This document shows positions 1 to 64,000 of a stretch of 64,000 nt of DNA, in pieces; positions within the stretch are counted from its first letter, which is position 1; every line of letters begins with the position of its first letter. The DNA is taken from NCBI GenBank assembly GCA_047286485.1, contig JBJBBH010000005.1, forward strand, positions 186,056 to 250,055, in the 5' to 3' direction. Position numbers and translations under genes: made by a program. The DNA comes from Synechococcus sp. GTDB lineage: Bacteria > Cyanobacteriota > Cyanobacteriia > PCC-6307 > Cyanobiaceae. The notes below the pieces were generated by a model. It had not been told where the DNA came from. It did no database searches and worked only from the letters and a program-made list of their open reading frames with translations.

Positions 1-1569
<1,569 letters not shown>

Positions 1570-1685
1570 TGATTTGGTTCTTGCCTGAGGCGAGGTTTTA
1601 TTCGAATCAGACGCATGATCAATGATGAAAGTTGTTGATGATGTCCTATGCAGTTCTCAGGGTTCACCCTTGGGAATGTTTTCTA

Positions 1686-1803
1686 TCCTGGTGTCCATGG
1701 CGCTGTGGAACCACTCCGATCCATCTCGAACTCGGTTGTGAAACGCAGCAGCGGCGACGATATTTGGGGGGTAGCCCCCTGAGAAAATAGCTCGATGCCA
1801 GGT
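1686..1803 (+). rRNA. rrf: 5S rRNA
   Basis: TCCTGGTGTCCATGGCGCTGTGGAACCACTCCGATCCATCTCGAACTCGGTTGTGAAACGC...ATGCCAGGT, about 118 nt with complementary ends, directly after 23S. Confidence 0.98.
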
Positions 1804-1834
1804 AAAACATTTCAATCACATCTGTGATGCGAAG

Positions 1835-1864
1835 AAAGCCACCCCGGAGAGGGTGGCTTTTTTT
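1835..1864 (+). terminator. Rho-independent terminator of the rrn operon (likely bidirectional, also for mtnC)
   Basis: AAAGCCACCC-CGGAGA-GGGTGGCTTT hairpin followed by a T-tract, with A-rich 5' flank. Confidence 0.9.
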
Positions 1865-1900
1865 GTGCCCTGACGCGTTTTTACTGATGCACCATTGGAC

Positions 1901-2659
1901 TCAGCTTTGTTGGCTGATGGTTGTGTGGATCTTGCCAAGATCAATGTCAGAAAGTTGGTGGACCAGGGTGTGGGCCCCTGGCTCTTGATGAGGATTCCCT
2001 TCGCGTAGGCAAAATACAGCGTTCATTCCTGCCTGCTGCGCTGCATCGCATTCACCTGGATGGTCACTGATGAAGAGCACTTGATCGGCTTGAACTCCAA
2101 GTTGTTGCGCAATGATTTCATAGCTTTGTGGAACAAGCTTTGGTCCGGTGCGTGTATCAAACCAATGGGAAAAGCGGTCTGTCAGATCTCCTTCGCTGGT
2201 GTGGCCGTAGAAAAGTTGTTGGGCCTGAATGCTTCCGGATGAGTACACCGCAAGGGTGATTCCATTGCGTTTCCAAACATCCAATTGAGGGCACACATCC
2301 TTGAACAGGGATGATTGGAGTTCGCCTGATGCATAGCCTTGCTTCCAGATGATTCCCTGCAATTCCTTCAGAGCTGTTGACTTTTTATCTGTCTGAATCA
2401 GGTGTTGAAGGTAATCTCCAACGTCTCTGGTTGATGGGGGAGTCTGTGTCGTTTTCTCCAGCATTGCTTGGCTGGTTGGGTCAGGGTCAGCGACCCATTC
2501 GGCGATGGTTTCTTTCACCAAAACGTCAATTTCTGGATTCTCTGATCGTTTGTTCAGCGTCCGATCAAGATTCTTCTGGGCAAACGGAAACAGTGTGTGG
2601 CTCACAAAGTCAACAGGGCAGGTCGTTCCTTCGATATCCAGCACGATGGCCCGAATCAT
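1901..2659 (-). CDS. mtnC: Enolase-phosphatase E1 (methionine salvage, HAD family)
   Basis: LDIEGTT HAD motif, VYSSGSIQAQQL, FISD...E.DAA; start placed at the ATG overlapping the mtnB stop (ATGA). Confidence 0.92.
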   Translation of the reverse strand: MIRAIVLDIEGTTCPVDFVSHTLFPFAQKNLDRTLNKRSENPEIDVLVKETIAEWVADPDPTSQAMLEKTTQTPPSTRDVGDYLQHLIQTDKKSTALKELQGIIWKQGYASGELQSSLFKDVCPQLDVWKRNGITLAVYSSGSIQAQQLFYGHTSEGDLTDRFSHWFDTRTGPKLVPQSYEIIAQQLGVQADQVLFISDHPGECDAAQQAGMNAVFCLREGNPHQEPGAHTLVHQLSDIDLGKIHTTISQQS

Positions 2660-3267
2660 TGTTGGCATCCCAAGAGTGATTGTCTCCAGGTGAGCTCCAG
2701 CAAGAATTCAAGGATTTCGGTGTGTCGACGAGCTTCGTTCAGGTCGTTTCCCCATGCGTAGAGCCCATGGCCTGCAACCAGTAATCCATAAGGCGCTTCA
2801 CTCAACCTCATGGCAGCCGATTCGCTCAGTTTCTGCAGATCCTGGTTGTTGTCAATGATGGGCACGTTGACGTTGGTGTCATGGGTTGTCACCCCTTTGA
2901 GCCCCTTCAGCATCTCCCAGCCTTTCAGGCAGACGCTGCCACGCTGCTGCTCCGTTCTCGAGAGCAGAGTTGCTGACAGGGAATGGGTGTGCAGGACCGC
3001 TCCTGCTCCGCAACAGTCAATGATGCGCAGATGCAGCAAGGTTTCTGCGCTGGCTCGACCGACTCCACGGATGACATCCCCGTTCCTGTTCACTTCGATC
3101 AGGTCTTGCGCTTGAACGGATCCCTTGTCGACTCCGCTGGGGGCCATCAACAGTCGCAGCGGCTCCTGTTCCAGCACCACGCTGAAATTGCCCCCGGTGC
3201 CGTCGCACCAACCTCGACGATGCAGCAGTTTCATCGTGGCTGAAAGCTCTTCAGCAGCCTGAACCAA
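2656..3267 (-). CDS. mtnB: Methylthioribulose-1-phosphate dehydratase
   Basis: GW..GTGGNFS, MAPSGVDKG, SAETLLH, VLHTHS, GHGLYAWG class II aldolase-type motifs. Confidence 0.93.
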   Translation of the reverse strand: MVQAAEELSATMKLLHRRGWCDGTGGNFSVVLEQEPLRLLMAPSGVDKGSVQAQDLIEVNRNGDVIRGVGRASAETLLHLRIIDCCGAGAVLHTHSLSATLLSRTEQQRGSVCLKGWEMLKGLKGVTTHDTNVNVPIIDNNQDLQKLSESAAMRLSEAPYGLLVAGHGLYAWGNDLNEARRHTEILEFLLELTWRQSLLGCQQ

Positions 3268-3318
3268 CGGTTTCGCTCCCCCTGCGGCTGTCCTTCACCG
3301 TCCTATCGCATTCGAGTT

Positions 3319-4170
3319 TCAGGATTGACAGGTCGGGCACCAATGGGTGCTGCGCCCTGCAAGCTTGATCCGCTCGATAGCCGTGCCGCAGTGCAAGCAC
3401 GGTTGCCCGCTGCGGCGGTACACCGAGGCCTGCCCTCCGTAATTGCCGTTGACGCCTTCAAGGTCTCGGAAATCACTGAACGTTGTGCCTCCAACGCCGA
3501 TGCTGATCTCCAGCACGTGCACAAGGCTGTCGCAGACACGCTCAAGTTGTTTGCGGTTGAGCCTGCCTGCTGGTGTTTGGGGTGCAATGCCTGCTGCAAA
3601 CAGACTTTCATCGGCGTAGATATTGCCTGCACCTGCCACCAGAGACTGGTCCAGCAAGGCTGCCTTGATCGATCGTGTGGATCCTTTCAGCTTGTTCTGC
3701 AGATAAGCGGCGTTGAAGTCTTCGCTGAAGGGTTCCGGTCCCAAACGTTTCAATCCGGTGATCACTGAGTCGGTGGGAGTTCCCTTCGGAACCCACCACA
3801 TTTCTCCGAAACTGCGCACATCCACGAACCTCAGTTCCTGTTCCCTGGCATTCCAGAAGCGTGCCCGCGTGTGTTGGCAAGGCTCTGTGGGCTCATCGTG
3901 CCACTGGAACTGGCCAGTCATGCGCAGATGGACTCCCCAGCAACCACTGGGTGCTCCGGTGGTGGGATGCAGCAGCTGGGCGATCAAATACTTGCCGCGT
4001 CGTTGCCATTCGCCAACAGTCTGCCCTGCAAGACCTTGGCAAAAGGCCCTTGAACCTCCTGGACTGGCCACAGCCCTTTCACGGAGGATTTCGGCCTCCT
4101 GAATCACAAAGGATTGAAGACGGTTCGCCAGTCCCCGGCGAACCGTCTCAACTTCCGGAAGTTCCGGCAA
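3319..4170 (-). CDS. mutM: Formamidopyrimidine-DNA glycosylase
   Basis: MPELPEVETV N-terminus (TTG start), RRGKYL, HLRMTG, GNIYADE, C-terminal C4 zinc finger. Confidence 0.98.
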   Translation of the reverse strand: MPELPEVETVRRGLANRLQSFVIQEAEILRERAVASPGGSRAFCQGLAGQTVGEWQRRGKYLIAQLLHPTTGAPSGCWGVHLRMTGQFQWHDEPTEPCQHTRARFWNAREQELRFVDVRSFGEMWWVPKGTPTDSVITGLKRLGPEPFSEDFNAAYLQNKLKGSTRSIKAALLDQSLVAGAGNIYADESLFAAGIAPQTPAGRLNRKQLERVCDSLVHVLEISIGVGGTTFSDFRDLEGVNGNYGGQASVYRRSGQPCLHCGTAIERIKLAGRSTHWCPTCQS

Positions 4171-4175
4171 GAGAT

Positions 4176-4385
4176 TCAGGCTGGCTCGAGTTCGTCGAGC
4201 GCAAAGTTGTTGGTGTTGATACCACCGTCCGAACCCTGTAGGCCGTTGTAGTTGACCTGTTCGAACCGGACCACGACCGGGTAGCGGATGCCGGAAGTGT
4301 CGATTGAGGCGACCTTGCCAACATCGTTGAACCAGAAAGACTCGGGGCGCTTGATCCGCACCATGTCACCGCGGGAGATCGCCAT
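4176..4385 (-). CDS. psaE: Photosystem I subunit IV
   Basis: [44 protein letters not shown]...NTNNFA, 69 aa; start moved to ATG at 4385. Confidence 0.97.
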
Positions 4386-4541
4386 CGCTTCGTAAGAACT
4401 GAAAGCACATTGAGCGTATCTCTCGCTTCTTCCCTGCAGTGCTGTTGCGTCACACAATGTCGCCCTGATGAGCGCTCTGCCGGCCCTGCGCCATGCCAGC
4501 ATCCAGCCTCCGGAGTTCTGCCTGCCTTGCTGCCTACGAAC

Positions 4542-5564
4542 ATGGAAACTCCTGTTCTGGAGCTGGATCTGCCCGATCCTGAGCAGGACGACATCAGCAC
4601 CATGGAGTTTCTGGCTCGCTTGGAACAGGCCTGGGCTGTCTGTGACAAGTTCGATCTACAGACTGAGATCTGGCGCGGAAAGATCCTCAAGGCCGTTCGC
4701 GATCGTGAAAAGAGGGGGGGAGAAGGGCGTGGTGCCGGTTTCCTGCAGTGGCTGAGGGAGCGGGAGATCAGCAAGACCCGTGCATATGGATTGATCCAGC
4801 TCGCGGAGTCTGCGCAGGAGATGCTCGGCGAGGGCGTGCTCGAGGAGTCCAGCGTCAATCAGTTCTCCAAGCGAGCCTTTATGGAAACCGCGCAGGCGGC
4901 TCCGGAGGTGCAGCTGATGATTTCCGAGGCTGCTAATGAAGGTCAGGAGATCACCCGCAAGCAGGTCCGGCGTCTGACGGACGAGTTCATGGCCGCCACC
5001 AGTCCTCTGCTGCCTGAGGAGATCAGGCAGCGCACCCAGGAGAATCTGTTGCCTCCGAAAGTGGTGGCTCCGCTCGTGCGTGAGCTGGCGAAGCTGCCGG
5101 AGCCACAGCAGGATGACTTGCGCAAGGTGCTGCGCGATGAGCCCGAGCTTGATCGCATCAAGGATGTGACCCATACCGCTCGCTGGATCACCAAGGCCAC
5201 GGAATCCAGTGTCGCCGTCCGCGCCTTCCAGCAGGGTGAGCTGGATCTCGAAAAGGCCATGCAGGAAGCGCAGCGGCTGGATGCACTTGGATTGCTGGCT
5301 GATGCGGTCGGGCAGGCCCAGTCTCTGGAATCAGCAGTGCTCAAGCTGCACACCTCGTGGCGACGACTTGGGGGCTTGCAGGAACGGCTCTGGGTGGAAA
5401 GTGGCAGCAGTACGCCCTATCTCCGCGACGTTCTCTCGGCGCTGCAGAGTCTCAGCGGTGCGACGCTGCGCGTCTCTCTTGGGGAGCTGGCCGGCGGTAA
5501 GCGGGTGCGACTGCAGTTGGTTGAGGAATCACCGGATCAGCTGGAACCCCCTCCGATCCCCTAG
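4542..5564 (+). CDS. Conserved cyanobacterial hypothetical protein, possible DUF3102-like N-terminal helical domain
   Basis: Long ORF with host-like codon use; G.IL..VR...G.FLQWL.E.EIS..RAY.LI pattern; upstream of recQ on the same strand. Confidence 0.75.
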
Positions 5565-5606
5565 ATCTGGGGCTCGGTAGTCTGTGCACACCATCTGTGG
5601 AGTGCT

Positions 5607-7094
5607 TTGGACCTGCTGCTGGACGCGCTCGAGCGCCATTACGGCTGGTCCGAGTTTCGGCCAGGGCAGCGCCCTGTTGTGGAATGCCTGCTGCAGGGTC
5701 AGGACTGTCTGGCGGTTCTGCCGACCGGTGGAGGCAAGTCGCTCTGTTACCAGCTGCCAGCTCTGGTGAGGTCAGGACTTGTGGTGGTGATTTCGCCACT
5801 GGTGGCCCTGATGGAAGATCAGGTGCTGCAGTTGCGCCGTCGAGGCATTGCGGCGGCCTGTCTTCATGGAGGCATCGAGCCCGCGCAGCGCCGCAAGACG
5901 CTTTCGCAGCTCAGCGATGGATCCCTGAGGCTGTTGTATCTCGCACCGGAGCGTCTGCAGGGTGAAGCCACCCGTTCCGTTCTGCAGGAGCATGCCGCCA
6001 CAGGTCAGCTCGTTGCGCTGGCGGTGGATGAGGCTCACTGCATCAGCGCCTGGGGCCATGACTTCCGGCCCGATTACCGCCGACTGGGTGAGTTGCGTGC
6101 ACTCTGTCCGGGTGTTCCGTTGGTTGCCCTGAGTGCCACGGCGGCTCCCCGGGTCAGGGCTGACATCCTCCGTCTTCTCCATCTCAGGCGGCCGCTGATT
6201 CAGGTGGGATCGGCCCAGCGTCACAATCTGCACTACGCCATGCGCCGGCGGGTTGGAGATCCTCTGCAGGATGTCGTTGACGCCTTGGAGAATGCCCGGG
6301 GCGCCTGTCTGATTTACGCCCGCACACGAGTTTCGGTGGAGCGCTGGACTGAGCGGCTCTGCGACAACGGGATTCAGGCCATTGCGTATCACGCCGGTCT
6401 TGAGCCTGAGGTCAGGCATCGGGCTCTTGAGCATTTCCTTGAAGGACAGGACCCCGTGCTGGTGGCCACCGTGGCCTTCGGTATGGGGGTCGACCGGCCT
6501 GATGTCGGTCTGGTGTTGCATCTGGATCTCCCCAGTACCCCGGAGGGTTATCTGCAGGAGTCAGGTCGTGCGGGACGAGACGGCAAGCCGGCGCACTGCC
6601 TGGTGTTGTTCTCGCCGAGAGATCGAACCAGTCTTGGGTGGGCCATGCAGAGTGCTCTGCGCCGTTCATCCGCCAGCGATGCCGTCGAAGAAGCCAGGCG
6701 CATCGAACTCGCGCAGCAGCAGTTGCGCAGGATGGAGGCCGTGGCGGAGGGAGAAACCTGCAGAGAACAAGCTCTGCTGCTGTCCGTTGGTGAATTAGTC
6801 CCACCTTGTGGCCGTTGTGATCGCTGTCTTTCCAGTGCCGCAAGGCAGGACTGGTCCGACGAAGCCACGGCTGTGCTGGAGTTGTTGGCAGAGGTTCATG
6901 GCACCGACGCCCGCAGGTTGAGCGAACGGCTCAATGCCGAAGAAGGTCGTTCCGCCCACTGGGGATGGCTCACGCGGCGGTTGGTTCAAGAGGAGTTAAT
7001 CCATGAAACGGATGACGGCAGCCAGCGCCTGTACCTCAAGGAAAGTGGCCGACGTTATCTGCGTCAGCCCTGGCCCCTGCACTACGCCGCCTAG
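5607..7094 (+). CDS. recQ: RecQ-family DNA helicase (short form, no evident HRDC domain)
   Basis: PTGGGKSLCYQLP, DEAHCISAWGHDFRPDY, ATVAFGMGVD, QESGRAGRDG, CR...CGRCDRC. Confidence 0.95.
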   Translation: MDLLLDALERHYGWSEFRPGQRPVVECLLQGQDCLAVLPTGGGKSLCYQLPALVRSGLVVVISPLVALMEDQVLQLRRRGIAAACLHGGIEPAQRRKTLSQLSDGSLRLLYLAPERLQGEATRSVLQEHAATGQLVALAVDEAHCISAWGHDFRPDYRRLGELRALCPGVPLVALSATAAPRVRADILRLLHLRRPLIQVGSAQRHNLHYAMRRRVGDPLQDVVDALENARGACLIYARTRVSVERWTERLCDNGIQAIAYHAGLEPEVRHRALEHFLEGQDPVLVATVAFGMGVDRPDVGLVLHLDLPSTPEGYLQESGRAGRDGKPAHCLVLFSPRDRTSLGWAMQSALRRSSASDAVEEARRIELAQQQLRRMEAVAEGETCREQALLLSVGELVPPCGRCDRCLSSAARQDWSDEATAVLELLAEVHGTDARRLSERLNAEEGRSAHWGWLTRRLVQEELIHETDDGSQRLYLKESGRRYLRQPWPLHYAA

Positions 7095-7101
7095 CCCGCG
7101 T

Positions 7102-8157
7102 TCAGCTCTTCGCCGCCGTACAGCGATCCTTCACCAGCGACTTCTCGAATTCAGACTGGGGTGCGATCCAGTTTTTCCACATTCCGTTCGCGCCGGTGGC
7201 ATTGATCTTCCCGGCAGAACAATTCACGGCCACGTATAGCGATTGTCCATCGCTGTTCAGTGTCGGGGCCACATCGCTGCCACCCATCAACTGCCAGTTC
7301 CCCCAGTCGACCTGAAGGGGGCCATAGGTGCGCCAGGAGGCGGGCTTGGGCTGCACACTTGTCTTGGTGGTCTGGCTCGCCTTGGCCGTTGTGACGGGTT
7401 TGACCACCTTGGGTTTCGCGGCTTCTGATTTCACAACTGCGGGTTTCACAGTCGCCGGTTTCACAGTCGCGGTTTTGGGCTGGACCTGCGCGGGCTTCTG
7501 TTCGACGGACTGGCTCTCGGTCACCAAGGGTTGCCGTTCAGTCGGCGTTGTTGATGTGGCGACTGGTGTGTTGCTTTCCGTGGAACGGAGCATCAGCTGA
7601 GTTCCGATATTGACCCGATTGGGGTTCTCAATGGCATTGATGCTGATCAATGCCGTCATGGGGATGTCGTAAGCCTTGGCGATCTGGCTGAGTGTTTGAC
7701 CACGGGCCACGGTGTGAGAGATCGCATTTGGCTTGGCCTGAATCGGCACCGGCTTGGTCTTGGCTTTGGGTTTCGCCTGAGGAAGCACCGCGTTGCTCGG
7801 AAGCTTCAGGGTCTGTCCGATCTCAACATGATCGGGACTCGACAGTCCGTTCAGTGCCATCAACTGACGCTCACTCACCCTGTACCGCGCGGCAATGTCG
7901 CTGAGGGTGTCGCCGGATTGCACGTTATGGCGGCCCTTGCCGGCTGTGACGCTCCCCGGCAGCCGCAGCGTCTGACCTGCTTCCACATGATCCGAGTTCC
8001 TGATCCCGTTCAGGCGCATCAGGCTGTTCATCGATACGCCATAGCGCGCGGCAATATCCGAAAGGGTCTCACCTGACTTGACCGTCACGTTGGCGCCATG
8101 GCTGGCGATTGGTGTCAGGGCCATTGCGGCCAGAACGGTCAGGAGGGTGCGGCGCAT
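7102..8157 (-). CDS. Secreted protein with three LysM domains
   Basis: Signal peptide MRRTLLTVLAAMALTPIASHG; three V..G.TLS.IA..Y.....L...N.I repeats; Lys/Pro/Ala-rich linker. Confidence 0.9.
   Translation of the reverse strand: MRRTLLTVLAAMALTPIASHGANVTVKSGETLSDIAARYGVSMNSLMRLNGIRNSDHVEAGQTLRLPGSVTAGKGRHNVQSGDTLSDIAARYRVSERQLMALNGLSSPDHVEIGQTLKLPSNAVLPQAKPKAKTKPVPIQAKPNAISHTVARGQTLSQIAKAYDIPMTALISINAIENPNRVNIGTQLMLRSTESNTPVATSTTPTERQPLVTESQSVEQKPAQVQPKTATVKPATVKPAVVKSEAAKPKVVKPVTTAKASQTTKTSVQPKPASWRTYGPLQVDWGNWQLMGGSDVAPTLNSDGQSLYVAVNCSAGKINATGANGMWKNWIAPQSEFEKSLVKDRCTAAKS
7397..7476. repeat. Degenerate 15-bp tandem repeat encoding KP(A/V)xV pentapeptides in the LysM protein linker
   Basis: GGTTT/GATTT recurs at 7397, 7412, 7427, 7442, 7457; GGTTTCACAGTCGC occurs twice exactly. 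Confidence 0.8.
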
Positions 8158-8235
8158 GCGTGTCCGTTGGCTGGGCGAAAGATAAGGTGCCTCCCGCGGA
8201 ACGCCAGTGCCGGTCCGTCTTGATTTCGGCGCCAA

Positions 8236-9636
8236 TCAGCTCAAGAGACGACGGAATGTTTCTGGCTTGAGGGTGTACGGCGGATAGCGCTGAGGCAAAT
8301 CCAGCCAAAATGGACGCCGCAGGACCGAGCGTTCATGGGAAAAGGTCCTGAACCCCGCTTCGCCGTGATGTGCTCCCATCCCGCTGGCGCCCACCCCGCC
8401 AAAGGGCAGATCCGGGACGCCACACTGCATCAGCACATCGTTGAAACACACACCACCGGAGCTGGTGCTGCGCAGCACCAGCTCCTGGTCACGATCCTCG
8501 CCGCCAAATAAGTAGAGAGCGAGCGGTTTGTCCTGCTTCTGGATCCTCTGAATGGCGTCATTCAGATCGGCGATCTCCAGCACTGGCAGCAGCGGTCCGA
8601 ACAGTTCGTCCGCCATCAGCGGGTCCTGTTCGTCGTGCACGGCGATCAGCGTGGGTGCAATCCGGCGTCTGATGGGGTCGCACTCACCTCCAAGCAGGAC
8701 ACGACCTTCGCGTTTGGCCTGGTCCAACAAGGCCTCCAGTCGGCCGTAATGATGTTCATGGATCAGACAGGCGAGTGATTCGGATTCGAGTGGATCGCTG
8801 CCATAGAGCTTCAGCCGTTCCTCGGCCATGGCTTGCAGCAGCGGCGCACGCAGGTCTGCTTGGACAAGGAGATGATCCGGCGCAATACAGGCTTGGCCTG
8901 CATTGAATCCCTTCCCCCACACAAGCCTGCGTGCCGTGACGGATAGATCGGCACCAGGAAGCACGATCGCAGGGTTTTTGCCGCCGAGTTCCAGGGTGAC
9001 CGGCGTGAGATTGGCGGCGGCTCCCTCCAGCACCTTGGCTCCGATCCGACCACCCCCGGTGAAGAAGATGTGATCAAAGCGCTGCCTGACCAGTTGAGCC
9101 GCAACGGACCCATCACCATTGACGACCTGAATCACATCGCTCTGGAAGTATTGGGGCACCAGCGTCTGGATGAGCTCTGCGGTTGCAGGGGCATGCTCAG
9201 AGGGCTTGATCACGGCAGTGTTGCCGGCTGCCAGGGCGCTCACAAGCGGCCATAACGTGAGACTGAACGGCAGATTCCAGGGGCCGATCAACAGCACGCA
9301 TCCAAGGGGTTCCCGGATCAGTTCGGCACGGCCAGGCTGCTGCACCAGCGGAACACGGATCCTGCGGGGGCGCATCCAGGCCCGCAGCCGTCGTTCAGCA
9401 AGCTTGATCTCCTGAAGCAGGGTCACGACTTCGGCCATTCCCTCCAGGCCGGGCTTGGCAAGGTCGTGGCGCAGGGCCTCAAGAATTTCAGGCTCGTGTT
9501 CTGTCACCAGCTCACGCAGTCGCTGCAGCTGTGCACGACGCCAGGCTTCCGGTCGAGTGATGCCTTCGAGCACGGGCTTGCGCAGACGCTCCAGGTCGGT
9601 GTCGGTGAAAGGGCGTGCAGCGTTGGCCTGGACCAT
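8236..9636 (-). CDS. NAD(P)-dependent aldehyde dehydrogenase (class 3 / fatty-aldehyde type)
   Basis: PWNLP, IKPSE, FFTGGG, TLELGGKNP, GQACIAPD, ELFGPLLP, PFGGVGASGMG. Confidence 0.93.
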   Translation of the reverse strand: MVQANAARPFTDTDLERLRKPVLEGITRPEAWRRAQLQRLRELVTEHEPEILEALRHDLAKPGLEGMAEVVTLLQEIKLAERRLRAWMRPRRIRVPLVQQPGRAELIREPLGCVLLIGPWNLPFSLTLWPLVSALAAGNTAVIKPSEHAPATAELIQTLVPQYFQSDVIQVVNGDGSVAAQLVRQRFDHIFFTGGGRIGAKVLEGAAANLTPVTLELGGKNPAIVLPGADLSVTARRLVWGKGFNAGQACIAPDHLLVQADLRAPLLQAMAEERLKLYGSDPLESESLACLIHEHHYGRLEALLDQAKREGRVLLGGECDPIRRRIAPTLIAVHDEQDPLMADELFGPLLPVLEIADLNDAIQRIQKQDKPLALYLFGGEDRDQELVLRSTSSGGVCFNDVLMQCGVPDLPFGGVGASGMGAHHGEAGFRTFSHERSVLRRPFWLDLPQRYPPYTLKPETFRRLLS

Positions 9637-9755
9637 GACGGGGATGAGCGTGCTGTCTGTGCGCAGCATGCTCGCAGTTTCGTCAGCCCAACCGTTGGCG
9701 CGGGGATGACGCTGGGCACGATCGCCATTACACCGTGATCAGAGGCAACGGCCTG

Positions 9756-11429
9756 ATGAGTCAGCAGCAGCCGTGGTGGAACGGCGCCGTCATCTATCAG
9801 CTGATCGTGCGCAGTTACCGCGATGGCAACGGAGATGGGATCGGAGACCTGCAGGGCCTGGCGAGCCGGCTTCCCTATCTGCGTTGGCTGGGGGTCGAAG
9901 CCATCTGGCTGACGCCCATCTATCCATCACCGCTGGATGACGGCGGCTACGACATCACCGACTTCAAGGCGATTCACCCTGATCTGGGAGATCTCGCGGC
10001 GTTTCATCGTTTTCTCACGGCTGCTCACACGCAGGGCCTCAAGGTGGTGATGGATCTGGTGATGAATCACACCAGCACCCTCCATCCCTGGTTTCAACGC
10101 GCTCGATGGGCACCCCAGGGCAGCCCTGAACGAGAGATCTACGTGTGGAGCGATGACCCCCATCGCTACGCGGATGCCCCGGTGCTCTTTCGCCATTTCG
10201 AGTCATCGAACTGGGAATGGGATGAGGTGGCCGGCCAGTACTTCCTCCACCGTTTCCTCCGCCATCAGCCTGATCTCAACTACGCCAATCCATTTGTCCA
10301 GGAGGCAATGCTGGATGTGGTGGATTTCTGGATTGATCGCGGTGTCGATGGCTTCCGCCTGGATGCTGTGCCTTTTCTGTGTGAGGAGGAGGGATCACGC
10401 TGTGAAGGGCTGCCTGAAACCCACGCTTTTCTCAAACGACTGCGTGAGCGTGTGGATTCCCATGGTCGGGATGTTCTGCTGTTGGGGGAAGCGATCCAGC
10501 CTGTTGAAGAAATCGCGCCCTATTTATTACAGGACGAACTGCACGGTGCTTACAACTTCGTTCTGACAGCGCACCTGTTTGCGGCGATCGCCAGCGGCAC
10601 CGTGGACAATCTGCGCAAGTGTCTTGAAGAGGCACAGCAGGTCGTCAGTGGCTGCCGCTGGGCCTTGCCTCTCAGGAACCACGATGAATTGTGGCTGGGC
10701 GATGGTCACCTGATTCCGGAGGAGGTGATCCAGACCATCCGTGCCGGACTCCATCAAGGGCAGGGGCACTGGCTCAACTGGGGCATTAACCGCCGTCTGG
10801 CGCCATTGCTCAATGGCGACCCCGGCTCTAACCGCGTTCTACACGCGCTGCTCTACAGCCTTCCGGGGATGCCTTGCCTCTACTACGGCGATGAACTGGG
10901 GATGGGCGATTGGCCGGGGTTGCGGGACCGTGATCCCAACCGCACGCCCATGGCCTGGACGCCGGCGCGCAATGGCGGGTTTTCAACCGCGCCTGACCCG
11001 CTGCTGGTGCTGCCGCCGATCACCGCTCCCGGTTACGACTATCGCGTGGTGAATGTGGAGGTTCAGAAGCAGCTGCCGGGTTCGTTGCTGAACTGGCATC
11101 GCCGGATGCTCACCTGCCGGAGACTGTTGCCGGCGCTTCGCCATGGCAATTTTGAGCTCTTGAACTGTTCTCACCCAGGTGTGATCAGCTATGTGCGCTG
11201 TGACGGCAGCATGACGGTGCTGGTGGCTGCAAACCTCTCTGCGGCTGGTGCTTCTCTGCACCTCGACCTCAGCCGCTGGAGCGGGGTGCGGACGCGCGAG
11301 GTCTTCTGGGGTTGTGAATATCCACCCGCATCAGAAGACTGGTTTGTCTATCTGCCTGCCCATGGATTCAGCTGGTGGCTAATCGGTGAAGTGGAGGATG
11401 TGAACTCCGAATCAGTGAGCTCCGATTAG
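9756..11429 (+). CDS. treS: GH13 trehalose-synthase (TreS)-like alpha-glucoside enzyme
   Basis: GDGIGDL.GL, DGGYDITD, DLVMNHTS, GFRLDAVPFL (nucleophile D), GEA (acid/base E), LRNHDEL, YYGDELGMGD. Confidence 0.8.
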   Translation: MSQQQPWWNGAVIYQLIVRSYRDGNGDGIGDLQGLASRLPYLRWLGVEAIWLTPIYPSPLDDGGYDITDFKAIHPDLGDLAAFHRFLTAAHTQGLKVVMDLVMNHTSTLHPWFQRARWAPQGSPEREIYVWSDDPHRYADAPVLFRHFESSNWEWDEVAGQYFLHRFLRHQPDLNYANPFVQEAMLDVVDFWIDRGVDGFRLDAVPFLCEEEGSRCEGLPETHAFLKRLRERVDSHGRDVLLLGEAIQPVEEIAPYLLQDELHGAYNFVLTAHLFAAIASGTVDNLRKCLEEAQQVVSGCRWALPLRNHDELWLGDGHLIPEEVIQTIRAGLHQGQGHWLNWGINRRLAPLLNGDPGSNRVLHALLYSLPGMPCLYYGDELGMGDWPGLRDRDPNRTPMAWTPARNGGFSTAPDPLLVLPPITAPGYDYRVVNVEVQKQLPGSLLNWHRRMLTCRRLLPALRHGNFELLNCSHPGVISYVRCDGSMTVLVAANLSAAGASLHLDLSRWSGVRTREVFWGCEYPPASEDWFVYLPAHGFSWWLIGEVEDVNSESVSSD

Positions 11430-12994
11430 TGATTGAGTTCCAGAGGTGTGCTGTTGCCACGGCCGCACTGCTCAAGCAGCTGATTCACCACCGGCGCCAA
11501 GCGTTGCGCTTCCTCCAGGTCGACCATGGCCAGTCGCGTGCGCCGGGCCAACACATCGGTGAGGCTGGTGGCTTTTTCCTGCTCGATGGCATGCCGCAGC
11601 TCACCTCTGCAGATGGGCATCACCTCGCTCAGTGGTTCTCGATCCTGCTTCGACCAGCTGCCGACCAACGCTGAAGCAAGAAGGCCATGACTGCCTTCGA
11701 GATGTTCGATCTGTTCCGCTTGTGCAGACGAGTCAGGCAGCAGTTCCTGGAGTGTCGATCGTTGTGCAAGCAGGCGCTTGGGGGTTTGCTGGGGGTCGGC
11801 GTCGGAGCCGATCAGGGGCAGTTCCCGCGCAGGAGGTAAGGGCTGCCCGAGTTGTCCGTAAACGGCGGTGAGCGTGTCGAGAGCCATCGGACGGCAGGTG
11901 GTCCATTTGCCTCCCATCACGCTCACCAGCCCGCTTGGCAGCGTCTCCACCTCGTGCTCGCGCACCACTCGGCTGCTGTTGACGCCGGCATCGGCAGGCT
12001 TGAGCAGGGGTCTCCCTCCAGCCCAGCAACTGCCGATGTCAATGCTGTTCAGGCTGGGGAACCATCGCTTCACGTACTCAAGGAGATAGTTCTGCTCCTG
12101 ATCGGATGGCACAGCTGCCTGCGGCTGGATGCAGGGCGTGTCGGTTGTTCCCACCAACGTGCGCCCGAAGAAGGGCAGCATGAACAGCACCCGTCCGTCA
12201 TCGGTGGAGGGCAGCAGCAGGCCGATCCGTTGCGGACAGAGACGCTGCTTCAGCACCACGTGGACCCCACGGCTGGTGAGCATGCGCTCCTGGCATTCGG
12301 GTTCGGCCATGCGCCTCAATGCATCGGCATGAATGCCGGTGGCATTGACCACCACACGGGCTTGCCAGCGCTCTCTCTGGCCATCCGCGCTTTCGCTGAT
12401 GGCACCGCAGACCTTGCCGTGGCTGTCTTTTTCCAGCTCCACGATGGGTGTCCGCGTGCGCACCACGGCCCCGTGTTGCTCGGCGCTGAGAGCCATCAGC
12501 AGGTTCAACCTGGCATCGTCAAACTGTCCATCGCTGTAGGCAACTCCTCCGCGAATATCGCCGCGTAGATCGGGTAGGGCCTCATGCAACAGCGCCCGAG
12601 ACAGCAGCCGGCTGCTGCCGATTCCTGAACGGCCTGAGAGGGCGTCATACATGCCCAGGCCGAGGCGGTAATACAGCTGGCCGATCAGCCCCCCGGCGGG
12701 CAAAGCCAGTTCGAGGCGATGGGCAAGAAACGGTGCCTGTTTCAGCCAATGACCGCGCTCCAGCAGCGCTTCTCTCACCAGCCGCAGCTGTGCGGCGTCG
12801 GCGGTCTTGAAGGCCAGTTCGAGATAACGGACACCGCCGTGCAAGAGCTTGGTGCTGCGCGAACTGGTGCCGCCCCCCAGGTCATGGCCTTCAAGCAGCG
12901 CCACTTTCAAGCCCCGGCGGACGGCTTCATAGGCCACAGAGGCTCCACTGGCGCCGCCGCCGATCACCAGAAGGTCGACGTGATGGTCACTCAT
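11426..12994 (-). CDS. glpD: FAD-dependent glycerol-3-phosphate dehydrogenase
   Basis: IGGGASG, GTSSRSTKL.HGG.RYL, SRGVH, VGTTD, GGKWTT.R. Confidence 0.93.
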   Translation of the reverse strand: MSDHHVDLLVIGGGASGASVAYEAVRRGLKVALLEGHDLGGGTSSRSTKLLHGGVRYLELAFKTADAAQLRLVREALLERGHWLKQAPFLAHRLELALPAGGLIGQLYYRLGLGMYDALSGRSGIGSSRLLSRALLHEALPDLRGDIRGGVAYSDGQFDDARLNLLMALSAEQHGAVVRTRTPIVELEKDSHGKVCGAISESADGQRERWQARVVVNATGIHADALRRMAEPECQERMLTSRGVHVVLKQRLCPQRIGLLLPSTDDGRVLFMLPFFGRTLVGTTDTPCIQPQAAVPSDQEQNYLLEYVKRWFPSLNSIDIGSCWAGGRPLLKPADAGVNSSRVVREHEVETLPSGLVSVMGGKWTTCRPMALDTLTAVYGQLGQPLPPARELPLIGSDADPQQTPKRLLAQRSTLQELLPDSSAQAEQIEHLEGSHGLLASALVGSWSKQDREPLSEVMPICRGELRHAIEQEKATSLTDVLARRTRLAMVDLEEAQRLAPVVNQLLEQCGRGNSTPLELNH

Positions 12995-14492
12995 GCCAGC
13001 GCAGGCTCCTTGAGATGGCGTCGTTCCATCGCTTCAGCCAGAACTGGCGTTGTTCGGTACTGAGCGAAGGCTCGAAGATGTCTGCTTGGTCCCCGCGGAA
13101 GGATTCCAGATCCTGCAGGCTGCCAATCACTCCGGCCTGAACGCCCGCCAACAAAGCAACGCCTCGGGCCGTGCTCTGCAGATAGGCCGGGCGTCGCACC
13201 CGCAGCCCGGTGCTGTTGGCCTGGGCTTGCAGCAGTGGATCCGAAGCGGCCGCACCACCATCGACGGCCAGCTCTCCGAGCCCCTGGCCGATGGACTGCT
13301 CCGCCAGCTGCACCAGCCCGGCCACTGAGAGCGCAATGCCCTCAAGGGCTGCACGGGCGATCTGGCCTCGACCGGTGTCGCGGGTCAGTCCGATGAGAAG
13401 GCCGCGCGCACCAGGATCCCAGTGGGGTGTTCCCCAGCCTGTGAAGGCGGGAACCAGCATGACGCCTCCTGAATCTTCGACGCTCAGTGCCAGCTGGTTG
13501 ACGTCCTCGGCTGTCTCGATGATTCCCAGCCCATCCCGCAGCCACTGCACCACCGTGCCGGCGTTGAACAGGCTGCCTTCCAGGCAGTAGGTGGGGGTCC
13601 CTTGGTCGTCGGTCCAGCCGAGAGTGCTCAGCAACCCAGCATCACTGCGTTGAATGCTGTCGCCGGTGTTCACCACCAGAAATGCACCTGTGCCATAGGT
13701 GCATTTGGCTTCGCCTGGTTGAAGGCACAACTGGCCGATTGTGGCGGCCTGCTGGTCACCGAGCAGGGCATGGATCGGCACTCCGGCGAAGGGGAGTCCT
13801 GATGCGATTGCTCCAAAGTCGCCGCGACAGGGCACCAGTTCAGGCAGTGCACTCATCGGCAGGCCTGTGCGTTCGCAGAACGCATCCACCCACTCACGTT
13901 GTTTCAGGTCCATCAGCAGGGTGCGACTGGCATTGCTCATGTCGGAGCAGTGCCGCTTTTGTCCGCTGAGGTGCCACAGCAGCCAGCTCTCCACCGTGCC
14001 GAAGCAGAGATCACCATGGGCGGCAGCGCTGGACGCGCTCGCTTCATGCCGCATCAGCCAGCGAATCTTGCTGGCGCTGAAGTAAGGATCGAGGAGCAGG
14101 CCGGTGCGAGCTCGCCATTCCTGCTCAAAGCCGTCCTCTTTCCACTGTTGACAGATCTCCGAGGTTCGGCCGTCCTGCCAGACCAAAGCAGGCCCGCAGG
14201 GTTGTCCATCACTGCGGCGCCAAAGGATCGTTGTTTCCCTCTGATTGGTGATTCCGCAGGTCAGAACCGCGTCTCTCTGTTCCTGGCTGATGCTCTGTTC
14301 CAGGCGCTCCATTGCCAGTCGCTGGCTTTCCCAGATCTCGATAGGTTTCTGTTCCACCCACCCGTCAGCTGGGTAGCTGATGGCCAGGGGAGCGCTGGCA
14401 CTGGCAACGGGGACTCCACGCGGGTCGAAAAGAGCGGCCCGGGAGCTGCTGGTGCCCTGATCCAATGCAAGAAGGAGGGGCGTTGCTGCCAT
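12987..14492 (-). CDS. glpK: Glycerol kinase
   Basis: LALDQGTSSSRA, GITNQRET, WQD.RT, LDPYFSASK, GDQQAA, KCTYGTG, VDGGA. Confidence 0.96.
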   Translation of the reverse strand: MAATPLLLALDQGTSSSRAALFDPRGVPVASASAPLAISYPADGWVEQKPIEIWESQRLAMERLEQSISQEQRDAVLTCGITNQRETTILWRRSDGQPCGPALVWQDGRTSEICQQWKEDGFEQEWRARTGLLLDPYFSASKIRWLMRHEASASSAAAHGDLCFGTVESWLLWHLSGQKRHCSDMSNASRTLLMDLKQREWVDAFCERTGLPMSALPELVPCRGDFGAIASGLPFAGVPIHALLGDQQAATIGQLCLQPGEAKCTYGTGAFLVVNTGDSIQRSDAGLLSTLGWTDDQGTPTYCLEGSLFNAGTVVQWLRDGLGIIETAEDVNQLALSVEDSGGVMLVPAFTGWGTPHWDPGARGLLIGLTRDTGRGQIARAALEGIALSVAGLVQLAEQSIGQGLGELAVDGGAAASDPLLQAQANSTGLRVRRPAYLQSTARGVALLAGVQAGVIGSLQDLESFRGDQADIFEPSLSTEQRQFWLKRWNDAISRSLRWHE

Positions 14493-14623
14493 GGCCGAGT
14501 CTTTTTTCAAGTGCTAGCGGCACTCATCGGCTGTCGCCACTGAGCGCGGATGGAACATCCCAGGAGAGCAATCCTTCCTTGATCGCCTCTGGAGTCAACA
14601 CCCGGTGCCGTGGTGTTGAGTGA

Positions 14624-14695
<72 letters not shown>

Positions 14696-14705
14696 GTGTG
14701 GTGGA

Positions 14706-14787
14706 TGGGCCGGGTTGGATTTGAACCAACGTAGGCAGAGCCAGCGGATTTACAGTCCGCCCCCATTAACCACTCGGGCACCGACCC
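14706..14787 (-). tRNA. tRNA-Tyr(GTA)
   Basis: Reverse complement GGGTCGGTGCCCGAGTGGTTAATGGGGGCGGACT-GTA-AATCCGC...GGTTCAAATCCAACCCGGCCCA; 82 nt with long variable arm. Confidence 0.97.
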
Positions 14788-14892
14788 GAACCACCCGAAG
14801 AACTTACCAGTCGGCCTGGCGATCCCTTCAGTGATCTGTGCCTCTCGTTGGTTCTCGATACGATCGGGAACACAAGGAATCTTCGTAGGGCC

Positions 14893-15336
14893 ATGCGCCT
14901 GCTGCTCCTGAACGGCCCCAACCTCAACCTGCTGGGGCAACGGGAACCTGGTCTCTATGGACATCAGACCCTCGAGCAGATTGAGCGTGATCTGAACCAG
15001 CGCGCAGTGACAGCAGGTGTCGAGCTGGACTGTTTTCAAAGCAACTTCGAGGGTGCGCTGGTGGAACGGGTCCATCAGGCCATGGGTCAGACGAACGGGA
15101 TTCTCGTGAATGCAGGTGCCTACACGCACACCTCGATTGCCCTGCGTGACGCTCTGTTGGGTGTGGCCATTCCTTATGTCGAGCTTCATCTCAGCAACAC
15201 CCATGCCCGTGAGCCCTTCCGTCATCACTCGTTTCTGGCTGATCGTGCGGTCGGTGTGGTGAGTGGCTTCGGGCCCTTCAGCTATGACCTGGCCTTCGAT
15301 GGTCTTCTGAATTACCTGCGCAAAGCTGCCGCATGA
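14893..15336 (+). CDS. aroQ: Type II 3-dehydroquinate dehydratase
   Basis: [52 protein letters not shown]. Confidence 0.97.
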
Positions 15337-15959
15337 CCATCACCTCCTCGGTGACCAGTATTCGCTGGCTTGCGGCACCCACCAGTCGTCGCTGGGTGGA
15401 GCAGGCCATCGCCAGGCCGATGGAGGTTCTGATCGACCATGCCCATTGCGAGCGCAAAGCGGCTGGGGCGGCTGTGCAGCTGATGTTCCGTTATCTGTGC
15501 GAGCCCGGACTGGGCGAGGCACTCAGCCCTCTGGCGCGGGAAGAGCTGGAGCACTTTGAACGGGTGTTGAGGCTTCTGAAGGACCGTGGACGTTATCTCG
15601 AGCCCCTGCCCTCACCCGGTTACGGGGCATGGCTGGCCAAGCAGGTGCGCCGGGGAGAGCCTGAGCGCATGCTCGACTCCTTCCTGGTTGCTGGGTTGAT
15701 CGAGGCTCGTAGCCATGAGCGCATGGCCCTGCTTGCCGAGCACAGTCCGGATCCAGATCTGCGCTTGCTCTATGGCGACCTGTTGAAGAGTGAGGCCCGC
15801 CATTTCGGCTTGTACTGGGTGCTTTGTGCAGACCGTTACCCAAGGGATGTGATCGTGTCTCGGCTTCAAGAACTGGCCGCGGCTGAAGTGGATGCGTTGC
15901 GCGGCGACCTGTCTGCGCCGGAAGCCGTGCGCATGCATTCAGCGGGAGTGGATGCCTGA
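15333..15959 (+). CDS. miaE: tRNA-(ms2io6A) hydroxylase
   Basis: [36 protein letters not shown] di-iron motifs. Confidence 0.93.
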
Positions 15960-16040
15960 TCGAGACTCCGGCCAGCACGGGGCGCGTGAGGTTCGTAACC
16001 AGAGTCCAAAAGAAGTCTGAAGAGACGCGCCATGGATTTT

Positions 16041-16062
16041 GGGTCACTTCTAGAATTGACCC
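16041..16062. promoter_or_regulatory. Near-perfect 22-bp palindrome, candidate operator
   Basis: GGGTCA-C-TTCTAGAA-T-TGACCC, one mismatched pair, 12 bp before ATG 16075. Confidence 0.4.
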
Positions 16063-16074
16063 AGTCACTTTGCA

Positions 16075-16317
16075 ATGTCGATGCCTGACCCTGTGACCGC
16101 TGTTGCTGATTCGCTGCAGGCCTTGCGTAACGGCACCACGGATGAGCAGTGGGATGGACTCAAGTCCAACCCACTCGTGCGCGATTTGATTGGTCGTTGT
16201 GCCGACCTGGAGGCCGCGATGTTGTTCAACGAAGAGCCGCTGGCCGCTGAGCAGCCGACCTGCAGGACAGCCTCGTTGAAATCTGCTGTCGACGCACGGC
16301 TGCTGCTGGCGGCCTGA
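16075..16317 (+). CDS. Small hypothetical protein (80 aa)
   Basis: ORF fills the gap between miaE and mtnD, helical composition; no family recognised. Confidence 0.55.
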   Translation: MSMPDPVTAVADSLQALRNGTTDEQWDGLKSNPLVRDLIGRCADLEAAMLFNEEPLAAEQPTCRTASLKSAVDARLLLAA

Positions 16318-16321
16318 TGCC

Positions 16322-16867
16322 TTAAGCCGTGCTGAGGAGGGGATAGCGCTCGGCAATTGTGTCTCCGGTGAACTCAGCAACCCAGCCGTTGGGATTGTTG
16401 AAAAACCTCAGCGTGCAGAAGCAAGGCGTTTCGCCCATGTCAAACCAGTGAGGCGTTCCTGCCGGAATGCTGATCCAGTCATTGGTTTCACAGAGCACCT
16501 GCACCACTTCATTGCCGATGTGCAGGCAGAACAGGCCGCAGCCTTCCACGAAGAACCGCACTTCGTCCTCGGCATGCACGTGCTCCTTCAGAAACTTGTG
16601 GCGCAGGGCGACTCGATCGGGATGATCGGGAAGAACGCGGATGGCATCGACGCTCGGGTACTGCCCACGCGCCTGCGTTCGTTCGATTTCGCGTTTGTAG
16701 CTCTTCAGAATCTGTGCTGGTGAGGCGTTGCGGGCCGGTCGATGATCAGCGGGCCAGCGTTCAAAGCCGATGCCTCGTTGCTGCAACACAGCCTGAATTC
16801 GCCTGATCTCACGGGTTGTGAGCAGGACGCTGCTGGACTGGGCTGAGTAAAGAGTCAGTTCGCTCAT
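16322..16867 (-). CDS. mtnD: Acireductone dioxygenase (ARD, cupin)
   Basis: GIGFERW, F.KEHVHAEDEVRFFVEG.GLF.LH, ISIPAGTPHWFDMG; start moved to MSELTLY at 16867. Confidence 0.94.
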   Translation of the reverse strand: MSELTLYSAQSSSVLLTTREIRRIQAVLQQRGIGFERWPADHRPARNASPAQILKSYKREIERTQARGQYPSVDAIRVLPDHPDRVALRHKFLKEHVHAEDEVRFFVEGCGLFCLHIGNEVVQVLCETNDWISIPAGTPHWFDMGETPCFCTLRFFNNPNGWVAEFTGDTIAERYPLLSTA

Positions 16868-16928
16868 GTTCCAGAAGCAAGCCTGAAGCTGTGAACCAAG
16901 GCTTTTGGCACCCTCTTCAGCATGCTGG

Positions 16929-17726
16929 ATGGCTGGTTGGCTTGCGTTGCCGTTGTCCGTCACCTCCGAGGGTTCACCAGACCAGCTGGTGTTAGTGGGC
17001 GTAGGCCCCGGTGATCCTGAGCTGCTCACTGTGGCTGCAGTTCGAGCACTGGAGGCTGCGGATGTCGTTGCCCATCCCATTGCTCATGAAGGAGCTGAAG
17101 GGATGGCGCTTGCGATTGCTTCCCGCTGGATCCGGCCTGATCAGCGTTGTCTGCCGTTGTTGTTTCCCATGGTGGCTGAGCCTGAGCCACGGATCGCAGC
17201 CTGGAGGCAGGCTGCTGATGTGTTGGCTGCAGAGGTCAAGGCCGGTCACAGGGTGGTGCTGCTGTGTGAAGGGGATGTGTCTCTGTTCGCAACCGGGAGC
17301 TACGTGCAGCTCGCCTTGCGACGCCGTCACCCTGAGCTGCGGTTCGCCTTGATTCCAGGCATTCCTTCGGTGTGTGCAGCGGCAGCGACAGCGGCAGCGA
17401 TCGAGGGACCGTTCGACATCCCACTGGCGTTTCAGCAGGAGGGCCTCCTCATTCGCCCCTGTCCAGAGACCAAGGCTGAGTTGATCGTCTTGCTTCAGAG
17501 TGCCCGCAAGACCTCCACGGTGCTGGGTTTGATCAAGCTGGGGCAGCGTTGGTCCTGGGTGCGAGCAGCTCTTGAGCAGGAAAACCTGCTGGAGCAGGCC
17601 CTCTTCGCTCAACGGGTTGGCTGGCCTGATCAGTGGGTGGCACCAGCTCAGGCGGTGCCCGACGATGTGAAGCCCTACTTCTCGTTGCTGTTGATCCGTC
17701 AGCTCTGGCCTGAGGTGTTGCCTTGA
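16929..17726 (+). CDS. cobI: Precorrin-2 C20-methyltransferase
   Basis: GVGPGDPELLT.AA, L.FPM, LCEGD.SLFATGSY, IPGIPS, PYFSLLL. Confidence 0.85.
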   Translation: MAGWLALPLSVTSEGSPDQLVLVGVGPGDPELLTVAAVRALEAADVVAHPIAHEGAEGMALAIASRWIRPDQRCLPLLFPMVAEPEPRIAAWRQAADVLAAEVKAGHRVVLLCEGDVSLFATGSYVQLALRRRHPELRFALIPGIPSVCAAAATAAAIEGPFDIPLAFQQEGLLIRPCPETKAELIVLLQSARKTSTVLGLIKLGQRWSWVRAALEQENLLEQALFAQRVGWPDQWVAPAQAVPDDVKPYFSLLLIRQLWPEVLP

Positions 17727-18355
17727 TCGTGATCACCGCATTGCAACCGCTCACACCCCTGCAATGGCTTGCGCTGGTGCATCCGGTGCTCATCATCCTG
17801 TTTGTTTATCCGGTGATCGGTGCCACGATCCGCCTTGGGATCCTGGCCAGGGAGCGCCGTCTTGAGATCAATCCCATTGCCGCAACAGTGCCTGTTGAAC
17901 ACGTCGATCACGGTCGCTGGGCGACGGCAGGCCTGCTCGTGGCTGTGCTGTTCGCCCTGAGTCATGACCTGGCTGCCGCTGGGGCCGGATTCAGCAGCTG
18001 GGTGGTGACAATCGTTCAGGCATTAGGGGTTGTGCTGTCGTTTCTGGCCCTGCTGCGCACCCGCAGGCTCGCCTTGCGGCTGCTCTTCTCCTGGAGCTGT
18101 TGGCTGTTTCTGCTGCTGATCACAGTTCAGCCTCTGCTGGTGAGTGAGCGTGCACTGGCGGCCCCGGCGGTCTGGCAGTCCCACACCTGGGGCGGACTGT
18201 TGCTGCTCGCTTTGCTGCTGCTGACCATGGCGTGTCAGCGAGAGATCGCGGGGCGCTTATGGATGCGCCGTGTGCATGTGTCTCTCAATCTGTTTGTGGC
18301 CCTCTTGCTGGCGACACAGGCCATCACAGGAACCCGTGATCTCTGGCTTGGCTGA
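17723..18355 (+). CDS. DUF4079-like membrane protein
   Basis: HPVL.I.FVYPVIG...RL...R.RRL, H..HGRW, QSH.W.G, R.HV..N; paralog of 56543..57262. Confidence 0.75.
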   Translation: MIVITALQPLTPLQWLALVHPVLIILFVYPVIGATIRLGILARERRLEINPIAATVPVEHVDHGRWATAGLLVAVLFALSHDLAAAGAGFSSWVVTIVQALGVVLSFLALLRTRRLALRLLFSWSCWLFLLLITVQPLLVSERALAAPAVWQSHTWGGLLLLALLLLTMACQREIAGRLWMRRVHVSLNLFVALLLATQAITGTRDLWLG

Positions 18356-18358
18356 GTA

Positions 18359-20353
18359 TTAATGCGCTGGGCTCTGCGGCATCAGACAGCGATGGAACGG
18401 GCGTCGTGACGGCAGGAGGAACAGCCGGCAGGTCAGGGCGATGAAAGCTCGCCATTCAGGGGGTGCCTGACGTTCAGGCCAGCAATGAGGCCGGCAGAAC
18501 AACCAGAGAATCAGGCGTTGTCGAGTCTGATCGTTGAGGTCCTGCCAGCGAAGCGCCAGTCGGTTGCCGTGGATCCTCTCCAGCAGAACCGGTATTGGCG
18601 GCACGTCGTCTGTCCAGCGCAGTCGCCTGATGTTTGCTCCCGTTGTCATTGGCATGGCCAGTTCCAGTTCCACACCGCTTTCGCTGAGAGCCGTGAGTCG
18701 ACAGCGTTGCCACCGCTGTTGGCTGTCTTCCAGCTCTGCGGGCAAGCAAGCGGCTTGCCAGGGGGTGGGATCCACTGCGGCTGGATCCCAGCAGGCGCGC
18801 AATGCGATCCAGATGCTGAGCAGGTTGATCACGGCCCAGGTGAGTCCCAGCGGGCGGGAGTTGAGGAGCTCGCTGTTCAGCGGTTCCGTCATCGTCACCA
18901 GTCCAAACACGTTGATCAGGTTCAGCAGCAGCAGTCCCAGCAAGGGGATCACCAGCACGAGACTGAAGCTGCCCCGATTGCGTTTCTGGTGTTTCGGCGT
19001 GACTCGAAAACCACCGATATGTCCCATCAGATTGGCGCACACTGTCAGCGTCAGCGGCACCGTGAGCACCCAGCCGGTGAGTTCGCTCAGCAAGGATGCG
19101 CGCGAGCCGCGGTTGATCCAGCCGATGCTGAGAAGAAGAGTGGCCCAGAGCGGCACCAGCATGCTGAGGGCTTCGCTGCTGGTGATCAGGATGGGCAACG
19201 TGCCGAGCAGGCCGTAGCTGAGCGGCATCAGCATCAACACCAGCCGGGGCATGTTGTTGAACCAGTGCACAACGCCTTCGAGGTAAGCCATCCGCTCTCC
19301 AAAGCTGAGGCCGCCGGGGCCCAGTGGCCCGTCAGGCAGTCGCAGGCTTTGCAGCGTTCCATTCGCCCAGCGCTGGCGCTGACGCACAAAGTCAGCCATG
19401 GTTTCAGCGGCCAGGCCTGCACTGAGCTTCTGTTGGAGATAAAGCAGTTTCCAGCCCCTGTGCCGCAGCCGAAGCCCCGTCACAAAATCCTCAGAGATCG
19501 CCTGTTCCCTAAACCCTCCGACCGAATCAATGGCGCTGCGTCGAGCCAGAAAAGCAGTGCCCGCGCAAACCACAGCGCCCCAGCTGTCGCGGACGGGTTC
19601 GATCCAGCGATAGAAGCTCTCCTCGTCGGGAAGTAACCAACGTTCCATGCCCAGATTCCGCATCACCGGATCGGCATTGATGAATGTTTGCGGGGTCTGA
19701 AGCAAACCCACCGACGGGTCCTGGAGAAAGCCGATGCAGTTTTCGAGAAAGTCCCTCTGCGGAATGAAGTCAGCGTCGAACACTGCCACCAGCTCACCGC
19801 TGCAGTGGCGCAGGCCGTCATTGAGATTGCCGGCTTTGGCATGGGTGCGGGCCGGACGATGGCGGTAATGGCATCCGAGTCTGAGAGCCAGCTCTTTCAC
19901 GTCGTCTCGGCCGCTGTCATCCAGCACCCACACGCCATGGTTGCGGTAGTTCTGGTGAGTACAGGCCACCAGGCTGCGCTCCAGCACCTCAAGGGGTTCG
20001 CCGTAGGTCGGCACGAGAATGTCGACCATCGGCCGCCAGTCGCTGGCTTGCCATTGTTTGTTCAGCTGGTCCATCGTGCTGCGACGGTCGGGGAAGCGGC
20101 GCCAGGCCAGCCATAACGGCAACAGGCCCGACAGCAAAAGCCAGGCTTCGGCTGTGAGCAACAAAAGGCTCAGCCCCGTGCTCAGGCTCGTGCTCAGGTT
20201 GAGGCTGCTGGTGATTCGCCAGTGCAGATACCTGGCCGTCAGCAGGCTGATCAGCAGAATCAGACTGCGGCGCTTCCAGATGGGGCTTTGCTGCTCAGGG
20301 TGTCTCTTCAACCAAAGGGGCCAGAACAGCACCAAGAGCGGCAGCCAGTTCAA
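18359..20353 (-). CDS. bcsA: Cellulose-synthase-like GT2 glycosyltransferase with degenerate PilZ-like tail
   Basis: VDILVPTYGEP, LDD, HAKAGNLN, FDADF, QTPQ.F, CAGT, SEDF.TG, QRQRWA.G. Confidence 0.85.
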   Translation of the reverse strand: MNWLPLLVLFWPLWLKRHPEQQSPIWKRRSLILLISLLTARYLHWRITSSLNLSTSLSTGLSLLLLTAEAWLLLSGLLPLWLAWRRFPDRRSTMDQLNKQWQASDWRPMVDILVPTYGEPLEVLERSLVACTHQNYRNHGVWVLDDSGRDDVKELALRLGCHYRHRPARTHAKAGNLNDGLRHCSGELVAVFDADFIPQRDFLENCIGFLQDPSVGLLQTPQTFINADPVMRNLGMERWLLPDEESFYRWIEPVRDSWGAVVCAGTAFLARRSAIDSVGGFREQAISEDFVTGLRLRHRGWKLLYLQQKLSAGLAAETMADFVRQRQRWANGTLQSLRLPDGPLGPGGLSFGERMAYLEGVVHWFNNMPRLVLMLMPLSYGLLGTLPILITSSEALSMLVPLWATLLLSIGWINRGSRASLLSELTGWVLTVPLTLTVCANLMGHIGGFRVTPKHQKRNRGSFSLVLVIPLLGLLLLNLINVFGLVTMTEPLNSELLNSRPLGLTWAVINLLSIWIALRACWDPAAVDPTPWQAACLPAELEDSQQRWQRCRLTALSESGVELELAMPMTTGANIRRLRWTDDVPPIPVLLERIHGNRLALRWQDLNDQTRQRLILWLFCRPHCWPERQAPPEWRAFIALTCRLFLLPSRRPFHRCLMPQSPAH

Positions 20354-21354
20354 GCCAGCTGCTCCTGCTGTTCTTGGAGCAGTGTCAGCGCCTGGTCAGG
20401 GGTGGGTACACGCATCAGTTTCTGGCGGAACTGGGACGCTCCAGTGAATCCTGTGCAAGTCCAGCTCATGTGTTTCCGCGCGATCAGCAGACCGTGGTCT
20501 CCGCGCGACTCAACCAGTGCCTGCAGTTGTTCTGAGGCCAGCATCAGGCGTTCCCGCGGGCCTGGGGTCAGGGGAATGGCACGACCGCTCAGCGCCGCGT
20601 CGATCTGCCCCACCAGCCAGGGAGCACCCATGGTTCCTCTCCCCACCATCACACCATCGGCGCCGGTTTTCTCAAGACAGCGCCTCGCGGCCTCAGGGCT
20701 GTTGACATCGCCGTTGGCGATCACCGGAATGCTCAGGGCCTGCTTGACAGCGGCAATGGCTTCCCAGTCTGCGGATCCACTGAAGCGTTGTTCCCGCGTG
20801 CGGCCATGCAGGGTCAGCAACGTGGCACCGGCGCTCTCCAGCTGCCTGCACCAGGCCACCGCTGCGTCACGGGACCCTTCAATCTGCGGTTGATTGCACC
20901 ATCCCAGGCGTGTCTTCACCGTGACAGGCACGCGTACCGCCGATGCCACGGTTTCCACGATCCTGCAGGCCAGGTCAGGATCGCGGATCAGGCCGCTGCC
21001 TCCCCCTTTGCGGGCGATTTTTCGGACGGGGCACCCCATGTTGATATCGATCAGAAAGGCACCTGCTGCCTCGGCTCGTCTGGCTGCATCAGCCATCGCC
21101 TCGGGCCTGTGATCGAACAGCTGGACGCCGATCGGCCCGGTCTCCTCACTCAGCTCCTCGACTTTGCCCCTGCCGTGGCCAAGTTCAAGGCTGGTGGCGT
21201 TCACCATTTCGGTGAACAGCAGAGCATCCGGTGCCCAGCGTCTCACCAGAGCTCGAAAAATTTTGTCGCTGACTCCTGCAAGCGGAGACTGCAGCACTTT
21301 GCAGCGCAAAATGCGCTCCACGCCTCGTCCGCTCAGCCGCAGATCCCTGACCAT
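20350..21354 (-). CDS. dusB: tRNA-dihydrouridine synthase
   Basis: QSPLAGVSD..FR, TEMV, IDINMGCP..K, TVKTRLGW, LHGRTR, ANGDV, VMVGRG. Confidence 0.93.
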   Translation of the reverse strand: MVRDLRLSGRGVERILRCKVLQSPLAGVSDKIFRALVRRWAPDALLFTEMVNATSLELGHGRGKVEELSEETGPIGVQLFDHRPEAMADAARRAEAAGAFLIDINMGCPVRKIARKGGGSGLIRDPDLACRIVETVASAVRVPVTVKTRLGWCNQPQIEGSRDAAVAWCRQLESAGATLLTLHGRTREQRFSGSADWEAIAAVKQALSIPVIANGDVNSPEAARRCLEKTGADGVMVGRGTMGAPWLVGQIDAALSGRAIPLTPGPRERLMLASEQLQALVESRGDHGLLIARKHMSWTCTGFTGASQFRQKLMRVPTPDQALTLLQEQQEQLA

Positions 21355-21406
21355 TGGCGCTTGATTGAGTTCATCCATCCTCATCACCTGCTGGTCTCAA
21401 GCCGTA

Positions 21407-21988
21407 TCAGGCGGCCGATTCATCCAGTCCGAGCCGGGAGCGGGTGTCACGAACCTGGGCTTCGATGGCATTGCGGAGCCAGGCCTGGTTCGACCAGTCT
21501 TCATGCAAGGCCAGTCTCTCCACCTCCTGCATCAGGTCCAGCGGCAGCTGAAGGTTCACGGTCTGAATGCTGTGGGGACTGGCCAGTCCTCCCTGGTGGG
21601 GAGCATCGAGATGGAGCACTTGCACCTTCAACACCTGAAGCCTGGTGCCGATTCGGGGGAGGCGGTTGCGCACCTGTCGCACCGTTAATCGCACAGGGCA
21701 ACCGGCACGAATGCGCTGCAGTCCTCTGTTGCCAAGCGGTGCGTCACGGCGGTCGGCGAACACCGGGGTGCTGATGCCGGTTTTGCCGCTGTAGCTGAAG
21801 CACACCCTGCCTTGTCCATCCCAGGGAGGGGGTGACACTTCGCCGCTTTCCCTGTCGTTCAGCAGACGACGGCGATCACGTCTGGCCGTTGCCATCACCT
21901 CGTCTGGAAGCCGAAAGATGAGACGCTGCAGGTGTTCATCACCAACAAGCGACGTCTTCGCTTCCAGAGATGTGTCGAAGACGTACAT
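21407..21988 (-). CDS. Putative T7-like (cyanopodovirus gp2.5-type) SSB OB-fold fused to a C-terminal ribbon-helix-helix domain
   Basis: PPPW..G...FSY...PVFAD...I..GCPVRL...Q....GT.L.V..VQV..L matches the recalled podophage SSB pattern; C-terminal TVNLQLPLDLMQEVERLALHEDWSNQAWLRNAIEAQV fits RHH. Confidence 0.6.
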   Translation of the reverse strand: MYVFDTSLEAKTSLVGDEHLQRLIFRLPDEVMATARRDRRRLLNDRESGEVSPPPWDGQGRVCFSYSGKTGISTPVFADRRDAPLGNRGLQRIRAGCPVRLTVRQVRNRLPRIGTRLQVLKVQVLHLDAPHQGGLASPHSIQTVNLQLPLDLMQEVERLALHEDWSNQAWLRNAIEAQVRDTRSRLGLDESAA

Positions 21989-22070
21989 GCATCAGAAGGT
22001 AATGGAGGCGCCGCAGGAGATGTTGTGGCATTTCTGCTGGCGCAGTGGGTGTGGATGAGAGCATGCGGCG

Positions 22071-22535
22071 ATGTCCTCACACTCCTGGAGCCTGAACCGG
22101 CCCCTGCTGATGGCGATCCTTGAGGATCGTCTCAGCGACCAATTCGTGGCGTCGCTGGTCTGGGAGCGATTGGAGTATCTCCCCCCTGAGGACGGTGAGG
22201 GGCCATGGCTGGCAGGCCCCGCAACGCCCGCTGCCTGGAGAGAGGCTTTCCCGGAGGCTCCGCAGGTGATTGCTTCGCGGCCTGCTTCGGTGCGTCTGAC
22301 CCGGTCGATTCCCAAGGAATCCAAACAGCTGCTGAAGCAACAGCTGCAGTTCGGCGGCTATCGAATTACCGAGCTTTATCCAAGGCGCACGCGCCGTGCC
22401 ACTGCGGTGAACTGGTTGCTGGCCTGGTTGGTGTCAGCCGGCGAGGTGCTGCCGGAGGAAGGAGCTCTGCCGCCTCTGCTCGATGCTCCGGCGGATCCGG
22501 TGCGGGGGCACCCCGGCGATCCGCCGGTGGAATGA
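22071..22535 (+). CDS. DUF1823-family cyanobacterial protein
   Basis: IL.DR.SD.FV..LVWERL.Y, W...FPEAP.VI..RPA.V.LTRSIPKE.KQLLK.QL.F.GY.I.ELYPRRTRRAT.VNWLL. Confidence 0.8.
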   Translation: MSSHSWSLNRPLLMAILEDRLSDQFVASLVWERLEYLPPEDGEGPWLAGPATPAAWREAFPEAPQVIASRPASVRLTRSIPKESKQLLKQQLQFGGYRITELYPRRTRRATAVNWLLAWLVSAGEVLPEEGALPPLLDAPADPVRGHPGDPPVE

Positions 22536-22538
22536 GCC

Positions 22539-22922
22539 TCACACCTGAATCACCACCTTGGTGCCCTTGAGCGTGTTCTCAAACAGCCAGCGGGCCTGAT
22601 GCGTGGGCATGCGCACGCAGCCATGGCTGCGGGGAACGCCGAAGGCCTGGCCGGCGTCTTCCTGCCAGGGAGCTCCATGCATGCAGATCATCTCGTTGGC
22701 GGTGATGCACATCGCATAGGGCACGCCGGGTGCGACATAGCCCCGGCCCCGCATGGTGACGGAGCGATATTTGGTCAGCACCTTGGCTTCTCCCGTGGGG
22801 GTTGGCGTGGATGCCTTGCCGGTGCTCACGGGGATGACCCGCACGATCTCTTGGTTCTTGTCGTAGACGGTGAGCTGTTGATCTGAGAGGTCCACCACCA
22901 GGGTGGCGATCAGTTCGAGCAT
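22539..22922 (-). CDS. L,D-transpeptidase (YkuD) family protein
   Basis: VDLS.Q.L, PVSTG...TPTP.G, HGAPW...FG.PRSHGCVRM. Confidence 0.88.
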   Translation of the reverse strand: MLELIATLVVDLSDQQLTVYDKNQEIVRVIPVSTGKASTPTPTGEAKVLTKYRSVTMRGRGYVAPGVPYAMCITANEMICMHGAPWQEDAGQAFGVPRSHGCVRMPTHQARWLFENTLKGTKVVIQV

Positions 22923-23105
22923 GATGGTGTGACAGCGGGTTCACTGACCCATCGCTAGCTGTCTCATTTGAGTCTTGACCGTCTCGCTCGGAAAGAATTC
23001 CCATTCCTGCTCGCGAAATGAAAAGGTGAGCCGCTTCCATCTCGGCTTCTGATCGCTCCGGCGGGCGCCTCTGTACTGTCAAGACAGTTCTTGCTGTGGA
23101 CTTTC

Positions 23106-24473
23106 TTGGCGCGTCCCGTCGTCGCAATCATCGGGCGCCCCAACGTCGGCAAGTCCACGCTCGTGAATCGTCTCTGCCGAAGTCGGGAGGCGATCGTTCA
23201 TGACCAGCCCGGTGTGACCCGTGATCGCACGTATCAGGATGGTTACTGGGGCGACAGGGAATTCAAGGTGGTCGACACCGGTGGATTGGTGTTCGATGAC
23301 GACAGTGAGTTCCTGCCTGAAATCCGTGAGCAAGCGGCGCTAGCTCTCGAGGAGGCAAGTGTCGCTGTGGTGATTGTTGACGGGCAGCAGGGCCTCACGG
23401 CATCAGACGAGGCCATTGCGGAGTTTCTGCGCGGTCAGCGTTGTCCAACACTGCTGGCGGTGAACAAGTGCGAGTCACCGGACCAAGGTCTGGCCATGGC
23501 CGCAGAGTTCTGGAGCCTTGGGCTGGGAGAGCCCTATCCCATTTCCGCAATCCACGGCGCAGGGACTGCAGAGGTTCTGGATCGGGTGCTCACGTTCCTG
23601 CCTCCGAAGGATCAGGAGGGTGATCAGGAAGAGCCGATCCAGATGGCCATCATCGGTCGCCCCAACGTGGGCAAATCAAGCCTTCTGAACGCCATCTGTG
23701 GAGAGCAGAGGGCCATCGTCAGTCCGATCCGCGGAACCACTCGCGACACGATCGACACCAGCATCGTGCGTGAAAACCGTCCCTGGCGACTGGTGGATAC
23801 CGCCGGGATCCGTCGGCGCCGAAGCGTCAACTACGGCCCTGAATTCTTCGGTATCAACCGCAGTTTCAAGGCGATTGAGCGCAGTGATGTGTGTGTGCTG
23901 GTCATCGACGCACTCGATGGTGTCACCGAGCAGGACCAACGTCTGGCGGGTCGCATCGAAGAAGACGGTCGGGCCTGCGTGGTGGTGGTCAATAAGTGGG
24001 ATGCCGTTGAGAAGGACAGCCACACCATGGCGGCCATGGAGAAGGAGCTGCGTTCCAAGCTTTATTTCCTCGACTGGGCCCCGATGCTGTTCACCTCGGC
24101 GCTCACCGGTCAGCGTGTTGACAGCATTTTCGCTCTGGCGGTTCTGGCCGTGGAACAGCACCGTCGCCGTGTCACCACATCCGTGGTCAACGAAGTGCTG
24201 AAGGAAGCACTCAGCTGGCGGAGCCCGCCGACAACCAGGGGTGGCCGGCAGGGGCGGCTTTACTACGGCACCCAGGTGGCCAGCAGGCCACCAAGTTTCA
24301 CGCTGTTCGTGAATGACCCCAAGCTGTTCGGTGATACCTATCGGCGCTACGTCGAGCGGCAGATCCGCGAAGGGCTCGGTTTTGAAGGCACTCCGCTGAA
24401 GTTGTTCTGGCGCGGAAAGCAACAGCGTGACGCGGAAAAGGATCTGGCCAGGCAGCAGAACCATCAGGGCTGA
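23106..24473 (+). CDS. der: Ribosome biogenesis GTPase Der/EngA
   Basis: Two GRPNVGKS P-loops, PGVTRDR, DTGG/DTAG, NKCE/NKWD; TTG start. Confidence 0.98.
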
Positions 24474-24478
24474 GCGGC

Positions 24479-25396
24479 ATGGATTGGCTGAGGCAGATTC
24501 CGATCGGGCAGTACGTGGATGGTGCCGGTGGTTGGCTGCGCCAGCTGGATCCCCGCCTGAAGCTGTTGTGGGTTCTGGTGTTCCTGCTCACACCGGTGCT
24601 GGCAGGTCCGATCTGGCGTGTCGCGCTGGTGTTGGCTCTGCTGCTGATCACGTTGGTGAGTGGCCTGCCGGTTCGGCTGTGGTGGCGCTCGTTGCTGCTG
24701 GTCAGTCTTCTTGGCTGCGCGGTTGGCCTGTTGGCCATGTTGCTGCCGACCGGTGATCCTGGCGCCAGCCTGAATCTGCGGCCACCGGGTGAGATCCCGG
24801 GGGTGATGCTGACGTCACCCTCCTGGGAATTGATTCGCCTCGGACCGCTTCAGTTGGGATCCCTGCAGCTGGGTCCGCTGGTGGTGGATCGTCGCTCGGC
24901 TGAGCTGGGCTTGAACAGCGCCACCTTGATCGTGACCGTCGTTCACAGCGTGAACCTGATGTTGCTCTCCACCCCCAGTGAGGAGTTGATGTGGTCCTTG
25001 AGTTGGTGGCTGGCTCCCCTGGCTCGTCTGGGAGTGCCGATTGATCGACTGAGCTTTCAGCTGTTGCTGGCTCTTCGCTTTCTGCCGTTGGTCCAGGAGG
25101 AGCTCCAGAACCTGTTGCGATCCCTCGCCAGTCGTGCAGTCAATCTGCGCCGGCTTGGTTTCAAAGCCTCCTTCGGCCTTGTGCTTTCGGTGGGAGAGCG
25201 ACTCCTGGCCAACATTCTCCTGCGTGCTGAACAGGGTGCTGAAGCGTTGCTGGCACGAGGTGGAACCTGGTTGCCTGCAGATGCGTTTCGCCCCGACTCG
25301 ACCTCGAAGGGCGCTGCCCGCAGCATTCTGAACGGGGTGGCTGCTGTGGGGCTTGTCACCGTTCTTGTTCTGCGCGGAAGGTACGGTGCTCTCTGA
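24479..25396 (+). CDS. ECF transporter transmembrane T component (CbiQ/Ycf92-like)
   Basis: IPIGQYV, LDPRLKL, LLALRF.PLVQEE.QNLLRS..SRA, ARG motif. Confidence 0.85.
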   Translation: MDWLRQIPIGQYVDGAGGWLRQLDPRLKLLWVLVFLLTPVLAGPIWRVALVLALLLITLVSGLPVRLWWRSLLLVSLLGCAVGLLAMLLPTGDPGASLNLRPPGEIPGVMLTSPSWELIRLGPLQLGSLQLGPLVVDRRSAELGLNSATLIVTVVHSVNLMLLSTPSEELMWSLSWWLAPLARLGVPIDRLSFQLLLALRFLPLVQEELQNLLRSLASRAVNLRRLGFKASFGLVLSVGERLLANILLRAEQGAEALLARGGTWLPADAFRPDSTSKGAARSILNGVAAVGLVTVLVLRGRYGAL

Positions 25397-25413
25397 TCAC
25401 CGTTTTCAGGTCT

Positions 25414-25680
25414 GTGAGCGCTGAGGGTTATCTCAATCACCCCACCTTTGGGATGCTCTACAGAGTGGCCCCTGCCGGGGAAGGTCGCGATGTGTACGCC
25501 ACGTTGTACGCCCAGCGCATGTTTTTCCTCGTCACCTTGCAGCCTCGAGGCGCTCAGTTCGAGGTGATTCCCTACCTCGACGCACGCCATCACGCTGAGC
25601 TGAATCTCGCCCGGCGTCGCCGGGATGCATCGGAGGATTACGGCAGCTGGAAGCAGTTGTTCGATCAGACCTTCATCTGA
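25414..25680 (+). CDS. pipX: PII-interacting protein X
   Basis: YLNHPTFGMLY.V, YATLYAQRMFFLV, FE.IPY.DAR. Confidence 0.95.
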   Translation: MSAEGYLNHPTFGMLYRVAPAGEGRDVYATLYAQRMFFLVTLQPRGAQFEVIPYLDARHHAELNLARRRRDASEDYGSWKQLFDQTFI

Positions 25681-25702
25681 CCATGCAAGACGGACAGCTC
25701 GG

Positions 25703-26356
25703 GTGACGGAGATTCAGAGTCGCTGGCGCCAACTGCAGCAGCGTCTCCCACAGGGAGTCAACCTGCTTGCTGTCAGCAAGACGCAGCCTGCTTCGGCCAT
25801 TCGTGAGCTTGCCGCTTGTGGTCAGCTCGATTTCGGTGAAAGTCGTGTTCAGGAGGCTTTGCCCAAGCAAGAGGCTCTGTCAGACCTCACTGATCTGCGC
25901 TGGCATTTCATTGGCCGCCTGCAGGCCAACAAGGTGCGGGCGGTGGTGAAGGCGTTCAGCTGGATCCATTCCATCGACTCCATGGCATTGGCGGAGCGTT
26001 CATCCCGGATCGCTCTCGAAGAGGGGCGTTGCCCTTCGGTGTTGTTTCAGGTGAAGCTGAGGTCTGATCCCTCCAAGGGTGGCTGGGACCCTCAGTCACT
26101 GAAAGAGGCCTGGCCTGTGCTGCGTCAGTTGCCAGGTCTGAAGGCCTCAGGGCTGATGACCATGGCCCCGCTGGGGCTGGACAGTGATGAGCGTCTGGGC
26201 CTTTTCAGGGATTGCCGCCATCTCGCCGATCAGCTCGATCTGGCTCAGTGTTCGATGGGGATGAGCGGTGATTGGCCGCAGGCAGCAGCTGCCGGAGCGA
26301 CCTGGGTCCGTGTGGGATCAGCTCTGTTTGGTGAGAGGCCGCCCGTGAACTCCTGA
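25703..26356 (+). CDS. pipY: YggS/PLPBP-family PLP homeostasis protein (PipY)
   Basis: [46 protein letters not shown]; GTG start after pipX. Confidence 0.92.
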
Positions 26357-26462
26357 TCGGAGTGATCAAATCAACGTTGCGGGATGGACATCAATTCATC
26401 TGGACACGCTTGCTCACAACTCCCTTGAGCGCTATTCAGGGTCAAGGTTCTGCAGATTTCCA

Positions 26463-27038
26463 GTGTCGTTGATTTCTCGCCTTCGCGCGGTTGTTGCTGG
26501 TGATGATTACCTGGACGGCGATTACGACGAGCTCGATTACGACACCGGTGAGCATGACGACAACATGCAGGGCATGTCGTCTGTGAACACCAGTGCTCTG
26601 GCTCCTCTGGACGCATCCAATCCTTTCGAAATGGACCAGAATTTCTCTGGTTCCAATGTGATCGGTATGCCTGGAATCAGTTCCGGCACGGCAGAGGTTT
26701 CACTGATGGAACCCCGCAGCTTTGACGAAATGCCAAGAGCAATTCAGGCATTGCGCGAACGTAAAACCGTGATTCTCAATCTCACGATGATGGAGCCTGA
26801 CCAGGCTCAGAGAGCGGTTGATTTTGTGGCTGGTGGAACATTCGCCATTGATGGTCATCAAGAGCGTGTTGGCGAAAGCATCTTCCTGTTCGCTCCGAGC
26901 TGCGTCACCGTCACCAACGCCAGTCAGGAGGAGAGCACCACTCCCACCGTTGTGACCAAGGATGTTGAGCAAGCTTCGGCCGAGAGCAGTGTCGCCCCAG
27001 CACCGGCGTGGGCTGTTTCCGATGCTGCCGCTCTTTGA
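26463..27038 (+). CDS. sepF: Cell division protein SepF
   Basis: EPRSFDE...[13 protein letters not shown]....[11 protein letters not shown]. Confidence 0.95.
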
Positions 27039-27050
27039 GTTGTCGCTTCG

Positions 27051-27869
27051 GTGAGTGTTTCCGTTGGTGTGATTGGCCTGGGTCGGATGGCCCAGGCTCT
27101 GATCCTTCCTCTGATTGAGAAAGGCAAGCTTCAGTCAACCGATGTCATTGGGATTGTTGGTCGAGAAACGTCGGCCGCACGGTTGACTTCTGATTTGCCC
27201 AAGGATTTGTTGGTTGTCCCGGCATCTGATCCTCGGGCCATCGACGCCTGGGAAGCACCGGTTCAGCTGTTGGCCGTCAAGCCACAGCAGCTTGATGCTG
27301 TCGCCGAAGGCGTGAATCCACCTCAGTCTGGACAGTCGCCACTGCTGATTTCTGTGTTGGCGGGGGTCACCCTGGAGCGTCTGCAGAGACAATTTCCGGG
27401 GCGCGTGTGCGTGCGTGCTGTTCCCAACACGCCTTGTCTGGTGGGTGCAGGCTTGTGTGGGCTGGCATGGGGGGACGGGATTACGGCTCAGCAGCGTCAG
27501 TGGGTGAAGGAGGCCTTCGAGCCTGTGAGCGAAGTGCTTGAGCTGCCGGAGTCGAGGCTGGATGCCTTTCTGGCGCTGACCTCTTCAGGTCCTGCCTATG
27601 TGGCTCTGGTCGCCGAGGCGATGGCCGATGGTGCTGTTGCGGCTGGATTGCCGCGCGATCAGGCTCACCATCTCGCCCATCGCACGCTGGCCGGCACTGC
27701 CGCGTTGCTCGATCAGCAGCAATTGCACCCAGCTCAGCTCAAAGACATGGTTGCCTCTCCAGGCGGCACGACCATGGCAGCGCTGAAACATCTGGAAAAA
27801 GCAGGATTGCGCTCAGCCTTGATTGAAGCGGTCATCGCTGCCACCGAACACGGACGCGCTCTGCGTTAA
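27051..27869 (+). CDS. proC: Pyrroline-5-carboxylate reductase
   Basis: IGLGRMA, LAVKPQ, ISVLAG, RAVPNTP, SGPAY, V.SPGGTT. Confidence 0.95.
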   Translation: MSVSVGVIGLGRMAQALILPLIEKGKLQSTDVIGIVGRETSAARLTSDLPKDLLVVPASDPRAIDAWEAPVQLLAVKPQQLDAVAEGVNPPQSGQSPLLISVLAGVTLERLQRQFPGRVCVRAVPNTPCLVGAGLCGLAWGDGITAQQRQWVKEAFEPVSEVLELPESRLDAFLALTSSGPAYVALVAEAMADGAVAAGLPRDQAHHLAHRTLAGTAALLDQQQLHPAQLKDMVASPGGTTMAALKHLEKAGLRSALIEAVIAATEHGRALR

Positions 27870-29059
27870 GCCGCCAGTGGAGCGCGGCGCATCAGCTCGC
27901 CATACAGCTGCTCGAGGGCATCGATGTTGCGGCTGATGGTGTAGCGCTCAAGCACTCTTTCGCGGGCTTGTCGGCCGAGTTCGCGCGTCAGCACAGGTTG
28001 ATCGCGCAGCACCGGAAGCAAGGTGCGCAGTTGGCTGGTCACCCCCAGCGTGCTCATCACGATCCCTGCTCCACCGGAGAGCACTTCTCCATCGGCTCCG
28101 GCATCAGTGGCGACACAGGCACAGCCACTGGCCATGGCTTCAAGCAGTGCCAGTGATAGTCCCTCCACGAGAGAAGGAAGCACAAACACTTCGGCGCATT
28201 GAAGCAGCGCAATACGCGTGGCTCGATCCGCTTCATAGCCCCACCAGAGCACGTCCTCGTCGAAACTGTTCTGCAGGGTGCTGCGCAGAGGTCCTTCGCC
28301 GACAATCACCAGTCGACAGCCCTCCATCGCGACCAGGCGCCAGGCCTGCAGAAGCGCTTCCACATTTTTCTCGGTGGCAACGCGCCCCATGTACAGGAAG
28401 ACGCGCCCCTGACCGAGGCGGGATCGCACCCGATGCAAGGCGCTGCCGATCGCCGGTGTGCTGCCCTGCTCTGTCTGCGGCACGGAGGGAGTCCACTGGT
28501 TGGTGTCAACACCGTTGGGGATCACGGCCAGACGGTTTTCACGCACGCCCAGACGCGCGAGGAATTCAGCTTGCAGATCGGAGAACACGATCACCCGGTC
28601 GTACTTGGAGAGTGCCGGTGCATACAGCTGATAGGTGAGCTGCTGCGTGCCTGCCGTCAGGTTGCGAAGGCTGGCGTCGAAGGGGGGGTGGAAGGTGGCC
28701 ACCAAGGGCACTCCCAACTGCTGACACAGCTCCGGCAGGCGGAAGTCCAGTGGTGAAAGGGTGAGGCTCGCATGCACCAGATCGGGCTGCAGACGTTCCA
28801 GCGATTCCCTCAATTCACGCTGGGCACCCGGTGAGGGGATTGTGTAAACCTGCGACTTCACGAGATAGGGAAGGCTCACATCGGGGTCGTTGGCAAGAAG
28901 CGATGTGCCGCTGCCCGGTGCCTTCGGATTGTCGAAGTGAATGAAACTGGTCTGATGACCCCTTGCCCTCAGGGCCTCCGTTGTGCTGAGCCCATAGGTG
29001 ACATTGCCGCAGAACGGAGTTTTTTTGCCTAGCCAGGCAATATGCGTCACCGCCACCAT
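27866..29059 (-). CDS. GT4-family glycosyltransferase
   Basis: CGNVTYG, IPNGVD, MGR...EKN, PS.VEGLSL.LLEAMA.G. Confidence 0.9.
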   Translation of the reverse strand: MVAVTHIAWLGKKTPFCGNVTYGLSTTEALRARGHQTSFIHFDNPKAPGSGTSLLANDPDVSLPYLVKSQVYTIPSPGAQRELRESLERLQPDLVHASLTLSPLDFRLPELCQQLGVPLVATFHPPFDASLRNLTAGTQQLTYQLYAPALSKYDRVIVFSDLQAEFLARLGVRENRLAVIPNGVDTNQWTPSVPQTEQGSTPAIGSALHRVRSRLGQGRVFLYMGRVATEKNVEALLQAWRLVAMEGCRLVIVGEGPLRSTLQNSFDEDVLWWGYEADRATRIALLQCAEVFVLPSLVEGLSLALLEAMASGCACVATDAGADGEVLSGGAGIVMSTLGVTSQLRTLLPVLRDQPVLTRELGRQARERVLERYTISRNIDALEQLYGELMRRAPLAA

Positions 29060-29078
29060 TCACAGGCCAAGGCTGACG

Positions 29079-30491
29079 CTAGCAGCGCTGCCAGGGCCGC
29101 TCGAGCAGAGCCGCCGCTAAAGCCAACAGAGCAAGCAACCACAACACCGGACTGAGCCCGATGCTGCTCACCAAAGTGCCTGCAAGCACAAGCGGCAGGC
29201 TGAGGGCGATGTTGATCAGGTTGTTCTGAAGGCCAAAGACTCTGCCTCTTTGGGATTCAGGAGTTTCTTCCTGGATGGTGGTCTGTGCCGGAATGGCGAC
29301 GAGTGCCGCTCCGACGCCGAGGATCCCGCAGAGAGCCAGGGTGCTGTTGAGTGAGCCCTTGAACTGGCTGAGCAACACCAGTGAAAACGTGATCAGCCCA
29401 AGCCCCGCTGAGCTGAGTCGACGACGACTGAAGTGATGTCCAAGCTGGGCCATCATCACGGCGCCAACGGCCATGCCCAGTCCGCTCATGGCCAGCAGCA
29501 TGCCGAAACCGGAGGGGCCAAGACTGCGAATCAGGCCTGCTAACTGAAGGGCCAAAACGTAGAGAGCCGCGAGCAGGCTGTAGAGCAGCACCAGGTGAAC
29601 CATGGCGTTACGCACCGTGGGGATGCGCTTCAGCACCTGAAGCCCTTCACCGATTTCGTGCCAGACCGATCGACCATCGTTGTGAATCGCCCGTTCCCGG
29701 TGGCGGACCGCCAGCAGACTCAGAGCCGCCATGCCGTAACAGAACGGCAGCAGAATGAACTCACCACCACGCACGCCCACTGCGCTGAACAGGTGATTCA
29801 GGCCTCGCAGGATCGGCTCACCCAAGGCGAAGCCAACGATCGTGGCTCCCATGCTGGTGGTTTGGTACAGGGAGTTTGCTGCGAGCAGGTGTTCGCCTGG
29901 CACAAGCAAGGTGATGGCCGCCTGTTCGGCCGGTGCAAAGAACTGCGTGAGAATGGATTCGACAAAGGTCATGCCGATCAGACCCCAGTAGCCCCATGGC
30001 AAGCCAAGGATCAGGGGGCCTGGAATCAAGAACAAAGGGGTCAGCATCACCATGAGTGCTCGCAACCCGTTGGAGGCCACCATCACGCGCCGTTTCGGCC
30101 AGCGGTCAACCCAGACCCCCGCCACGCTGCCTAACACCATCGCCGGCAGTGTGTTGGCCACGAAGATCCCAGTGGCCAGAAGGGTGATCACCTTGGTACG
30201 GGTGCTGATGTCGAGCCCGTAATCGGATGCCACCTCCGCAAGAACGCCGTTCTGCTGAGAGGTGAGCAGCAAGTGCTGATCGATCAGAAAGACCATCAGC
30301 ACGATGTAGAACTTGTCCGCCAGCTGGGAGAAGATCTGGCCGATCCAGAGTTTGCGGAAGTCGCTCAGGCGCAGGACGGCCTGGAGTCCACGACTTCCCT
30401 CCGGGTTGCTGCCGGTGGGTAGGACCGGTTCTGGACTGTTCAGGGGGGATCCGCTCAAGGTTCCAGCGATGACCGGGTCATGATCGCTCAC
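29079..30491 (-). CDS. MFS transporter
   Basis: F.KLWIGQIFSQLADK, GVWVDRWPKR.VM, about 12 hydrophobic segments; GTG start overlapping the recO stop. Confidence 0.88.
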   Translation of the reverse strand: MSDHDPVIAGTLSGSPLNSPEPVLPTGSNPEGSRGLQAVLRLSDFRKLWIGQIFSQLADKFYIVLMVFLIDQHLLLTSQQNGVLAEVASDYGLDISTRTKVITLLATGIFVANTLPAMVLGSVAGVWVDRWPKRRVMVASNGLRALMVMLTPLFLIPGPLILGLPWGYWGLIGMTFVESILTQFFAPAEQAAITLLVPGEHLLAANSLYQTTSMGATIVGFALGEPILRGLNHLFSAVGVRGGEFILLPFCYGMAALSLLAVRHRERAIHNDGRSVWHEIGEGLQVLKRIPTVRNAMVHLVLLYSLLAALYVLALQLAGLIRSLGPSGFGMLLAMSGLGMAVGAVMMAQLGHHFSRRRLSSAGLGLITFSLVLLSQFKGSLNSTLALCGILGVGAALVAIPAQTTIQEETPESQRGRVFGLQNNLINIALSLPLVLAGTLVSSIGLSPVLWLLALLALAAALLERPWQRC

Positions 30492-31276
30492 TGCGCCGGC
30501 ATGCAGTGGCTGACCATCTCGAGCGAGCGCACCGGGCGGGGCAGATGGGTGCGGCACCAGCATTCCAGGACAGCCAGGAGCTTCAGCCACACCGCACGTG
30601 GGCCCATCAGTTCGCCATCGCGTCGCCTGGGGAGTTCTGCCCGGGGCAACCGTTGCAGAAGAGCCAGCTCGGACGGATTGAACTGAAGCGTGGCGCCCGG
30701 CAGGGAGCCGATCGCCAGCCCCTCCTCCGGCAGAAGGCTGCAGCGCCATTCCCACTGGCCGATCGGCGGTGCCAGCTCCGCTCCCGTGCGACAGCAGTTC
30801 TGCAGTGGGATTCCATAGCCGCCCAGCGCGAGCAGATGGACTCCCGCCTGCACGAGCATGGCCAGGCAGAGATCCGCGTCGGGTTGGCTGGAGCGGCTCA
30901 AAGCTTCGAGGCTTTCGAGATGAATCAGCACCGTGTCGAGCATGCCGGGAACTGGGTCGCAGTCACTCACCAGGGCAATGGCAAGCTCCGCTAACGCCTG
31001 GGCCGCTGCCAGCGTTTCCAGTTGCTGGCCCACACCGCTGTAGTTATGCACAACCTGGAGCTGCCGCACCCTCTTCAGACTGCGACGGCCCACCACCTGC
31101 AGATCCAGCAGGGTGAGCGGCACTGCAGCGGCCAGGCTGCTGCGTGGTTTGCGGGCTCCAGGTACCGCCAGTCGCACCACGCCGGCTTCGTCACTGAGCA
31201 GGGTCAGCAGCCGGTCATGCTCCCCGAGGGGCCCCACCTTGAGGGCCAGCCCCGTTAAGCGCTGATCCCCGCTCAT
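30488..31276 (-). CDS. recO: DNA repair protein RecO
   Basis: LK..PLGE.DRLLTLLS, A.PGARKP.S, C..TG Cys cluster. Confidence 0.9.
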   Translation of the reverse strand: MSGDQRLTGLALKVGPLGEHDRLLTLLSDEAGVVRLAVPGARKPRSSLAAAVPLTLLDLQVVGRRSLKRVRQLQVVHNYSGVGQQLETLAAAQALAELAIALVSDCDPVPGMLDTVLIHLESLEALSRSSQPDADLCLAMLVQAGVHLLALGGYGIPLQNCCRTGAELAPPIGQWEWRCSLLPEEGLAIGSLPGATLQFNPSELALLQRLPRAELPRRRDGELMGPRAVWLKLLAVLECWCRTHLPRPVRSLEMVSHCMPAQ

Positions 31277-31953
31277 CTCGGTTGACGCAGAGCCTTCACC
31301 AAAGCAGGACCGTGTCCGGTGCCCAGAGCGATGGCCCCAGCCTCCACCAGATCCAGTGCCTGCTCAAGGTCTCGGATCCCACCGGCGGCCTTGATGGCGC
31401 AACGGCCTCGGGTGAGCTGCCGCAGTTCTCTGATCTGACCCGGTGTGACTGCGGCACCAAAACCGTTGCCGGCCTGGAGCGATGCAGCTCCAGCATCCAT
31501 GGCGGCCTCCGCGGCCAGACCAAGCTGCTGCTCATTCAGCTGATTGACATCCAGCACCACGGTCATGGGTAGATCCAGCGCAGCGATGGCGGCCAGCTCC
31601 TCGGCGAAGCTGTTGGCACGACCATTCACAAGAGCTGACCAGTCGGGTGTGACGTCGAGAGCTTCGGCTCCATGGGCAGCTGCCCATTCGGCCTGGGCCT
31701 GTTTCAGCTCCGCGGGAAGTGCACCGAATGGGAAGGCAATGGTGGCGATCAGCTTCACCGCTCCCTGGCCGCCAAGGCGCCTGCGCACGGTTTCGAGCTG
31801 ATTGAGGCTGACGCAGACTCCGCCGAATCCCAGTTGCCGTGCTGCATCACAGAGCGTGAGCAGCTCCTCCTCCTGCATCAGCGGATTGAGCAGTGCCTGG
31901 TGAATCAGAGGGGGGATGTCCGGCAGGTCCTGCCGGCGCGGCGACGTGGTCAT
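31273..31953 (-). CDS. deoC: Deoxyribose-phosphate aldolase (divergent)
   Basis: I.FPFG, K..QA..A...GA..LD, GFG, IKAAGGIR. Confidence 0.8.
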   Translation of the reverse strand: MTTSPRRQDLPDIPPLIHQALLNPLMQEEELLTLCDAARQLGFGGVCVSLNQLETVRRRLGGQGAVKLIATIAFPFGALPAELKQAQAEWAAAHGAEALDVTPDWSALVNGRANSFAEELAAIAALDLPMTVVLDVNQLNEQQLGLAAEAAMDAGAASLQAGNGFGAAVTPGQIRELRQLTRGRCAIKAAGGIRDLEQALDLVEAGAIALGTGHGPALVKALRQPR

Positions 31954-31990
31954 CGCTGAGCAAACGACGGATCAACCCGTCACGAAAGGT

Positions 31991-32578
31991 TCAGTTGCGT
32001 GCCTGGATCACTCCATAGCCTCCGTGGTTGCGCCGATAAATCACCTGAAGCTCATCGCTCTCACTGTCGCGGAAGAGGTAAAAGTCATGGTCGATGAGAT
32101 CAAGCTGGGTGCGCGCGTCATCCAGCGTCATCGGCGGCATGGCGAAGTACTTGCGCCGCACACCCGGGCTGGGCAGCTGAGCCTCCTTCCCCTCGAGAAG
32201 GGAACCATCCACGGGGCTGTCATCGAGCACCGCTTCCGTCGTTGGAGTTTCCGTGGCCCGGTGACCATGGCTGTGGTGGTGGTCGCTGTGGCGATCCTTG
32301 AAGCGCCGCAGCTGTCGTGCCAGCTTGCTTGCGACCAAATCGATGCTCGCGTAGAGATTTTCACTGCGTTCCTGGGCACGAATCACGGTGCCGTTGGCAA
32401 AGACGGTCACCTCGGCGGTCTGCTGCGGAACGCGGGGATTGCGAGCCACTGAAAGATGCACATCCGCTTCCTGAACAAGGTCGTTGAAGTGATGAATGGC
32501 ACGATCAAGCTTCGTCTCGGTGTAATCCCGCAATGCGGGAGTCACATCCAGATTGCGACCATGGATCAAGAGCTTCAT
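31991..32578 (-). CDS. lrtA: Ribosome hibernation factor / light-repressed protein LrtA
   Basis: [51 protein letters not shown]. Confidence 0.95.
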
Positions 32579-32613
32579 GCATCCCTCCGGTGCCTGCGCC
32601 TAACGGAAAGCTA

Positions 32614-33306
32614 GTGACGCCGTTGGATTCCGGAACAGGGTCTTCGGCATTTCTTTTTCAGCCTGCACAGCTGGTGCCGTTCATGCAGGCCTGGGACCTG
32701 CAGCGCTGTTGGCAGGAGAGGTTGCTCCAGCAGTCGCTCACCGACGCCGATGCGGAAGCGGTCTGGCTGCTGCAGCACCCACGCTGCTACACCCTCGGCC
32801 GCGGCGCCAGCGACGACCATCTGCTGTTCGACCCGGAGCATCCGCCGGCCCCACTGCACCGCATCGACCGTGGAGGGGAGGTCACGCACCATGCACCCGG
32901 TCAACTGGTGGCCTACCCGGTGCTGGATCTACGCCGTCGCCGAACCGATCTGCACTGGTATCTGCGTCAGCTTGAGCAGGTGGTGATTGATGTCTTGCAG
33001 GTTCTCGGCCTGCAGGGGGAACGCATCGAGGGACTCACCGGGGTCTGGCTTAATCAGAAGAAAGTGGCTGCGATTGGTGTCGGTTGCCGTCGCTGGATCA
33101 CGCAGCACGGTCTTGCCCTGAACGTGACCTGTGATCTGGAGGGATTCAAATCCGTGGTGCCCTGTGGGCTCAAAGGGCGCCCGGTTGGTCGGCTGTGCGA
33201 CTGGATTCCTGATCTGGAGCTTGAGATCGTGCAAACCCTGCTGCGCGATGCCCTGGCCAGCCGCTTCGATCTGATCTGGCAGGAGAGCGCTGGCGAGCAG
33301 CACTGA
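32614..33306 (+). CDS. lipB: Lipoyl(octanoyl) transferase
   Basis: [27 protein letters not shown]...KVAAIGV, HGLALNV, PCGL; start uncertain. Confidence 0.93.
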
Positions 33307-33357
33307 TTGCCGAAGCAGCGTTGAGGTGATAGGCCTGGGCGACTGCACACCGTTCCC

Positions 33358-35301
33358 GTGACTGCCGCCGCTCAATCCACCTGGCATCCAACCGCCCGCG
33401 AGCAGGCGGCCCTGGCTCGCCAAGCCCATGTGCAAACCCTTGGTCGTGTGGATCAGGTCTGGCCCTGGCTGAAATCCCATCACGGTGATGTGATGGCGGT
33501 TGATGCTCCCCATGCCGCCCATCCGGAGCGGCTCAGCTATCGCGAACTGGCGGAGCGGATTGATCAAGCCGCTGCCGCATTCCGCAATCTGCGAATCACC
33601 AATGGCGATGTGGTGGGCCTGTTCGCTGAGAACAGCCCGCGCTGGCTTGTGGCCGACCAGGGCCTGATGAGGGCCGGTGCCATCGATGCGGTGCGTGGAG
33701 CAGCAGCACCTGTGGAAGAGCTGCGTTACATCCTCGAGGATGCGGCGGCCGTGGCGCTGGTAGTGCAAACCGCTGATCTGCTGCAGCGTCTTCAGCTGCC
33801 GGCGGATCTGCGGGAGCGTCTGCGCTTTGTGCTCGTGCTCGAGGGTCCAGCTCCTGAGGGCGCACTCGACTTCGAGGCTTTTCTTGCCCTTGCCGATGGA
33901 ATGGAGCCGCCGGATCCAATCAGCGGACGGGATCGCGCCTCTGCCCAATCCACCACTGCCACCATCCTGTACACCAGCGGAACCACAGGCCGGCCCAAGG
34001 GCGTGCCGCTGACGCACGCCAACCTCCTGCATCAGATGCGCAGCCTTGCCTGCGTGACCCGCCCGGAACCGGGATCACCGGTGCTGAGCGTTCTGCCGAT
34101 CTGGCATTCCTACGAACGCAGCGCTGAGTACTACTTCTTCTCTTGCGCTTGCTCACAGAGTTACACCACGATCAAGCAGCTCAAGAAGGATCTGCCACGG
34201 GTAAAGCCGGTGATCATGGCCACGGTTCCCAGGTTGTGGGAAGCAGTACAGGCCGGCTTTGAAGATGCCGTTAAAACCTTTCCCGCATCGCGTCAGCGCC
34301 TGTTGAGAGCAGCTCTGGCCAACAGCACGGCCTACACCCTCGCCAGGCGCCGGAGCCGTGACCTCATGATTCAACCGCTGCGCAAGCGCGACCGGCTCAA
34401 GGCTGCGGCAGAGGCGACCCGGCGCTGGCCGGCCCATGCGCTGGCTTCCCAATTGATCTGGCCCAAACTGAGGCTGCAGCTCAGTGGTGGAAAACTGCGC
34501 TACCCCATCAATGGAGGCGGTGCCATTGCTCCGCACGTTGATTCCTTCTTTGAAGCGGTTGGTATCGAGCTGCTGGTCGGGTATGGCCTCACCGAAACCA
34601 GCCCGGTGGTGAGTTGCCGGAGGCCATGGCGCAATATCCGCGGCAGCTCCGGTCTGCCGCTCCCGGAAACGGAGTTTCGAATCGTTGATGCCGAGACCAG
34701 GCAGCCGCTCGGGTTCCGCGAACGAGGTGTGGTGTTGGTGCGTGGTCCTCAGGTGATGGGTGGCTATCTCGGCAAACCTGAGGCCACCGCGAAGGTCCTG
34801 GATGCCGATGGCTGGTTTGATACAGGGGATTTGGGCATGCTTCTCCCCGATGGATCTGTGGTTCTGACCGGACGGGCCAAGGACACGATCGTGCTCAGCA
34901 GCGGTGAGAACATCGAGCCAGGGCCGCTTGAGGAGGCTCTCGTCTCCAGCCCTCTGATCGAGCAAGTGATGCTGGTGGGCCAAGACGAGCGCCAACTTGG
35001 GGCCCTGGTGGTGCCACGGGTGGATGCGATCAAGGCCTGGGCGAGCGCTCAGGGCTGCGATCCAGGAGATGATCTGGGCGGTCATCCCGGAGATGAGCGC
35101 TTGCTCAAACTCATGCGCGGCGAGCTGAACCGACTGTTGGCTTGCCGTGTTGGATCCAGGGCTGATGAGCGACTGGCCGGCGTGGCCCTGGTGGAACCAT
35201 TCTCGATTGAGAATGGTCTCCTCACCCAGACACTCAAGCAACGGCGAGACCGGATTACTGAACGGGATCGCTCATCCATCGAGAGCGTGTACGGCCGCTG
35301 A
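33358..35301 (+). CDS. aas: Acyl-ACP synthetase / long-chain fatty-acid ligase
   Basis: LYTSGTTG.PKGV.LTH.N, GYGLTET, GWF.TGDLG, GRAKD.IVL.SGENIEP. Confidence 0.88.
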   Translation: MTAAAQSTWHPTAREQAALARQAHVQTLGRVDQVWPWLKSHHGDVMAVDAPHAAHPERLSYRELAERIDQAAAAFRNLRITNGDVVGLFAENSPRWLVADQGLMRAGAIDAVRGAAAPVEELRYILEDAAAVALVVQTADLLQRLQLPADLRERLRFVLVLEGPAPEGALDFEAFLALADGMEPPDPISGRDRASAQSTTATILYTSGTTGRPKGVPLTHANLLHQMRSLACVTRPEPGSPVLSVLPIWHSYERSAEYYFFSCACSQSYTTIKQLKKDLPRVKPVIMATVPRLWEAVQAGFEDAVKTFPASRQRLLRAALANSTAYTLARRRSRDLMIQPLRKRDRLKAAAEATRRWPAHALASQLIWPKLRLQLSGGKLRYPINGGGAIAPHVDSFFEAVGIELLVGYGLTETSPVVSCRRPWRNIRGSSGLPLPETEFRIVDAETRQPLGFRERGVVLVRGPQVMGGYLGKPEATAKVLDADGWFDTGDLGMLLPDGSVVLTGRAKDTIVLSSGENIEPGPLEEALVSSPLIEQVMLVGQDERQLGALVVPRVDAIKAWASAQGCDPGDDLGGHPGDERLLKLMRGELNRLLACRVGSRADERLAGVALVEPFSIENGLLTQTLKQRRDRITERDRSSIESVYGR

Positions 35302-35372
35302 ACTTCGTCGGCCTGGGCCGGGTTGACCATCCGCCGTGGGGCTGAGACGCTTGGCGCTGCTTCCCCGCCCCC

Positions 35373-35816
35373 ATGTCCGACGGCACAACTCTGTCGATCA
35401 AGCGTTCCATCACCATCCGTGCCGTGGTCACGCCGGCTTGGAAGGAAGAGGCCGAGCGTGAACTGAGCGCTGGTATTTCCACCACTGACCAGCAACTGGC
35501 TCAGCTCGAGCAGGAGGGGCAGCAGGTTGTGGATGATGTGCGCCGTCAGAGCGCCAATCCCCTGGACCCGCGTGTTCAGGAGCAGGTGGCGCAGGTGCAG
35601 CAGCAGGTGGCTGCCAAGCGGGCTGAGCTCGAAGAGCAGAAGCGCAATCTGCTTCAGCAGCAAGCCCAGGTTCGCGAGCTTGAGATGGAACAGATCGTGG
35701 ATCAGGGTCAGCTTGAGAGCTTCTGCGACATTCAGGTGGGCGACAACCTGGTCAGCAAGATGCAGGTTGCGGTTGTGGTGCGGGACGGGGTGATTGAGTC
35801 GATCGAGCAGGGCTGA
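35373..35816 (+). CDS. YlqD-family protein
   Basis: IKR.I..RAVVTP.WKEE, coiled coil, QGQ.ESF....VGDNL..KM. Confidence 0.8.
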   Translation: MSDGTTLSIKRSITIRAVVTPAWKEEAERELSAGISTTDQQLAQLEQEGQQVVDDVRRQSANPLDPRVQEQVAQVQQQVAAKRAELEEQKRNLLQQQAQVRELEMEQIVDQGQLESFCDIQVGDNLVSKMQVAVVVRDGVIESIEQG

Positions 35817-35880
35817 GCGCTGATGGGGGCCGGCCTGCCGGCCCGTAAGATTTTTCTAGTCAGCCCCTCTGGAGACGGTT

Positions 35881-37227
35881 TTGGCAACCCACGACATCTT
35901 CATGCCTGCCCTCAGCTCCACGATGACGGAGGGGAAGATCGTTGAGTGGCTCAAAAATCCTGGCGACAAGGTGGGCCGCGGCGAGTCCGTCCTCGTGGTC
36001 GAGTCCGACAAGGCCGACATGGATGTCGAATCCTTCAATGAGGGTTATCTGGCAGCTGTGCTGATGCCAGCTGGCAGCACGGCTCCTGTGGGTGAAACCA
36101 TCGGCCTGATCGTGGAGACCGAGGCTGAGCTGGCCGAGGCTCAGGCCAAGGCACCATCGGGTGGCGGATCGGCCCCCGCCACTGCTGCGCCAACGACTGC
36201 TGCACCAACGCCTGCTGCAGCACCAACACCTGCACCAGCAGCTGTTCCAGCCGCACCCACGCCTGCTCCGGCACCACCTGCACCCGTTGCAGCTCCTGCG
36301 GCCGCTCCCAGTAACGGGCGACTGATCGCCACTCCCAGGGCGAAAAAACTGGCTGCTCAGATGGGCGTTGACCTCGCGGGGGTGCGCGGCAGCGGTCCCA
36401 ACGGTCGTATTCAGGCTGAAGATGTGGAGCGGGCTGCTGGTCGTCCCATCAGTGTTCCTCTGGTTGGTGAGGGCACTGCCGCGGCTGTGGGTGTCGGTGC
36501 TGCGAGCGCGGCCACTGCACCGTCCGCCCCAGCTGGTAACAGCTTCGGTCGTCCTGGCGACACCGTTCCGTTCAACACGCTCCAGAGCGCGGTGAACCGC
36601 AACATGGAAGCCAGCCTCGCTGTTCCCTGCTTCCGCGTGGGATACACGATCACCACTGATCAACTCGATGCTTTTTACAAACAGGTGAAGCCGAAGGGCG
36701 TCACCATGACCGCTCTTCTGGCCAAGGCCGTGGCCGTCACCCTGGCCCGGCATCCTCAGGTGAATGCGGCGACCACGGCCGCTGGCATGAGCTATCCCGC
36801 CGAGGTGAATGTGGCTGTAGCCGTGGCCATGGAAGACGGTGGTCTGATCACTCCTGTGCTGCGTCAGGCCGATCGAACGGATCTCTATGAGCTTTCCCGG
36901 CAGTGGGGGGATCTGGTCAAGCGTTCCCGCAGCAAGCAGCTTCAGCCCGAGGAATACAGCACAGGCACCTTCACGCTCTCCAATCTCGGCATGTTCGGGG
37001 TGGATCGCTTCGATGCCATCCTTCCTCCCGGTACCGGTGCCATCCTCGCGGTGGCTGCCTCAAGACCTGTCGTTGTTGCTGGCAAGGATGGTTCCATCGC
37101 CGTGAAGCGACAGATGCAGGTCAATCTCACCGCCGACCACCGCGTCGTCTACGGCGCTGATGGAGCCGCGTTCCTCAAGGATCTGGCGGAATTGATCGAA
37201 ACGCGTCCTGAAAGTCTGGCGATCTGA
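35881..37227 (+). CDS. pdhC: Pyruvate dehydrogenase E2, dihydrolipoamide acetyltransferase
   Basis: Lipoyl domain VESDKADMDVE, Ala/Pro linker, E3-binding ATPRAKKLA, L.ADHR..YGAD. Confidence 0.96.
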   Translation: MATHDIFMPALSSTMTEGKIVEWLKNPGDKVGRGESVLVVESDKADMDVESFNEGYLAAVLMPAGSTAPVGETIGLIVETEAELAEAQAKAPSGGGSAPATAAPTTAAPTPAAAPTPAPAAVPAAPTPAPAPPAPVAAPAAAPSNGRLIATPRAKKLAAQMGVDLAGVRGSGPNGRIQAEDVERAAGRPISVPLVGEGTAAAVGVGAASAATAPSAPAGNSFGRPGDTVPFNTLQSAVNRNMEASLAVPCFRVGYTITTDQLDAFYKQVKPKGVTMTALLAKAVAVTLARHPQVNAATTAAGMSYPAEVNVAVAVAMEDGGLITPVLRQADRTDLYELSRQWGDLVKRSRSKQLQPEEYSTGTFTLSNLGMFGVDRFDAILPPGTGAILAVAASRPVVVAGKDGSIAVKRQMQVNLTADHRVVYGADGAAFLKDLAELIETRPESLAI

Positions 37228-37301
37228 ATTAAGTCAGCGGCCGAACCTGACCTGCCGAGCTCAGGGAACCTTGCCACTCTTGATGTGGTGAAGGACGACC
37301 T

Positions 37302-39197
37302 GTGTCTATTCCATCCTTTTCACGCCTGCTGGGCCGTCCGCTGCCACGTTCCAGTGCCAAGGATGAGCGACTTCCCAACGTTCAGGCGCTGCCGATCTTG
37401 TCTTCGGATGCCCTGTCGTCCGTGGCCTATGCCACGGAAGCGGCGCTTGGAATTCTGATTCTGGGGGGCAGTGCCGCTCTTCGGCTCTCGGTGCCCATCA
37501 CCCTGGCGATCATCGGCCTGATCTCGATTGTGGTGCTGTCGTACCGGCAGGCGATCGCGGCCTATCCCAACGGGGGCGGTTCCTATGTGGTGGCCCGCGA
37601 CAATCTCGGACGCAATGTGGGTTTGGTGGCCGCCGCCGCGCTGCTGATCGACTACACCCTCACTGCAGCGGTCAGCCTGATGGCAGGAACCCAGGCGTTG
37701 TCGTCGCTGGACCCATCGCTGTTGGCCTATGAGGTCCCCATTGCTTTGCTGCTGCTCGTGCTGGTGGGTTGGGCCAACCTTCGCGGGGTCAAGGAGGCAG
37801 GGCGTGTGTTCGCGGTTCCCACCTACGCCTTCGTGGTGATGATTGTTCTGCTCACGGTTGCTGGGCTCAAGGACCTCACCTTTCACCATGGCTGGAGACC
37901 CGATGCCCCGCCTCTGACAGCTGCGCTGCAGCCGATCGGCTTGTTTCTGATCCTCCGGGCTTTCAGTTCGGGGTGTTCCGCAATGACCGGTATTGAAGCC
38001 ATCGCCAATGGCGTGCAGGTGTTCCGTGAGCCTGCTCCGGTGAATGCGCGCAAGACCCTGCTGGTGATGGGTGTGCTGCTGTCGGCGATGTTTCTTGCGG
38101 TCAGCACCATGGGCTTTATGTACGGAGTGGCCCCCAACCCCGACATCACGGTGTTGGCTCAGATCGGCCGGCGCGTCTTTGGCGATGGCAGCGTTCTCTA
38201 CTGGATCCTGCAGATCTCAACGCTGCTGATTCTCGTGCTGGCAGCGAACACAGCCTTCTCCGGATTCCCCCGTCTGGCGGCCATGCTGGCGGAAGACCAG
38301 TGTTTGCCCATGCAGATGAAGCTGCTGGGGGATCGACTCGTCTACCAGAACGGGATCGGCGTTCTGGTGGCGATCACGGCCTTGATCATCGTGATTTGCC
38401 GAGGCGACACCACCGTGGCGGTGAATCTCTATGCCCTGGGTGTTTTCACCGCCTTCACGCTCTCGCAGCTGGGCCTGGTGCGTCGCTGGTGGAAGCTGCG
38501 CGGAGACAGCTGGCAGGGGCGGATGGCCATGAATGCGCTCGGATCGATCACCACCTTTGTGGTGCTGGTGGTGATCGTGGTGAGCAAATTTGATGAGGGG
38601 GCCTGGAGCGTGGTGATCGCCATTCCCCTGCTGGTGTGGGGACTGGCATTGATCCGACGCCGGTACAGGGAGATCTTCGCGTCCCTTGCGCTGGATCCAG
38701 AGGGGGCATCACTGAAGCTGGTTCCCCGTGATCCACCCACCGGGCACCATGCGGTCGTCTGGGTTGCGAGCATGACGCAACCCTCTTTTGAGGCCTTGCG
38801 CTACGCCTGTTCATTCGCCGATTCAGTCACGGCGGTGATGGTGGTGCAGAAGGAGGAGGAAGGCGGCAAGCTCAGCCAGATGTGGGATCGCTATGCGGGC
38901 ACGGACACGGGTGCGCTTGAGCTGGTGCTGCTCGACAGTCCATACAGTTCGCTGATCGATCCCTTCTGTGACTTCGTGATGGAGGAGGAGAGACGCCATC
39001 CAGAGTGCACCACCACCGTGGTGATGCCTGTGGCCATTCCCAGGGATCGACTGGATGTGGCGTTGCTCAATCAACGGGCTCGCAGCCTGTTCGAGGCGCT
39101 CTCCACCGATCAGAGCAGGGTGTTTTCCATCGTGCGCTACTTCGTTCCACGCTTCGCCAGCAAGGGCAGGACGTTGCCCTCAGGCAGCATGGACTGA
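37302..39197 (+). CDS. KimA/YdaO-like K+ importer (APC superfamily)
   Basis: LSSDALSSVAY.TE, SYRQ...AYP.GGGSY, L.DY.L, TG.EAI.NG, plus cytoplasmic C-terminal domain. Confidence 0.8.
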   Translation: MSIPSFSRLLGRPLPRSSAKDERLPNVQALPILSSDALSSVAYATEAALGILILGGSAALRLSVPITLAIIGLISIVVLSYRQAIAAYPNGGGSYVVARDNLGRNVGLVAAAALLIDYTLTAAVSLMAGTQALSSLDPSLLAYEVPIALLLLVLVGWANLRGVKEAGRVFAVPTYAFVVMIVLLTVAGLKDLTFHHGWRPDAPPLTAALQPIGLFLILRAFSSGCSAMTGIEAIANGVQVFREPAPVNARKTLLVMGVLLSAMFLAVSTMGFMYGVAPNPDITVLAQIGRRVFGDGSVLYWILQISTLLILVLAANTAFSGFPRLAAMLAEDQCLPMQMKLLGDRLVYQNGIGVLVAITALIIVICRGDTTVAVNLYALGVFTAFTLSQLGLVRRWWKLRGDSWQGRMAMNALGSITTFVVLVVIVVSKFDEGAWSVVIAIPLLVWGLALIRRRYREIFASLALDPEGASLKLVPRDPPTGHHAVVWVASMTQPSFEALRYACSFADSVTAVMVVQKEEEGGKLSQMWDRYAGTDTGALELVLLDSPYSSLIDPFCDFVMEEERRHPECTTTVVMPVAIPRDRLDVALLNQRARSLFEALSTDQSRVFSIVRYFVPRFASKGRTLPSGSMD

Positions 39198-39212
39198 TCA
39201 CGATCAAGCCTT

Positions 39213-40352
39213 GTGGTGGATCCAAGGGATCTTCAGCTCAGCTCCTACGACTACCGACTGCCCGAGGAGCGGATCGCCCAGGCACCGGTGGAGCCACGCC
39301 ATGCAGCACGACTGCTGATGGCGCCTTCCCTGCATCGGCCTTTGACGGAGCTCAAGCATCGCCAGGTGTGGGATTGGCAGGATGAGCTTCTTCCCGGCGA
39401 CCTCTTGGTGGTCAACGACACGCGGGTGCTGCGGGCACGGCTGAGGGTGCGGCGTTCCGGAGGTGGCCTGGCGGAGCTGCTGGTGCTCGAGCCCCGCGGC
39501 GAAGGCCGCTGGCTGTGTCTTGCCAGACCCGGCAAGAAATTGAAGCCCGGCGATCAGGTCTGGCTTGAAGCTCTCGAACAGGAGCCCATTCCTCTGCAGG
39601 TGTTGGCCTCGGATGGCGCCAGTGGCGGCCGAATTATCCAGTTCCCTGAGGCTTTCGTTGATGCTGCAGCGATCGAAACACTCCTAGAGCGGTATGGCGA
39701 AGTGCCATTACCGCCTTACATCACGCGTCATCATGAGTCGGATCAGGAGCGTTATCAGACCCGCTACGCCTCCAGGCCAGGAGCGGTTGCTGCTCCAACG
39801 GCGGGCTTGCACCTCAGTGATGAGCTCCTGAAGGCGATCCGCGGTCGCGGTGTTCAGCTGGCCACGGTGACCCTGCACGTGGGCTTGGGCACATTTCGGC
39901 CCGTGGAAACTGAAGATCTCACGGATTTGAGTCTGCACAGCGAATGGGTGGAGGTGACCCCTGAGCTGGTGGCGGCGGTGGTCGCATGCCGTCAGCGTGG
40001 AGGACGGGTGATTGCCGTGGGCACCACCAGTGTGCGGGCCCTCGAGGGAGCAGCCGCCGCCGGCGGCGGTTGCCTTCAGCCGCTTAGGGGGCCTGTTGAT
40101 CTGGTGATCCAGCCCGGCTTTTGTTTCGCGGTGGTGCAAGGTTTGCTGACCAACTTTCATCTGCCCAAGAGCTCGCTGCTTCTGCTGGTCAGTGCTCTGA
40201 TCGGACGACAGAGGTTGCTTGAGTTGTATGACCTTGCCATTCAGGACGCCTATCGCTTCTACTCTTACGGTGATGCCATGTGGATCCCACCAGAGGCAGT
40301 GCTTTCAGAGGCCAGATGTCATGTTGGATCTTCAGGTTCGATGACGAAGTAG
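39213..40352 (+). CDS. queA: S-adenosylmethionine:tRNA ribosyltransferase-isomerase
   Basis: [53 protein letters not shown]. Confidence 0.97.
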
Positions 40353-40377
40353 CTCTGTAATCAGAAGGATTGCACTG

Positions 40378-41046
40378 ATGCCACCGCACCGCAGCTCTAT
40401 TTTTTTAGACCGCTTTAGGCTTCGCCGAAGCCTAGTTATCGGAACTGTTTTTACGCTCGCTTTCTATGCGTTATTGACACCGCAGGAAGCGCTTTCTGTG
40501 GGAATGTTGATCGCTCTGTCTGTGGATGCAACTCTTTTTTTCAGGGCCGCATGGTCGTTGGACTTCGAACAGACCAAGGCCCTTTTTGACCATGAAAGAC
40601 TCCATGCCGGTCTGCTGATTAAGCGCTCCGTGGCGGTTAGTTTTCTTGGCCTTGGTGTGATGAGTCTTTGTGTAAGCGATCTTGGGTCGAAGCATTCTGC
40701 GCTCCCCGAAGATTTTCGCATCTTTATTTATTTTGTCTCAATTTTGTTGATTTGGATCAGTTTGCACCATAGTTATGCTCTTCATTATGCCAAGTATTTC
40801 TTTCATTTCAATTCAGGGAATGATCGCAAAAAAGTTGCGACCAAGGTGTTTTCTTTCCCTGAGGATATGAAGCCGGTTTTGTTTGATTTCGTCTACGTGG
40901 CATATTCCATCGGTTTGACTTTTGGTATGACCGACGTGGGTGCTGAGTCGACTGAAATTCGCAAGACAATTCTCGTTCAGTCAATGTTGGCCTTTCTCTA
41001 CGCAACCACAGCCATTTCGGCGATAGCCAGCCTGTTTACGGCGTGA
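40378..41046 (+). CDS. DUF1345-like membrane protein (AT-rich)
   Basis: H..YA.HYA..F, F.FP...P...DF.Y.AYSIG.TF..TDV, R...L.QS.L.F. Confidence 0.7.
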   Translation: MPPHRSSIFLDRFRLRRSLVIGTVFTLAFYALLTPQEALSVGMLIALSVDATLFFRAAWSLDFEQTKALFDHERLHAGLLIKRSVAVSFLGLGVMSLCVSDLGSKHSALPEDFRIFIYFVSILLIWISLHHSYALHYAKYFFHFNSGNDRKKVATKVFSFPEDMKPVLFDFVYVAYSIGLTFGMTDVGAESTEIRKTILVQSMLAFLYATTAISAIASLFTA

Positions 41047-41050
41047 TGGA

Positions 41051-41083
41051 AAAGACGAAAGGCTCTGCTCAAGAGCAAAGCCT
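41051..41083 (-). terminator. Intrinsic terminator downstream of cysK
   Basis: Minus strand GGCTTTGCTC-TT-GAGCAGAGCC hairpin followed by TTTCGTCTTTT. Confidence 0.65.
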
Positions 41084-41114
41084 TCGATCTTGCCAAGCTT
41101 GAAACCGATTCGGC

Positions 41115-42101
41115 TCAGGCCGTCACGGGTTGCTCGATGATGCCGGTGGGAACATCGGCGAACATCACTGACGAGAGATAGCGCTCGGCCAGGTCAGGGA
41201 GAACAACCACGATGGTTTTGCCGGCGTAGGCGTCCTGCTTGGCCAGCCGGATCGCGGCGGCTGCCGCGGCTCCGCAGGAGATACCCACTAGCAGGCCTTC
41301 CTCCTTGGCAAGACGCAGAGCCATCTCAACGGACTCGTCGTTGGTCACCTGCTCCACCTTGTCGACCACGGAGAGGTCGAGGTTCTTGGGAATGAAGCCT
41401 GCGCCGATGCCCTGGATCTTGTGGGGCCCTGGCTTCACTTCCTCACCGTTCATGGTCTGGGTGATCACCGGACTGTGGCTGGGCTCCACGGCCACCGATT
41501 CGATCGCCTTGCCTTGGTCATTCTTGATGTAGCGGGAAACGCCGGTGATGGTGCCGCCGGTACCGACGCCTGCCACCAGAACGTCGATGGAACCATCGCA
41601 GTCGTTCCAGATCTCAGGGCCTGTGGTTTTCTGATGAATCTCGGGGTTGGCCGGATTCTCGAACTGTCCAGGCATGAAGTACTTGCCAGGGTCGCTGGCG
41701 GCGATCTCCTTGGCTTTGGCGATGGCGCCGGGCATGCCCTTGGCGGCTTCGGTGAGAACGATTTCCGCACCGAGAACGGCCATCACTCGGCGACGTTCAA
41801 TCGACATCGACTCGGGCATCGTCAGCACGAGCTTGTAGCCGCGTGCGGCCGCGGTGAAGGCGAGAGCAACGCCTGTATTGCCGGATGTGGGCTCGACGAT
41901 CACCTTGCCTTCGGTGAGTTCACCACGCTTTTCGGCATCCCAGATCATGTTCGCGCCGATGCGGCACTTCACGCTGTAGGCAGGATTGCGGCCTTCGATC
42001 TTGGCGAGAACGGTGGCTTTGCAGTCCTTGGTGACATGGTTCAGACGCACCAGGGGGGTATTACCGATGGCCTGGCTGTTATCGGCGTAAACGCGAGACA
42101 T
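41115..42101 (-). CDS. cysK: Cysteine synthase A
   Basis: [44 protein letters not shown]. Confidence 0.97.
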
Positions 42102-42213
42102 GAGGGGATCAAAAAATGGCCAATTTTGGCAATTTAGGGAGACTCTCTCGTGATTGCCTGGCTCTTAATGGCATGTTCAAACTCTGCCAACATCCAGCGT
42201 CCTTTTGATCCTG

Positions 42214-43701
42214 TTAGGCGTTCTCCAGCGCTCGCCGGAATCGTTCCCAGAGATCGTTTGGCTCTTCCAGACCCACGGAGACGCGCAGCAGGTGGGATGG
42301 AACTCCGCAGCGGTTCGCCCACGACAGTTCGTCGTAGTGCGCAAGCAGTACGTATGGGCAGACCAGAGTGAATGCCGTTCCCAGGCTTGGTCCCTTGCAG
42401 ACCTCCAGTGCGTCGTAGACCTTCTGCGCCGAGGGGGTGCCCCCTTGCAGTTCAAAGGACAGCAAACAGCCATGCCCGGTCCCCGGTCGCTGCAGAGCCT
42501 TGAAGTTCTGGCATTCACCCGGATGAAACAGCTGCGCCACGGCGGGGTGGTCGCGCAGGCGTGCAGCCAGTGAGAGCGTGTTGGCATTGAGCTGATGCAC
42601 ACGTTCGATCACGTCTTCACTGCCTTGTTCAAGGGCGATGGCATCGAGATCAGCAAGCACCGCCAGCGGAGGCAGGGCGTGGTCTGCTGCAGCTAGCTGA
42701 GTTCTCCATGGGGAGTGATGACTCACCACCAAACTTCCTGCCAGAACATCACCACGGCCGGCGAAGCTTTTGGTGAGGGAGCTGAACACCAGATCGGCAT
42801 GGGGCAAGGCATCGACGTTGATCGCGGAGCCGATGGTGTCGTCGGCGATCACTGGGATGCCCTGCTGGTGAGCAAGCCTGGCGATGGTGGGCAGATCCAC
42901 GCAGCGCAGCAGAGGATTGCTGGGCAGCTCGACGACGACGGCCGATGGCTGCAGGCGTTCGAGGGCGTCGCTCACGCTGGCTGCACTGTCATCCAGCAGC
43001 AGCTCGGCCCCGTTGAAAACCACTTGAGGCAGCTTGAGCACATCCACGTAGGGGAAGCCGATTTGCAGCACAGGCCGGTTGGGCCGAAGGGCCGACACCA
43101 GCTGAAGTGCGCGATACAAAGCCGTCATGCCGGAGGGATGCAGGCTGATCGCATCCCTGGTGCAGCCATAGATCTCCTCCAGGCGCCGGATCACGGTGCC
43201 GCGGGCGTTCTCTCCTGCGGATCTGCTGGTGCCCTCTGCCTCACCCAGGGCAATGGCAGCCAGGCGGGAGGAAGCTCCAAGGCCTGTGTGCTGCCAGAAG
43301 GCCTTGGCGGCAGGAGTGCTGCCGGCATCAGCAATCAGGCAGATCAGTCCATGGATCGTCAGGAGACGAGTTTCCTCTGGAGGTCTTGTTCTGCGGCAGT
43401 GGGCAAGCGCTGCTTCAGCCGCCGGGCGGTTCGGATAGGGCCAGCTGCTTGCTCCATTGGAGGGCGCAACATTGGGGTGCTGCAGAGCTTGAGTGGCTAA
43501 TTCCGCCACCAGCGGATGCTGACCGAATCGCGGATACACCGCCTGCAACGCTTCTCGGCAGGCTGGATCCTGCTCCTCGTAGGCAATGACATCACTCCAT
43601 CGAGGCAGGGCCACCGAAACGGCATGGGTGGCATCGGGCAGAGGGTGGCCGAGATCGCTGCCTTGCCAGCAGGGATCGCGCAGCAGGTCGCGCGAACTCA
43701 T
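42214..43701 (-). CDS. Long-form Cys/Met-metabolism PLP enzyme, Str2-like cystathionine gamma-synthase
   Basis: HAVSV.LP.W..VI.YEE, YPRF, GFPY.D.LK, E.PSNPLL, SLTK, KGPSLGT.FTL.CPY..LAHY.EL, LLRVSVGLE. Confidence 0.8.
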   Translation of the reverse strand: MSSRDLLRDPCWQGSDLGHPLPDATHAVSVALPRWSDVIAYEEQDPACREALQAVYPRFGQHPLVAELATQALQHPNVAPSNGASSWPYPNRPAAEAALAHCRRTRPPEETRLLTIHGLICLIADAGSTPAAKAFWQHTGLGASSRLAAIALGEAEGTSRSAGENARGTVIRRLEEIYGCTRDAISLHPSGMTALYRALQLVSALRPNRPVLQIGFPYVDVLKLPQVVFNGAELLLDDSAASVSDALERLQPSAVVVELPSNPLLRCVDLPTIARLAHQQGIPVIADDTIGSAINVDALPHADLVFSSLTKSFAGRGDVLAGSLVVSHHSPWRTQLAAADHALPPLAVLADLDAIALEQGSEDVIERVHQLNANTLSLAARLRDHPAVAQLFHPGECQNFKALQRPGTGHGCLLSFELQGGTPSAQKVYDALEVCKGPSLGTAFTLVCPYVLLAHYDELSWANRCGVPSHLLRVSVGLEEPNDLWERFRRALENA

Positions 43702-44879
43702 CGGAGCAAGTGAAGTGCCTGGTCGAGATCAGCGATCAGGTCCGAGGCTTCTTCACAGCCCACGGACAGACGGATCAGGCCATCGCTGATGCCCAGTTTC
43801 TCTTTGACCTCCGATGACACCGCGGCGTGGGTCATCGTGGCTGGGTGGCAGATCAGGCTCTCCACTCCTCCCAGGCTTTCGGCCATGGTGAACCACTGCA
43901 GGGCTTTGCACATCGCATAAGCCTGGTCACGGCAGGCTTCGACTCCGATCGTGACAATGGCTCCACCGCTGCTCATCTGCTGCATCGCCACCGCCTGTTG
44001 GGGGTGATCCGAGCGATGGGGGTAGCGCACCCAGTTCACTTGGGGATGGTTGGCCAGGTGATCAGCCAACGCGGCCGCATTGGCCATTTGTTGTTTGAGT
44101 CGCAGAGGCAGGGTCTTGATGCCGCGGGTGATCAGCCAGCAATCGAAGGGGGAAGGCTGCAGGCCCAGGGCTTTCTGGGCAAACACCATCTTCTGATGCC
44201 AGGCCGGATCGTTGGTGCAGACCGCACCGCCAAGGGCATCGGAGTGCCCGTTGATGTATTTGGTTGTGCTGGTGAGGGACAGGGTGGCTCCAAGCTGCAG
44301 GGGCCGCTGTACGAGGGCTGTGGCGAACGTGTTGTCCACAACCACGGGCACATCAATGGCCGCGGCTGCCGCGCAGACCTTCTTCAGGTCGATCACCTTG
44401 AGCAGCGGGTTGGTGGGACTTTCCAGCCAGACCATGGCGGGTTTTCGAACCGCAATGGTGTCGAGAGCCTCGGCTGATGTGAAATCCACCCACTCGGTGC
44501 GGACCCCGAATTTGGCGAACACCTGATCAAACAAGCGCACGGTGCAGCCATAGAGGTTCTCCTCGCAGAGCACCAGATCCCCTTGGCTGAGCCCGGAGAC
44601 AATCGCTGTGATTGCGCTCACTCCCGAGCCAAACACCGTGGCATGGTTGCAGTGCTCCACCGACGCGAGAACACCTTCGAGGATGCGGAAATTGGGATTG
44701 CCAGAACGGGTGTAATCGAAACCAGCGGCGTTGCCGTGAGCAAACGTTGATGTGGAGTAAATCGGCGGCATCACAGTGCCCGTCACCTCCGCAAAGCTCT
44801 CCCCGTGGTGAATGGCCCGGGTGGCATCGGCTGGTGTTGGTTCTTGGCGCTGCAAGTGGTGACTGCGTTCAGGTCTCAA
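43698..44879 (-). CDS. Cystathionine beta-lyase / gamma-synthase family (MetC/MetB)
   Basis: PPIY.TSTF, YTRSGNP, F.SG.SAI, ESPTNPLL, VDNTFAT, STTKYINGHSD, ESLGGVESL, RLSVG.E. Confidence 0.9.
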   Translation of the reverse strand: MRPERSHHLQRQEPTPADATRAIHHGESFAEVTGTVMPPIYSTSTFAHGNAAGFDYTRSGNPNFRILEGVLASVEHCNHATVFGSGVSAITAIVSGLSQGDLVLCEENLYGCTVRLFDQVFAKFGVRTEWVDFTSAEALDTIAVRKPAMVWLESPTNPLLKVIDLKKVCAAAAAIDVPVVVDNTFATALVQRPLQLGATLSLTSTTKYINGHSDALGGAVCTNDPAWHQKMVFAQKALGLQPSPFDCWLITRGIKTLPLRLKQQMANAAALADHLANHPQVNWVRYPHRSDHPQQAVAMQQMSSGGAIVTIGVEACRDQAYAMCKALQWFTMAESLGGVESLICHPATMTHAAVSSEVKEKLGISDGLIRLSVGCEEASDLIADLDQALHLLR

Positions 44880-44939
44880 AGCTAGGAAACAGGCTGGCTG
44901 TCGCCGCTAGCGTCCAGTCCATCGTGTTAACGCCGAACT

Positions 44940-45197
44940 TTGGCTGAAACTCCAGTGCCACAGAGCCATAAAGATGAGTGGCGGGATCATGTGCTCAGCG
45001 AAATCGTCACGTTTCTGAGCGAGAACAAACAGCAGATCCATGCCCGCTATCTGGAGCAGCGGCAGGGCCAGTTGTCTCGCGATCTGATCGAGCAGGAAGG
45101 GCTGATGGATTTTGAGCTGGCGATCACTTTTTTAGAAGACAAGCCCAAAGGTTTCGGGCTGGGGCTCGGCTTTTTCAAGGCGAATTTGATTCGTTGA
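44940..45197 (+). CDS. Small conserved hypothetical protein
   Basis: 85-aa ORF with host-like codon usage just left of the AT-rich block. Confidence 0.7.
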   Translation: MAETPVPQSHKDEWRDHVLSEIVTFLSENKQQIHARYLEQRQGQLSRDLIEQEGLMDFELAITFLEDKPKGFGLGLGFFKANLIR

Positions 45198-45213
45198 ACT
45201 GTGAGAACTCAGT

Positions 45214-48200
45214 TCATGCTGATTGAGACGACGAAGTCGTTGAGAATTTCTTTTTCAATGCCACGTACAGCGTGGGCACGATAAAAAGACTCGTTAATGC
45301 TGCCATGAAATATCCACCAAATAGAACTGTTCCGATCGATCTTTGTGCTAACCCTCCAGCCCCTGTGGCTGACATCAAAGGTAAAAATCCTGCCAATGCA
45401 GCAACAGAAGTCATCAAGATCGGTCGTAAACGTCTTGAAGCAGACTGTTGTACAGCGTCGGTGATTTGGCAGCCCTTGTCTTTGTATTGATTTGCCAGAG
45501 CAATGATCAGGATTCCATTTTTTGCAGCCAAACTGATCAATGCCATGAAAGCAAATTCCGCAAAAATATTGAGGTCGAGGCTGTTCGCTGTTAAAAACAA
45601 GAACGAACTGACGAATGCAATTGGAATGGAAGAAATCAATACGATTGGGTCTATAAAGCTGTTGAATTGCGTGCAAAGAATTAGATAAGCCATCACCAAT
45701 CCTGCAGCCAGGACGTTCACAAGAAGTGATTTGGATTGCACTTCAGTACGCGCCAAGCCTGCCCAGTTTTGACTGATGTTTGGGAAGTCTAGTTGCTTAA
45801 AAGTAGACTTCAATTTGTCAATCGCTTGACCATTGCTGGTTGAAGGGGAAGGCTGTGCCTGAATGGGAACAGCCCGTCTTAGATTGAAGTGACTGATGAT
45901 ATTGGGAGAATTGACTTGTTTAATTTCGATCACTTCTGAGAGAGGGACTAAATCCCCCCTCCTTGATGGGATATAGACTTGGTTCAAGCTCTTTTGGATC
46001 TCTGTCTGACTGCTTTCGGCTTGCACATAAATCTGACGGTATTGGCCGCTTTCGTAGGTGTTGTTGACAAAGCTGCTTCCATACAGAGCACCTACTTCAT
46101 TCATGGCTGTTTGATAATCAACATGAAGTGAAGCCATTTTTCTCCGGTCTGGCTCAAGAAGTAAGGCAGTTGATTCGAGGTCTGAAGGAGTATCGATAGA
46201 GCTGAATTGGCGAGTCTTATTATTGCTATTTATAAATGAATGTGCGATGTCTGATAAATCATCGAAGCTATAACCACGGTTGCTTTCATCCACCAGAAAG
46301 CTGTGGATGCCTCCTTCAACACTGAAGCCAGGTACCGCAGGTGGTGGCACTGCCAGGACTTCAGCATTGGGAATCTTTTTGAATCGTTGATTGAGTTTTT
46401 CAAGAATGATCGATGCATTTTGTGAATGCTTTGTTCGTTCTTCAAAGGGTTTCAGGCCGAAGAAGAACACGCCTTGATTTGGTGATGAACCATGAAAGCC
46501 TGTACCACCAACCAACGCACCATCAACAATTTCAGGTTCATTGGCTAATATCTTTTGTGCTTGATGAGCAACATCCATGGTTGCCTTCAGAGAGGCATCG
46601 CCTGCTAATCGAATGGTTCCCAGTCCATAACCTTGATCTTGTTCGGGAATAAAACTTTTAGGATATGAGCTAATCAAGATGATCGTCATGACGAGACTGA
46701 AAAGAATGATGGATACAACCAGACGACCCTTGATCATGAACTGTTCAAGGGTTATTTCATAGCCGCGAGAAATTCTGGTCACCAAGTAATTGATGAAACT
46801 AAAAATCGATTGCTGGTACCAGCCGATCAGAATTCCAATCGATGTGTAAAGTAATATGGGGGTAGTCTGAAAAGAAAGCATCCCATAAATTAAACCGATC
46901 GCACCACAAATTGATGCAGATCGACCGCGGAAAAAGGTACTTTTCCCCTTTTTAAGCAAAACCGAGCACTGCAAAGGTTTGCCTGTTATTGCATTAAATG
47001 TGCTTACGATGATGCAGAAAATAACGGTGATTGAAATCCCCCTGAAGATGATTCCTGCTGGACCAGAGATTGCTATGGCTGGTAAAAATACTGCTATTAA
47101 AGCAAAAGCTGTTGCAATGATTGGAGACTCTAATTCCGCCATTGCCTCCTTAGCGGCATTTTTTGGGTCTGCGCCAGCATCAATTTTTGCAGAGATTGCT
47201 TCGACAACGATGATTGCATCATCGACGACCAATCCGGTTGCAAGACTAAATCCAATTAACGTTAAACTGTCAATGGCAAATGAAAAGAGGTTCGTTAATG
47301 CAACAGCACCCAAGATAGAAACTGGTAGTGCTATCAATGGGATTAATGTTGACCTCCAGTCTTGAAGAAACAGGAAAATGACCAGGATCACCAAAATGGC
47401 GGCATCGCGCAGGCTTTTTTGAGCCCCATTCAGTGAACTTTTTACAAAATCGGCCTGATCAAATATTTTTTTGATTTCGACTCCTGGCGGTGTCGATGAA
47501 CTGAGTGAGGTGATGTAATCATCAATTCTTCTTGAGGTGTTGACTGTGTTGTAGCCAGGCTGTTTAATAATTCCAAACGACAGTGACGGAGTTCCGTTGC
47601 TACTAGAAATAGATTGCTCGCTAAGACTTTCAAGAGAGTACTGTACTTGGCCAACATCGCTTAAATAAACAATTCCGTCGGCATTTTGATCAATTTGTGG
47701 GCCCACTGAGTCGGTGCCAGCTTTCACAATGAGCTGGCTTAATTCTTCAACACCTTCTAGATTTCCGTCAATTAATAATGGAATGGTGGTGGTAACATTG
47801 CTGGTGAACGGGGGGCCACCAACGAGACCACCTTTCATGATTTGATTTTGAGCTTCGAGCGATTCAATGATGTTTGCCGCTGTTAAATTGTAGCGTTTGA
47901 GTTTCTGCGGATCCAGCCACAGCCTGTAAGCAGGCTTTGAGCCGCCAAGCAAAATGACCTGGCCAACACCTTTCAGGTTTGACAAGCTATCTGAGATTTC
48001 TAAATCGTAAAATCCGTTTAGGAAATTTTTATCATAAGAACTATCCCCCATCTCAATGTTGTAAACCTGTAAATAACTGAGTTCGGATTCTTTGACTGTT
48101 GCACCTTGAGCTGAAACTTCTTTTGGCAGCTCGGCCATTGCTGTTTGCACGCTGTTTAAAACATTCACCTGATTGGCAGCTTCATCAGTATTGGATTCGA

Positions 48201-48486
48201 ATACAGCACGGATTGTGCTAACACCATCACTGCTGCTGTTCGACATCAAATAGTTCAGGCCTGGAACGCTATTGATATGCCGTTCCAAAGGAGTGGTCAC
48301 TGACTTTTCAACGATCTCTGCATTGGCTCCTGGATAGATGGCCACAACCTCAATCGTTGGTGGTGCGATATTGGGAATGCTTTCAATCGGTAAATTGGAG
48401 ATTGAAAACAATCCTGACAGGATGATGAATAGACTCAGCACTGCACTGAGTACAGGTCTCTCAATAAAGTAATCAGCAATTTTCAT
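45214..48486 (-). CDS. RND efflux permease (AcrB/HAE1 family)
   Basis: FI.RPV.S.V.S, P.E..P.IAPP, GLVVDDAIIVVE, AKNGILI, RLRPILMTS. Confidence 0.95.
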   Translation of the reverse strand: MKIADYFIERPVLSAVLSLFIILSGLFSISNLPIESIPNIAPPTIEVVAIYPGANAEIVEKSVTTPLERHINSVPGLNYLMSNSSSDGVSTIRAVFESNTDEAANQVNVLNSVQTAMAELPKEVSAQGATVKESELSYLQVYNIEMGDSSYDKNFLNGFYDLEISDSLSNLKGVGQVILLGGSKPAYRLWLDPQKLKRYNLTAANIIESLEAQNQIMKGGLVGGPPFTSNVTTTIPLLIDGNLEGVEELSQLIVKAGTDSVGPQIDQNADGIVYLSDVGQVQYSLESLSEQSISSSNGTPSLSFGIIKQPGYNTVNTSRRIDDYITSLSSSTPPGVEIKKIFDQADFVKSSLNGAQKSLRDAAILVILVIFLFLQDWRSTLIPLIALPVSILGAVALTNLFSFAIDSLTLIGFSLATGLVVDDAIIVVEAISAKIDAGADPKNAAKEAMAELESPIIATAFALIAVFLPAIAISGPAGIIFRGISITVIFCIIVSTFNAITGKPLQCSVLLKKGKSTFFRGRSASICGAIGLIYGMLSFQTTPILLYTSIGILIGWYQQSIFSFINYLVTRISRGYEITLEQFMIKGRLVVSIILFSLVMTIILISSYPKSFIPEQDQGYGLGTIRLAGDASLKATMDVAHQAQKILANEPEIVDGALVGGTGFHGSSPNQGVFFFGLKPFEERTKHSQNASIILEKLNQRFKKIPNAEVLAVPPPAVPGFSVEGGIHSFLVDESNRGYSFDDLSDIAHSFINSNNKTRQFSSIDTPSDLESTALLLEPDRRKMASLHVDYQTAMNEVGALYGSSFVNNTYESGQYRQIYVQAESSQTEIQKSLNQVYIPSRRGDLVPLSEVIEIKQVNSPNIISHFNLRRAVPIQAQPSPSTSNGQAIDKLKSTFKQLDFPNISQNWAGLARTEVQSKSLLVNVLAAGLVMAYLILCTQFNSFIDPIVLISSIPIAFVSSFLFLTANSLDLNIFAEFAFMALISLAAKNGILIIALANQYKDKGCQITDAVQQSASRRLRPILMTSVAALAGFLPLMSATGAGGLAQRSIGTVLFGGYFMAALTSLFIVPTLYVALKKKFSTTSSSQSA

Positions 48487-48490
48487 TTTT

Positions 48491-49561
48491 TTAATTGATC
48501 AGCATTCCATTGCTTAGTAGGCGTGGATTTTCTGCCACGACTTTGTCTCCAGCTTGCAGTCCTGATATCACTTCTGATTGACCATTTCCACGAGTGACAA
48601 CTTCGATAGGTGTTTGTACGGTGATTCGACCTGTGAACCCTTTTGGTGTGTTGATTTTGCGCCCTAAACGTTGTTGGGCTTCTTTGATGCCAACCGCTTT
48701 GAACACAAAATCTTGCCCCGCATTGCGAAACACAGATTGGGATGGAATTAACAAGGAGCTTTGAGAGTCGCCTTGAATTTCGACCGTAACTTTTTGATGA
48801 TGCTTTAGATTCCCTCTCTGGTTTATAAACAATGCTTTGATCAGGAATGTTTGTGTACCTTTGTTGATCGAGGGACTAATAAAGCTGATGCGACCCTCTC
48901 CGATCCGACGGCCTCCCTGTTTTGAGAGTAAAGCAACAGGTTCGTTCATTTGGATGATGCCTGAAAGTGAGACTGGAATATTCACTCTTGCTTCAAGTAC
49001 TGAATTGTCGATGATGTTAAAAATTGGCTCGCCGATACTTGTAATGCTGCCTTGCTTGATGTCGATTGATGTCACGGTTCCTTTTATTGGAGAGGTGATG
49101 ATTTTGTAATCTTGCAGAGCTTTTAAGGATTCTTTCAGTGCCAGACTGCTTTCGGCTTTCGTGACATATTCGTCTCGCGTCTTCTTCGAAACAGCACCCT
49201 GTTCATTCAGGTATACGTATCGTTGGGCGTTTTTGGTGTCAAGCCTCGCTTTTGCGATTTGAGCTTCCTTTAATTTCTTTTCATTCATCTGTTCAAGTGT
49301 GTAAAGGAGTTGCCCTTTATTAACCTGATTGCCTTCTTGAACATCAACCGACCGTATTCTTCCAACAACCTGAGCCGCTAGCTTGACATTATCCTTGGCT
49401 TCTAGCGTGCTTTGGAAAGTGAAGACATTGTTGGTTGGCTTTGATGTTGCCGTCACAACACTGAAATCATGGATGATGGCGCTGTTGTTATTACTTACGC
49501 ATCCTGTGATTACCAAAGTTGACGCAATGATGAGGACTGGCTTTTGAATTGAAGACCTCAT
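48491..49561 (-). CDS. RND membrane-fusion (periplasmic adaptor) lipoprotein
   Basis: Lipobox LVITGC, G.I..V.V.EG..V.KGQ.L, I.SP..G.V, IP..SV, EV.SGL..GD.VV. Confidence 0.92.
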   Translation of the reverse strand: MRSSIQKPVLIIASTLVITGCVSNNNSAIIHDFSVVTATSKPTNNVFTFQSTLEAKDNVKLAAQVVGRIRSVDVQEGNQVNKGQLLYTLEQMNEKKLKEAQIAKARLDTKNAQRYVYLNEQGAVSKKTRDEYVTKAESSLALKESLKALQDYKIITSPIKGTVTSIDIKQGSITSIGEPIFNIIDNSVLEARVNIPVSLSGIIQMNEPVALLSKQGGRRIGEGRISFISPSINKGTQTFLIKALFINQRGNLKHHQKVTVEIQGDSQSSLLIPSQSVFRNAGQDFVFKAVGIKEAQQRLGRKINTPKGFTGRITVQTPIEVVTRGNGQSEVISGLQAGDKVVAENPRLLSNGMLIN

Positions 49562-49953
49562 ATAAGTGGCCTGACCATTTCTTATAAACTAGCCATGGCT
49601 CTTGATGTGTCAATGTTGCTTCATCAAAGATTCCTTTGACGAGGCCTTTAGGGGCGCGATCTTCAATGGAATTGTTGATATGTTCCTTGTTCCATACCTC
49701 AGATTATTGTTCTTGGTCATCTTTTTTGGTTGCAGTCAATACAATCCATTCAATGCCATCAATGATTCTCGCCATGAATCATGGCCACTGGTTTGTTCTG
49801 TCTCTTTTTGCCGACCTCTTGTGGCATGTGCTTCTTTGAATAAGCCATGCGCATGGATTCTCCCTTGACCAGCGCTGAGCCTTTGATGCGCTGTTAAGTG
49901 TGGCGCCTCAATCTTCTGCCTATGGCCTGCTTTTTTGGCTCGATGATATGGAT

Positions 49954-50136
49954 TTATCGCTTTTCGTTGGATTTGTTGTCAAACATCCATTCCATCATTC
50001 CCTTGCTGTCATTTTTCAGGGAGACAATGGCGAAGCTTGTTAAAAAGAACAGTGACACGATCAGGAGTGCTGCTGCACTGATCTCGCTGATTTCAAGATT
50101 GCCCACTGAGATTGTGAGCAGTTCTGCGCTTTTCAT
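49954..50136 (-). CDS. Small single-TM membrane protein (60 aa)
   Basis: ATG preceded by purine-rich sequence; hydrophobic AAALLIVSLFFLTSFAIVSL segment. Confidence 0.5.
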   Translation of the reverse strand: MKSAELLTISVGNLEISEISAAALLIVSLFFLTSFAIVSLKNDSKGMMEWMFDNKSNEKR

Positions 50137-50474
50137 TCAACCATTTCGATTCTTCTTCCTTCCCTGGGGACTGGCCCAAGAGCGACCAGCATTTTTTCAT
50201 CTGGGAAGGTTTGAGTATCAGCAAGTAAGAGAAAAATCCAATTCAGCATTGCATGCTTTCATGTTGATTCACGCTAGCTGTGAGTGTTCGGCAGAAGAAG
50301 ATCTGCTGTGGCCCCTTATCAACACTCAATATCGTTGTATCCGATGAAACGGGTTGTCAGATGCTTTGGCGTTTTCGTGTCCTTCGTCACCATGGTGCGC
50401 AATTTTTGATTCCATTGCTCTTTTGAATGACAAGCTTCCGATCTGCGGCGATTGGCACAATCGTGATTCACAAC

Positions 50475-50503
50475 AAAAAAGGAGCCGGAAATTCCGACTC
50501 CTT
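50475..50503 (-). terminator. Intrinsic terminator (minus strand)
   Basis: Minus strand AAGGAGTCGG-AATTT-CCGGCTCC then TTTTTT. Confidence 0.75.
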
Positions 50504-50587
50504 GCCACCTGCATCTTTCAATCTTGGCCATGCAGCAGCCCTCTGCAGGGGGCTCTTAACGTCTTGACAATCTTGGCTTCAGCAATG

Positions 50588-50731
50588 TTAGGACTGAGCC
50601 TCGGATTCCTTCCTTTGCTCGATGGTTTCCGCATCCGCTGAAGTCTGGCTGCGCTGACAGTTGCCAGAGCCAGCGAATGCGGGAGCTGTGACGAGCAGTG
50701 TTGCGCAAAGGAGTGATGAGAGACGGAACAT
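50588..50731 (-). CDS. Small secreted peptide (47 aa)
   Basis: MFRLSSLLCATLLVTAPAFA-GSGNC... signal peptide with AxA cleavage site; terminator follows. Confidence 0.5.
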   Translation of the reverse strand: MFRLSSLLCATLLVTAPAFAGSGNCQRSQTSADAETIEQRKESEAQS

Positions 50732-50977
50732 GGTTCTCAGAAACTTTCTGGAATGCTCGCGAATCCTCCCTGCGACCGCGAGCATCACCGTTGTTCAAAG
50801 CGTGGCCGGATGACAGCAGCCTCACTGCCTGATTGCTGTGATCGTGCCGTTGCACACATCAGGCGCAAGAGTTTGTTGAAATCATCGTCAAAGGGTGCGT
50901 GATCCCAAAGCTCGTCTGTTACTTCCTGGCTTGGGAATGCTCGCTGCTTCACAGTTCACCCATCACAGAGTGCGGCC

Positions 50978-51256
50978 GTGTTTTGTATTCAACGTCTCTC
51001 CGACAAAGGTTGGGTCTTTGTTGCAGAAAACCTCAACTTGCTTGAAGCCAGAGCGAAGGCAACACTTTGGTCTCAAGAGCATGTCGCTGCCTTTCGGGTT
51101 GTCAGTTGTGATCAATCTGACATGCAGTTTCTTTGCCGTGATGGCGTGATCCTGGTCGACCTCTCCGAACCAGCTGATCTGGCTGCCGCTCTTGAGGGGC
51201 AACCATCCGTTCTGATGGAGGACATCTCCTGGAAAATCCTTGCAGAGGCCAACTGA
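50978..51256 (+). CDS. Small hypothetical protein (92 aa)
   Basis: ORF ends just before the rpsD terminator, globular composition; no family recognised. Confidence 0.5.
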   Translation: MFCIQRLSDKGWVFVAENLNLLEARAKATLWSQEHVAAFRVVSCDQSDMQFLCRDGVILVDLSEPADLAAALEGQPSVLMEDISWKILAEAN

Positions 51257-51291
51257 AGCTGAAGCTTGCTTTGTTGGCCCTGTTTGAACAT

Positions 51292-51326
51292 AAGAAAAAG
51301 CCCCGCTCCGGCTGAGCCGTGCGGGG
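51292..51326 (-). terminator. Intrinsic terminator of rpsD
   Basis: Minus strand CCCCGC-ACGGC-TCA-GCCGGA-GCGGGG then CTTTTTCTT. Confidence 0.75.
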
Positions 51327-51364
51327 AAGACAACGCAAACATGCGGTGCGATTCGAGGCAGGCC

Positions 51365-51973
51365 TCAGACCTTGCGGGAGTAGTACTCCACCACCAGCAG
51401 TTCATTGATCTCCAGTGCGACCCATTCGCGTTCGCACTTGCTGATCACCTTGGCGCTGAGCTTGGCCTTGTCGAGCTCCAGGTGGGGCGGCACGTTGGCG
51501 AGACCAGGGAATTCCAGGTTGCCTTCAGCCAGTTTCTTGCTGCCTTTGCGCTCACGGACGGCGATCACATCACCGGCCTTGCACTGATAGCTGGCGATGT
51601 CGGTGACGCGGCCATTCACGGTGACGTGGCCATGGTTCACAAGCTGGCGGGCGCCAGGCACTGTGGGGCCGAAACCGAGGCGGAAGCAGACGTTGTCGAG
51701 ACGATTCTCGAGCAATTTGAGCAGGTTCGTTCCGGTGGAACCATCCTGGGCGCGCGCTTTTTTCACGTAGCGCACGAGTTGGCGTTCGGAGACGCCGTAG
51801 TTGAAGCGAAGCTTCTGCTTCTCTTCCAGACGGATCGCGTATTCAGAGCGCTTGCGACGGGCTTGGCCGTGCTGACCGGGTGGATAGGACCGCTTTGCGG
51901 CCTTCCGGGTGAGACCAGGGAGGTCTCCCAAGCGCCGCGTGATCCTCAGTCGAGGGCCGCGGTAACGAGACAT
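51365..51973 (-). CDS. rpsD: 30S ribosomal protein S4
   Basis: [51 protein letters not shown]. Confidence 0.99.
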
Positions 51974-52047
51974 AGGTGTAGAAGGTGTTGGACCATTTGC
52001 GCCGAGGAAACGCCATGCTGGACTCAAGGTCAGCTCCGCGTTTCTGC

Positions 52048-52326
52048 ATGCGCGAACCACGCACTCTATCTGTCGGCTTCCTTCAGCCCGTTGGGGAGGG
52101 TCTCAGCCGGGCCGTGGCCCAGCTGATGATCGGCTTGATCGGTTTCTACCGCAGTTGGTTGTCTCCACTGTTTGGACCTCGTTGTCGCTTCATTCCCAGC
52201 TGCAGTGCCTACGGCCTGGAGGCCATTCAGCGCCATGGTCCCTGGCGCGGTGGCTGGCTCACTCTGCGCCGGATCTGTCGATGCCATCCCTTCACTCCCT
52301 GTGGCTGTGACCCAGTCCCCGATTGA
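52048..52326 (+). CDS. yidD: Membrane protein insertion efficiency factor
   Basis: [25 protein letters not shown]...G.WL..RRI.RCHP. Confidence 0.92.
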
Positions 52327-52615
52327 GTCCCTGACACTGACCCTGTTCAGCAGGCAGGGCTGCTGCCTTTGCGAGGGATTGGAGCAGCGTCTTCAGGCCA
52401 TTGATCTCCATCGCGTGAGGCCACCCCTGGTGCTGAACGTGATCGATATTGATGCTGAGGGAATAGAGCCGGACGTGCGGTCTCGATATGACCTGGAAGT
52501 GCCTGTTCTGATGCTGCAGGGAAAGCCTTTGCCCCGGGTGTCGCCCCGGCTGAGTGGTGAGGGATTGTTCATTTGGTTGCAACGGCTCTGCACCACAGTC
52601 GCCGGATCGGACTAA
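52307..52615 (+). CDS. Glutaredoxin-like protein (DUF836 type)
   Basis: [28 protein letters not shown]. Confidence 0.82.
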
Positions 52616-52641
52616 AACGTCCTCATCCCTGGATGGTGGTG

Positions 52642-54147
52642 ATGACGCAGACGCTCCATTCCCTTTTGAAAGCGGTTCTGCTTCCAGTGCCGGTCGAGCT
52701 ACCCAATTCACCGGTCACCTCCATCACCTGTGATTCACGCAAGGTCTCAAACGGCTGCCTGTTCATTGGTCTCCCCGGTGAGAGTGTGGATGGCGGGCGC
52801 TTTTGGAGGCAGGCGCTGAATGCTGGTGCGGTGGCAGCCCTGATCGGGCCTGAGGCGGCGAAGTTCGATCCACCCACGGACCAAGAGCCTGTGCTGGTGA
52901 TCCCCGAGCCAGTGGCCCATTGGGCCGGTGAGCTGGCTGCAGCGTTCTGGCAGCAACCGTCATCCCGGATGCATCTCATCGGCGTGACCGGCACCAATGG
53001 CAAGACCACGACAACCCATTTGATCGAACATCTCAGTCTTGAGTGTGGTCGTCCTGCGGCGCTGTTTGGAACTCTGGTCAACCGCTGGCCTGGACAAAGC
53101 GTGACCTCCACCCACACCACAGCAGTGGCGGATCAGCTTCAGGCCCAGTTGGCCGAAGCGTTGAACCGGGGGACACAGGTCGCGGCCATGGAGGTGAGTT
53201 CCCATGCCCTGGAACAGCAACGGGTTGCGGGCTGTCGTTTCTCCTCAGCCGTGTTCACCAACCTCACGCAGGACCATCTCGACTACCACGCGTCGATGGA
53301 GGCCTATTTCGAAGCGAAGGCGCTCTTGTTTGCCGACCCCTTGCTGGTCGGGGAAGGGCCCCGGGCCGTGGTGAACGTGGACGACAGCTGGGGCCGACGT
53401 CTGGCGGATCGCCTCGGTGAGCGCTGCTGGCGCTGCAGCCTTGAGGAGAAGGCCGATCTCAGCATGCGTGATTTGGAGATGACATCCAGCGGTGTGAAGG
53501 GGCTGTTGATCACACCCCGAGGGGAAGGACGTTTCCATTCGCCCCTGGTGGGTCGCTTCAATCTGATGAACGTGATGCAGGCCATTGGCTCGCTGCTTCA
53601 ACAGGGCCTTCCGCTGACCCTGTTGTTAAAGGCTCTTCCTCACTTCCGTGGTGTGCCTGGGCGTATGGAGCGCGTGCTGCCCACCTCCCCTTTTGCAGAT
53701 CAGCTCCCCGCCGTTGTGGTGGATTACGCCCACACCCCCGATGGCTTGCGCAGTGCGCTCCAGGCCAGTCGCCCTTTTGTGGATGGACGCCTGGTGTGTG
53801 TGTTTGGTTGCGGGGGAGACCGCGATCGGGGCAAGCGTCCTCAGATGGCCTCCATTGCCGCAGAACTGGCTGACCGCGTTGTGGTGACCTCCGACAATCC
53901 ACGCACGGAGGATCCTCAACGCATTCTCGATGATGTGGTGGCGGGTCTTGCTTCAGGCATCGACTACCAGGTGGAAGCCGATCGAGCGATCGCGATCGCT
54001 CAGGCGATCGCTGCGGCCCGGCCCGGAGACCTTGTTCTGATTGCGGGTAAAGGTCATGAGGACTATCAGATTGTTGGCACCGAAAAGCTGCATTTCGATG
54101 ACCGAGAAGAAGCGGAGCGGGCGCTCAGGAAACGCGTGGATGCCTAA
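52642..54147 (+). CDS. murE: UDP-MurNAc-tripeptide synthetase
   Basis: [65 protein letters not shown]. Confidence 0.97.
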
Positions 54148-54229
54148 AGAGTCTGTCGTGAAAAATGTGCTTTTGGCCAGGCTGCCTGTTCTGTCAGTGC
54201 CAGTGAAAATCGATCGAAGTTGGCTGGCT

Positions 54230-55165
54230 TTATTGCTGAAATGTTTTTAAGGGGCGTCGGTTTGATGAGGGTACCTGCTTTGCTGTTTTGATCAGTTGAT
54301 TCAGCTGTTCGCAAACCAATTTGGGGCGTTCCATCTGGATGAAGTGGCCGCTCTGAGCACTTAAAATCCTGCTGTGAGGGTTCTGGTTGAGCCATTGCTT
54401 TTGCAGGGCATGCCAATCTCCCTTGATTGGAGCGCTGTCGTTCATTTCGGTAGAGGAAACGATGACGATTGGAAATGTGTTGCTCATGAGAGGTAGCTCT
54501 GCCACTTGCTTTTTCGTCTTGTGAAATCCTTTCTGTTGATAAAATCCATCGGCTGTGATTCCGTTGTTTTCGCTTTGTCTTGAAACGCCGTATAGCTTGT
54601 AGGCTTCTCTGCTGGGGATTTCTCCAATTGCTCTGAGGGCGACGTCAAATTTTTTTTGAATCCGGTCTGAATACAGGAAATTGCTCGGCACCGGATCAAC
54701 CATCAGCATGCCGGCGACTGAATCGGGGTGTTTGCGTGCAAAATATCCTGCATAGATTCCACCGTAAGAGTGTGAAACAAGGATGTATGGTGATTTGATC
54801 TGATTTCTTTCGAGAAGTTGGATGAGTTTTGAGTTGACCAGTTCCGCTGTGATTGGATTTGCGGTAGAGACGCTTAAATCTGGTGAGCTTTTGCCCAGGC
54901 CGCTTCGGTCATACAGGAACAGATTGCCGACTTATTTGATGCACTCAAAGAACGTTTGGTTTGCAGACCATGCTTCTAATGATGATCCTGTGCCGTTTTG
55001 AAAGACGATCGTGCCTTTGAAGCTTGAATGAGGATTTGGGTGATATTGCGAGTGCAAAAGACTCCCATCAATTTCTGTGAAATTGACCTGAGCGGAAGCC
55101 TGAAAGGCGCAGAAATAAGATGATGAAATGATTAGTTTTTGGAGTGTATTTTTGATGCCTTTCAT
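54230..55165 (-). pseudogene. Secreted alpha/beta-hydrolase interrupted by one in-frame TAA at 54932-54934
   Basis: Frame continues through the stop: FFECIK*VGNLFLYDRSGLGKS...ILVSHSYGGIYA...MLMVDP...SGHFIQ; 312 codons in total; AT-rich. Confidence 0.88.
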
Positions 55166-55178
55166 GGTTCTCTTGGGG

Positions 55179-56381
55179 CTAGCTGCTCATCGCTGACAGC
55201 ACCCGAATTTGATCGATGAGTTGCGCCATGTCGCTGTGATTGGTGCAGATATGGGTGCAGGCACGCAGGCAGATGGGATCTGCCAAATCACGGATCCAGA
55301 TCTGTTCTGTGCCCAGTGCTTTCACCACCTCAGATGGTGTGGCCCGCGTTGCCTCAGGGTGCATCTGAAAACTGACCAGGCCAGCGGGGGGTGGACCTTC
55401 AAGCAGCGGTGAGATTCCACCAAGCGATTGCAGATCTCTCCACATCTGTTCACTGAGGGTGCGGATGCGCTCGAGTCGATCGCCATCCGAGCCTTCCTGC
55501 TCCAGCAGGTCAAGAGAGCAGCGCAGACCAGCCATCAATGGCACGCAGCTAGTGGCCACCTCGAAACGACGGCTGTCGTGATGGAAGGGGTCTGGATCAT
55601 CAGCCACAGCCCGCGTTTCATCCTGCAGGCTGCGCCAGCCGATCACGGTGGGATGGGCTTCCGTGAGCATGCGCTCTGAGAGTGCCACCCCGCCGAGCCC
55701 CTCCGGACCACAGGCCCACTTGTGCCCGGTAAAGGCATAGATGTCGGCCGCTTGTGCCGCCTCTGCAACGGGGATCTGGCCGACGCTCTGTGCAGCATCC
55801 ACAAGGAGGTAAGGCTGTGCCGGGTGCTGTTGCAGTTGTGCCGCCACCGCGGCGATGGGCATCTGTTGACCGGTGTTCCAGAGCAGATGCGACAACACCA
55901 CCAGTCGCGTTCGGCTGGTGAGTTGTTGTTCGAGTGCCGTGAGTACCTCGCGATCGGTGCGTGCCTGCTGATCGCGTCCGAGCCTGAATTGCTTCATGGG
56001 CAGCGTGTTGACCTGAAGCTGGCGGCGACGCGCCAGTTCGTGGCAGGCCGCGACGACGCCGGGGTGTTCACAGTCGCTGATCAGAATGTGGTCGCCATCG
56101 TTCAGGGGAAGGCCCCAGAGCGGCAGCACACACCCAGTGGTGACGTTCTCGCTCAGGGCGAGCCGATGCGCTGGCACATTGCACAACCGGGCCAGACGGC
56201 CGCGAGTTTTGCTCACTTCAGAGCTGATGTAGGGCCAGATGTCGGTTGTGAAGGGGCCCAGTTCCTGGATCCGTTTCCAGCTGGTGGTGATGGCCTCCAG
56301 CGAGGGTGTTGGCAGCGGCCCCTGCCCGCCGTAGTTGAAGTAGGTCTTGTTGGCCAGTGCGGGGCAGAGTTCTCTCAGCAT
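55179..56381 (-). CDS. Class V PLP aminotransferase (CefD/cysteine-lyase-like)
   Basis: YFNYGGQGP, NVT.G, EHPG, SH.LWNTG, VDAAQS.G, TGHKW..GPEG.G. Confidence 0.88.
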   Translation of the reverse strand: MLRELCPALANKTYFNYGGQGPLPTPSLEAITTSWKRIQELGPFTTDIWPYISSEVSKTRGRLARLCNVPAHRLALSENVTTGCVLPLWGLPLNDGDHILISDCEHPGVVAACHELARRRQLQVNTLPMKQFRLGRDQQARTDREVLTALEQQLTSRTRLVVLSHLLWNTGQQMPIAAVAAQLQQHPAQPYLLVDAAQSVGQIPVAEAAQAADIYAFTGHKWACGPEGLGGVALSERMLTEAHPTVIGWRSLQDETRAVADDPDPFHHDSRRFEVATSCVPLMAGLRCSLDLLEQEGSDGDRLERIRTLSEQMWRDLQSLGGISPLLEGPPPAGLVSFQMHPEATRATPSEVVKALGTEQIWIRDLADPICLRACTHICTNHSDMAQLIDQIRVLSAMSS

Positions 56382-56542
56382 TGGGGATCGGGACCTGATC
56401 TCATGATCGCCCTTGGATTCATGCTGTGCTGCACCAGCTGCCCTTGGATGGGGTGGGTCCCAAGTTCAAGACATGGCTCTTCTTCGGAGTGTTCAGCTAC
56501 GCCATGGCTACGTTGCGTTTGTTCGTTGGGTTGGTATCACCG

Positions 56543-57262
56543 ATGGCCCTGGTGGACTGGCTCTGGATTCTTCACCCCGTGCTGGCCGTGGTGTTGATCT
56601 ATCCCCTCATTGGGATCGTGATCCGACTGGCGATGCAGACACGCACCCGGCGATTGAAGACCGCGAAATCGCCTCCGACGGTGGGGCGCGACCACAGCGA
56701 TCTCGGCCGTTGGCTGGCTGCAGGTGTGGTTGGGGTCGTGATCGTTGCGCTGATTGTGGCCATCGCCACCCATGCGCCCCTCGATCAGTTTCAAGGTGGC
56801 TTCACCCGTGCTTTCACACTTCTGCTGGTGCTGATCGGAACCCTGCTCAGTCTTGGGGCGCTCTGGATTGCGAAGGCACCTGGCCTGCGGTTGGCGTTTG
56901 CGCTGATCACGTGGGCTGGTGTTCTCGGCCTGGGAGCTCAGCCTGAGGTGTGGCGATTGTCCGACGACCCTTTCTCGCCAGGGTTCTGGCAATCCCATTA
57001 CTGGTCTGGTGTGGCCGTGGTGGGCTTGATGCTCTTTTCTCTCGGTGCCCGGCCGGAGATCCTGCGTGATCTGCGCCTGCGCCGTCTGCATGTCACCGCC
57101 AATGTGCTGGCAGCGCTGCTGTTTGTGGTGCAGGGTGTCACCGGCACCCGCGACTTGCTGGAGATTCCGCTGAGCTGGCAGAAGCCAACGATCTATGGCT
57201 GCAATTTCGAGGCTCGCAGCTGCCCGCCGTTTGCCCCGCTTCCTTCGGCACCCACTCCTTAG
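56543..57262 (+). CDS. DUF4079-like membrane protein (second paralog)
   Basis: HPVLAV..IYPLIG...RL...R.RRL, H.D.GRW, WQSHYW.G, R.LHV..N. Confidence 0.78.
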   Translation: MALVDWLWILHPVLAVVLIYPLIGIVIRLAMQTRTRRLKTAKSPPTVGRDHSDLGRWLAAGVVGVVIVALIVAIATHAPLDQFQGGFTRAFTLLLVLIGTLLSLGALWIAKAPGLRLAFALITWAGVLGLGAQPEVWRLSDDPFSPGFWQSHYWSGVAVVGLMLFSLGARPEILRDLRLRRLHVTANVLAALLFVVQGVTGTRDLLEIPLSWQKPTIYGCNFEARSCPPFAPLPSAPTP

Positions 57263-58509
57263 AGAGGAGTTCCGCTGCCATGAGCACAGTGCTGCCCTGC
57301 TGAATCCGGATGATCCGGATTCCAGGGCTCAGGTTCAATCACTCCGAAATCCTTCACCACCTGGAAGTTCCCCGTGTCATCGGCTTGGCCAAGCAGGGAG
57401 CGCTGGTTCAGGTGTTGGCTGGGGGTGATCGTGACCAAACCCCCCGGGGCTGCATAGCTGGTTCCGATCAGCTGCTGACGCACGTCTTGGGGATTGGTGC
57501 TGCCTGCCCGTTCCACGGCGCGAGCCCAGAGATGCACCAGGCTGTAAGCCGCTTCAGCGGGGTCGTTGACCACCCTGTGGAAGCCGTAGCGACGACGGAA
57601 GCGCTGCGCGAAGGATTTGGAGCTCTCTGCGTCCAACGATTGGAAATAGCTCCAGCTGGCATAGGTTCCGGAAATTTTTTTCGGACCGATCGCTAGAGCT
57701 TCTTCCTCCGAAACGGACAGGCTCAAGAGCGATACACCGCGATCGACCGCTTGCGCTCCAACAAGCCCATTGCGGTAAAGCTGTTCAAAGAAGGCGAGGT
57801 TGCTGTCGCCGTTGAGCGTGTTGACCACAACAACCGGACCGCTTGCGCTGGCTTGCCGAATGCTGTCGACCAGTGGCTGCACCGCTGCACTGCCGAATGG
57901 GATGTAGCGCTCATCCAACACCGTTCCACCCTCCCGTTGCACCTGGGCACGCATGATGCGATTGGCGGTGCGAGGGTAGATGTAGTCGGATCCGATCAGC
58001 AGGACGCGCTTGCTGCGGTTGGCGAGCATCCAGCTCAACGCGGGTTCCGACTGCTGATTGGGAACGGAACCGCCGTACACCACCTGAGGAGAGCACTCCT
58101 GCCCTTCGTATTGCACGGGATAAAACAGCAGTGCATCCCGTGTTTCCAGAACCGGCAGCATCGCTTTGCGACTGGCCGAGGTCCAGCCTCCGAAGATGGC
58201 CACCACCTGGTGTTCATCCAGCAACTCTTCGGCCTGCTGAGCAAAGGTGTCTGGATCCGACATGCCGTCTTCCTCGATCGGCTGAATCAAGACGCGTTGG
58301 CCATTGAGCCTCAGCCCGCCGCTGGCGTTGATGTCCTCGATGGCCAGCCGTTCGGCCTCGGCAACAGTGTTTTCCGACAGGGCCATCGTTCCGCTGCGGG
58401 AATGGAGCAGGCCCACGCGCACCAGCTTGTTGCCGGGTGTGGAACTGCCCTGCCCGCAACTGCTCACCAGCAGTGTGATCAGCAGGGAGATCAGCGTCTT
58501 TCGCGTCAT
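57259..58509 (-). CDS. UrtA-like urea/short-amide-binding periplasmic lipoprotein (orphan)
   Basis: Lipobox LVSSC; G.LHS.SGTMA.SE, WTSASRK, YPVQYEGQECS, PNQQ, GSDY.YPRTAN, NTLNGDSN, YFQS, NDP.EAAY. Confidence 0.9.
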   Translation of the reverse strand: MTRKTLISLLITLLVSSCGQGSSTPGNKLVRVGLLHSRSGTMALSENTVAEAERLAIEDINASGGLRLNGQRVLIQPIEEDGMSDPDTFAQQAEELLDEHQVVAIFGGWTSASRKAMLPVLETRDALLFYPVQYEGQECSPQVVYGGSVPNQQSEPALSWMLANRSKRVLLIGSDYIYPRTANRIMRAQVQREGGTVLDERYIPFGSAAVQPLVDSIRQASASGPVVVVNTLNGDSNLAFFEQLYRNGLVGAQAVDRGVSLLSLSVSEEEALAIGPKKISGTYASWSYFQSLDAESSKSFAQRFRRRYGFHRVVNDPAEAAYSLVHLWARAVERAGSTNPQDVRQQLIGTSYAAPGGLVTITPSQHLNQRSLLGQADDTGNFQVVKDFGVIEPEPWNPDHPDSAGQHCAHGSGTPL

Positions 58510-59645
58510 CGACTTCCCCAGCTGATCAGCGCGGTCAGCACCAGCACAGCGGACGAGATGATCTGAAAGCGCAGGTCAGCTCGATTGATCCGGCGCATGG
58601 TCTCGAGCTTCCGATCGTCGGGCGCGTCGGCATAGGTGTTGTACCCCCATGTGAAGAGAGCGAACAGGGCCATGGCGATCAGATAGCTGGCGGTGAACAA
58701 ATCATCGAGAAAGGTGGTGTAGGGCAGTTTCGGCAGCGACGAGTGATACGACTGCTGCAGAAAGATGAGTGTGAGCAGTGCCGTGGATGGGATGGCGAGT
58801 CGCACATCAGACAGTGTTCCCTCAACCGACGGCGCCATCAGCACAATCGAGTTGATGATCATCAGCGGGATCACCCAGTTCACGATCCCAGGCCAGAGAT
58901 TCGACTGGTAAACCACTTCCAGCCGCACCTGGCTCATGTGCGGTCGATACCAGGTGCCCCGGCGGTTGTTGGTCCGTCGCAGATAGGGCGTGAAGCTGGC
59001 GCTTTCCAGTTGATAACCGCTCAGTGATCCAAGCTCACCCACAAGGTTGTCCTTGCTCGGCTCAGGCAGCAGGCGCACCTCTTCGTATTTCTGAGACGTC
59101 CAGAGTGGTTTGAGTTCAACAATGATCGGCAGCCGCAGAATGTCGAATGGGTCACGGCGGAAGTCGACTTGATCGTCATAGAACCGGCTGGAGAAGTGAT
59201 AAAGCTGCTGGCGCCGGCCACCAGAAAGCTCCCGTGGTGCATCCGTGGAGGGTTCGAAGGTTGAGTCCCACGTTTCAATGCGGTTGGCCAGTTCGATCAG
59301 CCCAGCAGGATCGTCGCCATGTTTCTGCAGCAGGGCTTCCACCTCGGGTAACCACTCCAGCCAGATCTCACCGTCAGCGGTGAAGGTGCGCGAGTTCAGA
59401 TTCAGCTCATAGATCTTTTCGAGATGGATCCCGGCATAGATAAACGGATGCTCGCGCACCAGCTCCTCGGAAAGCCGCACTTCTTCCAGGCCTGACGGAC
59501 CTTCCATCAGTTCCGTCACCGCGCTGGGATGGAGCGGCTTGGTGGGTCCTTGGCCAATCAGCCCACGTCCACTGAGCATCAGCGCGATGCTGAGTGCTGC
59601 CATCAGCACCAACGCGAAAAGGCGTGGACGGGGCATCCTCCGCAT
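58506..59645 (-). CDS. Prokaryotic pentameric ligand-gated ion channel (Pro-loop receptor, ELIC/GLIC-like)
   Basis: Hydrophobic N-terminal leader; beta-rich ECD with F.ADG.IWL.W and DFRRDPFD; four TM helices; M2-M3 loop SSLPKLPYTTFLD. Confidence 0.85.
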   Translation of the reverse strand: MRRMPRPRLFALVLMAALSIALMLSGRGLIGQGPTKPLHPSAVTELMEGPSGLEEVRLSEELVREHPFIYAGIHLEKIYELNLNSRTFTADGEIWLEWLPEVEALLQKHGDDPAGLIELANRIETWDSTFEPSTDAPRELSGGRRQQLYHFSSRFYDDQVDFRRDPFDILRLPIIVELKPLWTSQKYEEVRLLPEPSKDNLVGELGSLSGYQLESASFTPYLRRTNNRRGTWYRPHMSQVRLEVVYQSNLWPGIVNWVIPLMIINSIVLMAPSVEGTLSDVRLAIPSTALLTLIFLQQSYHSSLPKLPYTTFLDDLFTASYLIAMALFALFTWGYNTYADAPDDRKLETMRRINRADLRFQIISSAVLVLTALISWGSR

Positions 59646-59718
59646 CAACCGGCGCTCGTGCCTTCACTGATGACTTCAGGATGGCTTTTGGCGCTGAGCC
59701 TGTCAGTAGGGAACCTGT

Positions 59719-59964
59719 TCAGAGAACCTGAACCACCTCACTCACTTCGGGGATGGATTCACGCATTTTGCGCTCGATTCCCATCTTCAGGGTCATGGTG
59801 CTGCTGGGGCAGCTTCCGCAGGCACCCTGCAATCGCACTTTGACCACCGGTCCATCGATCTCCACCACTTCCACGTTGCCGCCATCGGCCATCAGGAACG
59901 GGCGCAGTTCATCGAGCACCTTTTCCACGTTTTCAGTGGTGAGCGGCATTGTTTCGGTGCTCAT
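59719..59964 (-). CDS. nfuA: NifU-like Fe-S cluster scaffold/carrier
   Basis: [32 protein letters not shown]. Confidence 0.92.
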
Positions 59965-60054
59965 GGCCGGATGGGGGTGAGTGCTTTCACTCAGGGTAGG
60001 CAGGCACGTGTCCGGATTGGTTCATACCCTTGAGAAGCAGGATCAGCCAACGCG

Positions 60055-61536
60055 ATGGACCGTTACGACGCCGTGCTGGTGGGTGCGGGAATGATGAGCT
60101 CCACCCTGGCGTCGTTGCTGCACGCCCTCGATCCCGAGATGCGCCTGCTTCTGGTGGAGCGTCTCGAGGCGCCAGCTCTGGAGAGCAGTGCCGCAGTCAA
60201 CAACGCCGGCACCGGCCATGCCGCCAACTGTGAGCTCAATTACACCCCCCAGCAGGCCGATGGAACGGTCTCCACTGATAAGGCCTTAGGAATCAATGCA
60301 GCGTTTGAGCGCAGCCTGGAGTTCTGGGCTTCCCTTTCAGAACAGGGCGTTCTCGATCCAGGCAGCTTTCTTCATCAGGTGCCCCATCTGAGTTTTGTCT
60401 GGGGCCAGAAGGACGTGGCGTTTCTCCAGCAGCGGCATCAACAGCTGAGTGCCCTGCCAGCCTTTGCCGCCATGCAGTGGAGCACCGATGCCGGGCAGAT
60501 CGGCGAGTGGATGCCCCTGGTGATGGAGGGGCGTGGCTCTGATCAGCAGCTGGCCGCCACTCGCATCGAGCGTGGGCTTGATCTTGATTTCGGTTCGCTC
60601 ACCAGGGCACTGCTGCTGCCGTTGCAGACAGCGGGAGCGCTTCAAGTGATGTATGGCACTTCGGTGCAAGGCATCAAGCGTCTGCTGACGGAGTCGATGC
60701 GCAGCTGTGACTGGCAACTGGATCTGCGCGGTCCATCGGGGCGTCGCCGCGTGCAGGCGCCGTTTGTGTTTCTTGGCGCAGGGGGTGGTGCACTGCCACT
60801 GCTGCAGAGCAGCGGCATTCCTGAAGCTGCCAACTATGCCGGCTTCCCCGTGAGCGGTCAGTGGCTGGTGTGTGGAGAGCCGGCACTGGTGGAGCGTCAC
60901 CACGCCAAGGTGTACGGCAAAGCAAAAGTGGGCGCACCGCCGATGTCGGTGCCCCATCTCGACACCCGCTGGATCGACGGCAAGCGTTCATTGCTGTTTG
61001 GTCCCTATGCCGGATTCAGCAGCAAATTTCTCAAGACCGGTTCGCTGTTGGATCTGCCCCTGTCGGTGCGTCCCACCAACCTGCTGCCGATGCTGCAGGT
61101 GGGCGTTCACAACCTGCCTCTGGTGAAGTACCTGATCAATCAACTGCGCCAGAGCGAAGCCGATCGGATGGAGGCCTTGCGCGCTTTTCTGCCGCAGGCC
61201 CATGCCGATGACTGGAGCCTCTCGGTGGCCGGGCAACGGGTGCAGATCATCAAACGCACGCCTGACGGTGGCCGCCTGCAGATGGGCACGGAAGTGGTCA
61301 GTGCAGCGGATGGCTCCCTGGCGGCGTTGCTCGGTGCCTCCCCGGGGGCGAGCACCTCCGTCCAGATCATGGTGGAGGTGCTGGAGCGTTGCTTTGCCGC
61401 AAAGCTGGCCACACCGGCCTGGCAGGATCGCTTGCATCAGCTGATCCCCAGCTATGGCCAGGATCTCAACAGCGATCCAGCGCTGTTGACGCGCACCCGA
61501 GAACGCAGTGATGCCCTGCTGGGTTTAAGCGTCTGA
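60055..61536 (+). CDS. mqo: Malate:quinone oxidoreductase
   Basis: [63 protein letters not shown]. Confidence 0.96.
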
Positions 61537-62178
61537 TCCTTGCTGCTTCCGCATCCGCTTCTGGATCACTCCCGCCAGGATCGCCAGGGCGAACATGCCG
61601 AACACCGCGCCGATCAGCAACAGTTTGCCGCCGCTGAAAACCCCAGCGCCCAGCGCCACGATCGGGCCAGTGCTGAGCAACACACTCACCAGCAACGGCA
61701 GCATGAATGCACGCCAGGAAACGCCGCCGAGGCCTGCGGCATAGCTCACAAAATCGAACAGGCCGGTCATCAGCAGGCCGGTGAGCAAAAACGGATTGCC
61801 TTCCAGTTGATTGCGGCTGAAGCGTTCGATGGTGGTCATCGCCCCTTCGCCCACCAGCTTCTGGATCGGGCCGCGACCGTAGTTGCTGGCCAGAAGGAAG
61901 GCCGCCTGGCAGAAGATCAGATCGCAGACCACGATCGTGATGAAGCCCGTCTGAAACCCCAGCAATGCGCCCGCCAGCAGGGAATAAGCCGTGCTGGGCA
62001 GTGCGGGCAGGATGATGCTGACCCCGCGCAGGAACAGGATTCCCAAGGGGGCCCAGAACCCAAGGCGCTCCACCTGTGCCCGGATTGGCTCAATGCCGTA
62101 CACGTTGATCAGGTGAAACAGCACGGCAAGCCCGGCAATCACAGCTGCAATCAGCAGGAAACGGCGAAAGCGCGACAC
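61525..62178 (-). CDS. TVP38/TMEM64 (VTT/DedA superfamily) membrane protein
   Basis: LP.LP.T...L.AG.L.GF..G, F.....YGR, FD.VSYAAGL. Confidence 0.82.
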
Positions 62179-62244
62179 AGGGAGAGACGTTCAGCGTGCT
62201 GATGACCTTCCCATACCAATGTGATCTCCAGCGACTCTCCGGTA

Positions 62245-63384
62245 TCAGTTGATATAGGCACGCCCCTGCTGATCAGCGGCCCGGATGGCATTCGCCACGG
62301 CTGCGGCGGTGACCTCGAAGGGCTCGTTGTGGCTGCTTTCGCCTGGGATCACGGTGCGTTCCGCGATCCGCTGGATGGTCTCCTCGTCGTCGGGGTTGAT
62401 GCCGATCTGCTGCAGCGTCGTGGGTAGCCCCACCGATCGGCAGTAGCTGAAGATCTCGTCAATCTCCGATTGTGGCTGGCCTTCCATCACCAGTTGGGTG
62501 TGCAGTCCGAAGGCAACCTTCTCGCCATGGAGCATCGCGTGGCTTGCTGGGATCTCGCTGATGCCGTTATGAACGGCATGGGCCAGTGCCAGGCCGCCAC
62601 TTTCAAAGCCCAGCCCCGAAAGCAGATTGTTCGCTTCCACAATTCGTTCGAGTGCGGGGGTAGTGGCCTGTGCATCCACGGCGGAGCAGGCAGCGGGGCC
62701 ATCGGCCAGAAGAATGTCGCAGCACAGCTTTGCCAGGGCTGTGGCTGTGGTCGTGGGGTAGCCCCCAACCACATTGCAACTGTGGCTTTGCCGGCAGCTT
62801 CGGGCCTCAAACCAGGTGGCTAACGCATCACCGAAGCCCGCGACCAGCTGACGCTTCGGGGCCCTGGCGACAACCTCCGTATCCACGAGCAGCAGCAGTG
62901 GATGGCGGTTGTAGAAGCGGAAACCCTGCACACCTCCGCCATTGGTGTAAATCACCGACAGGGCACTGCACGGAGAATCGGTGCTCGCCAGGGTGGGGGT
63001 GATCACCACCGGTAGATCCAGTTCATCGGCCACGGCCCTCGCGGTGTCGGAGGTTTTGCCTCCACCAGCACCCACAACGGCTGCAAAGGGATGTGTTGCC
63101 GCCAGGCCGACCAGCCGGTTGATCTCCTTGTCGCAGCATTCACCACCGAAGGCTTCAACCACCGGTGTGATGCCCAGCGGCGGGAGGGTCTCCTTCCAGA
63201 TCCCTGCCAGTGTTCTGCGGGCTGTGCCACCGGCAATGAAGAGCACAGGCCCACTCAGGCCGAGGCGTTTGAGTTCTCTGCCCAGTTCCCAGGTGGCTCC
63301 AGGACCTTGTACGTAACGGCCCGGGGAGGCGAACACGGCCAGAGGCCGTTGGTGATCCCGGCCGAACTCTGTGCGATACCCCAT
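62245..63384 (-). CDS. gldA: NAD+-dependent glycerol dehydrogenase
   Basis: SPGRYVQG, GGEC...EI, GGGKT.DTA.A, PT.ASTD.PCSALSVIY, GDALAT.FE, SGLGFESGGLA.AH..HNG, HGEKVAFG. Confidence 0.9.
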   Translation of the reverse strand: MGYRTEFGRDHQRPLAVFASPGRYVQGPGATWELGRELKRLGLSGPVLFIAGGTARRTLAGIWKETLPPLGITPVVEAFGGECCDKEINRLVGLAATHPFAAVVGAGGGKTSDTARAVADELDLPVVITPTLASTDSPCSALSVIYTNGGGVQGFRFYNRHPLLLLVDTEVVARAPKRQLVAGFGDALATWFEARSCRQSHSCNVVGGYPTTTATALAKLCCDILLADGPAACSAVDAQATTPALERIVEANNLLSGLGFESGGLALAHAVHNGISEIPASHAMLHGEKVAFGLHTQLVMEGQPQSEIDEIFSYCRSVGLPTTLQQIGINPDDEETIQRIAERTVIPGESSHNEPFEVTAAAVANAIRAADQQGRAYIN

Positions 63385-63662
63385 AGCCCATCAAGGCAAT
63401 GCTCTTTCCCTAGCCAGGGCGTGGGGGTCCGTCAGTGATTCGGGGGTTGCGCTGAGATGAACAGGGATTGCCGCTGATTCTTGGCGACCGACATCGGGGT
63501 GTGGTGTGCAGTTGGCTGCTGCTTGGTCGGCAATGAGCCAATAACGTCTCGGAGTTTTTGCAAAGCAATTCAACCCTGCGAGAATGACCCAACAAGATTG
63601 TTTCGTAGAGGTTTCCTGGGCTGGACTATTCCTCGTCATCCAGTTTTGACCAACTGGGCTTG

Positions 63663-64000
63663 ATGCCCAGTGATGACGAAAGAATTGTCGCTGAGTTGGC
63701 GGGATTCAATCCAGATCAGCTCAGCGACCAGGAGCTGTTGCTCTGCAGGGATTATTTGAGTGTTGCTGAGCAGATTGGCTTGTCCGGCCTGCAAAGCACT
63801 GCTGAGTTGAATCAGGTGCGTGAGTTTCTGCGTGATGCGGAGTCGGCAACAGCACGCCCTCCGAATCTCGTGGTGTTCATTCGCGATCAGGTCAAGCCTG
63901 AAGATCTGTGGCTGCCACGCGACTGGGCGAAGGAGAACCTTCCCACTCGCCAGTGGTTGCTTGATAACGGCCTGTCATTTGAAAATTCCTTCACCAATAC
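63663..64000 (+). CDS. Sulfatase-like hydrolase, N-terminal part (runs off the window; not in the ORF track)
   Basis: Open frame MPSDDERIV...RPPNLVVFIRDQ...ENLPTRQWLLDNGLSFENSFTN resembles the sulfatase N-terminus PN......DQ...P....L...G..F.N.FTN. Confidence 0.65.
   Translation, partial: MPSDDERIVAELAGFNPDQLSDQELLLCRDYLSVAEQIGLSGLQSTAELNQVREFLRDAESATARPPNLVVFIRDQVKPEDLWLPRDWAKENLPTRQWLLDNGLSFENSFTN

Follow-up and report, generated by a model that had tools for sequence, protein, structure and literature searches.

Introduction

The acidic ...YDF tail of phage SSBs recruits the phage polymerase and helicase, and in T7 gp2.5 the tail and ssDNA are rivals for binding to the basic cleft. The hallmark of the T7-type SSB family is an OB barrel with a long capping helix right after strand b2, and an aromatic residue at the start of strand b4 (Tyr158 in T7, Trp150 in Enc34) stacks on ssDNA and is needed for ssDNA binding (PMC5686142). 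Tail-mediated contacts are present in crystals of the family, and the Enc34 SSB without its acidic tail gained dsDNA binding (PMC5686142). SSBs of the gp2.5 type have been described as virus-specific (PMC4889955). The SSBs of the MPP-A cyanopodoviruses (S-CBP2, S-CBP42, SS120-1/P-SSP9, P60 and Syn5) are encoded in the phage replication module (RNAP, SSB, endonuclease, primase–helicase and DNAP), and their matches to phrog_112 ("Gp2.5-like") have E values from 6e-13 to 7e-17.

A ribbon-helix-helix (RHH) domain spans about 45 residues and consists of a beta-strand, helix A, a turn with S, T or N where helix B begins, and helix B; RHH proteins typically repress or tune their own promoter. In HicB-type antitoxins and in PF12441 (CopG_antitoxin), a partner-binding domain is joined to a C-terminal RHH. 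In the dusB–fis operon of E. coli, dusB shares its transcript with the gene of a small nucleoid protein that binds DNA. Here we describe a marine Synechococcus gene that encodes a gp2.5-type OB domain followed by an RHH domain and that lies directly upstream of dusB.

Results

The gene between dusB and DUF1823

The window, the whole 64-kb stretch of Synechococcus DNA that was analysed, contains a coding sequence at 21407–21988 on the minus strand that was defined from the ORF list and the sequence; it begins with ATG, ends with a stop codon at 21407–21409 and encodes a 193-residue protein that we refer to as OB–RHH. Its parts, all on the minus strand, are a gp2.5-type (T7-type) OB-fold domain (residues 1–128; 21605–21988) recognised by tblastn, hhalign and Foldseek, a flexible linker with the fusion junction (residues 129–137; 21578–21604) marked by low pLDDT and by alignment, and an RHH domain (residues 138–193; 21410–21577) recognised by a profile match to the PDB, stand-alone relatives and predicted helices. 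Pfam matches on both flanks place the gene, as first described, between dusB, the gene for a tRNA-dihydrouridine synthase (20350–21387, minus strand, likely start at the ATG at 21378; Dus PF01207, E 7e-89), and a divergent DUF1823 gene (22071–22535, plus strand; PF08853, E 3e-40). A family-2 glycosyltransferase gene (cellulose-synthase-like, GT2; 18359–20353, minus strand) follows dusB, and YkuD and der are further neighbours at the locus. OB–RHH homologues fall into 66 clusters, nearly all of 193 residues. The named homologues are all annotated "hypothetical protein", and a literature search for gp2.5 with an RHH, or for the protein accessions, found none.

The OB domain derives from the family of cyanopodovirus SSBs

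A tblastn search of 50,697 phage records matched the N-terminus only to annotated SSB genes of MPP-A cyanopodoviruses (S-CBP2, SS120-1, S-CBP42, P60 and Syn5), with E down to 1e-10 and 32–39% identity over residues 2–127/145. When the host family was aligned with the cyanopodovirus SSBs by hhalign, the probability was 99.6% (E 1.3e-23, 129 columns, 38% identity). The mean identity between OB–RHH and the MPP-A SSBs is 29–33%, and up to 40%, over 127 columns with equal motif order, and the two groups have in common the core hydrophobic aromatics Y2, F4, F25, W56, F64, Y66 and F77 and a long helix directly after b2. Single-sequence searches of the OB part against Pfam, PHROGs, NCBIfam and the PDB returned nothing significant, but these negatives carry no weight because bona fide cyanopodovirus SSBs also match no Pfam model.

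In a template-free AlphaFold2 model the OB part has a pLDDT of 80–94. Foldseek with this model ranked three phage SSBs above bacterial SSBs: that of S-CBP2 (E 2.3e-11), that of Enc34 (2.3e-4) and T7 gp2.5 1je5 (3.5e-4); generic OB similarity to the anticodon-binding domains of aaRS appears lower in the list. The best PDB matches, T7 gp2.5 (1je5, PF21265) and Enc34 SSB/DUF2815 (5odj, 4klk, 4jg2; PF10991), have E values of 2e-4 to 1e-3 and the same predicted fold class, but T7 gp2.5 is only about 16–18% identical to OB–RHH, which matches no Pfam model. The predicted topology is b1-b2-long helix-b3...b4-b5 (E2-8, E20-26, H29-43, E61-67, E98-108, E114-124), and the modelled helix after b2 corresponds to the capping helix that is the family hallmark. 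Together the searches confirm a likeness to T7-type and cyanopodovirus SSBs far beyond chance. The preliminary description had recognised gp2.5 and cyanopodovirus SSB motifs in order along the N-terminus and had named an OB-fold/gp2.5 structural match as its test; the motifs align as claimed, and that match is present by Foldseek, tblastn and hhalign.

Several features of a replication SSB have been lost

The tails of the phage SSBs carry a net charge of -5 to -8 (T7 -19) and end in YDF, VDF or GDF. OB–RHH instead ends in the RHH, with ...ESAA at its C-terminus, and the corresponding tail charge across the host family is -4 to +2. At the position equivalent to T7 Tyr158, the window protein has N108 and five other host-family sequences have R (alignment A3), whereas the residue is Y in 5/5 isolated cyanopodoviruses and in 6/7 metagenomic phage-type SSBs. 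Two features of T7 gp2.5 and the Enc34 SSB, the ssDNA-binding aromatic (Tyr158/Trp150) and the polymerase- and helicase-binding tail, have no counterpart in OB–RHH.

The surface has changed as well. The OB domain of the window protein is Arg-rich (20 Arg, net charge +9, pI 10.9); its net charge is +7 to +13 in the host family versus about 0 in phages, and it has 5–7 aromatics in the host family versus 11–15 in phages. Compared with the MPP-A SSBs, which have an acidic tail with a terminal YDF, a GKFNN loop and surface aromatics, the tail is absent, the loop is deleted and the aromatics are replaced. Both helix A (RRDRRRLL) and the D.EG loop (DRRD) are now basic, and the pI is about 11 versus 6–9. 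Relative to the phage SSBs, the OB domain is under weaker constraint in loop L12 and under stronger constraint on an invariant DRRDxPL segment; L12, a conserved loop in phage SSBs, is less constrained than any other part of the host domain. Because the tail and the stacking aromatics are lost, the OB domain is Arg-rich and the constraint has shifted, we conclude that OB–RHH is not a canonical replication SSB. For the same loss of aromatics and the strong basicity, sensing of ssDNA in the manner of an SSB cannot be assumed.

The C-terminal domain is related to stand-alone picocyanobacterial RHH proteins

The C-terminal layout is a strand candidate IQTVNLQLP, helix A (150–162), a D164-W165-S166 turn and helix B (168–186). 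A profile of this domain and its stand-alone homologues (A5) matched the CopG-family regulator 6iya in the PDB at E 2.2e-4 and 7etr at 6e-4, and one stand-alone homologue, P0096, matched the PHROG "Arc-like repressor" at E 2e-5. Single-sequence scores are below threshold, at 13.9 bits for CopG_antitoxin (cut-off 28) and 13.2 for RelB-like (cut-off 50), and at 16.7 for P0096 against RHH_1 (cut-off 20.5). The pLDDT of the domain is 62–75 overall and below 65 at strand 142–148, which is absent from the monomer model; this is as expected for a strand whose pairing requires dimerisation. Residues typical of DNA contact, in the D-W-S turn and the WLRNAIE helix, show little or no variation. The putative strand's DNA-facing positions 143, 145 and 147 differ between clades and are sometimes Pro, which could reflect either operators that co-evolve with the protein or a lack of any sequence-specific reading. 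These matches and the two predicted helices support a C-terminal RHH, which had been called convincing at about residues 142–180 in the preliminary description.

The closest RHH relatives are not phage proteins but 57-residue stand-alone CopG/Arc-type proteins of low-light Prochlorococcus: the C-terminus of OB–RHH is 44–62% identical to those of the LLIV clade (MIT 9313 group), found in MIT 9313, MIT 1342, MIT 0702 and others. The RHH half had no match in 50,697 phage genomes. The pattern LP..L..EVERLA......WLRNAIE..V is invariant in the fusions and the stand-alone proteins. Phage and host sequences part at linker residues 129–137, where the phage acidic tail begins, and the N-terminus of the stand-alone proteins (MPVN...) aligns opposite host S137-P138-H139-S140; the pLDDT is below 50 at residues 131–141. 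Since its RHH is most like these picocyanobacterial proteins, OB–RHH is a phage–host chimera. The stand-alone genes occupy an unrelated locus where no partner can be recognised, whereas in OB–RHH the RHH is C-terminal to a 128-residue OB domain. The unrelated locus led us to reject the Prochlorococcus gene as an ancestral occupant of the dusB slot.

OB–RHH resembles the HicB-type and PF12441 regulators in the C-terminal position of its RHH, but it has no neighbouring toxin and no sequence relationship to HicB. For a type II antitoxin (CopG/RelB-like) role, we found no adjacent cognate toxin gene, as dusB and DUF1823 flank the gene in all loci, and the neighbours of the Prochlorococcus stand-alone RHH gene contained no recognisable toxin domain.

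The combination of a duplex binder with two OB folds in a dimer raises an accessory role in DNA repair, recombination or replication restart, in which the RHH would hold duplex and the OB domains single strand at ss/ds junctions, perhaps with the strand-annealing activity of gp2.5 retained. Its ancestry fits such a role, in that the phrog_112 description covers SSBs and annealing proteins. However, the ssDNA-stacking aromatics of the gp2.5 family (PMC5686142) are lost, loop L12 has become the least constrained part of the OB domain, and no repair genes are nearby. In infected WH7803, OB–RHH is also not listed among the late SOS-like genes (umuCD group), in a comparison made without locus-tag mapping (PMC7885011). 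We consider this role improbable.

A resident host gene under purifying selection

We examined 15 Synechococcus loci, comprising the window, 11 genomes and 3 metagenome contigs, and in 15/15 the gene immediately precedes dusB and is oriented divergently to DUF1823. This slot is conserved across lineages diverged to 48% identity. It is empty in Cyanobium, Vulcanococcus and Prochlorococcus, outgroups in which dusB directly abuts the DUF1823 intergenic region. The carriers belong to marine Synechococcus subcluster 5.1 (WH7803, WH7805, WH8017, BMK-MC-1, MIT S9503, S9507, S9451, UW105 and UW140); absence from other marine 5.1A clades (e.g. WH8102 and CC9605) is read only from a GTDB species scan, which returned 11 loci, and from cluster names. 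The GC content of the gene is about 0.61, similar to its flanks, and GC and GC3 follow dusB in each genome. The dN/dS is 0.11–0.23, overall and for each domain, and the gene evolves about twice as fast as dusB. A tblastx comparison with five phage replication modules found only the SSB and no other phage gene in the window. The fusion was not found among 2.9 million viral contigs, and a plasmid search gave no match.

In bootstrap trees the host clade was monophyletic in 78–81% of replicates, and it was nested inside the phage SSBs in 76% of all replicates and in almost every tree where it was monophyletic; the trees were built by a distance method and fix no exact phage sister group. We are highly confident that OB–RHH is a chimeric, vertically inherited host gene that joins an MPP-A-like SSB OB core to a resident RHH, inserted between dusB and the promoter region. 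It is solitary and chromosomal, unlike the SSB gene in its phage replication module. In this account, the OB core of a gp2.5-type SSB from an MPP-A-like, T7-like cyanopodovirus was inserted in the ancestor of a subset of marine Synechococcus (5.1) and joined in frame to a stand-alone RHH gene of picocyanobacteria, which displaced the acidic ...YDF tail. These data bear out the preliminary description on host-like GC and on the absence of any other detectable phage gene, and they support its reading of a captured podophage gp2.5-type SSB whose acidic tail was exchanged for an RHH. They go against the refutation that it had specified, namely that the fusion is a phage gene or an unselected remnant: the viral contigs are empty of it, the slot is fixed and dN/dS is 0.11–0.23.

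A decaying prophage remnant without host function has some points in its favour. In MPP-A cyanopodoviruses an integrase lies 0.4–0.8 kb upstream of the SSB gene, which makes integration followed by decay a plausible entry route, and one metagenomic copy, P0066, is frameshifted. But the frame is intact at about 193 residues in nearly all 66 clusters, dN/dS is low in both domains, the composition is host-like, the window contains no further phage gene, and the slot is kept across the diverged lineages. The reading is contradicted by these observations. In its variant form, host-to-phage transfer, it conflicts with the nesting of the host clade in phage SSBs and with a phage family that spans all T7-like viruses. 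We regard either form as scarcely credible.

The relationship to podovirus SSBs also suggests an anti-phage decoy, in which the super-basic, tail-less OB cleft would capture the ...YDF tails of incoming podovirus SSBs, or form mixed complexes with them, and so keep the phage polymerase and helicase from being recruited; dimerisation or tethering to DNA would fall to the RHH. OB–RHH derives from exactly its would-be target, whose phage relatives all retain the YDF tail, and the host OB domain is strongly positive with no tail of its own. The roughly twofold faster evolution relative to dusB is compatible with this role, as is the competition of the T7 tail with ssDNA. The tail contacts in family crystals (PMC5686142) point the same way. 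The idea is weakened, however, because WH7803 and WH7805 carry the gene even though the MPP-A podoviruses S-CBP42 and P60, which have the SSBs most closely related to OB–RHH, were isolated on these strains. Infection by podovirus S-SBP1 up-regulated 32 WH7803 genes, and OB–RHH is not listed among them, by inference without locus-tag mapping (PMC7885011). PADLOC matched neither the protein nor its neighbours, there is no defence-island context, and selection is purifying rather than diversifying. Overall we judge a decoy unlikely. A fuller version, a novel type of constitutive anti-podovirus factor in which the tail-less super-basic SSB core uncouples phage SSBs from polymerase and helicase, is similarly doubtful, and so are its details, with the RHH anchoring a dimer trap or, alternatively, with co-assembly with phage SSBs on DNA. 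If true, this would amount to immunity through molecular mimicry, with a viral replication protein as the model, in one of the main primary producers of the ocean.

A probable operon with dusB

The 82-bp divergent intergenic region between the OB–RHH gene and DUF1823 (21989–22070) is the candidate site of the promoter or promoters and of any RHH operator. On the minus strand, 7 nt upstream of the OB–RHH ATG, is a TACCTT hexamer (21996–22001) of the -10-like form TAnnnT. Such a hexamer is present in 15/15 orthologous loci, 6–7 nt from the ATG where checked, while the rest of the region is not conserved between clades. The position of the hexamer beside the ATG suggests a leaderless or near-leaderless transcript. 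A strict sigma-70 scan found no promoter, and Rfam found nothing in 19.5–23.5 kb of the window.

The spacer from OB–RHH to dusB is about 15–36 nt in loci with an assigned start, a conserved GAGG/GAGA-ATG precedes dusB (12 loci shown), and no terminator-like site was found between the two genes. Judged only by this spacing, dusB is probably co-transcribed with OB–RHH. The start of GT2 and the stop of dusB share 4 nt, making GT2 the probable third gene of the unit; it is present in 10/11 genome loci.

We searched for an operator by aligning 15 upstream regions and scanning seven of them for repeats, and found no direct or inverted repeat that is shared across clades. In the window the intergenic region has one 7-bp inverted repeat, CGCCGCA/TGCGGCG, at 22009–22015 and 22064–22070. 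A seemingly conserved block, catcgtttcat, was rejected as an operator as it is probably N-terminal coding sequence of DUF1823.

The constant neighbour and probable co-transcription also suggest that OB–RHH is an RNA or tRNA partner of DusB, a basic OB dimer that would present tRNA in a Trbp111-like manner while the RHH merely dimerises. The Arg-rich OB surface and the low-ranking Foldseek similarity to aaRS anticodon-binding OB domains agree with this. The adjacency to dusB is not independent evidence, though, since a single ancestral insertion explains it. DusB works without OB–RHH in Cyanobium, Vulcanococcus and Prochlorococcus, and in the RHH the residues of the DNA-contact type, which lie in the D-W-S turn and the WLRNAIE helix, vary little or not at all. 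A tRNA-partner role is therefore very unlikely.

Discussion

Most likely, we infer, OB–RHH is a dimeric DNA-binding regulator or nucleoid-type protein that heads the dusB operon. Taken as a whole, a domesticated chimera with such a role is the best explanation that we have, and we give it about an even chance of being right. The way in which it would work, an RHH dimer on dsDNA aided by basic OB domains and acting in promoter control, is put forward more tentatively. The RHH would make the protein an obligate dimer, whose beta-ribbon of two strands would sit in the dsDNA major groove. Two flexibly tethered, strongly basic OB domains, with neither the autoinhibitory acidic tail nor the conserved stacking aromatics, may add non-specific nucleic-acid contacts. 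As the promoter-proximal gene of the probable OB–RHH–dusB–GT2 operon, with an mRNA that is probably leaderless, OB–RHH would repress or tune its own promoter and thereby control dusB, and perhaps DUF1823 on the divergent side as well. A wider role, as a small, basic DNA-binding protein of the nucleoid type, may come in addition, and OB–RHH would no longer serve as a replication SSB.

The dusB–fis operon of E. coli offers a parallel, in that a small basic DNA-binding dimer shares an operon with dusB, as proposed here. The gene order relative to dusB is reversed, however, and there is no sequence relationship between OB–RHH and Fis.

OB–RHH is a cellular copy of a gp2.5-type SSB in the ecologically important marine Synechococcus; it is fixed at a single chromosomal site, its composition has ameliorated and purifying selection acts on it. 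It traces a course of domestication in which the replisome-recruiting tail and the ssDNA-stacking residues were lost and a positive surface was gained, together with fusion to a resident DNA-binding dimerisation module and placement ahead of a housekeeping gene. It is a clear-cut case, found in nature, of a host putting a viral replication protein to its own use, and it marks out an uncharacterised protein family whose domain architecture is new. WH7803 can be cultured, its transcriptomes have been published and podoviruses have been isolated on it, which makes the gene a tractable entry point into the roles of captured phage proteins, be it in regulation, nucleoid organisation or phage interference.

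Genomic setting of the OB-RHH gene

The ORF at 21407–21988 on the minus strand (193 codons, ATG start) encodes a protein with an N-terminal OB domain (residues 1–128) and a C-terminal ribbon-helix-helix (RHH) domain (residues 138–193), hereafter the OB-RHH protein. On the same strand, dusB (Pfam Dus, E 7e-89) lies 19–28 nt downstream, and a DUF1823 gene is divergent across an 82-bp intergenic region. The farther neighbours are a YkuD L,D-transpeptidase gene (22539–22922), der, cbiQ, pipX and a cellulose-synthase-like family-2 glycosyltransferase gene (GT2, 18359–20353), whose first 4 nt overlap the end of dusB. At 25414–26356, pipX (PF12058) overlaps the start of a downstream PLP-binding YggS/ylmE-type gene, a pair that looks like the known cyanobacterial pipX–pipY arrangement. 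We found no tRNA gene within 6 kb of the OB-RHH gene and no Rfam match around it. As the preliminary description had noted, the GC content near the gene is host-like (~0.61, as in the flanks) and phage genes do not accompany it: tblastx with five phage replication modules detected only the SSB in the 64-kb window.

The N-terminal half is a T7-type SSB homologue

Scanned as a single sequence against Pfam, PHROGs, NCBIfam and the PDB, the OB part gave no significant match, but these silent scans carry no weight, because bona fide cyanopodovirus SSBs have no Pfam match either. A tblastn search of 50,697 phage genomes gave hits in ten records, the GenBank and RefSeq copies of five phages (S-CBP2, SS120-1, S-CBP42, P60 and Syn5), all members of the MPP-A clade of cyanopodoviruses (PMC9860041). 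Every match fell on an annotated ‘ssDNA binding protein’, with 32–39% identity over residues 2–127/145 and a best E of 1e-10, and the SSB motifs that the preliminary description had listed align with the phage proteins as claimed. Comparison of profiles by hhalign (32 host-family versus 14 cyanopodovirus-type SSB sequences) gave a probability of 99.6% and an E of 1.3e-23 over 129 columns at 38% identity; the phage relatives belong to phrog_112, ‘Gp2.5-like ssDNA binding protein and ssDNA annealing protein’.

The predicted fold agrees with this descent. A template-free AlphaFold2 model of the 193-aa protein has a mean pLDDT of 77.7, with 80–94 across most of the OB part, and its predicted order is b1, b2, a long helix (29–43), b3, b4 and b5; in T7-type SSBs the hallmark is a long helix that follows b2 immediately and caps the barrel (PMC5686142). 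The best Foldseek matches of the model in the PDB were Enc34 SSB, T7 gp2.5 (1je5) and two DUF2815 structures (E 2e-4 to 1e-3), and bacterial SSBs appeared in the list only at E > 0.06. In BFVD the best match was the SSB of Synechococcus phage S-CBP2 (E 2.3e-11, 33% identity). The resemblance to gp2.5 proposed earlier is thus upheld by sequence and profile searches and, for the fold, by the model.

A picocyanobacterial RHH completes a chimera

The C-terminal part is very probably an RHH domain, as had been proposed, at the level of profiles: its profile matches the CopG-family regulators 6iya (E 2e-4) and 7etr (E 6e-4), while single sequences stay below the Pfam threshold. When 1.84 billion representatives were searched exhaustively with HMMER, only 31 proteins emerged: members of the host family, SSBs of the phage type, and a few small proteins whose match is confined to residues 142–193. 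These last, each 57 aa long, come from low-light Prochlorococcus (MIT 9313, MIT 1342, MIT 1201 and MIT 0702) and are annotated ‘conserved hypothetical’ or ‘CopG-like’. The stand-alone homologue P0096 matches a PHROG ‘Arc-like repressor’ at 2e-5 and falls just under the threshold of Pfam RHH_1. The motif LP..L..EVERLA......WLRNAIE..V is invariant across the fused and stand-alone sequences, and the stand-alone N-terminus MPVN aligns opposite S137-P138-H139-S140 of the fusion. In the AlphaFold2 model, helices 150–162 and 168–186 are separated by a D-W-S turn; the RHH strand is unformed in this monomer, and residues 131–141 are a low-confidence linker.

Among sequenced phage genomes the RHH half found no match (E >= 8), and its closest relatives are the stand-alone Prochlorococcus proteins. 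A phage OB core has thus been joined to a picocyanobacterial RHH, which makes the OB-RHH protein a chimera. The Prochlorococcus genes occupy a locus unrelated to the OB-RHH slot and have no recognisable toxin domain beside them, so we read their products as orphan regulators. In the LLIV loci (L020–L022), small unannotated ORFs surround the RHH gene (5001–5174), and a gene for a PfkB kinase is nearby.

A resident and selected host gene of phage origin

The OB-RHH gene is a resident, selected gene of its hosts. The family comprises 66 clusters at 90% identity, nearly all of exactly 193 aa and called ‘hypothetical protein’ by every source that gives a name. Named carriers are WH7803 (CAK22991.1), WH7805, BMK-MC-1, CS-197, MIT S9507, MIT S9451, UW105 and UW140. 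A pattern-based scan with one genome for each GTDB species, on which the apparent absence from other marine Synechococcus clades (such as WH8102, CC9605 and CC9311) rests, found 11 loci, all marine Synechococcus. One of these (L008, CAXQPR010000132.1) is labelled ‘MAG: Salipiger bermudensis’, has full Synechococcus gene order and is almost certainly mis-binned. The position between dusB and DUF1823 noted at the outset recurs in all 11 loci, and the order GT2–dusB–OB-RHH–divergent DUF1823–YkuD–der–cbiQ–pipX holds in 11/11 loci and three metagenome contigs, save that L009 lacks GT2. In four outgroup loci (Cyanobium LEGE 06113, Vulcanococcus limneticus, Prochlorococcus MIT 1307 and one Prochlorococcus SAG) the site is empty and dusB and DUF1823 abut, 24–98 bp apart. 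The GT2 and YkuD genes are also missing from the equivalent neighbourhood of Cyanobium, Vulcanococcus and MIT 1307, and the dusB region has thus received three separate lineage-specific genes.

In each genome, the GC (0.61–0.70) and GC3 (0.67–0.86) of the gene track the dusB values. Among pairs that are not saturated, a dN/dS of 0.11–0.23, alike in the OB and RHH parts, shows purifying selection; the ratio resembles that of DUF1823, and dusB has about half of it. A scan of 2.9 million viral contigs did not find the fusion. Selection and synteny together contradict a decaying remnant, and the fusion is not an ordinary phage gene. Individual sequences depart from the norm. In the Synechococcus SAG AG-673-F03 the start codon is ACG (L002:4882–4884; ATG in all other orthologues), either a single-cell assembly error or a lost start. 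P0066, a 189-aa homologue on a 38.5-kb metagenome contig, is fully divergent past about residue 138, which looks like an RHH-removing frameshift in an occasional pseudogene or an assembly error. The UW140 protein (L010:5001–5597; 198 aa) has a 5-residue insertion in the b4–b5 loop that resembles a short duplication (PRLGKPRLGTVGS).

Neighbour-joining with T7 as the root places the host family in one long-branched clade (78–81% bootstrap). This clade is nested inside cyanopodovirus-type SSBs in 76% of all replicates and in almost every replicate in which it is monophyletic; the tree is distance-based, its support is moderate and it does not fix the phage sister group. In the literature (PMC4889955), T7-type SSBs are distributed over phages and giant viruses and are said to have no close homologues in cells. 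Together with residency and selection, these results establish transfer from phage to host, and the capture of a phage SSB suggested previously is supported by the nesting, the conserved slot and the selection. The MPP-A podoviruses SS120-1 (L013), S-CBP42 (L014) and Syn5 (L016) carry an integrase gene 0.4–0.8 kb upstream of the SSB gene; an integrated MPP-A phage that left its SSB behind is a plausible, if unproven, entry route.

Loss of SSB features in the OB domain

Among the phage SSBs, those of isolates and most of the metagenomic ones carry an acidic tail whose last residues are YDF, VDF or GDF, whereas the host proteins end in the RHH, the exchange that had been proposed. Tail swapping may be recurrent in the gp2.5-like family: two phage-type SSBs, P0088 and P0091 (L030), have another helical C-terminal domain in place of the tail, and a third (P0075, L029), which adjoins a T7-like DNA_Packaging_2 gene, lacks the YDF tail.

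The host OB domain has 16–23 Arg, a net charge of +7 to +13 and a pI of ~11; that of the phages is mostly near neutral (range −6 to +6), with a pI mostly of 6–9 (range 4.9–9.3). Aromatic residues number 5–7 in the host versus 11–15 in the phages. The buried ones are retained (Y2, F4, F25, W56, F64, Y66 and F77), and four phage-aromatic positions are altered or deleted. One of these four corresponds to T7 Tyr158/Enc34 Trp150, a residue that stacks on ssDNA and is needed for binding (PMC5686142); its equivalent is Asn in the window protein and Arg in the other five host-family sequences aligned. Loop L12 falls in relative conservation from 1.05 in phages to 0.52 in hosts, where only the helix–b3 loop is less constrained, and segment 76–86, with an invariant DRRDxPL, stands at 1.33 in hosts versus 0.93 in phages. 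A repair or annealing factor at ss/ds junctions would be a natural role for an SSB descendant, but the ssDNA-stacking residues are lost. Removal of the acidic tail alone is enough for Enc34 SSB to bind dsDNA (PMC5686142), so by analogy the tail-less, more basic host protein is unlikely to discriminate strongly for ssDNA.

The uncompensated basic cleft, in a protein that mimics the phage’s own SSB, would also suit an anti-podovirus decoy or ‘tail trap’. This reading is weakened by the carriers WH7803 and WH7805, on which S-CBP42 and P60 were isolated, by the lack of a PADLOC defence signature, and by the apparent absence of the gene from a list of 32 genes that podovirus infection induces in WH7803 (PMC7885011).

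Promoter, operon and proposed function

The spacer between OB-RHH and dusB is ~15–36 nt in loci with an assigned start, has a conserved GAGG/GAGA–ATG and contains no terminator-like element that we could find. Insertion of the OB-RHH gene split dusB from the divergent promoter region that adjoins it in outgroups, and the new gene’s promoter probably now drives dusB. A TAnnnT hexamer (21996–22001 in the window) is present in 15/15 orthologues and ends 6–7 nt before the ATG where checked, which suggests a leaderless or near-leaderless mRNA. Elsewhere the upstream region shows no conservation from clade to clade, no conserved operator-like repeat was found in the orthologous upstream regions, and the predicted DNA-facing strand residues 143, 145 and 147 vary between clades.

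Adjacency to dusB might point to a tRNA-binding partner of DusB, but it is the product of one ancestral event, and DusB functions in relatives that have no OB-RHH protein. We tentatively favour a mechanism in which the protein dimerises through the RHH, which also binds duplex DNA, and two basic OB domains on flexible linkers would contact nucleic acids non-specifically or engage a partner. Encoded by the first gene of a probable operon, the protein would most likely autoregulate its promoter and through it control dusB and GT2, and perhaps DUF1823. It may also act as a small basic nucleoid-type protein.

We are highly confident of the identity and evolutionary history of the protein. By descent and modelled fold its OB half belongs with T7-type SSBs, but it lacks three of the functional features that define them (the stacking aromatic, the acidic aromatic-ended tail and the replication-module context), and the annotation ‘SSB’ is therefore unsuitable. 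Its C-terminal half belongs to the RHH superfamily at the profile level, below Pfam thresholds. The combined architecture was found neither in family libraries (Pfam, PHROGs, NCBIfam and PADLOC) nor in literature searches. We rate the OB-RHH protein as a new family with a new architecture, and its gene as a cellular exaptation of a virus-hallmark protein.

Follow-up and report, generated by a model that had tools for sequence, protein, structure and literature searches.

A conserved gene pair of a divergent pentameric ligand-gated ion channel and a UrtA-type lipoprotein: a candidate urea-sensing module in picocyanobacteria and beyond

In a 64-kb stretch of marine Synechococcus DNA (the window, by which we mean the whole stretch analysed), the gene for a very divergent subunit of a pentameric ligand-gated ion channel (pLGIC, or Pro-loop receptor) overlaps the gene for a binding protein (SBP) of the UrtA family. 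The channel and the SBP form a conserved two-gene unit, and because the pair recurs across phyla without any urea transporter, it is probably a urea-sensing channel. On balance, we lean towards an arrangement in which the SBP, tethered to the membrane, binds urea and gates or modulates a channel selective for cations, that is, a binding-protein-operated ion channel.

The channel and binding-protein genes form a conserved unit

Both genes lie on the minus strand of the window, with the channel gene preceding the SBP gene (Table 1). The plus strand reads TCAT at their junction, which corresponds to ATGA on the coding strand, and these four nucleotides are common to the TGA of the channel and the ATG of the SBP. 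The overlap described in the sequence-only reading is therefore seen at 58506-58509, and all motifs quoted there were found in the two translations. The flanks carry genes for NifU, Mqo, VTT and Fe-ADH on one side and for DUF4079, Aminotran_5 and MurE on the other. Consensus scans, which are weak for cyanobacteria, gave no NtcA-type site (GTA-N8-TAC), no sigma-70-like promoter and no convincing terminator near the module. Purifying selection acts on both genes (dN/dS 0.06-0.22). The GC content of the module (0.58-0.62) is typical of the host, which rules out a recent horizontal acquisition in this genome.

Table 1. Features of the channel-SBP module, with positions in the window
Feature	Position	Strand	Basis or remark
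Channel gene	58506..59648	-	380 aa ORF; start TTG at 59648 or ATG at 59645
N-terminal leader, residues 1-31	59556..59648	-	Hydrophobic helix, putative signal peptide or anchor; AF2 helix 7-31
Extracytoplasmic beta-sandwich domain, residues ~52-250	58899..59495	-	AF2 secondary structure, invariant columns, per-block conservation
Pro-loop (beta6-beta7), F163-R-R-D-P167-F168-D169	59142..59162	-	Sequence FRRDPFD; aligns with ELIC FRLFPFD
M2 pore helix, residues 280-304	58737..58811	-	Conservation; register from ELIC alignment
M2-M3 loop, LPKLPYTTFLD	58704..58736	-	Sequence; aligns with ELIC LPRLPYTTVID
ATGA junction	58506..58509	-	Channel stop TGA overlaps SBP start ATG
SBP gene	57259..58509	-	416 aa ORF, UrtA-family urea-binding lipoprotein (predicted)
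Lipoprotein signal peptide, lipobox V-S-S-C18 (LVSS-C18)	58456..58509	-	Sequence
Pocket-bearing SBP segment	57715..58185	-	Nine urea-pocket residues, motif mapping via 8hic alignment

The SBP gene adjoins the channel gene in 77 of 93 related loci, with the SBP first in 51, the channel first in 22 and a convergent arrangement in four. An SBP gene is thus linked to a non-transporter membrane signalling protein, as in known SBP signalling systems. The loci span marine Synechococcus, freshwater picocyanobacteria, Pseudomonadales and Myxococcota MAGs; the contig scan of genomes with one protein covered close Synechococcus relatives only, and the wider taxa come from protein searches and a metagenome scan. 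Fifteen of the remaining loci lie on cut contigs. The one locus with both flanks present and no SBP, in MIT S9503, holds a truncated channel remnant, and here the SBP is gone too. The synteny sought across picocyanobacteria is therefore present and extends well beyond them, and the adjacency is not peculiar to one strain.

The junctions reveal a similarly tight arrangement. Overlaps make up 34 of the 59 non-redundant junctions, and in another 15 the genes are separated by 1-3 nt, irrespective of which gene leads: the CGATGA junction is found in 17 non-redundant cyanobacterial loci, and 4-nt overlaps are also present in 16 loci where the gene order is reversed. Chance adjacency is ruled out by the frequency of the pairing and by overlapping junctions in both orders. 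Furthermore, channel and SBP divergences are correlated (r 0.91), and the channel clade forms a distinct 50%-identity cluster. We note that one freshwater picocyanobacterial lineage (L031, L101) has the channel without an adjacent SBP. Three contexts of distant pLGIC relatives, too few to generalise, comprise one without an SBP neighbour (P0241), one with a different overlapping partner (P0246) and one on a contig too short to show its surroundings (P0242).

No homologue of UrtB, UrtC, UrtD, UrtE, UreA, UreC or UreG was detected in the 64-kb window (tblastn, E<=1e-3), in agreement with the earlier claim that Urt permease and ATPase genes are missing nearby. Likewise, no urtBCDE or urease genes lie beside any pair locus, such that the position beside UrtBCDE that is typical of UrtA is found neither in the window nor at any of these loci. 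The canonical control locus (L099) reads ureABC-ureDEFG-urtABCDE.

The channel is a divergent pLGIC subunit

Curated family models do not recognise the channel. No Pfam family matched at E<=1, hence neither Neur_chan_LBD nor Neur_chan_memb, and NCBIfam LGIC_1 scored 12.1 bits with a cut-off of 500. Since Pfam and NCBIfam are uninformative, we took the identity of the channel from a PDB sequence search and a fold search. With phmmer, the sequence matched ELIC (4twd) at E 3.4e-7 over residues 72-348. A search with a profile built from 30 homologues also matched ELIC (E 6.5e-6), without any gain over the single sequence. The AF2 model (pLDDT 77) matched sTeLIC best in Foldseek (9ex6; E 1.9e-18, TM 0.76), followed by GLIC and DeCLIC, and the best 50 matches were pLGICs only (E<=2e-16, probability 1.00). 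The sequence-only reading had called the protein a pLGIC and had proposed that the absence of an HMM match would speak against this; the family models indeed gave none, but the direct PDB sequence and fold matches override that result. On this sequence and model evidence, we regard the channel as a real, if very divergent, pLGIC subunit.

The AF2 model places an N-terminal helix at residues 7-31, strands at ~54-249 and helices at 251-271, 280-304, 313-341 and 344-379, and thus has the beta-sandwich and four TM helices of a pLGIC. The leader is weakly conserved across homologues and is followed by a low-confidence linker (residues 32-51). The beta-sandwich carries the family-invariant motifs RTF(T/S)ADG, NRIExWDS and FSSRFYDD. 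In the Pro-loop, F163, R165, P167 and F168 are invariant among 30 homologues, and the proline sits at the beta6-beta7 tip in the (F/Y)-P-x-D context characteristic of pLGICs; this proline is the most conserved position of the superfamily (Jaiteh et al.). An additional ligand-binding domain was not found on the channel polypeptide, whose core begins at about residue 52, the PBP being encoded by a separate gene; the 150 best relatives are all <=484 aa.

M2 is the most conserved stretch of the channel, with a column identity of 0.95-0.96. Residues D281 (-2', acidic), R283 (0'), A285 (2'), T289 (6'), L292 (9'), F296 (13') and Q299 (16') are invariant or 97% conserved, with R283, T289 and L292 invariant, so that the 6' Ser/Thr, 9' Leu and basic 0' residue of pLGICs are all present in a register taken from a low-identity ELIC alignment. 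The acidic -2' ring, 6' Thr and 9' Leu of this invariant M2 suggest that the pore is probably cation-selective. By contrast, the positions aligned with the ELIC agonist-site residues Y38, E131 and F133 show a conservation of 0.30-0.43 only; the alignment behind this comparison and the pore numbering has a HMMER accuracy of 0.68-0.70. A highly conserved M2 combined with variable agonist positions fits sensing by a partner and not at the classical site.

These positions bear directly on an alternative that we consider unlikely, in which the channel would have a small-molecule, pH or Ca2+ stimulus of its own at classical pLGIC sites and the SBP would be an accessory involved in ligand concentration or handover, gating tuning or assembly. 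Direct gating is known from other bacterial pLGICs, with protons acting on GLIC, amines on ELIC and Ca2+ depletion on DeCLIC, and Tasneem et al. suggested that PBPs, whether fused or operonic, pre-concentrate the ligand that a site on the channel itself would bind (PMC549065). Many invariant extracellular-domain motifs (WDS, FSSRFYDD, GY) could also make such a site. However, the positions aligned with ELIC agonist contacts are among the least conserved of the family, and urea is poorly suited to cation-pi recognition by an aromatic box. That the two genes are coupled so tightly and near-stoichiometrically, in either order, further suggests that the SBP is an obligate partner.

The binding protein is a predicted UrtA-type lipoprotein

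The SBP has an intact pocket and a lipoprotein signal and is predicted to bind urea in the manner of UrtA. It matches Peripla_BP_5 in Pfam (PF13433, E 2.2e-125) and the UrtA entries 7s6e, 8hic and 7s6f in the PDB (E ~1e-113), which assigns it the type-I PBP fold of this family and places it close to solved UrtA structures. Its score with the UrtA equivalog TIGR03407 (443.5 bits) lies below the cut-off of 492.75. The sequence contains the motifs GGWTS, FYPVQYEG, QECS, GSDY and NTLNGD and a C-terminal Cys (C408). A lipobox was found by regular expression in 53 of 59 partner SBPs, the others having variant boxes or over-extended starts.

Crystallography and mutagenesis of Prochlorococcus UrtA have defined nine pocket residues, including W120, S122, Y141, Q144, E146, Y190, N246 and S274 in MIT9313 numbering (PMC10392092). 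The corresponding residues of the SBP are W109, S111, Y130, Q133, E135, Y176, Y178, N233 and S265, and all nine are invariant among 59 distinct channel-linked SBPs. Position 192 (MIT9313 numbering) is Tyr in the SBP, as in the canonical cyanobacterial UrtAs sampled. The Pfam and PDB matches, the pocket and the lipobox together uphold the earlier assignment of the partner as a UrtA-type protein with a lipoprotein signal.

Channel-linked SBPs and canonical UrtA are separated by only one alignment column (L127 vs F). Signature residues of a docking surface were not found in this alignment beyond that single column, and there is therefore no obvious dedicated docking surface on the SBP. The partner SBPs of proteobacteria are ~62-64% identical to canonical cyanobacterial UrtA, and those of freshwater strains, at 79-88% identity, nest beside canonical UrtA in an NJ tree, which contains neither proteobacterial canonical UrtAs nor an outgroup and does not establish monophyly. 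The idea that channel-linked SBPs form one clade apart from canonical UrtA was dropped, as the backbone of this tree is unresolved.

The pair occurs in a strain that cannot use urea

Synechococcus WH7803 has the pair (locus L009). Published tables list this genome with UrtA=1, UrtB-E=0, UreA-G=0 and no urea carboxylase, and the strain does not grow on urea. Since the tables list no UrtBCDE in this genome, the SBP of WH7803 cannot work with a distant UrtBCDE, and the independence from such a transporter that the sequence-only reading needed holds for this strain.

This observation weighs on two further alternatives. That the SBP is a second UrtA for a distant UrtBCDE (e.g., a variant of different affinity), with its proximity to the channel due to co-regulation or accident, seems to us highly improbable. 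Such a role would be in keeping with the single discriminating column and the near-canonical sequences of the freshwater partners; in addition, the tables list two urtA copies for several marine Synechococcus, and the literature has suggested that 'orphan' urtA genes use other ABC machinery. It is nonetheless difficult to reconcile with an adjacency that is kept from phylum to phylum, in three gene arrangements and with junctions that overlap, with the complete absence of UrtBCDE from the WH7803 tables, and with MIT S9503, where a truncated channel goes together with a lost SBP. In strains that do have UrtBCDE, the SBP may serve both systems, by analogy to maltose-binding protein with MalFGK and Tar.

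A marginally better prospect, though still quite improbable, is a urea conduit, in which the SBP would feed urea to a pLGIC-derived pore, giving a path for uptake or release that needs the binding protein but no ATP. Small neutral solutes can fit through an open pLGIC pore, the SBP is of the transport type with an unchanged urea pocket, and the channel takes the place usually held by urtBCDE beside urtA. However, urea uptake would be useless in WH7803, which is without urease, urea carboxylase and allophanate hydrolase and does not grow on urea. A passive pore would also gain little from a high-affinity SBP, and the invariant charged rings of M2 (D/E at -2', R at 0') are hallmarks of ion selection.

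Because WH7803 cannot use urea, 'sensing usable nitrogen' is too simple a description of the module. The suggested link to swimming chemotaxis did not hold up either: the module sits in WH7803 and its relatives, and swimming motility is, to our knowledge, confined to clade III strains. A non-motile strain that cannot catabolise urea would draw no obvious benefit from sensing it, which speaks against a urea sensor.

A proposed binding-protein-operated channel

In the mechanism that we favour, the SBP would be exported and lipid-anchored at the outer face of the cytoplasmic membrane, where its pocket, which is identical to the UrtA pocket, would bind urea. The urea-loaded (closed) SBP would then dock on the extracytoplasmic domain of a homopentameric pLGIC, and not on UrtBC, and would open or modulate the pore. 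The module would thus signal external urea through ion flux or an altered membrane potential, and would not take urea up. We infer the physical docking, the gating direction, the ion selectivity and the physiological output from the gene pairing and the features of the two proteins described above.

More tentatively, and with slightly less than even confidence, we propose that the pair represents the first pLGIC with a separate, lipid-anchored SBP as its ligand sensor in trans (an 'ionotropic urea receptor'), a two-gene cassette spread among planktonic cyanobacteria, gammaproteobacteria and Myxococcota that would work even without urea metabolism. Operation in cells unable to metabolise urea would make urea an environmental or self-produced signal and not food. 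Our literature search returned no description of such a module, nor of trans-acting binding-protein control of a pLGIC. The association of PBPs with pLGICs had already been predicted in 2004; the module of a stand-alone SBP and a pLGIC is probably new.

What bacterial pLGICs do physiologically is not known, although structural models of neurotransmitter receptors are mainly GLIC and ELIC. In this natural case, the stimulus can be predicted (urea, from the pocket shared with UrtA), the partner is defined and the host, WH7803, is genetically tractable, and the role of a pLGIC can therefore be tested directly. The pair also explains at least one class of picocyanobacterial 'orphan urtA' genes. 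Counts of urtA in genomes or metagenomes overestimate urea-uptake capacity, as in WH7803, which is scored UrtA-positive and cannot use urea.

Comparison with known systems

The predicted fold and topology of the channel resemble those of ELIC, GLIC, sTeLIC and DeCLIC (Foldseek E 1e-17 to 1e-18, TM up to 0.76), as do the Pro-loop (F-x-x-x-P-F-D), the ELIC-like M2-M3 loop, the 6' Thr and 9' Leu, and a very short M3-M4 link. Unlike these channels, to which it is only 15-20% identical, the window channel is invisible to the Pfam Neur_chan models, its family varies at the agonist-site positions, and it is genetically coupled to a separate SBP. We know of no characterised bacterial pLGIC that needs a separate binding protein.

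A precedent for this idea is the observation that PBP-I domains are fused to bacterial pLGICs and that PBP-II and Cache genes occur in operons with them (Tasneem, Iyer, Jakobsson and Aravind, 2004; PMC549065). Similarly to these cases, which are likewise predictions, a PBP fold is tied to a bacterial pLGIC as the presumed source of ligand specificity. In the window, however, the PBP is neither fused nor of type II but a stand-alone, lipid-anchored, type-I protein of the UrtA family with a defined pocket.

With the UrtA of UrtABCDE (8HIC, 7S6E, 7S6F), the SBP shares ~50% identity, the fold, the nine pocket residues and a conserved Cys pair. It differs in falling below the TIGR03407 cut-off, in being found always beside the channel and never beside urtBCDE, and in occurring in a genome (WH7803) tabulated without UrtBCDE or urease.

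Transport-type SBPs that have been taken over to recognise ligands in trans for a membrane signalling protein are familiar from MBP-Tar, LuxP-LuxQ and TorT-TorS. Chemoreceptors, sensor kinases, c-di-GMP enzymes and Ser/Thr kinases are the known outputs of such SBP-receptor systems, and a review of them never mentions an ion channel as a target (PMC8050422). If the SBP gates the channel, ion channels, which current reviews do not list among the signalling targets of SBPs, would have to be added to them, and a non-covalent version of the 'clamshell drives pore' logic of glutamate receptors would be found on a Cys-loop-type scaffold. As in ionotropic glutamate receptors and GluR0, closure of a PBP clamshell on its ligand would drive pore opening; their clamshell is, however, fused into a tetrameric P-loop channel, whereas here it would be a separate polypeptide acting on a pentameric pLGIC.

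Finally, AmiC of the Pseudomonas AmiC-AmiR system belongs to the UrtA family but senses small amides and is not a transport component. AmiC is cytoplasmic and controls an antiterminator, whereas the window SBP carries a lipoprotein export signal and has a channel partner. In the PDB search, AmiC (1PEA) matches the SBP at E 1e-51.

A pentameric ligand-gated ion channel

The sequence-only reading had proposed that a pentameric ligand-gated ion channel (pLGIC) is encoded together with a urea-binding-type lipoprotein (SBP). Every motif it quoted is found in the translations of the two genes, and the ATGA in which the channel's stop would overlap the start of the SBP is confirmed by direct reading of the plus strand (see table below).

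Profile HMMs, suggested there as a check, do not recognize the channel, which matches no Pfam family at E<=1 and scores 12 bits against NCBIfam LGIC_1, far below the cut-off of 500. Consequently, its standard annotation is "hypothetical", a label carried by every one of its named database homologues. Matches to PDB sequences and folds nevertheless establish its identity. In a phmmer search of PDB sequences, channel residues 72-348 match ELIC (E 3.4e-7) in an alignment that spans both the extracellular and the membrane domains, followed by GLIC and GABA-A subunits. An AlphaFold2 model built from 30 homologues (pLDDT 77) consists of a leader helix, a beta-sandwich and four long helices, and its top Foldseek matches in the PDB are all pLGICs, led by sTeLIC (E 1.9e-18, TM 0.76) and followed by GLIC and DeCLIC. 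We therefore find, from three lines of evidence, that the channel is a pLGIC, as first read.

Channel homologues invariably keep the proline of the Pro-loop and the Phe residues on either side of it. The most conserved segment family-wide is the pore helix M2 (column identity 0.95-0.96), with D/E281 (-2', acidic), R283 (0'), A285, T289 (6'), L292 (9'), F296 (13') and Q299 (16'). An acidic -2' ring forms the selectivity filter of GLIC, which makes a cation-selective pore probable here as well. E94, K180 and L182, aligned with the agonist-contacting residues Y38, E131 and F133 of ELIC, are among the least conserved positions (0.30-0.43); given the low identity of this alignment, weak conservation of the agonist site is suggestive only. 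That the channel responds to a ligand of its own, with the SBP as a mere accessory, we consider unlikely.

Conservation of the pair across phyla

The module genuinely exists, is conserved and has so far escaped annotation. Channel homologues (47-98% identity) occur in marine Synechococcus (BIOS-E4-1, UW179A, PROS-7-1, MEDNS5, WH7803, WH8017, MIT S9507), in freshwater picocyanobacteria, in Pseudomonadales and in contigs assigned to Myxococcota. We collected 93 loci and placed both genes in each by tblastn. The SBP adjoins the channel in 77, other phyla included, and the pair is thus syntenic across picocyanobacteria, a point the sequence-only reading had left to be checked. The genes share a strand with the SBP first in 51 loci and with the channel first in 22, and they converge in 4. 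The SBP was not seen in 15 loci whose contig is cut on at least one side, and a single locus (MIT S9503) is without it although both flanks are present. Three extra SBPs (P0231, P0217, P0143), chosen by tree position alone, each adjoin a channel-size gene with no Pfam match.

Same-strand junctions are tight in both gene orders: of 59 non-redundant junctions, the genes overlap at 34 (by 4 nt at 33) and lie 1-3 nt apart at another 15. Gene calls in the database match for L001, L005 and L094. No third gene is common to the pair loci across phyla. Selection on both genes is purifying (dN/dS 0.06-0.22), and their pairwise divergences correlate (r 0.91; 0.81 in pairs below 80% identity), much of which shared ancestry alone would give.

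In MIT S9503 (L012, 5650-6680), what follows nifU is a channel remnant (residues 2-207 plus a frameshifted stretch to ~229), and the SBP, DUF4079 and aminotransferase genes that usually come next are missing from the following 6 kb. This looks like a natural loss of the entire module.

The binding protein and its probable ligand

The SBP is a Peripla_BP_5 protein (E 2e-125) that scores 443.5 bits against TIGR03407 (UrtA), below the cut-off of 492.75, and matches solved UrtA structures at E ~1e-113 and AmiC at 1e-51. Its translation contains GGWTS, FYPVQYEG, QECS, GSDY, NTLNGD, Cys408 and the lipobox LVSS-C18. Nine residues surround urea in Prochlorococcus UrtA, as described in a crystal-structure and mutagenesis study (PMC10392092). 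Placed by motif via the 8HIC alignment, all nine occur in the SBP and do not vary among 59 distinct channel-linked partners, which points to urea as the most likely ligand. The first residue of the Cys pair is likewise invariant in these 59, and the second is kept in 55.

A lipobox is found in practically every partner, and in many of those from proteobacteria Asp occupies the +2 position. Since canonical, transporter-linked UrtAs of cyanobacteria also carry one, lipidation does not distinguish the two groups within cyanobacteria. Only one alignment column separates partners from canonical UrtA.

The pair is not part of the Urt importer

As the sequence-only reading had noted for the vicinity, urtBCDE genes are absent: tblastn with canonical-locus queries for UrtB, C, D, E and UreA, C, G gave no further match in the whole 64-kb window. 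No pair locus holds urtB, urtC or urtE, and the sole urtD-like match is an ABC ATPase, 33% identical, ~4 kb from the pair in locus L076. The canonical control locus (Cyanobium NIES-981) is laid out as ureABC-ureDEFG-urtABCDE.

Most informative is Synechococcus WH7803 (L009), where the pair is also present. This strain is tabulated with UrtA=1, UrtB-E=0 and UreA-G=0 and without urea carboxylase or allophanate hydrolase, and is described as showing no growth on urea and no urease activity (Veaudor et al. 2019, supplementary table and text, PMC6737895). We infer that its single UrtA is the channel-linked gene; with no UrtB-E, this SBP cannot feed an ABC importer, and any urea imported could not be used for want of urease, urea carboxylase and allophanate hydrolase. 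The possibility that the SBP serves a distant UrtBCDE, raised by the sequence-only reading against its own proposal, is refuted for WH7803 by this tabulated genome and is very improbable for the pair at large. Little more probable is a role of the pair as a urea conduit, at odds with the charged rings in M2 and with a strain devoid of any urea catabolism.

Picocyanobacterial "orphan" urtA genes with unresolved partners were noted by Ford et al. 2021. For WH8102, WH8103, WH7805 and WH8016, the table of Veaudor et al. (PMC6737895) gives two copies of UrtA and single UrtB-E; candidates for the extra copy are a channel-linked gene or the phage-associated "orphan" that Ford et al. noted.

A candidate binding-protein-operated channel

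On balance, we lean towards reading the pair as a binding-protein-operated ion channel. The lipid-anchored SBP would bind urea and dock on the extracellular domain of the channel pentamer, and docking would open or modulate the probably cation-selective pore. Such a receptor function is plausible. What the analysis establishes is which proteins the genes encode, that the urea pocket is intact, that the genes are linked and that the transporter is absent; from this we infer docking, gating, selectivity and output. The sensing of usable nitrogen, suggested earlier, does not fit WH7803, a non-user of urea. Swimming motility in Synechococcus is known only from clade III strains; the module occurs in WH7803-type strains and not in these swimmers, leaving the earlier chemotaxis idea unsupported. 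A scan near the module for the NtcA site GTA-N8-TAC, consensus scans being weak for cyanobacteria, gave no evidence of nitrogen regulation.

Tasneem et al. 2004 (PMC549065) predicted that some bacterial pLGICs are fused to PBP-I domains and that others share operons with PBP-II or Cache genes, and proposed a role for them as chemoreceptors. The module shares this general concept; it differs in bringing together a UrtA-type lipoprotein encoded on its own, a separate clade of pLGICs and a ligand that is defined. Jaiteh et al. 2016 include a Synechococcus pLGIC in their list, but the terms "periplasmic", "binding protein" and "operon" do not occur there. Ion channels do not come up at all in a 2021 review of signalling by SBPs (PMC8050422), and full-text searches linking pLGICs with UrtA or SBPs returned nothing relevant. 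We found no earlier description of this specific module, which extends over several phyla and is present in a urea non-user.

Exceptions and evolution of the pair

In one freshwater lineage (L032-35 and Synechococcus CS-1330, L098), channel and SBP are convergent. The SBP of this lineage shares 79-88% identity with canonical UrtA and only ~50% with that of the window, which suggests that the transporter's UrtA either displaced an earlier SBP or gave rise to this one recently. In another freshwater sub-lineage, L031 (725-1885) and L101 (6001-7113), no SBP accompanies the channel (58-61% identical), neither in the 6 kb upstream nor in the 1.5 kb downstream. An opposite-strand ORF downstream in L031 resembles, judging its translation by eye, a carbon-nitrogen hydrolase.

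A neighbor-joining tree leaves the monophyly of the partner SBPs unsettled. Together with these lineages and the single separating column, this raises the prospect that ordinary UrtA may already be able to interact with the channel, by analogy with maltose-binding protein, which works with MalFGK and Tar. On this view, the SBP of marine Synechococcus would be a dedicated paralogue that evolves fast.

Neither of two more distant pLGIC relatives, P0241 and P0246, has a UrtA neighbor. P0241 has no obvious partner gene; upstream of P0246 (313 bits) lies a gene of 326 aa, with no Pfam match, that runs 4 nt into it. Partner proteins of other, unrecognized kinds may serve other clades within this group of pLGICs.

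Genomic surroundings

The module is flanked by genes for NifU, Mqo, a VTT-domain protein and Fe-ADH on one side and for DUF4079, a class-V aminotransferase and MurE on the other, and its GC content matches the surroundings (0.58-0.62).

Features of the module and its surroundings, in window positions
Feature	Position	Strand	Remarks
Channel ORF	59648 to 58506	minus	380 aa; TTG at 59648, ATG at 59645
Pro-loop motif FRRDPFD	59142-59162	minus	channel translation
M2-M3 loop LPKLPYTTFLD	58704-58736	minus	channel translation
Channel stop/SBP start	58506-58509	minus	4-nt overlap; TCAT on plus strand, ATGA on coding strand
SBP ORF	58509 to 57259	minus	416 aa; downstream of channel ORF
nifU	59719..59964	minus
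nifU-channel gap	59649-59718		~70 nt
DUF4079 gene	56426-57262	plus	membrane protein; convergent with SBP gene, 4-nt overlap at SBP end
Low-GC islet	54100-55200		GC 0.46-0.50, ~0.61 around
Islet ORF 1	54932..55165	minus	77 aa
Islet ORF 2	54230..54709	minus	159 aa; no Pfam match
HlyD-family and AcrB-type genes	45214-49561	minus	356 aa membrane-fusion protein, before 1090 aa RND pump

The short gap between nifU and the channel holds no promoter-like or terminator-like site, and the module may share a transcript with nifU. DUF4079 also follows the module in WH7803, MIT S9507 and PROS-7-1, lies ~1.5 kb away in freshwater locus L032 and is absent from the proteobacterial loci. This adjacency is probably lineage synteny, though DUF4079 could conceivably be a cyanobacterium-specific third component. 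Read together, the two adjacent islet ORFs look like a single alpha/beta-hydrolase-like gene split into an N-terminal and a C-terminal part, which may be a decayed gene of horizontal origin. The AcrB-type and HlyD-family genes are an ordinary efflux pair with no relation to the module.
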